DNA of 41,316 nt. Source: Clostridia bacterium. GTDB taxonomy: Bacteria; Bacillota; Clostridia; Christensenellales; CAG-1252. The translations under genes were made by a program, and so were the position numbers. Each line of letters starts with the position of its first letter. Positions within the stretch are counted from its first letter, which is position 1. The DNA is taken from the NCBI GenBank assembly GCA_017463565.1, contig JAFTOZ010000064.1, positions 1 to 41,316 on the forward strand, read 5' to 3'. The notes below the pieces were generated by a model. That model ran no database searches, had not been told where the DNA came from, and saw nothing but the letters and a program-made list of their open reading frames with translations. Positions 1 to 41,316 of this stretch are shown one piece after another.

Positions 1-1
1 T

Positions 2-2560
2 GGTCAGAACTACCGTGCCGACACCTGGTCTCCTGCTGTGTTGGTGATCAGCCAGTTGCACTATATCGATGCCGAAATCGGTGATCTGCGTCTGTACGTG
101 GATAGCGAGCCTTCCATTCTGTACGATACCGCCACCCACTATCTGGGTGTGTTTAAGCGCGCAGAAGGCACCGGCTCGGAGAGCAACTTCAAGGATGCGT
201 TTGTTGCAGGAGTACCCGTAGATATCGGTGCTCTGCATATTACCATTCCCGTTCGCTATACCTACGACTACCGTCCGCACGGCGCAGTTGGTACACCCAT
301 CACCGGCGGTGTGTTCACCGCTGATCACGGCGCGTTGAATGCAGGTGTGTATACCATCACCGCAAGCATTGATGCAGATCCCAACGGTAACTACAGCGCT
401 TGGAGTGCGACCGCTACCTTGACGATCAACCGTCTGACTTGGGGCGAGGGTGGCCTTGGCTCTATCTACCTGGTAGGTAACGAGGGCAACGAGCAATTCT
501 ACGACGGCGTGGCACACTACGTGGGCGTGAACTCTACGAATGCTTATCGCAACGAGTACGTGCCTAATCTGTACTACTACATCGCAAACGGTGTGGTGAC
601 GCCTTCGGATGAGGATAACTACAACTTCAAGGTAGACGTGGAATACACCTACTACTTGGGTGAAGTTGGAACGGGTACGTATAACGAGACCTTTGTGTAT
701 GCACAGGATGCAGGTATCTATAATATCCAAGCAACCATTGCAGAAAACGTGAACTACGTGGGTAAGACTCTCCATACGACCTATACCATTCTGCGTCTGG
801 ATTGGGTGGCAGGTCAGTTGGGCGAGATCTATCTGCCCGAGGAAGCATCTCTCACCTTTGACGCAAGCTACCACTATCTGGGCATATCGCGTACCGAGGG
901 TGTGCACGTCGACCTGGCAGACGGCCCGATGCACAACATCACCGTGACGGTGGGTACCTTGGAATTGATCATTCCTGTGATCTATACCTACAGTATGGAC
1001 GAGTCGGGTCCCTACGTGACCTTTGAAGAAAATACCGCCTATAACGCAGGTACCTACTACGTGCGCGCTACCATCGCCGACACCACCAACTACGTTGGTA
1101 AGCAGATGGCAGGTAAGTTGGTGATCAACCGCATCCGTTGGACGGACGCTGACCACGACTTTGACTACCTCTACTTGGTGGGCGGTTCTCGCGCATATAA
1201 CGGTCAAGAGCAGTACGTGGGCGTTTCCGTTGCTGTCAACCAGGCAAATCCCGTATTGCTGACCAACTTGAGCTATCAAGTGACGGCAGAGGACGCTCTG
1301 TACCAAGGCAGCGAGGGCGGCAATATCAACGTGCCCGTGACCTATTTGTTCAACACGCAGGGCGAGGGCTACGAGTACGAGCGCTTTACCTCTGCTTTGA
1401 ACGCAGGCCCCTACTATATCAAGGCTGTCATTGAGGAAAATATCAACTACGAAGGTCTGGAACTGACTACCACCTATACCATCAATCCGTTGGTATTTGC
1501 CAACGATCCCGAGGGCAACGTGGACTATAACGCAGGTTATCTGGGCGAGTTGTACCTGACCGGTGACGTTCGTCCTTATGACGGTGCGGCACACTATATG
1601 AGCGTGCAGGATACTCCCGGCTATCTGGACAAGGCACCGCAAACCTTGGTGTACGTGTTGGACGGTGGCTACGAGTTGCGCCTGAACGTTACCTATAAGT
1701 TCAGCTACGATCGCAACAGCAACGACTATACCATGGACTTTACGTCGGCAACCGACGCAGGCGTTTACCACGTATGCGCAAGTCTGCCCGATGACGTCAA
1801 CGGTAACTACATTGGTTTCACCAAGGACGCCGTGTTGGAGATCACCAAGTTGGATTGGACGGGCACCGACGGCAACCTGCCTGAGATCTTTATGATGGGT
1901 GGCTCTACGCCTTACGATATGTTGACCCACTATGCATCCGTGAGCACTTCGGCAGGCCGTTGGAATGATACCGCTCCTTCTGCCTTGCACTTTGCATTCA
2001 AGGAAGGCGGTGTGCAACAGGTTGGCGCAGGCGAGGGCGCACTGTCGATTGACGTCATCTATACCTACGCAACCGAGCGTGAGGGCGAGTACAGTCAGGC
2101 CTTTACCGGTCTGCAATCGGTCGGCACCGTATGGGTTAAGGCTTATATCGGCAGTTCGCTCAACTATCACGAAAAGGTATTTGAGCCGGTTGAGTTGTCC
2201 GTGACGGCGCTGGTATTTGCCAACGATCCCGAGGGTCATATCAACGTCTCCGAGGGCTACCTGGGCGCGCTGACCTTTGAGGGTGCTACCTTGGTGTATG
2301 ACGGTGAACCTCATAGCATTGCCGTCGTTCACGACAACCTGAACGCACAAAACGAGTTGGTATTCACCTTGGCCGGCGGTACCCTCACCATTCCTTTGGT
2401 ATATACCGCATCTAAAAATGGCGGAGAATATCTGCCCTTCGACGAGGAAACCAACGCAGGCGAGTATCGAGTGCGCTTCTCCATCGCTGCCGGCGCAAAC
2501 GGCAGTTATGCCGCTACCACCGGTGAGGCTGTGCTGTGGATCAAGCCCTTCGAGACCACC
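2..2560 (+). repeat. Tandem ~115-125 aa MBG-like repeat units within the giant protein
   Basis: Recurrent pattern HYxGV...YxY...[ND]AGxY...NY...IxRLxW. A 25-bp exact DNA repeat TGGTATTTGCCAACGATCCCGAGGG lies at 1491-1515 and 2211-2235, 720 nt or two units apart. Confidence 0.8.
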
Positions 2561-5500
2561 ATTATCTGGAACAAGGCATTTGATACAACCACCGTCTATA
2601 ACGGCTACGAGCAAGTGGTAACCGCTACCATCGAGATGGTGGACGGTGTCCACGATATGGGTCTGTTGTTCCTCAGCCGTGCTGAGTTGTTGGAGCTGGT
2701 TGGCTACGACTACGAGGCTATCCAAGCCGCAAGCACTGTGCTGACCAATAGCACGAGTATCATCTACGTGAACGGTGAGGGCACGCATACCGTGGATATC
2801 AGCGCAGTCAACAAGGACGGCGTGCTGTTCCACGCCGGCGAGTACGTCATGGTGGCTTTGTTTGACAACAGCAACTACCTTGTGACGAACTACAGTTCGT
2901 TGGTGCAAGAGTTGACGATTGAGAAAGCAATCATCGACGTGCGCGTCAACGGTAAGACCTTGACTTACGACGGTCTGCCTCACTATATCGATACCCATAT
3001 CGGATCTACCGAATATCTTGACGTCAAGCCCGCTAACCACATCATCGAGTTGGAGGGTAACGACGAGGCTACTATCTCCTATATGTACGGAACGGACGGC
3101 GAGTCCTACGGTTCTGAGTTTGAGCCTACCGCTAAGGCAGGTCACTATTACGTCAAGGTAGAGGTGCACCTCGACCTGTCCATCTCGGGCGACTACGAGC
3201 GTTGGGATGACTATGAGCATTGGGTGCGCTATGCAGAGTTGGTCATCGAGAAGAAGCAACTCTCCTTTGTGTCTACCTCTGACGAGGGCGATTGGACCAA
3301 GACCTACGATACCACCGCCGACTACTCTATGTACGAATTCAGCGGCGTAGTGGCTGCAGACGAGGGCAAGATCACTTGCAGTATCTCCTACGATAACAAG
3401 AACGCGGGCGAAGCAAAGAGCATGCAGATCAATCTGCAAAGCACGGAAGAGGGCTTGTTGGAGAACTACACCTACAACCAGATCACCTCAGGTGTGATCA
3501 AGCCCAAGGAGTTGCGCTTGGTAGACCTGAACTGGATCAAGACCTACGACGGTCGCGCAGAAGCAGCGCCCACCCTGGACGGTGTGCCCGTGGATCTCAA
3601 CGACGCTGCCGCATACGAGGAAGGCTACTACAAGTACGAATCGGATGAGGTGCAGGTTGTGGCTACCTTCAACAGCAAGAACGTGACCGAGGCAAGCGTG
3701 CTGAACTTCAGCCTGCAAGGTGCTGACGCTATGAACTATGTGGTTGGCAATACGCCTCCTGCGTTGGGCGCCGGCGAACACTATATCCTGCCCAAGGAGA
3801 TTGATATCACTTGGAGCGGTATCGATCTGACCTACAACAGCTACGTGCGTACTGCCGAGGCGTTGGCCGCCAACCGTGCTAATGGCGTGGAGGCCTATAC
3901 CTATACCTCCGCTCACTTTGACTTGGTGGGTGACGATATCGCAAACAACGTACTGTCCGCAGGTAACGGCGTATTCCTCTTTGCGCTGACCTACTACGAT
4001 AAAGACGACAACGTGATGCCTGCTTCCGCCTATAAGAATGCAGGTGACTATTCCGTGCGTGCCGATTTGGACGAGCGTGTGATGACGATTGACGTGGATG
4101 CCAGCTACGGCATTGACGCCGGTACCTACTATACCTTGAGCACCGAGGGCGAGGCTCTCAACTATGTGTTCAAGCCGTCCGATATGGCAAGAGATACCAA
4201 GATTGAAAAGCTGTTGCGCGTGGTGAATTGGGAATTCCCCGCAGGTGAGCTTGTGTACGACGGTACCTCTAAGGTCATCAGCGCAAGTATCGAACTGGTG
4301 GGTGCTGACCGCACCAACGTGGCGTACGGCGCAGACCTGAACGGCGTACTGCACCTCGGTGTTTTGGCACCTGACGTACCCCTCACGGACAACGGCGGTC
4401 TGGCCTGCGTGTCAGGCGTTGTGATGTTGCGTAACGGCGCGCGTACCAACGTGTTCCGCAATGCAGGTAGCTACGATATCTACGTGCAGTTGGTGCACGA
4501 GTTGAGTTTGAACTACGAACTCAACGACGGCGAGCGCAACGGTACCGTGATCAAGAAGGCGCCCATCGGCGATTACTTCCGCTTTGAGGGCTCGGTAGAA
4601 TATACCTACGAGCACGGTACTCGCTACTACTTCTTCGTGGCGCCCGGCGACGGTGACGCATTTGGTATGCTAGCATACGATCCTATCGTTGGTGGCGAAT
4701 TCTCGTACGATGACTACGAGCGCAGCTACGCATACGACGATATCCCCGTGCTTGTGCAGTACAACGGCGGTGATTTGAGCTTCTACGCCGAGCCTACTGC
4801 GTATGCATTGGGTAGCAACGGCGTGGTGAATGCCGGCTCCTACGTGATTGAAGCAAGCGTATTGGAGACGGAGAACTACGAGGGCTGGGTTGGCCGTGTT
4901 GAGATTGTCATCCATAAGGGTATCATCAATATCTTTGATATCGCTGACCGTTTGGATTCGTCCGGTGCTCCTTTGGTATACAACGGTAGCGCCTACGGTT
5001 TGTTTGCTGCCTACAAGGGCGCAGGCGACGAGGCAGGTTTGAAGTTCAATACGAACTATACCGAGTTGTATCTGCCCGACGGTACTGCAGCAGGTATCCA
5101 ATATTTGATGCACGAGCTGTCCTACACCGGCAAGTTGGCACAGGGCGAGAGCGGTATTTCTGCCGTGCCTTTGACGAGCAACGGTTGCTACGTAGACGCA
5201 TTGGGCAACGTGATTGCTGCCGATATCAAGAGCCGTTACGACGGTTCGCAACCCACCGTACTGCCCGAAACCAAGCAGGCCGGCTACTATTTGGTGAGTG
5301 CCGCCGTGATTGACCACACCAACTACCAAGATTGGACCGGTGAGGGTCTGTTGCGTATCATTCAGTACAACACGACGGTACTGTGGATGGCACGTCCCAG
5401 CGCAACCCAAGAGTTCGTGGGTATCAACGAGGTGGAATTCACCTACAACGGATACGATCAGATCGGCAACGTGATGGCGTACTTCCCGACCTATGCAGGG

Positions 5501-8500
5501 GACGGCGACGAGAACAACCGTGCATATCTGCAAATTCTGACGATGCCCGAATCGGGTCTGGCTCTGTATGAAGCTAACGGCGGTCAGCCCAACGAATTCC
5601 GTTTGGCAAGTACCTATTTGTTGGATTGCCAGTTGCCCGAGGCAGTGGGCGAGGATGCAGAGAAGATAGAATATCTTGCTCGCAACTACAATATCACCTA
5701 CTCCGAGACCAAACTCACGATGAAGAAGTTCACCGTAACCTTCACGTGGGACGTTGATTCGATCGGAACTGCTTATGATCCTGCGAACCCGCCCATTTAC
5801 GATGGTATCGCACACACGTTGTATGCACGCGGCGTGGGTGTTAGCTATTATGTGAAGATTGGCGGTTACGGCAACGAGAGAGTGACCAGACGTACCGAGG
5901 CTATCCCCTTGGTGACCGACGAGTTTGACGAGAATGGCAACCGCAGATGGGAGGCTATTGATGCAGGTGAAAACTACAAGGCTACCATCATCGGTATCGG
6001 TCAAACAGAAATCGACAACGCCGGCTCCTACTGTATGCAGAACGGTCAGGATTGCAATTACGCTGCCAGCACGTATCTCTACAACTACGAGCTGCCTTCG
6101 TCCGGTCTGGAACTGACCTGGAAGATCGCAAAGCGCCCGTTGACGGTTGTGATTGACGATCGCGACAGCATGCTGTTGCAGAAATATTACGACGGTATCG
6201 ATAAGTTCGAAATCGATCAGGCCGAGTCCACCTTTACCTTCGAGAAATCCATGGTAGATGACGGCGAGGGCGGATTGATCGAAGAGGCCATCACCCGTAA
6301 CGGTATGACCGTCTATCTGTACAATCAGACCGCAACCTATCGCGTCATTGGCGTTGACGGGGCGAACTCCTTCTCCTATACCATTCGCGGAATCTTGGAG
6401 AGAGATACCTACTCGCAACACAAGTGTCCTGAGTGTGACTACTTCTACTCGGAGAATGAATTCTCCAGCTATTCGTTGGAGAGCGAACTTGGCTATGAAA
6501 TCATGGCCGTGACCCCCGGTACTAAGTGGAACGATTTGGACGAAGGCTACGAGTGCCCGAGATGTAAAGAGATCAGCGGTGCCAATGCAAACCGTCTTGC
6601 AGAGGCGTTGTACAACATGTTGATCGTGGAGTACGACAACAAGAACATGATGGAATTCGTCATTTTGGCGCAACAGATTGATGCGTTCTATAATATGGCG
6701 GAAAAATTACTGGAAGGCACACCCGACTTCGGTGACGCCGAGATTGCATATTACTATCTGTTGTCTGCAAAACAGTTGCTTGATGAATCAACAACCATCG
6801 GTAGCAATCTCCCCTTGATCTTGGAACACGCTTATGCAGACATATATTTCTTGCAGGCAGCGGCGGTGTCTGCCATGATTGCGGGCTTGCCCGAAATACC
6901 TGCCGTTTACGGTGCATCTGCTCCGGGCTATTCCTTGTCGAGCTACGTTAACGTGATAATGCTCAAATCTTATTATGATAGTCTTGATACGGAAACCGAG
7001 GTGGGTGGAATGGATCCCAAGTCCTCTGTGGAGAACGTTGATAAACTGAGCGCTGCTATGGATGTAATCGATCTGCTTGTTGATACTGCCAGCGCAGACG
7101 ATTTCGATTCCGAAGTCGCAAGCAAACTGGGGTCTATCTCGAGTATGGAGCAGTACAAGGATTACGTATCTTTGCGTAGTGTATACGAATTACTGGGCGA
7201 AGAGAAGATGGAACAAGTGAGCGATGAAACCGTTAACACGTTGACGGTGGCGGGCAATGCAATCTGGGCTATACTGAAAGCCGAGATTGCAGAGATCCGT
7301 ATTTCCGACAGTCTGCACGACATTCGCTGGGCAGAGGGCGTTGTTCAAACCGTGATCCACAAGGGATATATCCAAATGGCAGATCTCATTCCCGGTAACT
7401 TCGTTGCTAACAACTTGAGCGGCGAGCGTGATGAGTTGGATGCGTACGACGCCGAAATCCGGAAATTATGCGTGGGAGATGATTATTACACCCAAGCTGC
7501 AGTTCGTGTAAATTTCGATACGGCCACTGCTGCGGAGATCATGCTCAATTCCGTTGCTGAAAGCAAGGGCTTAAACTCGGATGCCATGGCATATGTGCTC
7601 CGTTACTTGGCGTATGATCTGTATCAGGATATGGAGGTGATCACAAAGACGACCTACACGTCTGCTATAGAGAACGTTATGTCCATCAAGGAGATGGATT
7701 CAAGCACATATATTTACAACATAGGTTTATTTACCTATCTCTGGGAGAGATGGGAACGCATTAATTCTTACGAAGGAATTGGAGAAAGCGCTTGGGAGAA
7801 AGTAGATAGCGGCAACGCAAGATTTAATCAGCTTGAGGCATGCCTACAAGCAGCAAATTCTACAGTTCCCCATGTCAACTATGTGTACGCATGGCTAATG
7901 GGTATTGAAATTGGCGGTATAAACGAAGAAGATATTCTTACTTTGAATACGGCCCGACTGGTTTATGAACTGGCCCTAACAAACGGTGTTGAGGGTACGA
8001 CTGAAGATTTTGACGTGAGTAGCTTGGACATCAGTTCTCTTGAGCGCGAAGAGCGTGGCATGCAGAACGACTATATGAACGGCGTGATCTCTAATATCCC
8101 TCTGCCCACCACGCTGGAGAGTGGTATCGAAAACAACGGGAATACAAGTTTGGCTTACGCCGTTGGTTTGTATAATACCTTTGGCGCAACGCTACGTGCT
8201 GCGCTGGATACAAACGGACAACTCGAAGCGCGCCTGTCTTCTTACGAGTCTCTCTTTAACTTCGATGCAGTAGCAAGCATCATCAACGACCAGAGAACGA
8301 TGGAAGAGGTTCTCCTCACCTTCAACGGCCTGCCCCGTGACGTGGTTGGTCTGTATCTGGACGCAGATTTTGTCAACCGTATCGAAGGTATGGTGCTCAC
8401 GCAGTACATTGCCCTGCTTTCCGTGGACGGCAATCTATTGGACGTTGGCTTGCTGCACTATATCAAGGTGCGCACCGACGTAGAGAACGGTCGAATCAGT

Positions 8501-11500
8501 GAAGAAGCGTTGGCTTATATTACCAACTACGATCGCTTCTTGGAGCTTTACGATAAAGTGATGCTGCCCATCCCTAGTTTCAGCGACTTAGAGCCTGCTG
8601 TACAACGGTTGACTTCGTATCTTGATGGGAACGGCAAATTGGCGGGTAATCCCGACTTGAATATGATGATGGACCTGTATAACGCACGCTATATCTACAG
8701 TTATCTGAAGAATATGTCGTTTGACGTCGATAGTGTAGATTCAAGTGCGATGACAACGCTGGAAGGAGAAGTCGCAAGTTACGTGCTTTCTTTATTGAAT
8801 AACGTTAACGTTCAATCTAGCTACAGCGAGTATGAGCGCCGTCAGATTGCTCTCGCTCGTATCTACTACGATATGCTCCACGAGGACGTAATAAATATCT
8901 ATGGAATGATGGATTGGGCGAATCGCTTGATAGACCAGGAGAACAAGTTGCTCGCCGCAATTCGCGAGACCGCGATTACAAGGAAGAGCGAATTTGTAGC
9001 AATAAGCAATCCGATACAGCTTATTCCCTATCAGATCAATATCTACCACACGCACCTGGATGAGAATAGCGATAATATCTGCGACTTGTGCGAGGGCGAC
9101 GCTTCCTCTGACCGCTATCTCACGAATGCGGTAGATGCAACGGATGCAGACATACTGTGGAATACGTTTAAGAATGATAACTATGAGCGCACTGCTGACT
9201 CGGCTGGCGCTACCGGTTTGACTAACGTACCCGCTAACGTACTGCCCTTACCTCTGACGATAGAGTTCGGCGGTGATAAGTCTATGTACTACAACGGTAA
9301 CACCTTCTATCGAGAATATCATGGAATCGATTCATTTGCCTACATTGTACAGGACAACGTAGCACATATTGCTCCGTTTGGCGATTACGATGACGATGAG
9401 AACAGCGCAACCCTGTCGCAGGACGGCACAAGCATCAGCGTCGTGCTGTGGGATAAGTATATGACCAACGGTATCAACCTTACCTTCACCAAGGTAGTGG
9501 AGGATGAGCCCGAGGTGGATCCTTTGGCAGAAGACGAGGAGCCGGATGCCTTCGTCGGCACTTGGATCTGCGGCGATATGAAGTTGACCTTTGACGGAGG
9601 AGGAAACGGCGTCTTTGCAAAGGGTAATCAACTCACGAATGTTTCGCAATGGGGCGAGTTTATTTCTAAGGTCGTATTAACCCGGGACAAGACGGGTCAG
9701 GTCATTGATTCGGAATACGGCAGATTGATTGACGGTAACTACTTTGAATTTGCAATCTCCTTGGTGGGTTACAGCCACGAGGGTCGACTTGTTTGCAACG
9801 TATCCGACGCAAGCGATATCCCGCATAAGTTGATTCTGTTGCCAAACGAGGAGGGCGAGTTCGAAATCGTCACCAAGGATACCCTCGGTAGACAAAACTA
9901 CGTGATCACCGTTCAAATGGAAGAACTGATCGTCGAGGGCTACGAGGAGGTAGACAACGGTGTTAATACTGGCGAGATCCAGTACGACCCCTGCACCGTT
10001 ATGGTTCCGTTTGCAACGAAGCAAGAAGGTTTGACGGTACCTGCGGAGTTCCGTATCAAAAAGCGTCCGTTGGAGATTGTGTATAGCAACGTACTGCAAA
10101 GCTGGCAACAGGATGCGCCCATCACGATTACGGCAGGCAGTATCCAACGCGGAAAAACCAATTTGAATGCGTACGAGACGGATATCGATGACGAAGCATT
10201 CTTGGCACTGCTCAAAAAGGACGGTTTCCTGGATAGCGAGGGTAACCTCATCACCGGAGATCAGGCAGTCATCAAGTCGGACGCAACTTGGTGGGTTGAG
10301 GATAAGAATCATACGTACGAACGTTATCAAGGATTCATTATGTATCACGACCGTGAGTACGACCTCGATCCGAAGTTGAAGATTTATCTGACGGACGGCG
10401 GCGATTTGGCAGGTGCCCTACGCTCGAACAACGGTAGCAACTACGAGATCAATATGCCCGTGCTACAGGTGACGCACTCTCTCGTTGCAAGCGAGGAGGA
10501 TTACAGCTTCTACATTAGCACCGCTAAGGACGTGCAACTGATGGGTCTGGATATGACCGGTTTGTACGAGGCCCGTCATGATTTGTATAATCCGGTGGGC
10601 AAGATACCTACCTTCCTGCAAAAGAACGATATCGACATGATCGACGAGAAGGGCAATCTGGTGATCGTCAAGTCGGCAGGCATCTTCGAGGGTTACTACC
10701 GTGGCGACGGACACAAGATTCGTCACCTGGTGGTGATGAACGACGGTATCTACGGTGGCTTGTTTGCACAACTTGAGGGCGGTGTGATTCAGGACTTGCA
10801 CATAGAGGACGCACACGTCTATATGATCGGCGGTGCTACCGTGGGCGGTCTGGTTGGTAAGGCAAGCAACGCGCAAATCGTGAATAGCTCCTTCGCAGGT
10901 AAGGTCGAAGGTCACGTATACGTAGAAGCAGATGCAACGATTGCAGGTGGCTTGGTTGGTGAGGCATACAATACCTCCCTGCATAACGTAGCGGTAGCAG
11001 GATACGTGCAGATTGAAAACGCACATTCCGACTGGCATGACAAGGAGCAAAACATCTACGCAGGCGGTCTGATTGGCCACGCAAGCCATAATGAGCACTT
11101 TGGCTACACGCATATGGTTAGCGCAAGCTCCATAGCGGTTGCGGTATCTGCCGACGTGTGGACTGCAGAGTCCAATATGGGCTCTGTCATCGGCTACTGG
11201 CAGGACGTTGACGCAACTGCATACGAAGCGTTGTTCGAGTATGCAACCACTGCATATCTCACCAATAGCGCGACGATGCACAGCCTCTACGGCGGTGGAG
11301 ATGACGTGAGCGTTTGCAACTATGCGGTAGGTAACTACCATGCAGGCGCAGAAAGCCTGTTTGGCTCTTCCTACGATACCTTGCTTCTCAACGCCAATGA
11401 GGCCGCCCAACTGCTGGCTTCCAACGTGATGAAGGATCACTATCTGTCGACCGGTCTGTATAGTTACAGCGGTCAGAAGAAGGACGAGAAGGGTCGCAGT

Positions 11501-11788
11501 GCAGAGAATCCCTATCTCGTGAGCAACTACAAGCAAGTCTGGCTGATGGATATCTATCCTTGGTTGTCCTATCGCCAGGTTGGCAACATTACCTTCCCGC
11601 TGGCGACTGAAATACCCGTCTTCCGCCACGTGGTAGCCTACTTCGATCAGGCTACCTACCAGCTGACAAGACAGTCGCCAGTCAACGGAAGTGCCACAAA
11701 ACTCTGCTATTGCACGAATAACGGCTTGGCAGTCATCAACGTCATCGGGAAGAAGAACACCTCGTACACAGAAGGAGAAAACGCATGA
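2..11788 (+). CDS. Giant repetitive surface protein/adhesin (5'-truncated, >3900 aa): MBG-like and YDG-like beta repeats, internal rubredoxin-like knuckles, helical repeat region, C-terminal GLUG-type beta-helix
   Basis: The frame is open from base 2 (GQNYRADTWSPAV...), so the real start lies upstream of the window. Repeats of the form YDG/YNG...NAGxYxIxAxI...NY...LTI. KTYDG...NY units at about 3250-3800. FEGYYRGDGHKIRHL, GLFAQL and VGGLVG motifs plus GRSAENPYLV near the C-terminus. Stop overlaps the next ATG (ATGA). Confidence 0.85.
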   Translation, partial: GQNYRADTWSPAVLVISQLHYIDAEIGDLRLYVDSEPSILYDTATHYLGVFKRAEGTGSESNFKDAFVAGVPVDIGALHITIPVRYTYDYRPHGAVGTPITGGVFTADHGALNAGVYTITASIDADPNGNYSAWSATATLTINRLTWGEGGLGSIYLVGNEGNEQFYDGVAHYVGVNSTNAYRNEYVPNLYYYIANGVVTPSDEDNYNFKVDVEYTYYLGEVGTGTYNETFVYAQDAGIYNIQATIAENVNYVGKTLHTTYTILRLDWVAGQLGEIYLPEEASLTFDASYHYLGISRTEGVHVDLADGPMHNITVTVGTLELIIPVIYTYSMDESGPYVTFEENTAYNAGTYYVRATIADTTNYVGKQMAGKLVINRIRWTDADHDFDYLYLVGGSRAYNGQEQYVGVSVAVNQANPVLLTNLSYQVTAEDALYQGSEGGNINVPVTYLFNTQGEGYEYERFTSALNAGPYYIKAVIEENINYEGLELTTTYTINPLVFANDPEGNVDYNAGYLGELYLTGDVRPYDGAAHYMSVQDTPGYLDKAPQTLVYVLDGGYELRLNVTYKFSYDRNSNDYTMDFTSATDAGVYHVCASLPDDVNGNYIGFTKDAVLEITKLDWTGTDGNLPEIFMMGGSTPYDMLTHYASVSTSAGRWNDTAPSALHFAFKEGGVQQVGAGEGALSIDVIYTYATEREGEYSQAFTGLQSVGTVWVKAYIGSSLNYHEKVFEPVELSVTALVFANDPEGHINVSEGYLGALTFEGATLVYDGEPHSIAVVHDNLNAQNELVFTLAGGTLTIPLVYTASKNGGEYLPFDEETNAGEYRVRFSIAAGANGSYAATTGEAVLWIKPFETTIIWNKAFDTTTVYNGYEQVVTATIEMVDGVHDMGLLFLSRAELLELVGYDYEAIQAASTVLTNSTSIIYVNGEGTHTVDISAVNKDGVLFHAGEYVMVALFDNSNYLVTNYSSLVQELTIEKAIIDVRVNGKTLTYDGLPHYIDTHIGSTEYLDVKPANHIIELEGNDEATISYMYGTDGESYGSEFEPTAKAGHYYVKVEVHLDLSISGDYERWDDYEHWVRYAELVIEKKQLSFVSTSDEGDWTKTYDTTADYSMYEFSGVVAADEGKITCSISYDNKNAGEAKSMQINLQSTEEGLLENYTYNQITSGVIKPKELRLVDLNWIKTYDGRAEAAPTLDGVPVDLNDAAAYEEGYYKYESDEVQVVATFNSKNVTEASVLNFSLQGADAMNYVVGNTPPALGAGEHYILPKEIDITWSGIDLTYNSYVRTAEALAANRANGVEAYTYTSAHFDLVGDDIANNVLSAGNGVFLFALTYYDKDDNVMPASAYKNAGDYSVRADLDERVMTIDVDASYGIDAGTYYTLSTEGEALNYVFKPSDMARDTKIEKLLRVVNWEFPAGELVYDGTSKVISASIELVGADRTNVAYGADLNGVLHLGVLAPDVPLTDNGGLACVSGVVMLRNGARTNVFRNAGSYDIYVQLVHELSLNYELNDGERNGTVIKKAPIGDYFRFEGSVEYTYEHGTRYYFFVAPGDGDAFGMLAYDPIVGGEFSYDDYERSYAYDDIPVLVQYNGGDLSFYAEPTAYALGSNGVVNAGSYVIEASVLETENYEGWVGRVEIVIHKGIINIFDIADRLDSSGAPLVYNGSAYGLFAAYKGAGDEAGLKFNTNYTELYLPDGTAAGIQYLMHELSYTGKLAQGESGISAVPLTSNGCYVDALGNVIAADIKSRYDGSQPTVLPETKQAGYYLVSAAVIDHTNYQDWTGEGLLRIIQYNTTVLWMARPSATQEFVGINEVEFTYNGYDQIGNVMAYFPTYAGDGDENNRAYLQILTMPESGLALYEANGGQPNEFRLASTYLLDCQLPEAVGEDAEKIEYLARNYNITYSETKLTMKKFTVTFTWDVDSIGTAYDPANPPIYDGIAHTLYARGVGVSYYVKIGGYGNERVTRRTEAIPLVTDEFDENGNRRWEAIDAGENYKATIIGIGQTEIDNAGSYCMQNGQDCNYAASTYLYNYELPSSGLELTWKIAKRPLTVVIDDRDSMLLQKYYDGIDKFEIDQAESTFTFEKSMVDDGEGGLIEEAITRNGMTVYLYNQTATYRVIGVDGANSFSYTIRGILERDTYSQHKCPECDYFYSENEFSSYSLESELGYEIMAVTPGTKWNDLDEGYECPRCKEISGANANRLAEALYNMLIVEYDNKNMMEFVILAQQIDAFYNMAEKLLEGTPDFGDAEIAYYYLLSAKQLLDESTTIGSNLPLILEHAYADIYFLQAAAVSAMIAGLPEIPAVYGASAPGYSLSSYVNVIMLKSYYDSLDTETEVGGMDPKSSVENVDKLSAAMDVIDLLVDTASADDFDSEVASKLGSISSMEQYKDYVSLRSVYELLGEEKMEQVSDETVNTLTVAGNAIWAILKAEIAEIRISDSLHDIRWAEGVVQTVIHKGYIQMADLIPGNFVANNLSGERDELDAYDAEIRKLCVGDDYYTQAAVRVNFDTATAAEIMLNSVAESKGLNSDAMAYVLRYLAYDLYQDMEVITKTTYTSAIENVMSIKEMDSSTYIYNIGLFTYLWERWERINSYEGIGESAWEKVDSGNARFNQLEACLQAANSTVPHVNYVYAWLMGIEIGGINEEDILTLNTARLVYELALTNGVEGTTEDFDVSSLDISSLEREERGMQNDYMNGVISNIPLPTTLESGIENNGNTSLAYAVGLYNTFGATLRAALDTNGQLEARLSSYESLFNFDAVASIINDQRTMEEVLLTFNGLPRDVVGLYLDADFVNRIEGMVLTQYIALLSVDGNLLDVGLLHYIKVRTDVENGRISEEALAYITNYDRFLELYDKVMLPIPSFSDLEPAVQRLTSYLDGNGKLAGNPDLNMMMDLYNARYIYSYLKNMSFDVDSVDSSAMTTLEGEVASYVLSLLNNVNVQSSYSEYERRQIALARIYYDMLHEDVINIYGMMDWANRLIDQENKLLAAIRETAITRKSEFVAISNPIQLIPYQINIYHTHLDENSDNICDLCEGDASSDRYLTNAVDATDADILWNTFKNDNYERTADSAGATGLTNVPANVLPLPLTIEFGGDKSMYYNGNTFYREYHGIDSFAYIVQDNVAHIAPFGDYDDDENSATLSQDGTSISVVLWDKYMTNGINLTFTKVVEDEPEVDPLAEDEEPDAFVGTWICGDMKLTFDGGGNGVFAKGNQLTNVSQWGEFISKVVLTRDKTGQVIDSEYGRLIDGNYFEFAISLVGYSHEGRLVCNVSDASDIPHKLILLPNEEGEFEIVTKDTLGRQNYVITVQMEELIVEGYEEVDNGVNTGEIQYDPCTVMVPFATKQEGLTVPAEFRIKKRPLEIVYSNVLQSWQQDAPITITAGSIQRGKTNLNAYETDIDDEAFLALLKKDGFLDSEGNLITGDQAVIKSDATWWVEDKNHTYERYQGFIMYHDREYDLDPKLKIYLTDGGDLAGALRSNNGSNYEINMPVLQVTHSLVASEEDYSFYISTAKDVQLMGLDMTGLYEARHDLYNPVGKIPTFLQKNDIDMIDEKGNLVIVKSAGIFEGYYRGDGHKIRHLVVMNDGIYGGLFAQLEGGVIQDLHIEDAHVYMIGGATVGGLVGKASNAQIVNSSFAGKVEGHVYVEADATIAGGLVGEAYNTSLHNVAVAGYVQIENAHSDWHDKEQNIYAGGLIGHASHNEHFGYTHMVSASSIAVAVSADVWTAESNMGSVIGYWQDVDATAYEALFEYATTAYLTNSATMHSLYGGGDDVSVCNYAVGNYHAGAESLFGSSYDTLLLNANEAAQLLASNVMKDHYLSTGLYSYSGQKKDEKGRSAENPYLVSNYKQVWLMDIYPWLSYRQVGNITFPLATEIPVFRHVVAYFDQATYQLTRQSPVNGSATKLCYCTNNGLAVINVIGKKNTSYTEGENA
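6419..6568 (+). other. Rubredoxin-like metal-binding module inside the giant protein
   Basis: HKCPECDYFY...VTPGTKWNDLDEGYECPRC matches the rubredoxin pattern CxxCGYxY...PGTxF/WxDLPxxWxCPxC. Confidence 0.8.
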
Positions 11789-13827
11789 AAACAAAGATAA
11801 TCGCATTTAGTGTCATGGCAACGGTCATTTTGGTGGCCATCATCTCTCTTTCTGTGGCGTGGTATGCTTCCTCTGCCGGCGAAGAAGAGGTGACGGCAAA
11901 TTCACTTGGTTTGACGACGTCGACCAGCGCCTCTTTGCAACTGCGTTTCCCGGACGGACCTACCACGGCAGAACGCTATAAGGGACAAACGGGCACACAG
12001 TATGAGGGCGAAGACCATCCCTATTATTTGGTTTACGATGGCGTAGAACTCTCTACGTCCGGACAAAAAGATGAAAATAAAAAATTAACGATCAGTATTA
12101 GCCAAGTCAAAATCATTCTTGCCAGTACGGACGATGAGGGAAATAACTTGGTGGAAACCTATACCGCAGACACCGAAGTGGCGGAGGGAGAGAAGAATCC
12201 CTACGACTACTTTACCGTTCGCGCTTATCTCAAGCAGGTAGTGAATGTTGAGACGGACGAGATTTTAGAGGATTATACCGCCAATCCTATCCCGTATTTG
12301 CTCGAGAACAACTATTTGGTTTCGGTCAGCGACGCCACTTTCTTTGATAACGGACAAAACGAATCGGGCGACACCGTTTGGGTTGACCGAGAAGGCAATC
12401 TTGCCACGCTGTCTGCCGATGGTAACTTGCTCTATAAGGGATATGGCGGATCTTGGAGCATGCTGGATAACGTCTATTCTATAGAGTATGACGGAGTAAG
12501 ACACACTTTCGTCATGTCAGACGGTGCGCTGTACGAGGACGGCTATCCTGTACGCGAACCATTTACTATGCAAAACAACAAGCGTTACGTCCTGCAGTTC
12601 GACATCATATTCCAAAACGAAGAGTATTATGCCGAGCTGATGGAAACGAAGGCAGACCTGTCTGAGGATTGCGCAACCCCTATCAGCCATCCCAAGTATA
12701 TGTACTGTACGTTGGGCTTTGGTGTGGACAGTTATAGCGCAGATCTTGTGAAGATCACATTACTCCCGAATTCGCCGGGTGCAGGCACGGTACAGGGGGA
12801 CTATTCTGCGATCGAGACCACGGGCTGTGCCGTCGTCGATCTTCGTCATAAGAACCTCTCCTTCTCGGCATCGGACGATTGGGAATACGTGTTCGACGGT
12901 TGGTATACCACGAAAGAGGGCGTACGCACGCGCTTTGAGGAGGACGATCTGGTTGCTAATCCGGTGCGCAACGACTTTTCTTTGTCGGCAGGCTGGATCA
13001 AGAAGGCTCGCATTCATGCACATCTTCCACAAGGAGACACTCCATGGGTTTTGTGGCATACAGAGCATATTTTGCCAGGGAACAAAGCGACTGCCCCCCA
13101 TGATCCCGGTCTTATTAACGGTAGGGTGTTCGTGGCGTGGATTCGTCTTGGAGATGGGTTCAGTGTAGATGCAAACGGAAGAATCCTGGATGCAAACGGT
13201 ACGGAGATCTCTGTGGCAAATAAAAACTACGAGCCGTACGTCTACGACTTCGACCACGTACTCAGCGAGGGAGAGGACGTACAACTGTATGGACTGTGGG
13301 AGAAATACTACGAGGTTCGTATCGATATGTATATCGGCGCTGCGCGCCATATCGGCGTACAACGGTTTGATTACGATGAAGCATCGGGAACCTTTGTGGC
13401 AACGTCTGACTTCTACGCTAGCGAATCGACGGAAGAATTCTCCGTAATGCTCCCGGCATCGGCAAAATTTAGCAGTTATTTCCATGAGGATCTGCCCACA
13501 GAGGGCGACCTTGAGGACGACCAGACCTTCTATTTTGTAATCGTGACCGAAGATACGAACCTAAACTGTAACCGAGTTGATGGCGAAGGTAACCTTACGG
13601 AGATAACGATTAAAGGCGACACCTGCGAGGGCCGCTTCCAGTGCATCACATTGAAAAACGTCACGGGGATGACCACCTCTGCGCCTTCGTATACCGTTGG
13701 AATTGATGGAACCGAAGATCCAACCATTGAAGAACTATTTTACCGCAATATAGAAGAAGATGATAATAACAACAAAGGATATGAGGATGGGTATGTGAAG
13801 CTCTTTGCGTACCTGAAACTACTGTGA
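11785..13827 (+). CDS. Exported protein with SipW-cognate-type signal peptide and degenerate InlB B-repeat (Flg_new)-like segments
   Basis: Hydrophobic N-terminus ending SLSVAWY. YVFDGWYT and VQLYGLW motifs. RBS AAGGAG. Translationally coupled to the giant gene. Confidence 0.7.
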   Translation: MKTKIIAFSVMATVILVAIISLSVAWYASSAGEEEVTANSLGLTTSTSASLQLRFPDGPTTAERYKGQTGTQYEGEDHPYYLVYDGVELSTSGQKDENKKLTISISQVKIILASTDDEGNNLVETYTADTEVAEGEKNPYDYFTVRAYLKQVVNVETDEILEDYTANPIPYLLENNYLVSVSDATFFDNGQNESGDTVWVDREGNLATLSADGNLLYKGYGGSWSMLDNVYSIEYDGVRHTFVMSDGALYEDGYPVREPFTMQNNKRYVLQFDIIFQNEEYYAELMETKADLSEDCATPISHPKYMYCTLGFGVDSYSADLVKITLLPNSPGAGTVQGDYSAIETTGCAVVDLRHKNLSFSASDDWEYVFDGWYTTKEGVRTRFEEDDLVANPVRNDFSLSAGWIKKARIHAHLPQGDTPWVLWHTEHILPGNKATAPHDPGLINGRVFVAWIRLGDGFSVDANGRILDANGTEISVANKNYEPYVYDFDHVLSEGEDVQLYGLWEKYYEVRIDMYIGAARHIGVQRFDYDEASGTFVATSDFYASESTEEFSVMLPASAKFSSYFHEDLPTEGDLEDDQTFYFVIVTEDTNLNCNRVDGEGNLTEITIKGDTCEGRFQCITLKNVTGMTTSAPSYTVGIDGTEDPTIEELFYRNIEEDDNNNKGYEDGYVKLFAYLKLL

Positions 13828-13860
13828 TGAGTTTCTTAACTTTAATTAGTGATATTAAGA

Positions 13861-13889
13861 TTGAAACTTAATCAGTAGCAGTGTATAAT
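13861..13889 (+). promoter_or_regulatory. Sigma-A-type promoter for 13898-18017
   Basis: TTGAAA-N17-TATAAT in an AT-rich gap. The ATG lies only 8 nt after the -10. Confidence 0.6.
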
Positions 13890-13897
13890 AGAAAGGG

Positions 13898-14731
13898 ATG
13901 AAGAAGAAAGTTACGATTCTAATCATATGTATAGCGTTGGTGGCGTGCCTGTTCCTGTGCGCGCCCTCTTCGCTTGCATGGTATACGGAAGAACCTTCCT
14001 CTGTGTTTAGTCTGACGGTGGACGCTTCTGGTTTCTTGGCCATCTATATTGAGGCGCCTATTGATCCGGCAGGGGAGGAAGACCGCGCCCTGACGCCTGC
14101 GGTGGCTATGGACGGGGCTGTGATGAACGGCTTGCCCATGGACGTGACGCGCGTCTATAACGCAGAGGACGATAATCCTTCCTACGTCAAGAGTGTGGCT
14201 ATCCAAAAGACGTACACCGGTGAGTTTACCTACTTTCAGGATGCCAACGCAGCGTCCTATATTTCCTACAGTCTGACCCCCTGCGATCGCAACAGCGAAC
14301 AGGCAGGCGACAAACTCTATTTTGCCAACTCGGAATTTGTCTACGCACAGGTGGATTTCGTAGCGAAGACCAGCTTGGAGGACGACACTGTCATCACGCA
14401 CTATCCTTTGTACGATACGCCGGAGGCGAAGTACGACCCCGAGGTGGGCGGTATGAGCCCCCGTCAATCGGCAGACAAAACCAGTGGCGAACTGTACGTA
14501 GAAGGGTCTACGACCGTGCAAATCACCGTTACCCTCTACTTTGCCAACGTGAGCGAGTTGATTGATCCGCATTTCTACGATAGCGACTCTATCTGGTTTG
14601 AGATTGGTTTGCGGGTTACCGGTATCATCGAACCTGAAATCCCCGAATGCACCGAGCACGTAGATGAAGATCTGGACGGCTTGTGCGATACCTGTGGCGA
14701 GTCGGTAACTGAACCCGAGCAAGGAGAATAA
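13898..14731 (+). CDS. Exported protein with SipW-cognate-type signal peptide and C-terminal CxxH-x-DxDxDG-x-CDxC motif
   Basis: N-terminus ...APSSLAWYTE. Beta-rich acidic body. Tail CTEHVDEDLDGLCDTCG. Confidence 0.7.
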   Translation: MKKKVTILIICIALVACLFLCAPSSLAWYTEEPSSVFSLTVDASGFLAIYIEAPIDPAGEEDRALTPAVAMDGAVMNGLPMDVTRVYNAEDDNPSYVKSVAIQKTYTGEFTYFQDANAASYISYSLTPCDRNSEQAGDKLYFANSEFVYAQVDFVAKTSLEDDTVITHYPLYDTPEAKYDPEVGGMSPRQSADKTSGELYVEGSTTVQITVTLYFANVSELIDPHFYDSDSIWFEIGLRVTGIIEPEIPECTEHVDEDLDGLCDTCGESVTEPEQGE

Positions 14732-14733
14732 TC

Positions 14734-15381
14734 ATGAAAAAGAGTCAGATGATTGCAATGATTGTACTGTTGGTCGTTCTCCTTTTGGCCGTTGCGGCAG
14801 GTGTGACTGCGTACGCTGTTTGGCAACAAGAAGAATCCAATAAACTGGAATTTGAGATGCAGTTCAATGATCCCAACCCTTCGTTGAACTACCAAATCTT
14901 CGTCCCCGTGAATGCCGAGGGTGAGCGTGTTAGCGGCAGCTACGATACCACCGGGCAGCACGGCTATCACGCGAGCAACTACGTGCTTGCAGGTGGCGCT
15001 GATGCTGGATCTATCGTTGGTTTGGCGCTTGTGGGCTGGGAAGGCGGCATTTCCTGTACGGAACTGAATATTCCCGACGAAGCCACCCTCAAAATCAACG
15101 GTGTAGAGCAGACCTTGCCCGTCGTTGCGGTACGTATGGACGTGCAATTTGATCAAAACTATTTTTATGGCAACGAGGCCATCGTAAACATTGTCATCGG
15201 GCGTAACGTGACGTTTATTGCTGACGGTGTGTTTGCGCTGATGCCTAAGTTGACCAGCGTGACCGTGCGTGGTACGGCAGAAGATGCTGCTATCGAGATT
15301 ATGCCGGACGCATTCTCTCCCTTCACGCTAGGAGAAGTTATTTCGGAGGGACGTACTGTCAACGATGGACAGTCGTCGTAG
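14734..15381 (+). CDS. Exported/membrane-anchored protein with a short BspA-type LRR segment
   Basis: Signal ...AGVTAYAVW. IVIGRNVTFIADGVFALMPKLTSVTV is an LRR_5-like turn. RBS AAGGAG. Confidence 0.7.
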   Translation: MKKSQMIAMIVLLVVLLLAVAAGVTAYAVWQQEESNKLEFEMQFNDPNPSLNYQIFVPVNAEGERVSGSYDTTGQHGYHASNYVLAGGADAGSIVGLALVGWEGGISCTELNIPDEATLKINGVEQTLPVVAVRMDVQFDQNYFYGNEAIVNIVIGRNVTFIADGVFALMPKLTSVTVRGTAEDAAIEIMPDAFSPFTLGEVISEGRTVNDGQSS

Positions 15382-15386
15382 TCAAT

Positions 15387-18017
15387 ATGAAGAAGATCCT
15401 TGTATTTTTGCTTGCCGTTTGCGTTGCCGCTTGTGCGCTGACACTCGTTGCCTGCGATCCGGCCAACTATACGCTTACCTACGTCATTGACGGGGAAGTG
15501 TATAGCATATCTACCGTCAATCCCGAAGAAATTCCCGATTTTCCCATCATCCCTGATGAAAAAGATGGGTATTCTTTTGACGGTTGGTATATTGATGCGG
15601 AGCGAACGGCTTTGGTCGACTGGGAGAATTTCTTTGGTGAGGAAAAGGAACTCACTCTCTACGGTACCTATCGCTACCGTGGCGAGGCGCATACCATCAC
15701 GTTCGTGACGGATATGGAATTGGAAGTTGCGCCGATGACTGTCTACGAAAACGAGCCAATGGGGGCTCTGCCTCTGCCTATGATGGACGGCTACGTTTTT
15801 CACGGTTGGCACTATACCGCCGAGCGCAACCATCCCTACGATGCCTCTCGGGGCATTGCTACGGATATCACCCTCTACGCACAGTGGTTGCCCTTGGATC
15901 CTCAGTTACTCACCGAGGTGGAGATTTCTATCAACTATTTGACAAGCGAAGTAGCAGACGCTACCCTCACGCTAACGCAAGGCGAAAAAATAGTTTTGCA
16001 CAATCCCGTGCGTCCTGGCCACAGAATTCTTAGCTACTATATAGACGAAAATTTCCTCGTTCCCTACGATTTTACGCAGATCGTTACCCATTCCTTTACA
16101 CTATATGCCCTGTGGGAGCGTGACGACACCCAGTTTGCCGTTCGTTTTGAGGCAAACGGCGGTACGCCCGTGCCCACCGAATACGTGACGGTCAATTCCC
16201 ATCTGAGCGCGCCTACCACTACGCGCCCCGGGTTTGTTTTTGCCGGTTGGTACGTAGACTCGTCTTTGCAAGAGCCCTTTGATTTTGTGGCCTCTATCAT
16301 TACCTCTTCTATCGTGCTGTATGCAAAATGGATCCCGGAAGAAAAGCCCGACGGCTTCAACGTGACTTTTGTCAAAAACAACGGAGAAGCGGACGAGGTA
16401 TATTTCTTCCAAAAGGACAGTCATTTCTTCTATCCCAACCTGACAAACGGAGATGCTGTTTTTATGGGTTGGTACGTAGACGAGGCGTTTACAACCCCCT
16501 ACGAGTTTGACGCTAACTCCAAAGAGGATATCACCGTCTACGCGCGTTGGGAATTTGCGGAAGAAGAGGAAGGATTTACCTTCCGCAGAAATCAAGCAGG
16601 TACGGGCTATATCCTAGAGGGGTATACGGGCAGCGCAACCGTCGTCATTCCTGCCGAGTATAATTCTCTGCCTGTGGTGGAGATTGCCCCCAATACCTTT
16701 GCAGGGCAGGCCATCACCGCCGTGACTGTTCCGGAATCGGTGCTTGAAATTGACGACTCGGCATTTGAGGGATGCTCGGCATTGGAAACGATTACGGTTA
16801 AGGGCGCTACTTTGGAGAAAATTGGGGCAAGAGCATTCTATCATACTGCAATTAAGGATCTTTATCTGCGAGAGGGGATTCGATTGATCGGAAAAGAAGC
16901 TTTTGCCTATACCCCCTTGACAAAAGTCATTTTGGCAGGTCCTGTGGAGATTGGGGAGAGTGCCTTTGCCTATTGCAAATCGATGGTTTCTTTCCGAGCA
17001 GATGCGGCCATTTCTTTGGGGAAGAAGGCGCTCTACGAGTGTGAGGATTTGAGTACCGTTACCCTAAAGGCCTGCGTATCAATTGACGACTACGCAATTG
17101 CTGTGATTGGGGGATACAATACAACTTTGACCACGCTTGAATTGCCTGCGTGCACTACCATCGGAGATTACGCCTTATACGGCTTGACGGCGCTGAGTAC
17201 CGTCTCTGTGCCAAAGGTGCAGGATGTCTTCTGTTATGCTTTCTTTAATACGCGAATAAAGAAGATCAATCTTCCTGAGATTCAGCGTATTTATAGTTAT
17301 GCCTTTGACAGTTGCCACTCTCTGTCTTCGGTAGAATTGGGCGAATCTCTCGTTTCTATCTCCTACGGTGCGTTTAACGGATGCCCCAACGTTAGTTTTG
17401 CGATGGACGGACATGCTACCTTTACCGTAGTAGACGGATCTATTTTGACCGATAACGGTAAAACCCTTTACGTGGCAGGATATTCATCGACGACCTATAC
17501 CATTCCGGCAGGTGTTGAAAAGGTGGGCGAAAAGGCATTCCAAGCAGGCAACCAAGTGCAGACTCTCGTCATTCCTTATACCGTGACCTATATGGAGCCG
17601 ATGGCGGTTTCCACCTTGGCGGCGCTTGCAGAGGTGAGCATTTCCGCCACAAACGAGACCTACTCGATCGGCGAGGACGGACACCTCTATAGTGGCACCA
17701 CCCTCATTCGATACCTGGACGGCAAGGGTGCCGCCGAGTATACCCTTTCTGCCGATATCACCGTTTCGGTGGGTGCGTTTGGCGGTTGTAAGAATTTGAA
17801 GACGGTGACCGTCGATTCTAGTTTGACAAAGATTGCATTCGGTACCTTCTACGGCTGTGCCTCCCTCGTCGAGGTAATCGGCACCCAAAACGTGCTTGTG
17901 TACGAGGACTTCTGTTTTGCAGGTTGTACCTCGCTCACCACCATTGTGATTCATCCCGATGCAACGGTGGCGGAGGATTCCTTCACCGGTACGCAGGTTA
18001 CAGGCATTGCACGCTAA
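15387..18017 (+). CDS. Lipoprotein with about five InlB B-repeats (Listeria-Bacteroides repeat) and BspA-type leucine-rich repeats
   Basis: Lipobox LVAC. Repeats GYxFxGWY...ITLYAxW. C-terminal repeats of the type VPESVLEIDDSAFEGCSALETI. Confidence 0.9.
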   Translation: MKKILVFLLAVCVAACALTLVACDPANYTLTYVIDGEVYSISTVNPEEIPDFPIIPDEKDGYSFDGWYIDAERTALVDWENFFGEEKELTLYGTYRYRGEAHTITFVTDMELEVAPMTVYENEPMGALPLPMMDGYVFHGWHYTAERNHPYDASRGIATDITLYAQWLPLDPQLLTEVEISINYLTSEVADATLTLTQGEKIVLHNPVRPGHRILSYYIDENFLVPYDFTQIVTHSFTLYALWERDDTQFAVRFEANGGTPVPTEYVTVNSHLSAPTTTRPGFVFAGWYVDSSLQEPFDFVASIITSSIVLYAKWIPEEKPDGFNVTFVKNNGEADEVYFFQKDSHFFYPNLTNGDAVFMGWYVDEAFTTPYEFDANSKEDITVYARWEFAEEEEGFTFRRNQAGTGYILEGYTGSATVVIPAEYNSLPVVEIAPNTFAGQAITAVTVPESVLEIDDSAFEGCSALETITVKGATLEKIGARAFYHTAIKDLYLREGIRLIGKEAFAYTPLTKVILAGPVEIGESAFAYCKSMVSFRADAAISLGKKALYECEDLSTVTLKACVSIDDYAIAVIGGYNTTLTTLELPACTTIGDYALYGLTALSTVSVPKVQDVFCYAFFNTRIKKINLPEIQRIYSYAFDSCHSLSSVELGESLVSISYGAFNGCPNVSFAMDGHATFTVVDGSILTDNGKTLYVAGYSSTTYTIPAGVEKVGEKAFQAGNQVQTLVIPYTVTYMEPMAVSTLAALAEVSISATNETYSIGEDGHLYSGTTLIRYLDGKGAAEYTLSADITVSVGAFGGCKNLKTVTVDSSLTKIAFGTFYGCASLVEVIGTQNVLVYEDFCFAGCTSLTTIVIHPDATVAEDSFTGTQVTGIAR

Positions 18018-19101
18018 TATTGCGTTCCCAGGTGATTTCTTCAAGCGGCCATACCTGACCGTACCGTTTATAGAGTCTGCCTTGCAGACTGAAAATATCT
18101 ACGTTATCCTTGCGGCATTCCTCCTCGGTTTGCCGCATTTGTTTATCGATTGCATCGGCAACCAGACGTTGCACGTATTCTGCGTCCGGGTTGGCATCGG
18201 ATAGCGTTTGTTCGATCACACGGACCGAATAGTAATAATTGCCTACCACGTGCGCAGGCGCATACGCGCGAACCCGTCTGACCTTGCTGATCGCTACCGT
18301 GACGTAGCCACCCTTGTCGTCGTATGCCGTCACCTGTCCACCCTTTGCCTCGAGCAAACCAACCGCACGGGTTACCTCTTTTCCGTAGACGTGGGGATTG
18401 CCGTCTTGGTCAAAAGCCACCGTGTTATCCAAATCGTACAAGAAAACGTTGTCCGTTTGCCCTTGCGTTTGTCCGGTAGGGGGCTCTGCACGTACTGCAA
18501 TGGCATAGGGAAGATATTTCGTGCCGCTTTTGCCGTCCAGTTTGGCGCAGTAGTCCTTGATCGTGACTAACTTTCTGCCGCCTATCTGCGAAACGAGCAC
18601 GTTATCCTCTGCCATATAGGCGCTGGACGTGGTGAGAATAGGCACCTTGGACGTAATGGTCTTTTTCGCCTCGCCCTGCGTGGCAACGACTTGTACGTCC
18701 CCCGAAAGGAGATTGCCTGTCAGTAGACTTTTCATCACCCCGTCCAATCCGTTTTTCGTCAGCTCCTCTCCTACAAAAAGCACTTTGCAATGGGCGTACG
18801 CAGGGTATAAGCTGGATTGAGCCTTGATGTGGTCAAAAGCCCCCATCAGCGTTTTTCCTTTGCCGACGATCACTTGGTATGCAGGCCCCGATTGGGGCGT
18901 GTTGACCGAACTGGCCTCTACTAACTGGGCGCATACTACGTAGTCCTGTTCATCCCGATCTACGCTCACACCCAACACGATCCCAAGCTTGGTCAGTTGT
19001 AACCGCTCAATCAGACTGTTTCCCTCCAGAAGTGCTGCCACCAAGGCACACGCCAGAACAACCGCGATCAATATTTTGCGCCAATGCTTTTTACCCTTCA
19101 T
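17998..19101 (-). CDS. gerAC: Spore germination receptor C subunit, Ger(x)C family
   Basis: IVLGVSVD and HCKVLFVGEEL motifs. Third gene of the ger operon. Start moved to MKGKKH behind AAGGAG. Confidence 0.75.
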   Translation of the reverse strand: MKGKKHWRKILIAVVLACALVAALLEGNSLIERLQLTKLGIVLGVSVDRDEQDYVVCAQLVEASSVNTPQSGPAYQVIVGKGKTLMGAFDHIKAQSSLYPAYAHCKVLFVGEELTKNGLDGVMKSLLTGNLLSGDVQVVATQGEAKKTITSKVPILTTSSAYMAEDNVLVSQIGGRKLVTIKDYCAKLDGKSGTKYLPYAIAVRAEPPTGQTQGQTDNVFLYDLDNTVAFDQDGNPHVYGKEVTRAVGLLEAKGGQVTAYDDKGGYVTVAISKVRRVRAYAPAHVVGNYYYSVRVIEQTLSDANPDAEYVQRLVADAIDKQMRQTEEECRKDNVDIFSLQGRLYKRYGQVWPLEEITWERNISVQCL

Positions 19102-20212
19102 TATTATTCTCCTTTTGGGTCGTAGACGGTGCTTTTCCACGACGTTTTGCCGCTGCCACCGCCGTCAGGATACACACGACTAGCAGTACGCACCAAATGA
19201 TGGTACTGACCGCCGTACTTTCCACAAGGCGCAGCACACCGTCCTTGTTGTAGAAAAGGGCTGCGTACAACCCCACCGCCAGGGCAGCGCAACCAATGAC
19301 TGCGCCCTCTCCCTTGTGTTTGTGTTGACCGCAAACCTGCCTTGCCCCCTCGCAGGCGGCGTAGAAAAACAAGCCCAACACAGGCGGTACCATCAATAGC
19401 CATACCAACATCAAAGGCCAATCCACCGCGCCAATCACCTCGGGAGCACCGTTGACCAGCATTCGCGCAAAGGCATATTGGATATATTGTCCTGCCGAGC
19501 CGTAGGTGTAGAGAAAATCGATATAGAACAGTACGATGGAAAGGACTGCCGCCACCGTGCCGATAACGGGCCACAGCCACCGCCTTTTTGCTCGCATATT
19601 TTCCCTGGTGTCAGCAAATACGAACAGTACGCCGTCACCCATCCAAAGCGCACTCCTGAGGAAGCCTTTGCCAAAAGAAAAGGGATGGAAAAGCGCAAAC
19701 AAATTGTAGGTTTCGCCTGCAGGCTCCAAAAAGACAAGGCTAACGGCCACCAACGCAAGGGACAAAAAACCAAAGATCAAGGCTGTCCTGCCGATACCGG
19801 CAAAGCCTTTTACGGCAAGTAGCGAAGCCATCACGATCCCCACTGCTACCAACACCCATACGGTGGCTTGGTTGAATAGGTTGTCCATACAATAGCCAAC
19901 GATATCCTGGGTATAGAAAACCCCTTTAAATAGGCAAAATAGCCCCAACAGGCCCCCTAGAATGCGCTTTGCAATCGGGTGCAGGGGAAGAGCGCCAAGA
20001 CCCCCCATTCGTGCCGTCCATAGGCTGGCAGCAAGTACCGCAAGGTCTACGGCAATGCCCACCAGCACAACCCACAGACCGCCTGCACCTGCTGCCTCTG
20101 CCAGTACGGAGGGGAGTCGGTTGATACGGAAAGTAGTCAGCAGCATAAAGGCACAAATGGCAACCTCCGCACGGGTCATTCGATTTTGGTGATCGAGGAA
20201 GCGACTGCTCAT
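19091..20212 (-). CDS. gerAB: Spore germination receptor B subunit (GerAB/APC-fold membrane protein)
   Basis: About 10 hydrophobic segments and LPSVLAEAAG motif. Lies between the A and C subunits. Start MSSRF behind GGAGG. Confidence 0.75.
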   Translation of the reverse strand: MSSRFLDHQNRMTRAEVAICAFMLLTTFRINRLPSVLAEAAGAGGLWVVLVGIAVDLAVLAASLWTARMGGLGALPLHPIAKRILGGLLGLFCLFKGVFYTQDIVGYCMDNLFNQATVWVLVAVGIVMASLLAVKGFAGIGRTALIFGFLSLALVAVSLVFLEPAGETYNLFALFHPFSFGKGFLRSALWMGDGVLFVFADTRENMRAKRRWLWPVIGTVAAVLSIVLFYIDFLYTYGSAGQYIQYAFARMLVNGAPEVIGAVDWPLMLVWLLMVPPVLGLFFYAACEGARQVCGQHKHKGEGAVIGCAALAVGLYAALFYNKDGVLRLVESTAVSTIIWCVLLVVCILTAVAAAKRRGKAPSTTQKENNNEG

Positions 20213-20213
20213 A

Positions 20214-21647
20214 CTATTTCCCTCCCTTTTTGAAACGGCGGCGATTTTTATTGGGTAGGCTGTACGGCCTCTCTTCCATATCCTCAATCGGCGCTTTGAT
20301 CAAACTATCCTTCAAATCTCCCGCTACCAAAGGGGCAATAGGCGCCACGTAGTCGGTGCCGTAGTTGGTCATAGTTACGGTGTAGCAGACAAACACGCTT
20401 ACTGCCGTAATCACACCCACGAGTCCCAAAAGGCTGGCAAACAGTAGAAAAACAAGCCGCATAATACTGAAAGGACCTGCATTATTGGGAGTCGTATACA
20501 TACCGATGGCAGATAGCGCCATCACCAACACCGCCGGCGAAGAAAGCAATCCTGCGTTGACTGCCGTTTCTCCCAGTACGATGGCGCCCACGATAGACAG
20601 GGCCATACCCACGTATTTGGGCATACGCACGCTTGCTTCGTTCAACACCTCAAATAGCAATAGAACCACGAACATTTCGGTGGTGGGATTGAAAGGCACG
20701 CCGTTAGTGGCCTTAATGACGGTAATTAAAAACTTGAGCGGCAACAGTTGGTAGTGATATTCCTGCATGGCCACGTACAGAGCAGGAAGCAGCACCGACA
20801 TCGCCACGCAAATCAGGCGCACCATACGCAATAGGGTGGTACGCTTGCTCTTGCGATAGTAGTCCTCACTATCTTGGAATCCCTCGATAAACAGGCAGGG
20901 GAAGGTGAGCACCATGGGGGAGCCGTCTACGATGACTGCCACACGCCCCTCCAGTAGCTTTGCCGCCACGATATCGGGTTTTTCTTGCGAGCCGTATTGG
21001 GTGAACAGGCTATGGGGATTGTCCTCTATGAGTTGGCCGACGTAGGAGCTGTCCAATACCGCATCAATGTCGATAGCCTCTATGCGCCGTGTGATTTCGT
21101 CCACCACGCGCTCGTCTGCAACCGTAGATAGCCAACAGATCGCCACCCTCGTGTGGGAGAGCCTGCCTACCTTTCGCTCGCGGATAATCAAGGAGCGGTC
21201 ACGCAGTCTACGGCGCAACAGAGTGGTGTTTTGTGCCAAATCCTCTACGAATCCCTCTCGCGGACCTTTGAGTACGGTGGCGGTCGGCGGTTCCATAATG
21301 GCACGCTTGGGATATTTGGCCAAATTGACCTCGAAGAAAAGGTCGGGCTCTACGAACAGAAGGATATTGCCCTCGGCAATTGAGGTCTGTGCTTCATCGA
21401 AATTCTCTACCCGATTGAACTGTGCCGAGGAATAGGTGATACGGTTGAGCGTTCTTTCGTCTACCACAGGATCTTCCCGCCCGACGAGAGGTTGCATAAT
21501 GCCCTGCTCCAACAGCACGCGGTCACTCATACCGTCTACAAAAGCATACAGCGCACACCGACCGCAAACGGTAGACTCCACGATTGCCAGGTCAAGACTA
21601 TCTCCAAACCCCTCGGAAAGGGCCTTTTTTGCTTGGTCTACATTCAT
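20214..21647 (-). CDS. gerAA: Spore germination receptor A subunit (GerA family)
   Basis: RAIMEPPTATVLKGPREGFVE, EKPD..AAKLLEGRVAVIVDGSP, EASVRMP and IVGAIVLGETAVNAGL motifs. Confidence 0.95.
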   Translation of the reverse strand: MNVDQAKKALSEGFGDSLDLAIVESTVCGRCALYAFVDGMSDRVLLEQGIMQPLVGREDPVVDERTLNRITYSSAQFNRVENFDEAQTSIAEGNILLFVEPDLFFEVNLAKYPKRAIMEPPTATVLKGPREGFVEDLAQNTTLLRRRLRDRSLIIRERKVGRLSHTRVAICWLSTVADERVVDEITRRIEAIDIDAVLDSSYVGQLIEDNPHSLFTQYGSQEKPDIVAAKLLEGRVAVIVDGSPMVLTFPCLFIEGFQDSEDYYRKSKRTTLLRMVRLICVAMSVLLPALYVAMQEYHYQLLPLKFLITVIKATNGVPFNPTTEMFVVLLLFEVLNEASVRMPKYVGMALSIVGAIVLGETAVNAGLLSSPAVLVMALSAIGMYTTPNNAGPFSIMRLVFLLFASLLGLVGVITAVSVFVCYTVTMTNYGTDYVAPIAPLVAGDLKDSLIKAPIEDMEERPYSLPNKNRRRFKKGGK

Positions 21648-21652
21648 GTCGG

Positions 21653-21681
21653 TAGTATGCCAAAAGGGGTGCCGATTATGC
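21653..21681 (-). promoter_or_regulatory. Sigma-G-type forespore promoter of the ger operon
   Basis: Minus strand GCATA-N17-CATACTA, matching the Bacillus sigma-G consensus. It ends 5 nt before the ATG. Confidence 0.7.
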
Positions 21682-21698
21682 CTTTTCCTATTTGGTCG

Positions 21699-21727
21699 TT
21701 GACGAAACCGCGGCGGTCTGCTATACT
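21699..21727 (+). promoter_or_regulatory. Sigma-A promoter of the cyclophilin gene
   Basis: TTGACG-N17-TATACT with extended TG. The ATG follows 6 nt later and there is no SD. Confidence 0.7.
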
Positions 21728-21733
21728 GGACCT

Positions 21734-22369
21734 ATGAAAAAGATCCTCGTTTTATTGTCTGTATTTGTATTATTGCTTTGTGGCACCCTGGTTGCTTGCT
21801 CCGAGCCAAACGGTTCGGGCGGCGGTACGGAAGATGGCAATCCCGTGGTTGTCTTTACTCTGAGTACCGGTGATACCATCAGAATGGAGCTATATCCTGA
21901 CGTTGCGCCCAAGAGTGTGGAGAATTTTTTGGTCTACGTGAGAGAGGGCTACTACGTTGGCGTTGTGTTCCACCGCATTATCAACGGCTTTATGGTGCAA
22001 ACGGGCGGATATACCTACCGGGACGGTTTCCTGCAAGAAAAGGCAGGCTTGCACGATCCTATCGTGGGTGAATTTGCTTCCAACGGCTATACCAACGATT
22101 TGTTGCATACGGCAGGTGTCGTATCGATGGCACGTAGCACCCTGCCTAACTCTGCTACTGCTCAGTTCTTCATCGTAGCGGAAACGAGTCCTCACCTCGA
22201 CGGTGACTACGCAGCCTTTGGTCGGGTGGACGAGGCCTCTCTTGCCGTGGTGCAACGCTTGCAACAAGTTGCTACGGGTCGAGGCTACCTTGCGTTGGGT
22301 GGCTATTTGTATCCTATGAGCGACGTACCCATCGAGCCTATCACAATCCTTTCTTGCGAATTGCAATAG
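21734..22369 (+). CDS. Cyclophilin-type peptidyl-prolyl cis-trans isomerase, lipoprotein
   Basis: ELYPDVAPKSVENF, FHRIINGFMVQTGG, SMAR..PNSATAQFFI and HLDGDYAAFG motifs. Lipobox LVAC. Confidence 0.92.
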   Translation: MKKILVLLSVFVLLLCGTLVACSEPNGSGGGTEDGNPVVVFTLSTGDTIRMELYPDVAPKSVENFLVYVREGYYVGVVFHRIINGFMVQTGGYTYRDGFLQEKAGLHDPIVGEFASNGYTNDLLHTAGVVSMARSTLPNSATAQFFIVAETSPHLDGDYAAFGRVDEASLAVVQRLQQVATGRGYLALGGYLYPMSDVPIEPITILSCELQ

Positions 22370-22431
22370 CGGACGTGTAGGCAAAGAGGGGAGCAACCCC
22401 GAAATTATTACCGCAAGTTTTTATGACAAAG

Positions 22432-22463
22432 AAAAAAGCGCACCCACGTGGAGTGCGCTTTTT
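22432..22463. terminator. Bidirectional intrinsic terminator
   Basis: AAAAAAGCGCAC-N9-GTGCGCTTTTT between the convergent cyclophilin gene and metQ. Confidence 0.8.
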
Positions 22464-22476
22464 CTTCTAGTTGGAT

Positions 22477-23289
22477 TTATTTATCGAGGGAAAATACAGG
22501 CAGAACGGCACCGCTATAGGTTTCTACAATATAATCGTAGACGGCCTTGCTTTGCAGGACGGATACGAGAGCCTGGATCTTGGGATCGTTCTCGTGGCCT
22601 TTTTTGACTGCAATCAGGTTGGCGTAGGTTTGTGCACTATCACTGTCTGCGCTTTCGCGTGCGATAGATTCATCGAGGTTCAAGCCTGCCTCCAGGGCGT
22701 AGTTGCCGTTGATGACCGCCAACACACCGCCTTGCTTGTAGGTGGCTGCCAACATATCTGCTGCCATCAAGGTGATTTCGTTGCCGTTATCTTCGGCGAT
22801 ATCGTACTCGGTCAGACTATCGTTTGCGGTGGGGTTGCCTTTCAGCGTGATATAGCCTTCCGATGCCAACAACAGCAGCGCACGAGTCAGGTTGCTATCG
22901 TCCGAAGGAACGATGATGGTGTGGCCCGATTTGCCCTCTGCGGTGCCAAACAAGCTCATAGGCTCGTAGTGGATCTTAGCAACCGACACAAGCTGCGTGC
23001 CGTTCTTGCTGTTGAAGGAATTCAGATAGGGCTCGTGTTGGAAGTAGTTTGCGCTCAAACTGCCGTCCTCAAGGCTCACGTTGGGCAACACGTAGTCGTC
23101 GTATACGCGGATTTCCAAGGTATATCCCAACTTTGCCAACTCACCCTTGACTTGCTCCAAAATCTCTGCGTGGGGCACCGCGGTGGCGCCGATCACGATC
23201 GTGTACTCATCAATTTCTTGGCAACCGACTGCGCCGACAACCAGCGTCAACAGCACCAAAACAACCAACAAAGCAATCCATTTTTTCAT
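22477..23289 (-). CDS. metQ: Methionine ABC transporter substrate-binding lipoprotein (MetQ/NlpA)
   Basis: IGATAVPHAEIL, DYVLPN, ANYFQHEPYL and AVINGNYAL motifs. Lipobox AVGC. Confidence 0.92.
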   Translation of the reverse strand: MKKWIALLVVLVLLTLVVGAVGCQEIDEYTIVIGATAVPHAEILEQVKGELAKLGYTLEIRVYDDYVLPNVSLEDGSLSANYFQHEPYLNSFNSKNGTQLVSVAKIHYEPMSLFGTAEGKSGHTIIVPSDDSNLTRALLLLASEGYITLKGNPTANDSLTEYDIAEDNGNEITLMAADMLAATYKQGGVLAVINGNYALEAGLNLDESIARESADSDSAQTYANLIAVKKGHENDPKIQALVSVLQSKAVYDYIVETYSGAVLPVFSLDK

Positions 23290-24020
23290 AGTGTATTCTC
23301 CTTTTTGTTCTTTTTCTTTTTACCGATATGATGAATGCGTTTATCCGTGCGTTTTGCAATCAGCATTCCCAATTCTTGAATAACCTGCACGATCACCATA
23401 GAGAGCGCAAGCGCTACCCACATAACGTCTTTGTTTTGACGTTGGTGGCCGTTGATGATGGCAATTTTGCCCAAGCCACCGCCGCCGATGGTAGACGCCA
23501 TTGCCGAATAACCCAACACCGTCACCGCCGAAATCACCAGACCCACCAACAAGGCAGGCTTAGCCTCGGGCAACAGTACCTTGAAGATGATTTGGCTATT
23601 GCTTGCGCCAAGCGCACGTGCCGCCTCAATCACCCCTTTATTGACTTCCTTCAAAGAGGACTCGACCATACGTGCCACGTAGGGTGCCGCTGCAATGGTG
23701 AGCATAACGATCATCGGACCGTTGCCTACCGACTTGCCAAGAAGGAAGTTTGCCACGGGCAGTAGCGTTACCATAAGGATCACAAAGGGAATGGATCTCA
23801 GGATATTGACTACGATACCCAGCGTTTTGTTTACAACCAAGTTTTTGCAAAGACCGTTTTTGTCCGTCACCGTGAGAATCACACCCAAGGGGAGACCAAT
23901 CACGTATGCAAGCGCCAGAGAGAGCACCGTCATATAGACGGTTTCCCATATGGCCATCCACAGATCGCCGGAGGAGGACAGGTTTTGCAATTCTTTCGAT
24001 ACCAACAGTAAGTTTTCCAT
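23286..24020 (-). CDS. metI: Methionine ABC transporter permease
   Basis: VNILRSIPFVILM, EAARALGAS (EAA loop) and YSAMASTIGGGGLG motifs. Confidence 0.92.
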   Translation of the reverse strand: MENLLLVSKELQNLSSSGDLWMAIWETVYMTVLSLALAYVIGLPLGVILTVTDKNGLCKNLVVNKTLGIVVNILRSIPFVILMVTLLPVANFLLGKSVGNGPMIVMLTIAAAPYVARMVESSLKEVNKGVIEAARALGASNSQIIFKVLLPEAKPALLVGLVISAVTVLGYSAMASTIGGGGLGKIAIINGHQRQNKDVMWVALALSMVIVQVIQELGMLIAKRTDKRIHHIGKKKKNKKENTL

Positions 24021-25012
24021 TATGCCCCCTTACGCACGTACGCAACGTGCTCCTCGTCCAAGTGGGCGCACACCTCTCGAATGGCGTCCTCGTTATCCTC
24101 TACCTCAATGACCATATGTCCGTACATTTTGCCGTCGATATCCTTCATGTCGGCGAATACGATACTGACGGGTGTTTTGATCTTCAAGATCAACTGGGAC
24201 ACAACGGGCATGAACGTCTTTTCGCCGTTGAACAACAGGCGCAAGCGCACGCGTCCTTCTACGGGATTTTCTCTTGCTTTTTCGGGCAGGATCAAGCTCT
24301 TTGCAATGCCCGAGGTGGGGTTGCAGAAGATCTCTGCCATTTCGCCTGCCTCTGCGATACGTGCGTGATCCAATACCGCCACCTTGTTGCAGATACTCTC
24401 TACCACCTTCATTTCGTGGGTGATAATCACGACGGTAACGCCCATGGTCTGGTTGATTTCCTTCAACAATTCCAGGATAGAAACGGTGGTACTTGGGTCG
24501 AGTGCACTGGTGGCCTCGTCACACAACAAATAACTGGGATTTGTGGCCAAAGCGCGTGCAATCGCGACTCTTTGTTGTTGTCCTCCCGACAGTTCGCTGG
24601 GGTAGGCGTTCTCTTTGTCTGCCAGTCCGACCGTCTTCAAAAGGGCGCGCGCACGTTCCACCCGCTCCTTTTTGCCTACCTTTGCCAACTCCAAGGGGAA
24701 GCAAACGTTGCCCAAAGCGGTGCGTTGCTCCAACAGGTTAAAGTGTTGGAAAATCATGCCGATACGGCTACGCATAGCGCGCACCTCTTTCATACTGATT
24801 TGGGTCAGGTCCTTTCCGTCCACGATCACGCTACCGTGAGTGGGGCGCTCCAACATATTGATACAGCGAATCAGGGTGCTTTTGCCTGCGCCCGACAAAC
24901 CGATGATGCCGTAGATATCGCCGTCCTCAATAGTCAAGCTCACCGAATCGAGTACGGTGATGGGTCCTTCCTTTGTGGGGAACTGTTTGGTTAGGTTTTG
25001 AATTTCAATCAT
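24020..25012 (-). CDS. metN: Methionine ABC transporter ATP-binding protein
   Basis: GLSGAGKST, LSGGQQQRVAIARAL, CDEATSALDP and a C-terminal NIL-like domain. Confidence 0.95.
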   Translation of the reverse strand: MIEIQNLTKQFPTKEGPITVLDSVSLTIEDGDIYGIIGLSGAGKSTLIRCINMLERPTHGSVIVDGKDLTQISMKEVRAMRSRIGMIFQHFNLLEQRTALGNVCFPLELAKVGKKERVERARALLKTVGLADKENAYPSELSGGQQQRVAIARALATNPSYLLCDEATSALDPSTTVSILELLKEINQTMGVTVVIITHEMKVVESICNKVAVLDHARIAEAGEMAEIFCNPTSGIAKSLILPEKARENPVEGRVRLRLLFNGEKTFMPVVSQLILKIKTPVSIVFADMKDIDGKMYGHMVIEVEDNEDAIREVCAHLDEEHVAYVRKGA

Positions 25013-25024
25013 ACGTCCTCATAG

Positions 25025-25054
25025 AAAACCCGAAGTCAACGTTGGCTTCGGGTC
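25025..25054 (-). terminator. Attenuator terminator 2 in the metN leader
   Basis: Minus strand GACCCGAAG-ccaacgttga-CTTCGGGTTTTCT, just upstream of the metN SD. Confidence 0.7.
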
Positions 25055-25066
25055 ATAGTTCATAAT

Positions 25067-25096
25067 AAAACCCGAAAGGCGATTGCTTTTCGGGTC
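25067..25096 (-). terminator. Attenuator terminator 1 in the metN leader
   Basis: Minus strand GACCCGAAAAGC-aatc-GCCTTTCGGGTTTTATT. Confidence 0.7.
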
Positions 25097-25138
25097 ATAT
25101 TTGCTGCTCTGGATTTTCTCACACCAAAACGCACGCAA

Positions 25139-25186
25139 CTATGACCTTGCGTGGTGCATTCGCATGATGAGAGTACTCCATTTCAT
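25139..25186 (-). CDS. Putative leader peptide of the met transporter operon, MKWSTLIMRMHHARS
   Basis: GAGG SD 6 nt before the ATG. 15 codons including three Met. Lies between a promoter and tandem terminators. Too short for the ORF track. Confidence 0.65.
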   Translation of the reverse strand: MKWSTLIMRMHHARS

Positions 25187-25213
25187 AGCAAACCTCGTAT
25201 CTTTGATAATCCC

Positions 25214-25243
25214 ATTATGCCATAGCGCAAAATGCCGTGTCAA
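25214..25243 (-). promoter_or_regulatory. Sigma-A promoter of the met leader/operon
   Basis: TTGACA-N18-CATAAT with extended TG. Confidence 0.7.
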
Positions 25244-25277
25244 ACGATTATCGAGTTTTTTCGATAAGTTTAGCAAA

Positions 25278-26171
25278 TTAAGCGAAAAGCCAGGCGCACA
25301 AATCCTCTAGCGCAGTCTGCGCCTCGGGCAATTGGTCGAAATAGATGGGGTAGTCGTGGAAGAGCCCCTCTCCAATGACCAAGGTCACGTCCTTGTGGAG
25401 TTCCTCCATCTTTTGGGCAAGTCGCGTACTGTCGGACAACAGTATCTCGTGCGAAGCCACCGACACGTAGGTAGGAGGAAGGATAGAGAGATCTCCCCAA
25501 AGGGGCGAGATTTCGCCCGAGCTGGGATCTCCCTCGCCTGCCACGGCAAACACGTTGGTAGCACGTGCGGCATCGGGAATGTCCAATCCGTTGAGGGGGT
25601 GTCTTCCCAAAACCACGTCCAGGTAGAAATTATCGTAGTAGGATTCGCCCGATGCGGTCAAATCCGTCCAAGGGCTCACGAGAGCCAATTTGTGGGGCAT
25701 AGGGTGGCCTTCTTTTGCCAACGTCTGCGCCAATTGCAGGGACAGGTGTCCACCGGACGAGTCTCCCACTAGGCGGACGGGACCCTCTTGCGCCAAGCGC
25801 AAATACAAACCCTTCACCTCGTTCAAAGCGGTGGGATATACCGAAGGCAACAGGGCATAGTCGGGCAGAGCCACCGTTGCGTGGCACAGCTTTGCTACCT
25901 GCTCCGCCACCCGACGGTAACGGTCGTTGACACCCGTATGGTAGCCGCCTCCGTGCAAAAACAACACCGTGCCGCGACTTTCCTCCACCAGTGGCGAAAA
26001 GAACTCCACCGGCAGACCGTCCAGGCAAACCGTGCGATAGCGCACCCCCTTGGGGGTGTAGGCCTGAGCCCGATCACTCGAGGCAGCCAGTCTGTCCAAC
26101 CAGCCCTGCCACGAGTCGGCACGCTTTCTTGCGGCCAGTCTTTTGATAGTACGCTTGGCCGCGCCCGTCAT
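25278..26171 (-). CDS. Alpha/beta hydrolase, HSL/acetyl-esterase family
   Basis: LFLHGGGY, VGDSSGG nucleophile elbow and GLFHDY. Confidence 0.9.
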   Translation of the reverse strand: MTGAAKRTIKRLAARKRADSWQGWLDRLAASSDRAQAYTPKGVRYRTVCLDGLPVEFFSPLVEESRGTVLFLHGGGYHTGVNDRYRRVAEQVAKLCHATVALPDYALLPSVYPTALNEVKGLYLRLAQEGPVRLVGDSSGGHLSLQLAQTLAKEGHPMPHKLALVSPWTDLTASGESYYDNFYLDVVLGRHPLNGLDIPDAARATNVFAVAGEGDPSSGEISPLWGDLSILPPTYVSVASHEILLSDSTRLAQKMEELHKDVTLVIGEGLFHDYPIYFDQLPEAQTALEDLCAWLFA

Positions 26172-26491
26172 TAGTCCATGCGCCAGTTGGGCACTTCGTC
26201 CACAACCACCAGACCCTTTTGAGCGACGATGGTGCGGTTAGCAACTTCCTCGCCCCAAATGCCCTTTTCCACAGCGCTCCAATCGGCGTCACGCAGGAAC
26301 TTATACTCGAAGCTTGCGCCTACGGGCAACATTTTCACGGCACACCAGCCCTTGTCGGTCAGGCGCATTTTGGTAGCGGACTTAGCAATCCACAGACCTG
26401 CATTACGCAGCTCGCCGCACAAGTACATTTGCTCAGCAGGGTGCTTGGTGGTGACGTAAAAAGTAACTCTACAACGTTTGATTTTTTCCAT
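26171..26491 (-). CDS. Stand-alone starch-binding CBM20-like protein
   Basis: VTFYV..YLCGE...GLW...FEYKF...EKG...ANR pattern. RBS GGAGG. Confidence 0.7.
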   Translation of the reverse strand: MEKIKRCRVTFYVTTKHPAEQMYLCGELRNAGLWIAKSATKMRLTDKGWCAVKMLPVGASFEYKFLRDADWSAVEKGIWGEEVANRTIVAQKGLVVVDEVPNWRMD

Positions 26492-26532
26492 AATTAACCT
26501 CCAAAATGGTAGTGAAATTTTCTACTTCCCTT

Positions 26533-26599
26533 ATTCTATCACGAGGTTTGCCCTCTCGTCAAATCATATCTTGACATTACCTACGTATTATGGTAAAAT
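26533..26599. promoter_or_regulatory. Back-to-back divergent sigma-A promoters
   Basis: Minus strand TTGACG-N18-TAGAAT (26562-26533). Plus strand TTGACA-N17-TAAAAT (26571-26599). Both have extended TG. Confidence 0.65.
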
Positions 26600-26650
26600 A
26601 TTCGTGCGATAGCGAACATATATTTATATATGTTTGGGCAAAGGAGATTT

Positions 26651-27100
26651 ATGAGCTTCGTTTTAGCAGTTTCAACAGGTGTAGCCGGCGGCTTTGGCGC
26701 TTTCGTTTTGGTGATGTCGCTCATCGGTTTTTTGCTTATTCGCGCGGATAAAATGCGTTGGTTGAAGCACAAGGAACGCACCGACGTTTTGATGCGGATC
26801 CCACCCAAAGAAGGGGAGAAGATTTCCAAGAAGAGAAAGAAGACGCGTATAGCCGTTACCGACGGTGACTATGCGTACGAAGGGCGTATCAACGATAAGA
26901 TACTGCTGTTGATTGCCTTTCTGTTTGGTGGCATAGGAGAGTTGTTGGCCATGGCGATTTATCGCCACAAATGGTACAAATGGTCTTTCCGCACCGGTAT
27001 GCCGCTGATTGCCGTGCTGAATTTGGTATTGGCAGGGCTGATTATTGCTTTGATCGCCGCACCGGGCGGGCGTATCGATTTGATTGGAGTACCGAGGTAG
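26651..27100 (+). CDS. DUF1294-like membrane protein
   Basis: DK..., RI.DK.LLLIAFLFGGIG..LAM.IYRHK..K.SF pattern. Start taken behind AAGGAG. Confidence 0.75.
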   Translation: MSFVLAVSTGVAGGFGAFVLVMSLIGFLLIRADKMRWLKHKERTDVLMRIPPKEGEKISKKRKKTRIAVTDGDYAYEGRINDKILLLIAFLFGGIGELLAMAIYRHKWYKWSFRTGMPLIAVLNLVLAGLIIALIAAPGGRIDLIGVPR

Positions 27101-27106
27101 TTATTT

Positions 27107-27949
27107 ATGGAAAAACCGATCGTAGCCATTTTGTATGATTTTGATAAGACTCTCTGCACGCGTGATATGCAGGAGTACACGTTCATTCCCTCCGTGGGTA
27201 TGGAGCCGCACGAGTTTTGGGCGGAGTCGGACAAACTCGCCAAGACGGAGCAGATGGACACCATTTTGTCCTATATGTACTGTATGCTACACTTTTCCAA
27301 TTTGTGTGGCAAGCCCATTCATCGCGAAAGTTTGTATGCCTGTGGCGAACACGTGGAGTATCATCCCGGCGTAGAGGGCTGGTTTGAGCGTATCAACGCG
27401 TACGGCGACAAGGTGGGCGTGCAGGTGGAGCACTATGTGCTGTCTTCCGGCTTGAAGGAGATTATCGAGGGCACCTCGATTGCTCGCTATTTCACCAAGA
27501 TTTTTGCCTGTGAGTTTATGTACGTAGACGGCGTGGCCGCTTGGCCCAAAATGGCGGTGAACTATACGGGCAAAACGCAATTCGTATACCGTATTAACAA
27601 GGGTGTTTTGGATATCAGCAACAACGCAGACGTCAACAATTCCAAGCCCGAAGAGGAGCGCCGTGTGTTCTTCCCCAATATGATCTATATCGGTGACGGA
27701 CTGACGGACGTGCCTTGTATGAAGCTCGTTAAGCAATCGGGAGGCCATTCGATTGCCCTCTATCAACACAGCTCGTTGGAGGTTGCTAGACCTCTGTTGA
27801 AGCACTCCCGTGTGGATTGGATGTTTGAGGCAGACTATACCGAGGGCAGTGAATTGGATGTTGCTATGCACCTCATTCTCGACAAACTCGCAAACGACAA
27901 CCGCTTGCGCTCTCTCAACCGTACGCAGAAAGAGAGCCTGGGCGAATAA
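27107..27949 (+). CDS. HAD-superfamily hydrolase
   Basis: YDFDKTL (motif I), LSSG and YIGDGLTDVPCM (motif IV). Confidence 0.9.
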   Translation: MEKPIVAILYDFDKTLCTRDMQEYTFIPSVGMEPHEFWAESDKLAKTEQMDTILSYMYCMLHFSNLCGKPIHRESLYACGEHVEYHPGVEGWFERINAYGDKVGVQVEHYVLSSGLKEIIEGTSIARYFTKIFACEFMYVDGVAAWPKMAVNYTGKTQFVYRINKGVLDISNNADVNNSKPEEERRVFFPNMIYIGDGLTDVPCMKLVKQSGGHSIALYQHSSLEVARPLLKHSRVDWMFEADYTEGSELDVAMHLILDKLANDNRLRSLNRTQKESLGE

Positions 27950-27970
27950 TAGAATAGAAAAGGAGAAACC

Positions 27971-29458
27971 ATGGATCAAACACGCAACTTTGGCTTTGAA
28001 CACAAAAGTGGCATTCTCATGCCAGTCAGCGCTCTTGCAGGCCCCTACGGTATTGGTACCTTTGGCCGTCCCTGCCGTCGATTCATCGACTTTCTGGCTA
28101 AGGCGAAGCAAACCTGTTGGCAGGTGTTGCCCCTCAACCCGACCGCATACGGCGATAGCCCCTATCAGTCTCCTGCCTCTTTTGCAGGAAACCTGTATTT
28201 TATCGACGTAGAAGCGTTGGCAGAGCAGGGTCTTCTGACGAAAGAGGAGTTGGCATCCTGCCGTCATCCCTTGGGCCGTATCGACTACGGCTGGCTGTTT
28301 AATACGCGCGCCGATGTGCTGCGCCGTGCCTATGCACGTTTCCGTCCAAACGCGTCCTACTACTACTTCCTGCGCACCAACGCCGATTGGTTGGAGGATT
28401 ACGCGCTGTTTATGGCACTCAAGGTCAAGCACGGCTACCGTCCCTGGAGCGAGTGGCCCCACGAGGAGCGCACCTATTCTTCCGCGGTGCTTGCCAAAGC
28501 AGACCACCGTCAAGAGATGGGTTTCTGGCGCTTTGTGCAATATCTGTTCCATATCCAATGGAGAGACGTGCGCCGCTATGCTCGCAAGAAGAAGATCAAA
28601 ATCATCGGTGATATGCCCATCTACGTTGCATACGATAGCGTAGAGGTATGGAGCCATCCTGAGCTGTTCCTGTTGGACGGAGATCTGAAGCCCACCGTGG
28701 TAGCAGGTTGTCCTCCCGATGGATTCTCTCCCGACGGACAGTTGTGGGGCAACCCCATCTATCATTGGGAGCGTATGAAGCAAAACGGCTTTGATTGGTG
28801 GGTGGCACGTATCCGCCGTTCTTTGGCGCTGTATGACATTTTGCGTATCGACCACTTCCGCGGTTTTGCAGGTTACTACGTGATCCCCTTTGGCGACAGT
28901 ACCGCTCGCGGCGGTCATTGGGTATCGGGTGTGGGCAAAGAGTTGTTTGCCCGTATCAAAGAGGCCCTGCCGAATGCCAAGATTATCGCTGAGGATTTGG
29001 GATTTATCACCCCCGACGTGCGTGAACTGTTGGACTTCACCGGCTTCCCCGGTATGAAGATTTTGCAGTTTGCTTTCTACGATGAGAACGCAGAGTATCT
29101 GCCCCGTTGCTATCCGCACGGCAACTGCGTGGTCTATACCGGCTCGCACGATGCAGATTGTACCGCCACTTGGTGTGAGCAACTGTCGGGTGATACCAAG
29201 GCTCGCTTTGAGCGTGAATGTCCCCGTCAAAAGGGCATGAGCGCCGTTTGGAGTTTGATTGATTTGGCAATGGGTTCCAAGGCAAACTTGGCTGTGATTC
29301 CTTTGCAGGACTATCTGGAGCTTCCCAACGAGCGTGCACGTATGAACACTCCCTCTACCGCAGAGGGCAACTGGACGTGGCGTGCTTGCTATCGCTCCAC
29401 CACCAAGGCTTTGGCAGAGCGCATTGCAGCACTCACCAAAAAGAACGGCCGTCACTAA
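27971..29458 (+). CDS. malQ: 4-alpha-glucanotransferase (amylomaltase, GH77)
   Basis: WQVLPLNP, SPYQS.ASFAGN, GDMPIYV, GQLWGNP, RIDHFRGF, AEDLG and RMNTPS motifs. Confidence 0.97.
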   Translation: MDQTRNFGFEHKSGILMPVSALAGPYGIGTFGRPCRRFIDFLAKAKQTCWQVLPLNPTAYGDSPYQSPASFAGNLYFIDVEALAEQGLLTKEELASCRHPLGRIDYGWLFNTRADVLRRAYARFRPNASYYYFLRTNADWLEDYALFMALKVKHGYRPWSEWPHEERTYSSAVLAKADHRQEMGFWRFVQYLFHIQWRDVRRYARKKKIKIIGDMPIYVAYDSVEVWSHPELFLLDGDLKPTVVAGCPPDGFSPDGQLWGNPIYHWERMKQNGFDWWVARIRRSLALYDILRIDHFRGFAGYYVIPFGDSTARGGHWVSGVGKELFARIKEALPNAKIIAEDLGFITPDVRELLDFTGFPGMKILQFAFYDENAEYLPRCYPHGNCVVYTGSHDADCTATWCEQLSGDTKARFERECPRQKGMSAVWSLIDLAMGSKANLAVIPLQDYLELPNERARMNTPSTAEGNWTWRACYRSTTKALAERIAALTKKNGRH

Positions 29459-29460
29459 GA

Positions 29461-29527
29461 AAAAGCACCCCATAGGGGTGCCGAGGATAAACGGTTATGT
29501 ATCAGGGCAACTTCGGTTGCCCTTTTT
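29461..29527. terminator. Pair of intrinsic terminators between convergent genes
   Basis: AAAAGCACCCC-ata-GGGGTGC (minus-facing) and AGGGCAAC-ttcg-GTTGCCCTTTTT (plus-facing). Confidence 0.75.
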
Positions 29528-30160
29528 CTATGCCAGGCGGACTGCCGTAATATAGGCGTTGTCAAATTCCATTGCCTCTGCGCTGTCGTTGGCAAGCGTC
29601 AAGTAGGTGCCGGTCGAGTTGTAGACGATGGTCTTGGCAACGTTGCCGTAGGCGGTGGCAGAAACGGTATCGCGCACGGTTTCCCCCGTTAGGGTAGCAC
29701 CGCCTGCTTGCAGACTAACCGCCAAAGGTACTTCGGCAGTAGTCGTAGCCTCTGCGGTAAGAGCAGTTGCGCCGTAGCCCACCAAATAGGTGCCGGCAGG
29801 CAGATAGACACCGTTGTTCATGCCCGTGATGGTTGTGGTAGGGGTGGTCGTGGCTATGGCCAACGGAATCACCGTAGAGCCTGCCACCGTGATGGCACCG
29901 CTCGTAGCATACGCCGCTATTCCCATACCCATCGGCCCCTGGGGGCCGGCAGGACCTGCAGGTCCTTGTGGACCGGGCACTTGTACGACCACACGTGGAG
30001 TAGGGGTGTAGCAGGTGTGTTGCTCGCAACAGTTACCACCGTATCTCGGTTGGGTGTTGTACGTGCCACACCAACCGCCGCCGTACCTGGGTTGGGTATT
30101 ACAACCGCCGTAGGGTTGTGCGTCGCACCAGCCGTGATGATGATTCAAAAAGATACACAT
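29528..30160 (-). CDS. Collagen-like (BclA-like) spore surface protein with Cys/Gly/Tyr-rich N-terminus
   Basis: GPQGPAGPAGPQGPMG segment and a C1q/TNF-like C-terminal pattern (LPAGTYLVGY...LTLAN...NAYITAVRL). RBS GAGGAGG. Confidence 0.7.
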   Translation of the reverse strand: MCIFLNHHHGWCDAQPYGGCNTQPRYGGGWCGTYNTQPRYGGNCCEQHTCYTPTPRVVVQVPGPQGPAGPAGPQGPMGMGIAAYATSGAITVAGSTVIPLAIATTTPTTTITGMNNGVYLPAGTYLVGYGATALTAEATTTAEVPLAVSLQAGGATLTGETVRDTVSATAYGNVAKTIVYNSTGTYLTLANDSAEAMEFDNAYITAVRLA

Positions 30161-30251
30161 AATTCCTCCTCTGTTCAAACAGGACGTTTCTCGTGCAATC
30201 TGGCACTTTATCTGGGGTAGCTATGGAAAAGAGAGCGCCCTGTTCTGCTAT

Positions 30252-30279
30252 AGCGTATGCAAAGGACGCCAAATGGGTG
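30252..30279 (-). promoter_or_regulatory. Sigma-K-like mother-cell promoter
   Basis: Minus strand CACC-N16-CATACGCT upstream of the collagen-like gene. Confidence 0.5.
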
Positions 30280-30343
30280 TACGAGGAACACGCCGTTTCT
30301 ATAAAAATCCCCTCCAACAATTACCGAAAATTTGCAAAACCCC

Positions 30344-30372
30344 TCGACAGAGGGGTTCTGGTTGTGTATAAT
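30344..30372 (+). promoter_or_regulatory. Sigma-A promoter of the LCAT-like gene
   Basis: TCGACA-N17-TATAAT. Confidence 0.55.
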
Positions 30373-30407
30373 TAAATAAGCGGTGATTCACACCCAAGGA
30401 GCGAAGC

Positions 30408-31898
30408 ATGAAAAAGTTGGTTTGGATTTTGGTGATCGTATTGGCAATCAGTATGTTGCTTCCGACGCTGGCAGCCTGCACGCCCGAGGAGGAAATCCCT
30501 TCCAAGAAGGCAATCGTATGGGTGACTGCGCTCTTGGCAGGTGGCTTGGTGGACAGTCAGGACGGCTCTGCCGCTTGGGACCCCATCAATTCGGAGAATC
30601 TCTCTATGGCCAACTTTATGGGTAAGGAGATTGAAGACTTGATCCCCGAGCTGTTGGGTGGAGATTTGCTGGCGGAGTTGGATATTTCTGCGTTGCTTGG
30701 CCCCGTGTTGGATGGTGTGGAGGACGATAGCAATTTCCTGTGGCGTTTGACGTTGGACGAAAACCGCGTTGCCAACGATCCGGACGTGGTGGTAGCTACC
30801 GACCCGAGCATTGGCCTGTACTACGGTGTGTTGCGTGCGTACGAATCGCAGATCAAGGGTCTGCAAGCCGTCTATGGTGATGAGTACGAAGTCAAAGTCT
30901 ACGCCTACGATTGGCGTTATGATAACCACCTTGCTGCAGAGGGGTTGGAGAAATTTATGCAGGAAAACAACTACCGTGATTCGGTGATTTTGGCGCACAG
31001 TATGGGCGGTGCCGTGGTTGCGGAGTATCTTGCTCGCAGCCAAGACAACCGTGACCGTGTGGCGGCATACGTGTCAATGGGCGGCACGCTGGCAGGTTCC
31101 TTCGATACCTGGCATATGATGGAGAATCCTGCAACCTACGTGACCGATCTATTGGAAAACAACGGTATGAGCAGTATCTTGGGTCTGTTGGATCTGTTGA
31201 ATCTGCGCGACAAGGTGCAGGGTGTGTTGCGCCAAGTGCAAGACTTCGTTGTGAGCACCGATACCTTTATCCAACTGTTGCCTACCTGGGAACTGTTGCA
31301 GAGCGCGCACTATTCTGCCGACAATCCTGCTGTCACCGTGGACGGTGTGGCGATCACTTCGGAGGAGCAGTTGCTTGATCTGTACGCTTCCCGTCCGTGG
31401 GCTTGGCAAAAGGACGCAGACGGCAACTACGTCTATAACGAGGACGGCTCGCACAAGCTGCGCTACGCAATGGAGGGCCTGCGTGAGTATCAAGATAGCC
31501 TCTACGTGACCCTGCCCTCGGGTGAGCGTGTCATTTCCACTTCTTTGGTGAACACCTACTACGTGACCGGTGCGGAAGTGGCAACCCACTGCGGCGTGGA
31601 TATTACGCACGACGAGGAGGGCAACGAGAGCATTACTTTCCGCTATTCCTACGAGGGAGATATGCAGGTGCTGTTGCACAGTTTGATTGAGAATCAAGAC
31701 CCCGATGCGCTTCTGGAGAACGGCCATTTGGTGGTGATGCACGGTGCTAACCACTATTCCGTCGGTTGCGATTGGAACTTGATCAAGGAAGAACTGATTC
31801 GCCTGATCGATACCGTGGCAGAAACGGACGGCGCTGCACGTGCCGCCGAGTTGGAGGCGGAGCAACAAGTACCAGGCGAGGAAGAGCCTATAGAATAG
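30408..31898 (+). CDS. Lipoprotein alpha/beta hydrolase, LCAT/phospholipase-acyltransferase-like
   Basis: Lipobox LAAC. YAYDWR, LAHSMGG, QLLP, GDMQV and ANH motifs. Confidence 0.8.
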   Translation: MKKLVWILVIVLAISMLLPTLAACTPEEEIPSKKAIVWVTALLAGGLVDSQDGSAAWDPINSENLSMANFMGKEIEDLIPELLGGDLLAELDISALLGPVLDGVEDDSNFLWRLTLDENRVANDPDVVVATDPSIGLYYGVLRAYESQIKGLQAVYGDEYEVKVYAYDWRYDNHLAAEGLEKFMQENNYRDSVILAHSMGGAVVAEYLARSQDNRDRVAAYVSMGGTLAGSFDTWHMMENPATYVTDLLENNGMSSILGLLDLLNLRDKVQGVLRQVQDFVVSTDTFIQLLPTWELLQSAHYSADNPAVTVDGVAITSEEQLLDLYASRPWAWQKDADGNYVYNEDGSHKLRYAMEGLREYQDSLYVTLPSGERVISTSLVNTYYVTGAEVATHCGVDITHDEEGNESITFRYSYEGDMQVLLHSLIENQDPDALLENGHLVVMHGANHYSVGCDWNLIKEELIRLIDTVAETDGAARAAELEAEQQVPGEEEPIE

Positions 31899-31926
31899 GC
31901 TAACAAGCGCAAGGAAGCAAAAACGA

Positions 31927-31956
31927 TTGCAATGCGTTGGATTCTTGCGCTATAAT
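31927..31956 (+). promoter_or_regulatory. Sigma-A promoter of aspS
   Basis: TTGCAA-N18-TATAAT. Confidence 0.6.
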
Positions 31957-32000
31957 ACCATTCAGACAACAATTTGTGGCAAAGCCACGAGGGAGACATT

Positions 32001-33290
32001 ATGAACATTAGCAAAATTAACGCCCTAAAAGTAGGCGAGATCAACAAAGTGCAAGGTTTTGTTGAGAACATTCGCGACAAGAAATCCATGGCCTTTTTGG
32101 TCGTGAAAGACATCACCGGCAAACTGCAACTGACCATTGAAAAGGAAAAGTTTCCGCAGCTTGGCGAAAAGGTCAAGGAATTGACCATTCACTCGGTCAT
32201 CACCGTAGAAGGACCCGTAGTAGAGAATAGCTACGTGCGCTTGGGTGGCATCGAAATGTTGCCCGAGAGTTTGGTCATCGAGTCGGTGGCTGCCCCCCTG
32301 CCCATCGAGGAAAAGAGCAGTATCGACCTGCGTTTGGATCACCGTTGGATTGATTTGCGCAGCGAGCGCAACACGTTGATCTTCAAGGTGCAAACCCTGA
32401 TTGCCGCCAAATTCCGTGAGTTTTTGGTGGAACGCCGTTTCGTAGAGATTCACACCCCCAAGTTGATTGGTGCGGCATCCGAGTCGGGCGCAGACGTGTT
32501 TGAGCTGACCTATTTTGACCGCAAGGCGTACTTGGCGCAATCTCCTCAGTTCTACAAGCAGATGGCAATGGCAGCAGGCTTTGAGCGTATTTTCGAGTGC
32601 GGTCCCGTGTTCCGTGCAGAAAAGAGCAACACCAACAAGCACGCCACCGAGTTCACCGGCTTTGACCTTGAATTCTCCGGTATCGAGAGTTTTGAGGACG
32701 TCATGAAGATGGAGGAGGAGATGATTGCTTACGTCATGCCCTTTGTCAAGGAGCAATACGGCGAGCAAATCAAGGCCCTGTTTGGAGAGGAAGTCGTAGT
32801 GCCCACTCTGCCTTTCCCCCGTGTGAAATTGGCAGACTTGTATCAAGACTTGCAGACCATGTACGGTTTGGATCCTGCTTTGTGCGAAAAGGGCGACCTT
32901 TGCACCGAGGGTGAGCGTTTGTGCCGCCGCTATGCAATGGACAAGTTCGGCCACGAGTTCCTGTTCGTCACCGACTTCAGCGCCGAGAAGCGTGCTTTCT
33001 ACCATATGCGCAACGAAGAGGGCGTGCCCCAGGGCTACGACCTGATCTGGAAAGGTTGCGAAATCACCACGGGCGCACAGCGTGAGCACCGCTTGGACGT
33101 GTTGCGCGCACAAGCCGAGGAAAAGGGCTTGGACCAAGACGTCAAGTTCTACTTGGAGTTCTTCCGCTACGGTTGTCCTCCCCACGGTGGCTTTGGCATT
33201 GGTTTGGACCGTCTGACGATGATCCTGCTCAATATCCCCATCAAAGAGGTTATGTTCCTCTTCCGCGGACCCGACCGTTTGACCCCGTAA
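32001..33290 (+). CDS. aspS: Aspartate--tRNA ligase, short archaeal/eukaryote-like type (possibly Asp/Asn non-discriminating)
   Basis: YLAQSPQFYKQM, FRAE, EITTGAQREH and PPHGGFGIGLDR motifs. About 430 aa, with no room for the bacterial GAD insert. Confidence 0.93.
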   Translation: MNISKINALKVGEINKVQGFVENIRDKKSMAFLVVKDITGKLQLTIEKEKFPQLGEKVKELTIHSVITVEGPVVENSYVRLGGIEMLPESLVIESVAAPLPIEEKSSIDLRLDHRWIDLRSERNTLIFKVQTLIAAKFREFLVERRFVEIHTPKLIGAASESGADVFELTYFDRKAYLAQSPQFYKQMAMAAGFERIFECGPVFRAEKSNTNKHATEFTGFDLEFSGIESFEDVMKMEEEMIAYVMPFVKEQYGEQIKALFGEEVVVPTLPFPRVKLADLYQDLQTMYGLDPALCEKGDLCTEGERLCRRYAMDKFGHEFLFVTDFSAEKRAFYHMRNEEGVPQGYDLIWKGCEITTGAQREHRLDVLRAQAEEKGLDQDVKFYLEFFRYGCPPHGGFGIGLDRLTMILLNIPIKEVMFLFRGPDRLTP

Positions 33291-33343
33291 GCAACAAAAG
33301 GCAAACAAAGAAATCAATAGGAAAAGGGCAATATGCCCAATAA

Positions 33344-33562
33344 ATGGAGAATATTATGGTTACTATCACCCCCGACATGATGATTTTGGACGTCGTCGTT
33401 CAAGGCAACGCCGAAGCAGTTGAGCAAGTGCTCACCGACATTGGCATGCATTGCTTGCACTGTGCTTTTGCACATGGCGAAACGGTCGAAGAAGCTGCCC
33501 TCGTGCACGGTATCGACGTCAACGAGCTGGTGAAGCGTCTCAACGAGGCCGCCAACAGCTAA
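33344..33562 (+). CDS. DUF1858 (HCP-associated redox disulfide) domain protein
   Basis: ITPDMMI...GMHCLHC...ETVEEAALVHGID pattern. Confidence 0.85.
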   Translation: MENIMVTITPDMMILDVVVQGNAEAVEQVLTDIGMHCLHCAFAHGETVEEAALVHGIDVNELVKRLNEAANS

Positions 33563-33563
33563 T

Positions 33564-36104
33564 ATGAAAAAAGGTCGGTCAATTGCAACCCTTTTGAGCG
33601 TGCTGATTCTTGTGATCAGCACTCTTTGCTTGCCCTTTGACTTGGCCTATGCAGAAACAGAGTCTATCCCTGTACCGGAAGACCCTGCTACGGAAACGGT
33701 TGTCACCAACGACTACGTAGAGTGGGGCACCCTCTATGCACTTGCTACCGACCAAGAGTTGGGCGTAGTGGTAGAGGGATCCGCAGGGTGGCAGTTGCAC
33801 ACCTTTGGTGCCTACCAATCGGTATTGACCTTGCCCGACTATATCACCAACCCTGCCGAGTTGAGCCTGGCTCTTCGCCGTGGCGAGCGTGACGTACTGT
33901 TGCTTTGGCACGCCGAGGGTTTATGGGCGGTGGACTTGCTGTCGCAGGAGTGGCTTTCGGTACGGTTGCCACAGGCGCTGGACCTTGGCTTGTCCGTCCA
34001 TGCGCTGACCTGCCTGGGGTTGCACCCCACCCAAGACGTTTTGTACGCAGGCTACGGCAACGGCTACCTTGTTTGGGCACCTCTTGCCGATACCGTTGGT
34101 GAGGGCGAGCCTCTGGCTGTGGAATATTTCCGCGATAGGGCCGCTACCATCATTGCGGATGGCAACTTTGGTTTCGACAGGTTTGTGGTGGGAGAGGAGT
34201 GTGTGTATTTCCACAACGATACCCTCGACAAATCCTTTACCTATGATATTGAGACCGCCTACGTTTCTCCCTCTTTTGACGAACAGGCAGAGATGTTTTT
34301 GCCATTTGCAGAAGGTGTGTTGTTGCGAGAAGGCGCCGTTTGGTCTACGGAAAACGCAGACGAGGCGGTGATTTCCGTTGGCGCAGAGCAGGACGCAGAA
34401 TTGGCTGCTTGCGGCGCTCTTGCTATGCATACCGGCGGCATCCCCTTGCTCTTTGCGGTGGACAACGGACAAGCGGCCATCAAGGTGTACGATACCGACT
34501 ATCAGTTGGTGCAAATGTTTGGTAGCCGTGGCAACTCGCTCGGTAGGTTGTCTTCTCCCACCGCCCTTTCGGTGGGGCAGGTCGTTGCCGTCAACGACAA
34601 AGGCAATCAGCGAGTCAGTATCTACGACCCTGCCGCTAAGAAATATTACCTTCTCGACTACGTGGCGGACGAGTTGGCCGTTTCGGGCAATCACGTCTAC
34701 GTAGCGGTGGGTGGCCTGGTGCACCAATACCGTATCGCCCAAGGGCAAGTACAGTTGATTTGCACCTTTGATTTGGCGGTGGTAGAACACGTAGACGCGT
34801 TGGTTGCCGTGTGCGACGAGGCGTATGCGCTGGCAGAGGGCAAATTGTACTGTTTGCACCGCCAGAGCGGTATCGACCGTCCGCAAGTCAGCGAACAGGT
34901 TTGGGAGAGCGAGGACGGCAATCCCTTTTTGAATGCGGTAGACCTGGTGGCAGGCCGTCACGCAGACGTGCTCTATTTGGTCACCAAAGACGGGCAAGAG
35001 ACCTACGTTACCCCCTACAAGGAGGGTATTTCGGTGGGAGTCAGCGAGCAGATTTCCTCTGCTTACTCGCATATCGAGGCCGACTATTGCGGCAATTTGT
35101 ACGTGCTGTCTGCCCAAGACGGCAAACTTTATACCCACGTGCGCAACCTCAACGGTTACCAAGTGGTAGAGGAAGAGGTGGATTTGATTGGACTGTCTTT
35201 CAATACTGCCGACGGTGCGGTGTACGGTTTGCGCGCGCACGCCCTGCTCAAACTTCCCCTTACGGTAGCCACCGAGCAAAATAGCCAGTACGACCATCCC
35301 GCTATGGACGAGTGGCGTAAACCCTATCAAAGTATTCTCACCACGCAAGCCGTGTGGGGATATGCTGCCTGTGACAACTACGAGTCTTTGGTTCGTGTGG
35401 AGGAGGGCAAGCTGGGATTGTTGCTCGCCGAGCATACCTATATGGGCAACGACTACTATTACGTGGAGATTGAAATCCACCCGGGCGAAAGAGCGGTGCG
35501 TATCTATCTGCCCAAGGATCAAACGCAACTGATGCCCTCTTCTACGCCCACAGCGGAGCAATGGGTGCGCTACAACGGCGCAGACGCCGTCACGGGAATC
35601 TATCCCTATCCCTCGTACGAGGCAACCGCTACGCACAATATCACCACCGACCGTGCCTTGTTCAAGATTATCCGTATCGTGGGTGTCTACGAGGGGCAGA
35701 TGGTCTGGCCGTGGTACGAGATTGAGTACGAAGGGGAGCGCGGATTTGTTTGTGCGGATCACTACGTTACCGCCGAGATTCAGCATCCTACCGTAGAGCG
35801 TTTCTATGCTCGTGTCGTTGCCAACCGCTTGGGTGAGACGATCCCTGTGTACGTCGCTCCCTCGACCGAGGCAGAGGTGTTCACTACCTTGGTGGACGGT
35901 ACGGAGATTGAGTTGGTTTCTCCCTACGACGAGGATAGCGAGTGGACGGTGATTCGCTTGGATGACGTGGAGTATTACGTACTGACCGCCAACGTGACCC
36001 AAAGCGCACTCACCAACGGACAAACATTTGCCATTATCTTGGCAGGTGTGGTATTGCTTGCGGCTATCGTTACTTTCTTGATGTATAAACTGGTCAAACG
36101 CTAA
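33564..36104 (+). CDS. Membrane-anchored surface protein: beta-propeller (NHL-like) plus SH3-like domains
   Basis: Signal peptide (AYA). FGSRGNSLGRLSSP...VNDKGNQRV NHL-like repeat. WYEIEYEGERGFV and WTVIRL..YYV SH3b-like strands. C-terminal TM helix followed by KLVKR. Confidence 0.75.
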   Translation: MKKGRSIATLLSVLILVISTLCLPFDLAYAETESIPVPEDPATETVVTNDYVEWGTLYALATDQELGVVVEGSAGWQLHTFGAYQSVLTLPDYITNPAELSLALRRGERDVLLLWHAEGLWAVDLLSQEWLSVRLPQALDLGLSVHALTCLGLHPTQDVLYAGYGNGYLVWAPLADTVGEGEPLAVEYFRDRAATIIADGNFGFDRFVVGEECVYFHNDTLDKSFTYDIETAYVSPSFDEQAEMFLPFAEGVLLREGAVWSTENADEAVISVGAEQDAELAACGALAMHTGGIPLLFAVDNGQAAIKVYDTDYQLVQMFGSRGNSLGRLSSPTALSVGQVVAVNDKGNQRVSIYDPAAKKYYLLDYVADELAVSGNHVYVAVGGLVHQYRIAQGQVQLICTFDLAVVEHVDALVAVCDEAYALAEGKLYCLHRQSGIDRPQVSEQVWESEDGNPFLNAVDLVAGRHADVLYLVTKDGQETYVTPYKEGISVGVSEQISSAYSHIEADYCGNLYVLSAQDGKLYTHVRNLNGYQVVEEEVDLIGLSFNTADGAVYGLRAHALLKLPLTVATEQNSQYDHPAMDEWRKPYQSILTTQAVWGYAACDNYESLVRVEEGKLGLLLAEHTYMGNDYYYVEIEIHPGERAVRIYLPKDQTQLMPSSTPTAEQWVRYNGADAVTGIYPYPSYEATATHNITTDRALFKIIRIVGVYEGQMVWPWYEIEYEGERGFVCADHYVTAEIQHPTVERFYARVVANRLGETIPVYVAPSTEAEVFTTLVDGTEIELVSPYDEDSEWTVIRLDDVEYYVLTANVTQSALTNGQTFAIILAGVVLLAAIVTFLMYKLVKR

Positions 36105-36117
36105 ACCGTTTGCCATA

Positions 36118-36158
36118 TAAAAAGGAGATTCCGCCGAATGGTTAGGAATCTCCTTTTT
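36118..36158. terminator. Bidirectional intrinsic terminator
   Basis: AAAAAGGAGATTCC...GGAATCTCCTTTTT. Confidence 0.8.
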
Positions 36159-36167
36159 GTTTGCCTT

Positions 36168-36770
36168 TTACCGTCTTTCTGCGTAGGGCAAAAGGATACT
36201 GCCCGGCGCAAGTACCATACCCGGATTGAGCACGCGGTTGCACCCCACCTCGGCACGGTCAGCAACCAGCGCGCCCAACTTGGTAAGTCCTGTTTGTAGG
36301 ACGGTGCCGTCGGGCAAGCATAGGCGAACCGTACGGTGGTCCAGGCGCACGTTGGAACAAATCACACCTGCACCAATATGCGCACGATAGCCCAAAATGC
36401 TATCTCCCACGTAGTTGAAATGAGGCGCCTTTGCCTCGTCGAACAATAGCGCGTTTTTCAACTCGGTAGCGTGGCCGACAATCGCGTTCTTTCCTATTAA
36501 TACGCCACCGCGCACGTACGCGTGCGGGCGCAACGTAGCACCGTGATCTATCAGACAGGGCCCGTCTATGTGTACGCTATCTGCAATGCGCACCCCTTGT
36601 CCCACCCATACGTCGGGGGCAACGGCTCGGTATTCCTCGGGCAAACGCCAAAACAGCGCCCGTAGCAAATCTGCCAAATTTTCGGGAATTTGCCACAGAG
36701 CAAGGTGTGCAGGGTAAGGGAGCAGGGTATGGCTCCAATCAAACCAACTATTGAGTTCCGCTACGTCCAT
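36168..36770 (-). CDS. Hexapeptide-repeat (LbH) acyltransferase, similar to the C-terminal domain of GlmU
   Basis: GPCLI, ELKNA, PHFNYVGDSILG, HIGAGVICSN, KLGA and VLNPG motifs. Confidence 0.85.
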   Translation of the reverse strand: MDVAELNSWFDWSHTLLPYPAHLALWQIPENLADLLRALFWRLPEEYRAVAPDVWVGQGVRIADSVHIDGPCLIDHGATLRPHAYVRGGVLIGKNAIVGHATELKNALLFDEAKAPHFNYVGDSILGYRAHIGAGVICSNVRLDHRTVRLCLPDGTVLQTGLTKLGALVADRAEVGCNRVLNPGMVLAPGSILLPYAERR

Positions 36771-36779
36771 ACGTTCTCC

Positions 36780-37637
36780 TTAGGCTTCGTGCAGGTGCAC
36801 AGGATACTGCCCACTCAGCACCAACGCCGCCAACCGTCTGCGCACGCCGACCAAATCTTCTGCGTGGGTGAGACCGCACCATTGCTCCTTTGCTATCTCA
36901 AGGCGCACGCCGTGGGGCTCTTGCGCCACCCATTGATTGATTGCGTGGGTGAGTGGATATTCCTCTGCCGTGTCTGCCTTTTGCAAAAACTGCGCAAAGC
37001 CTCTGCCAAGAATAGGGCGCACCGCAGGGGTGAGACTCATCAAATTCATCGATGCAGGCAAACTTTCTTGAATGCGGCGGCGGCAGGATTGATCGGCAGC
37101 CCATAGAGCCCCTTCTTCTCGCCACACGGCACACTCCACCAGCGCAGAGATTCTGGTCCCTTTGTGGGCAATCAGGGCGCGGTTGACCTGTCCTTCGGGT
37201 ACGGTGCTTCCCACGGCAAATCCCACCACGCAACCAACCCCTTGGGTTGCTGCACTTACCGCCCGTTCAATCGACTCTCTACCGTAGAAATCATCTGCGT
37301 TGCACAAAATGGCAGGCTGATCGAGGTATGCGCTCGCACACAGTAGGGCGTGGCCCGTGCCCAGGGGGAGAGTGCGGTGCTCGTAGCCGTACGCTTCGGG
37401 GGCAATCTGTGGGCAATAGCTGACTTTCATGCACCTGGCAAGCCGCGCACCCACCCCTTGTTTCCAAGAGGGGATTTCCTCTTGGCGTACGATCAGCACC
37501 GCTTCCTCCACGCCTGCCTTGCGGGCGTCATACACGGTATATTCCAGTAGGCACTGTCCACGTGTATCTACCGCCGCTTGCTGCTTGTTTCCGCCAAACC
37601 GACGGGCTTTTCCTGCCGCCAACACCACTATGCGCAT
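36780..37637 (-). CDS. Sugar-phosphate nucleotidyltransferase family protein
   Basis: VVLAAGKARRFGGNKQ, PLGTGHA and NADDFYG motifs. Confidence 0.85.
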   Translation of the reverse strand: MRIVVLAAGKARRFGGNKQQAAVDTRGQCLLEYTVYDARKAGVEEAVLIVRQEEIPSWKQGVGARLARCMKVSYCPQIAPEAYGYEHRTLPLGTGHALLCASAYLDQPAILCNADDFYGRESIERAVSAATQGVGCVVGFAVGSTVPEGQVNRALIAHKGTRISALVECAVWREEGALWAADQSCRRRIQESLPASMNLMSLTPAVRPILGRGFAQFLQKADTAEEYPLTHAINQWVAQEPHGVRLEIAKEQWCGLTHAEDLVGVRRRLAALVLSGQYPVHLHEA

Positions 37638-37711
37638 AACCACCCCCAACAAACCACTATATGCGGTCTGCTTGTAGGAGTGTGTATTGGGATAGAGGAC
37701 AAACGGCAAAG

Positions 37712-37734
37712 AAAAAACGCCCCGATGGGCGTTT
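37712..37734 (-). terminator. Intrinsic terminator after nrdG
   Basis: Minus strand AAACGCCC-atcg-GGGCGTTTTTT. Confidence 0.7.
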
Positions 37735-37748
37735 CCAATGGAAGAAAA

Positions 37749-38432
37749 TTATAGCGAGCGGATTTTCGTGGGCACGTACGCTTGGGCCTGCCGTTGCATT
37801 TCTCCAAGCATTTCCTCGCTCACACCGCTAAGACCTGGGGTCAGGTTTGTGCCGTGGTCGGCAAAGGGTTGCAAGAAGTAACGCTTAGCACCGGCAATCC
37901 AGGCGGCAATCTGCCCAATTTCCTGGGGGGTATGATATCCGGCCACAACGGTGGTGCGAAATTCGTAGTCCACTTTGCCCTCTTTGAGCAGAGCAATAGA
38001 GCGCTCGATGGCTGCTATATCCACCTCTACGCCTGCCGTTTTTGGGTAGGCAGAGGGCGCATTTTTGACGTCCATTGCCACGTAGTCTACCAATCCTGCC
38101 TCCACGAGCGCCGCCAATACGTCGGGTTTGGTGCCGTTAGTATCCAACTTGATGCGATAGCCAAGCGCACGTATGCGCACCAACAACTCGGGCAAATCCC
38201 GGTGGAGAGTGGGCTCGCCACCCGTCACACAGACCGCATCCACCAACCCTTTGCGCATACGCAGATAGGCAAAGATTTCCTCCTCGTCCAGGGCTTTTGC
38301 CCCAACTCCCGTCACAAGAGATGCATTGTGGCAAAAAGGACAGCGCAAATTGCAGCCCCCTGTGAATAGGGTGCAAGCCACGTAGCCGTCGTAGTCCACC
38401 AAAGAGTATTTTTCAATGCCGTATATTTTCAT
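37749..38432 (-). CDS. nrdG: Anaerobic ribonucleotide reductase activating protein (radical SAM)
   Basis: SLVDYDG..ACTLFTGGCNLRCPFCHN, TGGEPT, KLDTNG, DYVAMDVK and YEFRTT motifs. Confidence 0.88.
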   Translation of the reverse strand: MKIYGIEKYSLVDYDGYVACTLFTGGCNLRCPFCHNASLVTGVGAKALDEEEIFAYLRMRKGLVDAVCVTGGEPTLHRDLPELLVRIRALGYRIKLDTNGTKPDVLAALVEAGLVDYVAMDVKNAPSAYPKTAGVEVDIAAIERSIALLKEGKVDYEFRTTVVAGYHTPQEIGQIAAWIAGAKRYFLQPFADHGTNLTPGLSGVSEEMLGEMQRQAQAYVPTKIRSL

Positions 38433-38451
38433 GGCGCCTCTCTTTCCCCTC

Positions 38452-38507
38452 TTGTCAATGGGGAGCATATGCGGTATAATGATAGCATATTTCATACCGT
38501 TTGGCAA
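38452..38507. promoter_or_regulatory. Overlapping face-to-face promoters for nrdG and the Crp/Fnr gene
   Basis: Plus strand TTGTCA-N17-TATAAT (38452-38480). Minus strand TTGCCA-N17-TATCAT. Confidence 0.55.
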
Positions 38508-38536
38508 GGGGCAAACCCTGCCTGTGGAGAGGAAAA

Positions 38537-39160
38537 ATGTTTGCAAACAGCACGGAAACAGAATGGAAAGATGCCCAATCGGCATGGGGCATAGAATGTG
38601 TGCGCCTTGAGAAAGACGCCTATTTGATCCACGAGGGAGACGTGGCGGACTGTATCTTTTGGGTGCGCTCGGGTAGCCTCCTTGTGGTGGTGGACGACTA
38701 TTGGGGACGGCGCTCGGTGCTCAACACCGTAGGAAGCGACGGTCTGTTTGGGGCGGCGTATGCGTTTAGCGATAGCAAAACCTATCCTTTGTCGGTGGTT
38801 GCCGCAGAGGATAGCGTGGTGTGCCGTATTTCGGTGGAGAGGTTGCTAGCCTCCAAGGAGACGAATCCCACCCTCTACGTCAATATGATGTACGGTCTGT
38901 TGCGCGCAATCAGTAACCGTAGCGTAGCGCTGATTCATACCATTGAGCAGATTAAGCAACCCACCCTGCGCGACAAGATCATTGCCTATCTGACCTATCA
39001 ATCTCGCCAAGCCAAAAGCAACGAGTTTCGCATTCCTCTCACCAGGCAACAACTGGCCGACTATTTGGCGGTAGACAGAGCCGCCCTCTCAAGAGAAATA
39101 TCCCGTATGCAAGCAGAGGGTCTGCTTTGGACGAAAGGCCGCGAATTCCGCCTTTTGTGA
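38537..39160 (+). CDS. Crp/Fnr family transcriptional regulator
   Basis: cNMP-binding-like domain plus LTRQQLADYLAVDRAALSREI HTH. Confidence 0.92.
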   Translation: MFANSTETEWKDAQSAWGIECVRLEKDAYLIHEGDVADCIFWVRSGSLLVVVDDYWGRRSVLNTVGSDGLFGAAYAFSDSKTYPLSVVAAEDSVVCRISVERLLASKETNPTLYVNMMYGLLRAISNRSVALIHTIEQIKQPTLRDKIIAYLTYQSRQAKSNEFRIPLTRQQLADYLAVDRAALSREISRMQAEGLLWTKGREFRLL

Positions 39161-39299
39161 GCATAGCATACGGCAGGATATTATAGATCGCTTTCCACAT
39201 AATATTAATATATAGACAAAGTAATCCATAGGCGGATAAAGGGGTAAAATAGAAAATAAGAATTATTTTCAAATTTTTCAAAAAAGTTTCAAAAAAGTG

Positions 39300-39344
39300 T
39301 TGACAGATGGAAAAAGGTATGGTAAATTAGGAATGGTTACTGAT
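39300..39344 (+). promoter_or_regulatory. Sigma-A promoter with overlapping putative Fur/PerR-type operator
   Basis: TTGACA-N17-TAAATT. Imperfect 9-1-9 palindrome ATTAGGAATGGTTACTGAT at 39326-39344. Confidence 0.55.
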
Positions 39345-39345
39345 T

Positions 39346-39708
39346 ATGAACTATTCCAAACAACGAGAAGCCATTGTGATGGCCCTGCATACGCTCTACC
39401 ATCCAACCGCTGAAGAGATTCACGCAGAGGTGGCTAAAACCTTGCCTAAGGTGAGTTTGGGTACGGTGTACCGCAACTTGACCCAGTTGGTTGACCGAGG
39501 TATCGTGCGGCAACTGGTCGAGGGAGAAAAGGGGAAGGCGCACTTTGATGGAAACGCATATCCGCACGCCCACTTCGTGTGTTCTGCCTGTGGCCGTATC
39601 GTGGACGTACCGCTTGCCGAGCAAGCACCGCAAGGGTTGCAGGGATTCGTCGTAGAGCAAACGGTATGCACCTACAAGGGGCTTTGTCCCGAGTGTGCAG
39701 GAAAGTAG
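39346..39708 (+). CDS. perR: Fur-family regulator, probably PerR-like
   Basis: SKQRE, HPTAEEI, SLGTVYRNL, HAHFVCSAC and GLCPEC motifs. Adjacent to rubrerythrin. Confidence 0.8.
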   Translation: MNYSKQREAIVMALHTLYHPTAEEIHAEVAKTLPKVSLGTVYRNLTQLVDRGIVRQLVEGEKGKAHFDGNAYPHAHFVCSACGRIVDVPLAEQAPQGLQGFVVEQTVCTYKGLCPECAGK

Positions 39709-39773
39709 AGTAACCAACCGTTGAAAATCCACCGACAAGGTGAAAATATTAAAAATAGATAAGGAGATATGAT

Positions 39774-40316
39774 ATGAAGAAGTTTGTTTGTCCTATTTGC
39801 GGTTATGTTCACGTAGGTGAGAGTGCCCCCGAGAAGTGCCCCCAATGCGGTGTTCCCGGTAGCAAGTTCCGTGTAGAAGAAGGTGAAAGAACCTGGGCTG
39901 CAGAGCACGTTGTCGGTTGCGCACAAGGTTGCAGCGAAGAAATCCTCGAGGGTTTGCGTGCTAATTTCCAAGGCGAGTGCACCGAGGTTGGTATGTATCT
40001 GGCAATGGCTCGCGTAGCACATCGCGAGGGTTATCCCGAGATTGGTCTCTACTGGGAAAAGGCAGCTTGGGAAGAGGCAGAGCACGCTGCTAAGTTTGCC
40101 GAGTTGTTGGGTGAGGTTGTGACCGCCAGCACCAAGAAGAATCTGGAGATGCGTGTTGATGCCGAGAATGGCGCTACCGCAGGTAAGTTTGAGTTGGCTA
40201 AGCTTGCTAAGATGCAAAACTTGGATGCTATCCACGACACCGTACACGAAATGGCTCGTGACGAGGCTCGCCACGGCAAAGCTTTCGAGGGTCTTTTGAA
40301 GCGTTACTTCAGCTAA
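39774..40316 (+). CDS. rbr: Reverse rubrerythrin (NADH peroxidase)
   Basis: N-terminal CPICGY...CPQC, then a ferritin-like domain with EAEH and DEARH. Confidence 0.93.
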
Positions 40317-40345
40317 GAATCGCAAATACTCCCATAAATATATAC

Positions 40346-40374
40346 GAGGCTCAATCTTGGTTGGGCCTCTTTTT
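40346..40374 (+). terminator. Intrinsic terminator
   Basis: GAGGCTCAA-tcttgg-TTGGGCCTCTTTTT. Confidence 0.75.
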
Positions 40375-40450
40375 CCTTTGAAAGTCTGTGGCCTTGTGCT
40401 ATAATGAAAACAGCACACGGCGTGCGGAAGAAAGGACGAGGGAAGAAAGA

Positions 40451-40966
40451 ATGGTTATACTGATTACGGGAGCCTCACACACAGGCAAAACGGCGCTTGC
40501 GCAAAAGTTGTTGGAAAAATATAAATATCCGTATCTGTCGATTGACCATCTGAAAATGGGATTGATCCGCAGTGGCAACACAACCCTCACTCCCACGAGT
40601 GAGGATGAAAAGTTGACCGCATATTTGTGGCCTATTGTGAGAGAAGTCGTCTGCACCGCCATCGAAAATGGGCAAAACCTCATCGTTGAGGGGTGCTATA
40701 TTCCCTTTGATTGGAAAAAGGATTTCCCTGAGGAATATCTCTCTCAAATCAAATACTGCTGCCTTGTTATGAGTGAGCGCTACGTAAGGGAGCACTTTGA
40801 GGATATCAAGCGCTACGCAAACGTCATTGAGGTGCGACAGGACGACACTCCTTGCACCTTAGAGTCGGTACTTGCGGACAACGCAGCAGTATTGCGGTGC
40901 GCCAAGGAGCAAGGACTACCGTATTTGTTGATTGAGGAAAACTACGAAATAGAGGTTGACCTATAA
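40451..40966 (+). CDS. P-loop kinase-like protein (adenylate/2-phosphoglycerate kinase-like)
   Basis: ILITGASHTGKT, SIDHLKMGL and LIVEGCY motifs. Confidence 0.8.
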   Translation: MVILITGASHTGKTALAQKLLEKYKYPYLSIDHLKMGLIRSGNTTLTPTSEDEKLTAYLWPIVREVVCTAIENGQNLIVEGCYIPFDWKKDFPEEYLSQIKYCCLVMSERYVREHFEDIKRYANVIEVRQDDTPCTLESVLADNAAVLRCAKEQGLPYLLIEENYEIEVDL

Positions 40967-40981
40967 CCAAAGGATTTTGGA

Positions 40982-41316
40982 ATGAAGAATTACGTTGTAG
41001 AAAGCTACGAGGGCTATCAAGAAGAGAATCGCTTGGCAAGTGGCGCACGCAGAATTGAGTTTTTGACGACTGTGCGTGTACTGGACGGCTTGATCGAGGG
41101 AAAGAAAAAGATTTTGGACTGTGCTGCCGGCACGGGAATTTATGCTTTTTATTTTGCAGACAAAGGCCATGAGGTAACTGCAACCGACCTCACACCGCGC
41201 CATATTGGGATTATAGAACGTATCGCAAACACCAAACCCTACAAATTGGATACGCAGGTTTTGGACGCAAGGGATATGGGAGTTTTTGCCGACGAGAGTT
41301 TTGACGTTGTACTGAA
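40982..41316 (+). CDS. Class I SAM-dependent methyltransferase (3'-truncated)
   Basis: Manual translation MKNYVVESY...RIEFLTT...ILDCAAGTGIYA...VLDARDMGVFADESFDVVL. Runs off the window end. Confidence 0.88.
   Translation, partial: MKNYVVESYEGYQEENRLASGARRIEFLTTVRVLDGLIEGKKKILDCAAGTGIYAFYFADKGHEVTATDLTPRHIGIIERIANTKPYKLDTQVLDARDMGVFADESFDVVL

Follow-up and report, generated by a model that had tools for sequence, protein, structure and literature searches.

A predicted nested module of stalk-type beta unit, split rubredoxin-like domain and large helical domain in a giant exported protein of Christensenellales

The host frame and the parts of the module

The window, that is, the whole stretch of 41,316 nucleotides analyzed here (contig JAFTOZ010000064.1), begins inside a giant open reading frame on the + strand. 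The frame comprises 3928 amino acids, is open at its 5′ end with the start codon lying beyond the contig edge, and ends with a stop codon at 11786-11788. Pfam found two YDG units (in the region of amino acids 1178-1250) and a GLUG motif (amino acids 3610-3635), and further beta units akin to the YDG units are numerous along the frame, while NCBIfam gave no match for the whole protein. Cysteine is scarce, with 21 residues in 3928. The unit at about 3250-3520, which a preliminary description of this DNA had taken as an intact reference, was found to be a genuine Pfam YDG match (3254-3487, 30.9 bits). According to PMC9210967, YDG (PF18657) is used to recognize the stalks of fibrillar adhesins. 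As in a fibrillar adhesin, stalk repeats here form a long array within an exported protein; the export is read from a homologous frame of the same genus (genome G003), which has a hydrophobic signal or anchor at its N-terminus, since the N-terminus of the window frame lies off the contig. SipW/TasA-type signals were considered for three downstream ORFs and were dropped, as neither NCBIfam nor Pfam supported them.

The segment of interest, 6131-9262, encodes 1044 amino acids, and residue numbers below refer to this segment. It contains, in this order, a beta segment, a double cysteine knuckle (CPEC and CPRC), a block of about 806 amino acids that is helical throughout, an RKSEF tail, and a closing beta segment. 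All the positions given in the preliminary description for the frame, the motifs, the knuckles, RKSEF and the closing segment were correct. The features are as follows.

2..11788, + strand: giant surface-protein frame that holds the module (from the ORF, Pfam and homologous frames)
6131..6406, + strand: opening beta segment of the host unit, residues 1-92, from the motif KR.L.V...KYYDG to G-I-L-E-R-D
6407..6568, + strand: first part of the rubredoxin-like domain, residues 93-146 (PF00301 and PDB profiles)
6425-6436, + strand: knuckle 1, CPEC, followed by an extra hairpin
6554-6565, + strand: knuckle 2, CPRC, followed by an invariant Lys
6569..8974, + strand: inserted all-alpha domain, residues 147-948 (two AlphaFold2 models)
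8975..9010, + strand: rubredoxin tail, residues 949-960, ITRKSEFVAISN, with a conserved Lys, a conserved Phe and the last strand
8981-8995, + strand: RKSEF, the conserved K..F tail
9011..9262, + strand: closing beta segment, residues 961-1044, ending with NY...LPLPLTI (9179-9262) and followed directly by the YYNG of the next unit
9047..9097, + strand: mini-insert H.H...CDLC within the closing segment, found in the window only

The mini-insert is a third, small insertion, and its site is empty in all 12 homologues. A short H.D...CD.C motif occurs in 33 copies in frames of at least 100 amino acids on 17 contigs of the same genome. The area around the mini-insert (residues 982-991) was predicted with a pLDDT below 50.

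Is the order of the parts kept in relatives? It was identical in 13 full-length examples, the window included, and in one more example that is split over two contigs. All 13 come from Christensenellales-type genomes, where the homologous frames are 7041-14599 amino acids long; in the G003 homologue, the module lies at amino acid 9937 of 11687. The segment is probably a conserved single-copy module that lies close to the distal end of an exported giant fibrillar protein. The closing part was detected in 7 of the 301 genomes of the order. Word-indexed homology searches gave no match, and an exhaustive search of 1.84 billion proteins returned only three fragments of the same family. Since the same layout recurs in 13 independent full-length sequences, an assembly artefact was ruled out. 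An intein or a mobile element was also rejected for the helical block; no splicing motifs were noticed in the sequence, and two bacterial families share the insert at the same place.

Conservation is uneven along the segment. The residues C99, C102, C142, C145, K146 and F955 are invariant in all 13 aligned homologues, and K951 is kept in 12 of them. Together with the scarcity of cysteine in the frame and the PF00301 score given below, this invariance speaks against a chance resemblance to rubredoxin. The opening segment up to D92 has 17 positions that are invariant across the 13 sequences. Per block of 30 residues, the identity to the homologues is 10-23% in the helical domain versus 27-55% in the beta parts, and the first and last helices of the helical domain are more conserved than its interior. 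The order of the parts and their conservation were demonstrated in silico. An uninterrupted natural version of the unit did not turn up: the insert is present in all 13 full-length examples, and half-unit HMMs run against all frames of at least 400 amino acids in genome G000 and against the G003 giant matched the module itself only. So I infer the history of insertion from the layout alone.

This last result is also what a rival reading would draw on. The segment may be a string of beads, in which a beta domain is followed by a zinc ribbon cut short at its C-terminus, then by a helical domain and another small beta domain; the K..F motif would be incidental and nothing would be nested. On all the evidence, part of which follows, I regard such a row of separate domains as unlikely.

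The split rubredoxin-like domain

The Pfam rubredoxin family PF00301 matched the isolated 73-amino-acid piece with 30.7 bits (E 3.1e-7; cut-off 23), covering profile positions 2-41 of 47, and the 152-amino-acid opening part with 27.4 bits. In longer contexts, the score falls below the cut-off of 23 (21.5 bits for the 1044-amino-acid segment and 19.9 bits for the whole protein). The opening parts of all 13 homologues match PF00301. PDB profile matches to the segment were rubredoxins only, and all of them end at the second knuckle. In a search of 28 genomes of the family, every PF00301 match within one of these homologous giant frames ends at profile position 41-43 of 47, while the free-standing rubredoxins match positions 1-47. 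The G..K..F strand is not contiguous with knuckle 2; the Lys, the Phe and the strand lie about 800 residues downstream. The residue right after knuckle 2 is Lys in place of the usual Gly in 13 of 13 sequences.

The preliminary description had claimed that the rubredoxin is discontinuous and is completed by the tail after the helices. For a tail test, an HMM was made from 20 free rubredoxins of the same bacterial family, and the tail was defined as the 12 residues following the helices. Adding these 12 residues to the first part raised the score by 7-14 bits, versus 0.3-2.8 bits for the 12 residues that naturally come next. When every position was ranked (779-949 positions in each sequence), the tail came first in 7 of the 13 sequences, among the top three in 11, and among the top six in all 13; the tail of the window ranks 2 of 887. 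The spliced rubredoxin could be aligned up to position 49 of 51, Lys falling on Lys and Phe on Phe. Such a rank among about 800-950 positions in every sequence, together with the invariant Phe, argues against an incidental K..F in a row of separate domains.

Two AlphaFold2 models were made, model 1 from an alignment of 11 sequences and model 2 from an alignment of 15. Model 2 has a mean pLDDT of 79.3 and a pTM of 0.70, and its opening segment forms beta strands with a pLDDT of 64-84. VIA-align against a library of 48,161 PDB representatives gave 1rb9_A as its best match (Z 9.0, rmsd 1.4 Å, 52 of 52 residues aligned, model range 94..958). The top ten matches of model 2 all contain a rubredoxin, namely rubredoxins, a hybrid-cluster protein, and membrane-protein entries aligned over 53-55 residues. 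Thus, RKSEF is placed within a complete predicted rubredoxin fold, as had been expected, and the completion of the fold by the tail after the helical block was demonstrated in silico in this model. The claim of a discontinuous rubredoxin is borne out by conservation, the tail test and this superposition alike. The full rubredoxin that model 2 rebuilds from 94..958 speaks against separate beads. On the other side, model 1 has no confident packing, with its beta parts at a pLDDT of 25-60 and rubredoxin absent from its top 50 matches, and AlphaFold2 may favour a rubredoxin fold learned in training.

The first helix starts within knuckle 2, at residue 143, and the last one (929-948) ends one residue before the tail. 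The metal site would therefore lie exactly at the neck of the helical domain.

The outer unit and the helical domain

The rubredoxin-like domain had been described as sitting inside a split YDG unit, and this part of the description stood only partly. With Pfam YDG (cut-off 25 bits), 6131-9262 stayed without a match up to an E of 10; none of the 13 closing parts matched it, and YDG is not one of the 25 families listed in the search of the 13 opening parts. A stalk-unit HMM of 106 positions was then built by iteration, during which it drifted from the strict YDG. The closing segment matched about positions 61-101 of this HMM, i.e. its last 40%, in 12 of the 13 sequences with a domain E of at most 0.014 (0.014 for the window, which covers positions 61-98; 3e-5 to 0.0081 in 11 others; and 0.27 in the remaining one). 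The opening half was not significant against the same HMM, with 0.073 as its best value, and its likeness to YDG or stalk units is at the level of motifs. The repeat grammar, with a start K.YDG and an end NY...P.P, appears in the right order on both sides of the insert, and hhalign placed KYYDG and NY on matching profile columns, but with E values of 0.031 and 0.39. The resemblance of the closing segment to the end of a stalk unit and the bracketing motifs support the YDG claim in part. The lack of a Pfam YDG match in either half, as well as the length of the opening segment, which with 92 amino acids alone exceeds a whole YDG unit of 85 positions, is consistent with a row of separate domains. 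Against this, the closing segment corresponds to the end of a stalk unit and not to a whole unit.

The helical block of about 800 amino acids was reproduced as described: residues 143-948 are all-helical in the two AlphaFold2 models, mostly with a pLDDT of 70-93. The domain has no sequence match in Pfam, NCBIfam or the PDB, and an ESM Atlas search with it found no match. Foldseek against the PDB gave no match at E ≤ 0.001 for either model, with a TM of about 0.1. The VIA-align matches to the domain have a Z of at most 6.9 over 60-115 residues, barely covering residues 633-948, and such values are commonplace for helical proteins. The helical domain evolves fast and is probably the working part of the protein; a binding or contact surface is its most likely role.

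Alternatively, the helical block might not be a binding head but a toxin-like or membrane-active cargo that the module carries or releases. In favour of this, the domain is large and all-alpha, evolves fast, is restricted to the lineage and lies within an exported giant protein; it also has a weak match to MACPF_D3 (E 0.13-0.16). This match is far under the cut-off (12.7-12.9 versus 25 bits), no pore-former fold stands out among the structural matches, and no protease or release site was recognized. The domain has a net charge of -74 and lacks a transmembrane-like hydrophobic stretch (best 19-residue Kyte-Doolittle mean 1.47). Such a cargo seems very improbable.

A branch-point arrangement and its comparison with known systems

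I consider it likely that the segment is a nested 'branch-point' module, in which a stalk-type beta unit holds a rubredoxin-like Cys4 domain that in turn holds the helical domain of about 800 residues. The four-cysteine metal domain would be inserted into the beta unit behind the G-(I/V)-(L/V)-E-x-D strand, and the all-helical domain would in turn be inserted into the metal domain, directly after the second CPxC knuckle. The returning chain would supply the missing Lys, Phe and last strand of the rubredoxin, and then complete the beta unit. A putative bound metal, Zn or Fe in an extracytoplasmic place, may staple the helical domain at its entry and exit and let it project sideways from the stalk. 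In this arrangement, the beta and rubredoxin parts may represent a constrained scaffold.

With the same nested layout, the site could be more than a static staple. The preliminary description had suggested a redox- or force-sensitive clasp. The split rubredoxin might be a metal-dependent latch at the neck of the helical head in a giant adhesin of strict anaerobes, and hence a redox or force sensor at the cell surface; if the Cys4 site were oxidized, lost its metal or came under tension, the tail strand would come loose and the helical arm would be released or re-oriented, altering the presentation of the head. The invariance of the four Cys and the tail, and the position of the metal site at the neck, are compatible with such a switch. 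In single-molecule experiments, force ruptures the FeS4 centre of rubredoxin and exposes it to chemical attack, as reported in PMC4491811. On the other hand, redox partner genes were sought beside the gene and none was found there, and the sequence offers nothing that separates a switch from a static staple. A switching clasp is quite unlikely on present evidence.

If the branch-point prediction is true, the module would be a clean natural case of three-level nesting, where a metal fold of 52 residues hosts a domain fifteen times larger and is itself a guest. It would mean that sideways branching, besides extension, is open to a giant fibrillar surface protein, and that a rubredoxin-type Cys4 site exists outside the cytoplasm in gut-type anaerobes. 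The 800-residue helical domain without relatives would be the likely working part of these giant proteins, which account for much of their very small genomes. For protein engineers, the module would offer a natural template of metal-stapled domain insertion. In the main texts of the literature on rubredoxin insertion, YDG/GLUG proteins and giant Christensenellales proteins, no description of this nested architecture was found.

Like known rubredoxins (PF00301; 1rb9, 2kn9 and 1s24), the window domain has two CxxC knuckles, the aromatic core positions, and a C-terminal Lys and Phe, and its predicted structure superposes on 1rb9 over the full length with 36% identity. It differs from them in the roughly 800 residues that separate knuckle 2 from the last strand, in the Lys for Gly after CPxC, and in a hairpin added between the knuckles. 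As part of a giant exported protein, it also differs from the free rubredoxins that act as electron carriers in the cytoplasm. Another exported frame of the lineage, in contig C46 of G003 (locus L035), is 2445 amino acids long and starts with a signal and a lipobox-like motif, directly after which lies an uninterrupted N-terminal rubredoxin (PF00301 positions 1-47, 44.3 bits). Both are thus very large proteins with a rubredoxin-type domain outside the cytoplasm. However, the L035 protein is unrelated, and its rubredoxin is contiguous, has no helical insert, and lies outside any stalk unit.

As for the YDG stalk domain (PF18657), the split unit starts with K.YDG and ends with NY...P.P, as the neighbouring units do. 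Unlike a YDG domain, it is longer by about 50 residues in its opening part, between YDG and G..E.D, and it is a single-copy unit that hosts two further domains. A rubredoxin also occurs as a guest within another protein in several membrane-protein crystal entries (6iiv, 6bd4, 5vbl, 5xpd and 7f1t), which I take to be engineered fusions in which the rubredoxin termini lie close, partly on account of their residue numbering (1001-1054 and 2001-2053). In contrast to these man-made fusions with an intact rubredoxin, the arrangement in the window is natural, and its rubredoxin-like domain appears to be both a guest and a host.

Giant open frame and its nested module

The window is an entire contig of a 1.5-Mb genome (93.5% complete), and it starts inside a giant open frame. 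NCBIfam recognised no family in this frame, where Cys is scarce (21 of 3928 residues), and Pfam gave the matches listed here.

2-11788, + strand: giant open frame, 3928 aa in a single frame, running off the contig start
aa 1178-1250 of the frame, + strand: best stretch of two YDG units (Pfam, E 9.4e-10)
aa 2140-2189, + strand: rubredoxin match in the whole-frame Pfam search, 19.9 bits (sub-threshold, cut-off 23), profile positions 2-41 of 47
aa 3610-3635, + strand: GLUG motif (Pfam)

In a preliminary description, positions 6131-9262 were read as a YDG-type repeat split by a rubredoxin that is itself split by a long helical domain. All of its coordinates were found to be correct: an opening segment at 6131-6406, the knuckles CPEC at 6425 and CPRC at 6554, RKSEF at 8981-8995, and a closing NY...LPLPLTI at 9179-9262. 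The unit used for comparison (3254-3487) is a genuine PF18657 match.

The layout of this module is conserved. In 13 full-length segments and one divided between two contigs, which form the comparison set, the order of the parts is identical: opening beta part, CxxC, C(P/L)xC-K, 720-900 helical residues, A-(I/V)-x-x-K-x-x-F, and closing beta part. The module family is rare, and its hosts are giant proteins of a very rare family, with frames of 7041-14599 aa. An exhaustive search of 1.84 billion representatives returned three fragments, and two word-indexed searches returned no relatives. By whole-genome search, the segment is present in seven of 41 related genomes, including the window's own; the closing part is in seven of the 301 genomes searched from the order, and two of the seven belong to a second family. 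Another five loci came from scanning public contigs, where record titles give Christensenellales, Christensenella-like or unclassified Clostridia metagenome-assembled genomes. Half-unit HMMs matched only the module itself in the window's genome and in the giant frame of a related genome (G003), indicating a single copy. The latter frame, of 11687 aa, has a hydrophobic signal or anchor at its start and the module at aa 9937. This places the module outside the cytoplasm and towards the distal end of the protein.

The neighbouring genes (GerA and GerAC spore germination, ABC transport, 4-alpha-glucanotransferase) are an ordinary Firmicute set together with a BspA-type leucine-rich-repeat surface protein, and no redox-partner gene was found among them. 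Three ORFs directly 3′ of the giant frame (11785-13827, 13898-14731 and 14734-15381) each have an N-terminal hydrophobic anchor, with A-W-Y or A-Y-A-V-W at its end, and no family match; SipW/TasA-type signals were considered for them, but neither NCBIfam nor Pfam supported this. The genome is rich in open frames of 1500-6773 aa (contigs C8, C23, C28, C41, C57, C102 and others), some being antisense shadows, and C41 is an end-to-end open frame of 4765 aa with YDG units. The rest of the window's giant protein is probably on another contig.

Predicted completion of the rubredoxin by a tail after the helical domain

Four lines of computation (profile ends, conservation, a tail test and a structural model) agree that the rubredoxin is completed by the tail that follows the helical domain. 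Free rubredoxins in 28 genomes from the family cover PF00301 positions 1-47, and all matches within these giant frames end at 41-43. The 73-aa knuckle piece of the window, scored by itself, gave 30.7 bits (E 3.1e-7) and ended at position 41 of 47. When the family profile was compared with all PDB sequences, nearly only rubredoxins and rubredoxin-containing enzymes were found (best E 2.8e-5); both of the alignments that were displayed stop at the second knuckle.

The KSEF tail proposed in the preliminary description is conserved, with F955 (counted from position 6131) in 13 of 13 sequences and K951 in 12. A Lys always directly follows the second knuckle. The Pro of this knuckle is kept in 12 of 13; one locus, L043, has C-L-Q-C, so this Pro is not strictly required. 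For the tail test, 20 free rubredoxins from the same family of bacteria were used to build an HMM, against which the initial part of each natural sequence was scored when joined to each 12-residue window further downstream in turn. Joining the conserved tail adds 7-14 bits, against 0.3-2.8 from the natural next 12 residues. Among 779-949 positions in each sequence, the tail ranks first in seven of 13, third or better in 11 and sixth or better in all; in the window it is second of 887. Once the tail is joined, the alignment extends to HMM position 49 of 51, Lys over Lys and Phe over Phe.

The first of two AlphaFold2 models, built from 11 sequences, had high confidence in the helices only. The second, built from 15, reached a mean pLDDT of 79.3 and a pTM of 0.70, with pLDDT 64-89 in the opening part and 74-89 in the tail region. 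When the second model was searched against 48,161 PDB representatives, each of the ten top hits contained rubredoxin. The best match, 1rb9_A (Z 9.0, rmsd 1.4 Å, 36% identity), aligns over 52 of 52 residues with model range 94..958, followed by 2kn9 (Z 8.1, 93..960), 1s24 (Z 7.8) and 8ito (Z 7.4). Since a complete 52-residue rubredoxin reaches from 94 to 958 in the model, the predicted last strand can be supplied only by the tail. The first helix begins at residue 143, within the second knuckle, and the last ends at 948, one residue ahead of the tail. The inner nesting, with the rubredoxin enclosing the helical domain, has good computational support.

The helical domain and the outer beta layer

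The helical domain of about 806 residues is all-alpha in both models and has a net charge of -74 and no hydrophobic stretch (top 19-residue Kyte-Doolittle mean, 1.47). It has no relative by family, sequence or convincing fold, the top structural matches being generic helical bundles or repeats (Z <= 6.9). In 30-residue blocks, the helical interior shares 10-23% identity with homologues, compared with 27-55% for the beta parts and the rubredoxin; the two terminal helices, at 27-33%, are more conserved than the interior.

The outer nesting is plausible and only partly supported. Every beta unit along the frame opens near (Y/F)(D/N)G and closes with NY and a hydrophobic stretch, often with I.P. 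KR.L.V...KYYDG opens the split unit at aa 2044-2065; no further end motif of this kind occurs until aa 3060, and the YYNG of the next unit follows directly. With a stalk-unit HMM iterated over the giant frames of the genome (85 domains, 106 positions), the closing parts match only at about 61-101, with a domain E of 0.014 or less in 12 of 13 (0.014 for the window, 3e-5 at best, one at 0.27); the closing part thus resembles the end of a unit and not a whole one. On the other side, Pfam YDG detects neither half, and the opening part, with about 50 additional residues between YDG and G..E.D, does not match the stalk-unit HMM significantly (best 0.073). An hhalign comparison with six genuine YDG units aligned nothing beyond the KYYDG and NY motifs (E 0.031 and 0.39). 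Several small beta proteins align with the first, low-confidence model over 32..1014, 26..1007 and similar ranges (Z 4.5-5.4), a hint of little weight that the two parts may share one beta body.

Further inserts and a possible role of the Cys4 site

Only the window's closing segment carries a 19-residue insert (9047-9097), a copy of an H.D...D..CD.C(G) motif. In frames of at least 100 aa, the genome has 33 copies spread over 17 contigs; they are often arranged in tandem with Pro/Asp-rich linkers on either side, and most are preceded by C-T-E. One is at the C-terminus of ORF 13898-14731 (14660-14710 region), two genes downstream. No family name was found for the motif, which may be a small knot that binds metal. 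Locus L013 of another related genome has about 100 additional residues inserted between its knuckles, so the rubredoxin loop tolerates a further guest; a similar-looking insert lies early in its helical domain, and both contain words such as GDTIPAG and YYYL.D.D. In G003, of the same genus, a 2445-aa frame starts with a lipoprotein-like signal followed immediately by an uninterrupted rubredoxin (PF00301 1-47, 44.3 bits), a second setting for a rubredoxin outside the cytoplasm. In a further related genome, an exported protein has a 1251-aa stretch of about 14 tandem units of about 45 residues, spaced G-H-T...C...C..C; with a weak partial PF00301 match (18.8 bits), it is a different Cys-rich repeat.

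The predicted Cys4 site may bind metal outside the cell. The metal would staple both strands by which the helical domain exits and re-enters, and the site might serve as a rigid neck displaying a rapidly evolving helical head sideways from the stalk. According to PMC9210967, YDG is a stalk marker for fibrillar adhesins. The redox- or force-sensitive clasp raised in the preliminary description would use the same site as a latch. Single-molecule work describes a rubredoxin FeS4 centre that opens and can be attacked under force (PMC4491811), which makes the latch testable, though not likely. The components of the module are of known kinds: the rubredoxin fold, the stalk repeat and domain insertion.

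Follow-up and report, generated by a model that had tools for sequence, protein, structure and literature searches.

Control of transcription by leader-peptide attenuation is textbook knowledge for Trp, His, Leu, Thr, Ile/Val and Phe. In the proteobacterial leaders trpL, hisL, leuL, thrL, ilvL and pheL, a short ORF led by a Shine-Dalgarno (SD) sequence carries the regulatory codons, two of them being enough for the classical trp leader to work, and the RNA of the trpL type alternates between a 1:2 sequestor or pause hairpin, a 2:3 antiterminator and a 3:4 terminator, the stop codon being placed so that a ribosome finishing the ORF covers segment 2. For methionine, control of the leader-peptide type is hardly documented so far, and SAM riboswitches, Met T-boxes and protein regulators are the usual explanation for methionine regulons in Gram-positive bacteria. 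A Leu-rich attenuator peptide has reportedly been found for ilvBNC of Staphylococcus aureus, and poly-Cys leader ORFs are said to precede mycobacterial cys operons. The mycobacterial leaders share with the element described below a short ORF rich in a sulphur amino acid as the cis sensor, the difference being that intrinsic terminators are the rule here; many members of the present set also contain Cys codons. The Firmicute His and Leu leaders are alike in using ribosome-mediated attenuation in Gram-positive bacteria, where T-boxes and riboswitches are more usual, and serve another amino acid and other genes.

The His leader was described upstream of hisS/hisZ paralogues in bacilli (PMC2965389). 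A 2005 survey of Actinobacteria gives no terminator hairpin for the mycobacterial cys leaders and no RNA element for methionine operons (PMC1262725). For methionine itself, a 'metL' leader peptide was predicted upstream of metNIQ of Streptomyces lividans TK24, for which its authors propose a methionine attenuator (PMC8079986). In that report, a single-genome annotation from one transcriptome, metL carries ...CMCRRMCAF near the end of the ORF, its transcript is leaderless and a typical Rho-independent terminator is missing (PMC8079986). The Streptomyces element therefore resembles the locus analysed here in having Met (and Cys, Arg) codons in a short ORF directly before metNIQ, and differs in its actinobacterial host, the leaderless transcript and the lack of a typical terminator.

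The window, the whole 41,316-nt stretch of DNA analysed here, belongs to a genome assembly of 1.5 Mb in 126 contigs (93.5% complete) and carries on its minus strand the following features, listed in the order of transcription.

25214..25243, minus strand: promoter of sigma-70 type, TTGACA (25243-25238), 18 nt, (TG)CATAAT (25219-25214), with 11/12 hexamer matches and TG preceding the -10 box
25193..25196, minus strand: Shine-Dalgarno GAGG of the leader ORF, 6 nt 5' of the ATG at 25186
25099..25193, minus strand: P1, a long imperfect hairpin with the leader ORF in its 5' strand, seen in minimum-energy folds
25139..25186, minus strand: leader ORF (uORF) of 15 codons, MKWSTLIMRMHHARS, with TAG stop (25141-25139); from translation, the core being common to relatives
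25157..25165, minus strand: putative sensor codons Met8-Arg9(CGA)-Met10, ATGCGAATG (Met8, 25165-25163; Met10, 25159-25157)
25132..25153, minus strand: hairpin 1 (regions 1:2) of 7 bp, CACGCAA / loop GGTCATAG / TTGCGTG, then CGTTTTGG
25135..25146, minus strand: region 2, the predicted antiterminator strand GGTCATAGTTGC, made of the hairpin 1 loop and the start of its 3' arm
25060..25104, minus strand: terminator 1 (T1) with its 5' flank GCAAATATGACC (region 3) and U-tract; hairpin 25099-25067, -14.8 kcal/mol
25020..25060, minus strand: terminator 2 (T2) with its 5' flank AACTATGACC and U-tract; hairpin 25057-25025, -16.7 kcal/mol
24020..25012, minus strand: metN, ABC ATPase with C-terminal NIL domain (PF00005, PF09383; best match TIGR02314, 359 bits, strict cut-off 499.7)
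23286..24020, minus strand: metI, permease (NF008049, 188 bits, cut-off 212)
22477..23289, minus strand: metQ, substrate-binding lipoprotein of the NlpA family (PF03180, 199 bits)

The best NCBIfam matches of the three genes are MetN, MetI and MetQ, all of them under the strict cut-offs of the models, and an ATPase with NIL domain, a MetI-type permease and an NlpA/MetQ lipoprotein lie together in one operon, as in MetNIQ importers. A GerA germination gene is also located within the window. Upstream of metN, the promoter, the SD sequence GAGG, the uORF, the hairpin with the stop codon in its loop and the two terminators all lie on the minus strand where an initial reading of the sequence alone (hereafter the sequence-only reading) had placed them. 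Promoter-like sites are frequent around the leader (3 against 0.7 expected in shuffles), and a palindrome, TTATCGA-N6-TCGATAA, adjoins the -35 box. The uORF contains two internal Met codons in 14 residues, followed after Met10 by two His codons, and is free of Cys codons.

The TAG stop forms the last three loop bases of hairpin 1, which is a candidate pause hairpin and a candidate sequestor of the antiterminator strand; counterparts of hairpin 1 and of its U-rich tract are present in relatives. At the base of P1, the spacer between the SD sequence and the ATG is paired with AGCAGCAAA. Both T1 and T2 are located between the uORF and metN, each hairpin being followed by UUUU, and a direct repeat (14 nt at 93%) covers the 5' flanks and arms of the two; downstream of T2 comes GAGG and then the metN ATG at 25012. 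The leader as a whole folds with z = -4.4, none of 200 shuffles being equally stable. T1 and T2 are absent from a consensus terminator scan because their loops exceed the 8-nt loop limit of that scan, which instead listed hairpin 1 with CGTTTTGG as terminator-like.

Compared with the attenuators of the trpL type, the leader has an SD-led short ORF with putative regulatory codons, counterparts of regions 1 to 4 and a stop codon located such that a ribosome at the end of the uORF would cover region 2, the differences being the AUG codon, the importer as target, the gut Firmicute as host and two look-alike tandem terminators that are predicted to share one antiterminator strand; as these leaders are generally known, no sequence similarity links them to the window. 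S-box and Met T-box leaders resemble it in their position 5' of metN and in an output of terminator versus antiterminator, while the window is devoid of their aptamer or tRNA-binding architecture. In agreement with the sequence-only reading, which had seen no S-box or T-box motif, the whole 41-kb window gave no Rfam match at gathering thresholds. A permissive scan of 24900-25400 gave only five weak matches (E 0.88-6.6, far below gathering scores) to four eukaryotic RNAs and OxyS, all irrelevant. The S-box/SAM-I family (RF00162) has no match in the entire 1.5-Mb genome (93.5% complete), and the T-box family (RF00230) has none in the window and one, below the cut-off (25.9 bits), on another contig.

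The end of the uORF, GGTCATAGTT, is complementary to the T2 5' flank AACTATGACC at 10/10 nt, and the exact reverse complementarity claimed for this pair at the outset was thereby reproduced. Region 2, GGTCATAGTTGC, is complementary to the T1 5' flank GCAAATATGACC at 11/12 positions; the pairing of GGTCATA with TATGACC of T1, as proposed in the sequence-only reading, is indeed complementary but had been drawn too short. The antiterminator duplex in the window has a stability of -15.0 kcal/mol, which was matched by 3/200 shuffles (p = 0.015). Counted from Met10, region 2 falls at +8 to +23; relative to the stop codon it falls at -10 to +5.

The effect of ribosome position was examined by folding the RNA with 28 nt masked (A site -15 to +12). 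With the RNA extended up to the T1 loop and a ribosome at Met10, the minimum-energy fold contains GGUCAUA : UAUGACC; with no ribosome, or with the ribosome at the stop codon, the antiterminator is absent and region 2 is held by the long hairpin or by the ribosome. Once T1 is complete, the state with T1 intact reaches -29.8 kcal/mol and the antiterminator state -28.2 kcal/mol, the latter being 1.6 kcal/mol less stable; in the antiterminator state, the four lowest T1 pairs are lost and the stem is moved 2 nt away from the U-tract. Opening of T1 was not found in the minimum-energy folds of any ribosome state, and since T1 is folded in all of them, an escape from T1 needs a kinetic argument. The earlier proposal that a stalled ribosome frees the antiterminator is therefore borne out by the masked folds in so far as the antiterminator forms with the ribosome at Met10 only and not at the stop, but not for T1, which the minimum-energy folds never open.

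When the full-length RNA is folded with the ribosome placed at Met10, the minimum-energy structure keeps T1 folded, pairs region 2 with the 10-nt T2 flank and loses T2; for a construct that is a little shorter, the state blocking T2 is about iso-energetic (-46.3 vs -46.8 kcal/mol, within 0.5). These modelled folds suggest that one antiterminator strand may be handed from T1 to T2. By computation, an antiterminator that overlaps the 5' sides of T1 and T2 and depends on the position of the ribosome, as in the attenuator class, is found in the window, for T1 with the help of the kinetic argument. The T2 5' arm is also complementary to the T1 3' arm (7/7), so that a 'domino' state, in which the T1 3' arm pairs with the T2 5' arm, was considered; the complementarity is real but no constrained fold produced this state, and the hand-over was preferred.

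The comparison with relatives started from 40 genomes. A BLAST search with the 256-nt leader gave only the window itself as a match among these 40 relatives. MetN homologues, 49-59% identical, are present in seven of them, and all five of those seven without an Rfam match upstream carry there a short ORF with a Met cluster, an example being MATNSFKMMMRMLQSRANTHGFFALSE, with the same ATG-CGA-ATG core as in the window; the remaining two have a SAM riboswitch (G025) and a T-box (G039) at this place. The 9-mer ATGCGAATG is found in the uORFs of relatives G002, G003, G004, G005, G032 and several others. In the 1.5-Mb genome of the window it occurs at about the frequency expected (10 copies vs 11.6), the window copy being the only one in a leader. 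MetN-based searches of genome and metagenome contigs gave no close relative with the window's design, the best match being 62% identical over 241 residues and 58% at full length.

A wider census was made with 401 genomes of the same order, 94 of which gave a MetN-like match at E <= 1e-70. After about 20 shorter matches, mostly to the ATPase domain only, had been dropped before counting, 75 loci with a match covering at least 300 query residues were retained. The census rule required an ORF no longer than 60 codons, counted from its first ATG, that has three or more ATG within a 10-codon window, and a terminator (a hairpin of -10 kcal/mol or stronger followed by a T-run) 60-260 nt downstream; the antisense strand and dinucleotide-preserving shuffles were counted as controls, with the following results.

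At least 3 ATG in 10 codons, with terminator: sense 36/75, antisense 7/75, shuffled 1/75
At least 4 ATG in 10 codons (of 75): sense 25, antisense 3, shuffled 0
At least 5 ATG in 10 codons (of 75): sense 18, antisense 0, shuffled 0

Conservation of a Met-rich uORF in related genomes, which had been named as a check on the attenuator idea, was thus observed both in the close set and across the order. Among the 36, G320b is a false positive: it has no SD sequence, and a T-box adjoins its metN; conversely, the leaders of G003 and G045 were recognised by eye and fail the rule, and the window itself passes only with the start codon counted. The other 39 of the 75 orthologous loci are without such an ORF, and several families show none. 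Judged by the family labels of the genomes, the order has 13 or more GTDB families with such leaders. The richest uORFs contain 13 internal Met codons (for instance ...MMMNMMMNMMMPMCMCRMSM...). For operons starting with metQ, the Met-rich ORF is located upstream of metQ, and a terminator always lies between the uORF and the transporter genes. Rfam scans of 67 of the 75 metN loci gave no relevant match for 64, the exceptions being a SAM riboswitch in G025 and T-boxes in G039 and G320. A search of the window's own genome for SD-led short ORFs with at least three Met in five codons listed 18; the five examined all lie inside longer ORFs (one of them at a protein C-terminus), and no second leader was found.

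Several features suggest that these uORFs are translated. An SD sequence with an in-frame start is located 0-51 nt upstream of the Met cluster in 35/36 leaders, against 22% at random positions. Inside the uORFs, 202 AUG triplets are in frame and only 8 and 7 are in the other two frames, a bias that is partly due to the selection of ORFs, the antisense and shuffled controls showing that the runs are not due to chance. Although irregular, the spacing of the AUG triplets is divisible by three throughout. The peptides differ widely across subfamilies except for the Met codons, and their overall composition is 19.7% Met and 6.8% Cys. The Arg codon of the M-R-M core is CGA in 13/19 cases, against 11/114 Arg codons in six genes of the window.

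With regard to the switch itself, the duplex between the segment following the Met codons and the 5' arm of the terminator is more stable than in 200 shuffles at p <= 0.05 in 11/36 leaders and at p <= 0.01 in 8/36. For the SRA subfamily ('MMRMxxSRAxxRG'), ten related leaders were aligned. Segment A, UCCCGRGC, which includes the S-R-A codons and starts 8-9 nt past the last Met codon, is complementary to the terminator 5' arm, C. In helix A:C, 79/80 cells are paired and two pairs are changed on both sides; its covariation score was reached by 1/500 shuffles, and sliding the partner lowers the pairing to 60% or less. The terminator helix C:D is paired in 90% of cells. At column 134, within C, two sequences show a change of U to C alongside changes of A to G in both the A partner and the D partner, such a covariation with both partners being expected if C alternates between A and D. 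Stem covariation, also proposed at the outset as a check, thus took the form of an antiterminator maintained by compensatory changes in these ten leaders.

The SRA leaders also contain a weak A:B hairpin and, after it, a U-rich tract; the hairpin is paired in 80% of cells, with one column never paired and no covariation found in the ten leaders, and is possibly a pause or sequestor hairpin. The SRA stop codon is located 30-45 nt beyond A. How a ribosome at such a distant stop would keep A off C does not follow cleanly from the alignment; A:B may form again, the terminating ribosome may insulate A sterically, or trailing ribosomes may be responsible. A second subfamily shows a GCUUUCC / GGGAAGC pairing located at the uORF stop codon, and two sequence-related tandem terminators, as in the window, are present in the relative G260. 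The antiterminator design of the window, with the stop codon in a loop, is unlike that of its relatives; with no close relative of this design found among the genome and metagenome contigs, the covariation evidence concerns the helices of the relatives and not the window's own.

Variation among strains was examined over 24700-25400 with contigs of four gut-metagenome runs from four studies, the likely source run being excluded. The 193-nt leader (25015-25207) shows one variant, at 25043 in one run, which changes an A-U of the upper T2 stem to G-U and keeps the pair. The promoter-proximal bases 25208-25211 and base 25014 vary among strains. In 313 nt of metN about 3-5 variants per strain were observed, 24863-24898 being left out because the Walker motif there attracts contigs from other organisms. 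On these very few variants, the constraint on the leader is no weaker than that on the coding sequence.

These observations are probably best explained if the leader is a ribosome-mediated transcription attenuator with charged elongator Met-tRNA as its signal and the methionine importer metNIQ as its target; the importer would then most likely be switched on when methionine runs short. Support for this interpretation comes mainly from the comparison with relatives. We infer from the arrangement of the leader that the uORF is translated, that ribosomes stall at its Met codons, that the antiterminator strand passes from T1 to T2 and that the response runs in the direction given. Transcription would start from the promoter at 25243-25214 and a ribosome would load on the 15-codon leader ORF. 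With plentiful methionine, the ribosome would reach the UAG inside region 2 (GGUCAUAGUUGC) and, as the UAG lies within region 2, would cover this strand, so that T1 and T2 fold and transcription stops before metN. Without a ribosome, hairpin 1 and P1 would hold region 2, and the terminators would fold as well.

When Met-tRNA is scarce, the ribosome is predicted to wait while its A site is occupied by the Met8 or Met10 codon, covering CACGCAA, the 5' arm of hairpin 1, and leaving region 2 free. Free region 2 could then pair with GCAAAUAUGACC ahead of the synthesis of the T1 3' arm, removing the lower four base pairs of T1. Past T1, region 2 would shift to its better match, AACUAUGACC, at T2, allowing RNA polymerase to enter metN. 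Induction would accordingly depend on GGUCAUAG, the pairing partner of both terminator flanks.

Four other explanations were weighed. The AUG-CGA-AUG core is conserved as nucleotides, including the choice of CGA for Arg, and the leader is strongly structured, both of which agree with recognition of the RNA itself, either by a ligand as in a riboswitch or by a protein that reads AUG repeats (TRAP, for comparison, reads GAG/UAG repeats), the ORF being incidental. We regard such recognition as improbable, since no Rfam family matched, the AUG triplets keep to one frame at spacings divisible by three, and an SD sequence and in-frame start upstream are combined with a stop codon downstream in 35/36 leaders; moreover, outside the Met codons and the switch helices nothing is conserved across subfamilies, so that no common aptamer-like core is visible. 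A little less improbable, and still unlikely, is that the window holds a decayed or simplified relative of the family, in which the two Met codons have lost any sensing role and the terminators work constitutively or answer to some other factor, for example a repressor binding the palindrome that adjoins the -35 box. The small number of internal Met codons, a uORF shorter than those of the relatives, the deviating antiterminator design and a T1 that stays closed in minimum-energy folds all agree with decay; yet the 10/10 and 11/12 complementarities fall exactly at the 5' flanks of both terminators (p = 0.015), the leader is almost invariant among four strains in which metN varies, and two regulatory codons also suffice in the classical trp leader.

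If the uORF is translated and controls termination, the signal could still be the general speed of translation or something other than methionine (Cys, His or antibiotics), to which the two His codons after Met10 in the window and the share of Cys among the residues of the uORFs would fit. We consider this very improbable, because Met is the sole residue enriched in every member, the element stands upstream of methionine transporter operons and the window uORF is without a Cys codon. It is more improbable still that the small ORF encodes a functional Met/Cys-rich peptide, a metal-binding peptide or a RiPP precursor, lying near metN by coincidence: Met/Cys-rich peptides can bind metals and the SD sites are good, but length and sequence are free to vary except for the Met codons, the conserved residues of the SRA subfamily coincide with the RNA pairing segments, the uORF and the transporter genes always have a terminator between them, and no similar ORF was found elsewhere in this genome.

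Taking attenuation by charged Met-tRNA as the preferred reading, the window leader shows at the level of sequence the features by which classical ribosome-mediated attenuators are recognised, the enrichment in Met codons being evident across the family and amounting to two internal codons in the window's own uORF. Its putative Met specificity, its host group and its two-terminator arrangement set it apart from the known examples. The element appears to belong to a sizeable and undescribed family of Met leaders. In the full-text literature outside most subscription journals and supplements, no Met leader peptide was found except for the S. lividans annotation, and a prior description elsewhere is possible. 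We put forward, as a tentative proposal, that a large undescribed family of Met (often Met plus Cys) attenuators replaces S-box and T-box before metNIQ/metQNI in many gut Clostridia of the order, with members in 13 or more GTDB families and similar leaders in Flavobacterium and Chryseobacterium, and that the window adds a stop-codon-containing strand handed from T1 to T2, a design not described for the classical attenuators.

If this proposal holds, gut Clostridia would read their methionine supply through Met-tRNA charging at the ribosome and not through SAM, and a regulator would be at hand for many met transporter operons lacking a recognised one, as at 64/67 of the scanned loci. It would also offer a compact and portable methionine-responsive switch. 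As the AUG sensor codon is also the start codon, the behaviour of the leader when initiator and elongator Met-tRNA both fall becomes a question. The frequent Cys codons suggest a joint sensing of both sulphur amino acids. Similar Met/Cys-rich ORFs with terminators also precede metN in records of Gemmiger (one), Flavobacterium (two) and Chryseobacterium (one), as well as in several contigs from metagenomes.

In the window and in six relatives (genomes G002, G004, G005, G096, G171 and G257), a hairpin followed by a U-rich tract was detected 4-10 nt past the last Met codon of the leader ORF (uORF). The features of the window discussed here are the following.

25132-25153, minus strand: hairpin 1, with the uORF stop codon in its loop, plus the U-rich tract CGTTTTGG
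25160-25162, minus strand: CGA, the Arg codon between Met8 and Met10 of the uORF
25187-25193 with 25099-25105, minus strand: UUUGCU with AGCAGCAAA, a pairing of the uORF spacer/Shine-Dalgarno (SD) region
25248-25267: perfect palindrome TTATCGA-N6-TCGATAA, directly upstream of the -35 box of the leader promoter

The hairpin with its U-rich tract resembles a transcription pause signal, which could synchronise RNA polymerase with the ribosome. The 1:2 hairpin of the trp attenuator synchronises RNA polymerase and ribosome, and the same role is conceivable for the post-Met hairpin.

In the uORFs of the window and its relatives, CGA encodes the Arg flanked by two Met codons in 13 of the 19 Met-Arg-Met cases (18 leaders); for comparison, CGA accounts for 11 of the 114 Arg codons in six genes of the window. 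This preference could stem from common descent; alternatively, slow decoding at this position of the sensor could have been selected. Cys makes up 6.8% of uORF residues at the order-level loci, and many Met-rich leaders carry motifs such as MCM and CCLCC; the uORF of the window contains no Cys codon. The frequent Cys codons may point to joint sensing of Met and Cys by such leaders.

Pairing of the spacer/SD region of the uORF with a downstream segment was found both in the window and at four loci of relatives (L006, L008, L099 and L134), where it takes the form AAGGCAA/UUGCCUU or CGGCAA/UUGCCG, and these pairs covary. Such pairing might allow only the first, co-transcriptional ribosome to initiate on the uORF. 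At loci L005, L006 and L007 (genomes G003, G002 and G005), the sequence of the terminator's 5' arm recurs farther downstream, and this copy can likewise pair with the terminator's 3' arm; in G003 the weak SD of metN is also preceded by CCUCC-like stretches. These features located 3' of the terminator possibly provide an additional translational layer.

The palindrome beside the -35 box may be an operator, adding a second, protein-based layer of control. An ATCGA...TCGAT element abuts the -35 box of the G004 leader as well, and the palindrome is absent at this position from the leaders of all other relatives.

In the metQ-first operons of genus g7 (L116, L117, L119, L132 and others), the upstream DNA contained neither a Met-rich uORF nor an Rfam match. 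In G043, a ZMP/ZTP riboswitch (58.7 bits; L097, 1085-1168, minus strand) points away from the metN leader. Beyond the order, including Bacteroidota, short Met/Cys-rich ORFs followed by terminator-like hairpins were found 80-230 nt upstream of metN at L050 and L072 (Flavobacterium), L074 (Chryseobacterium) and L017 (Gemmiger).
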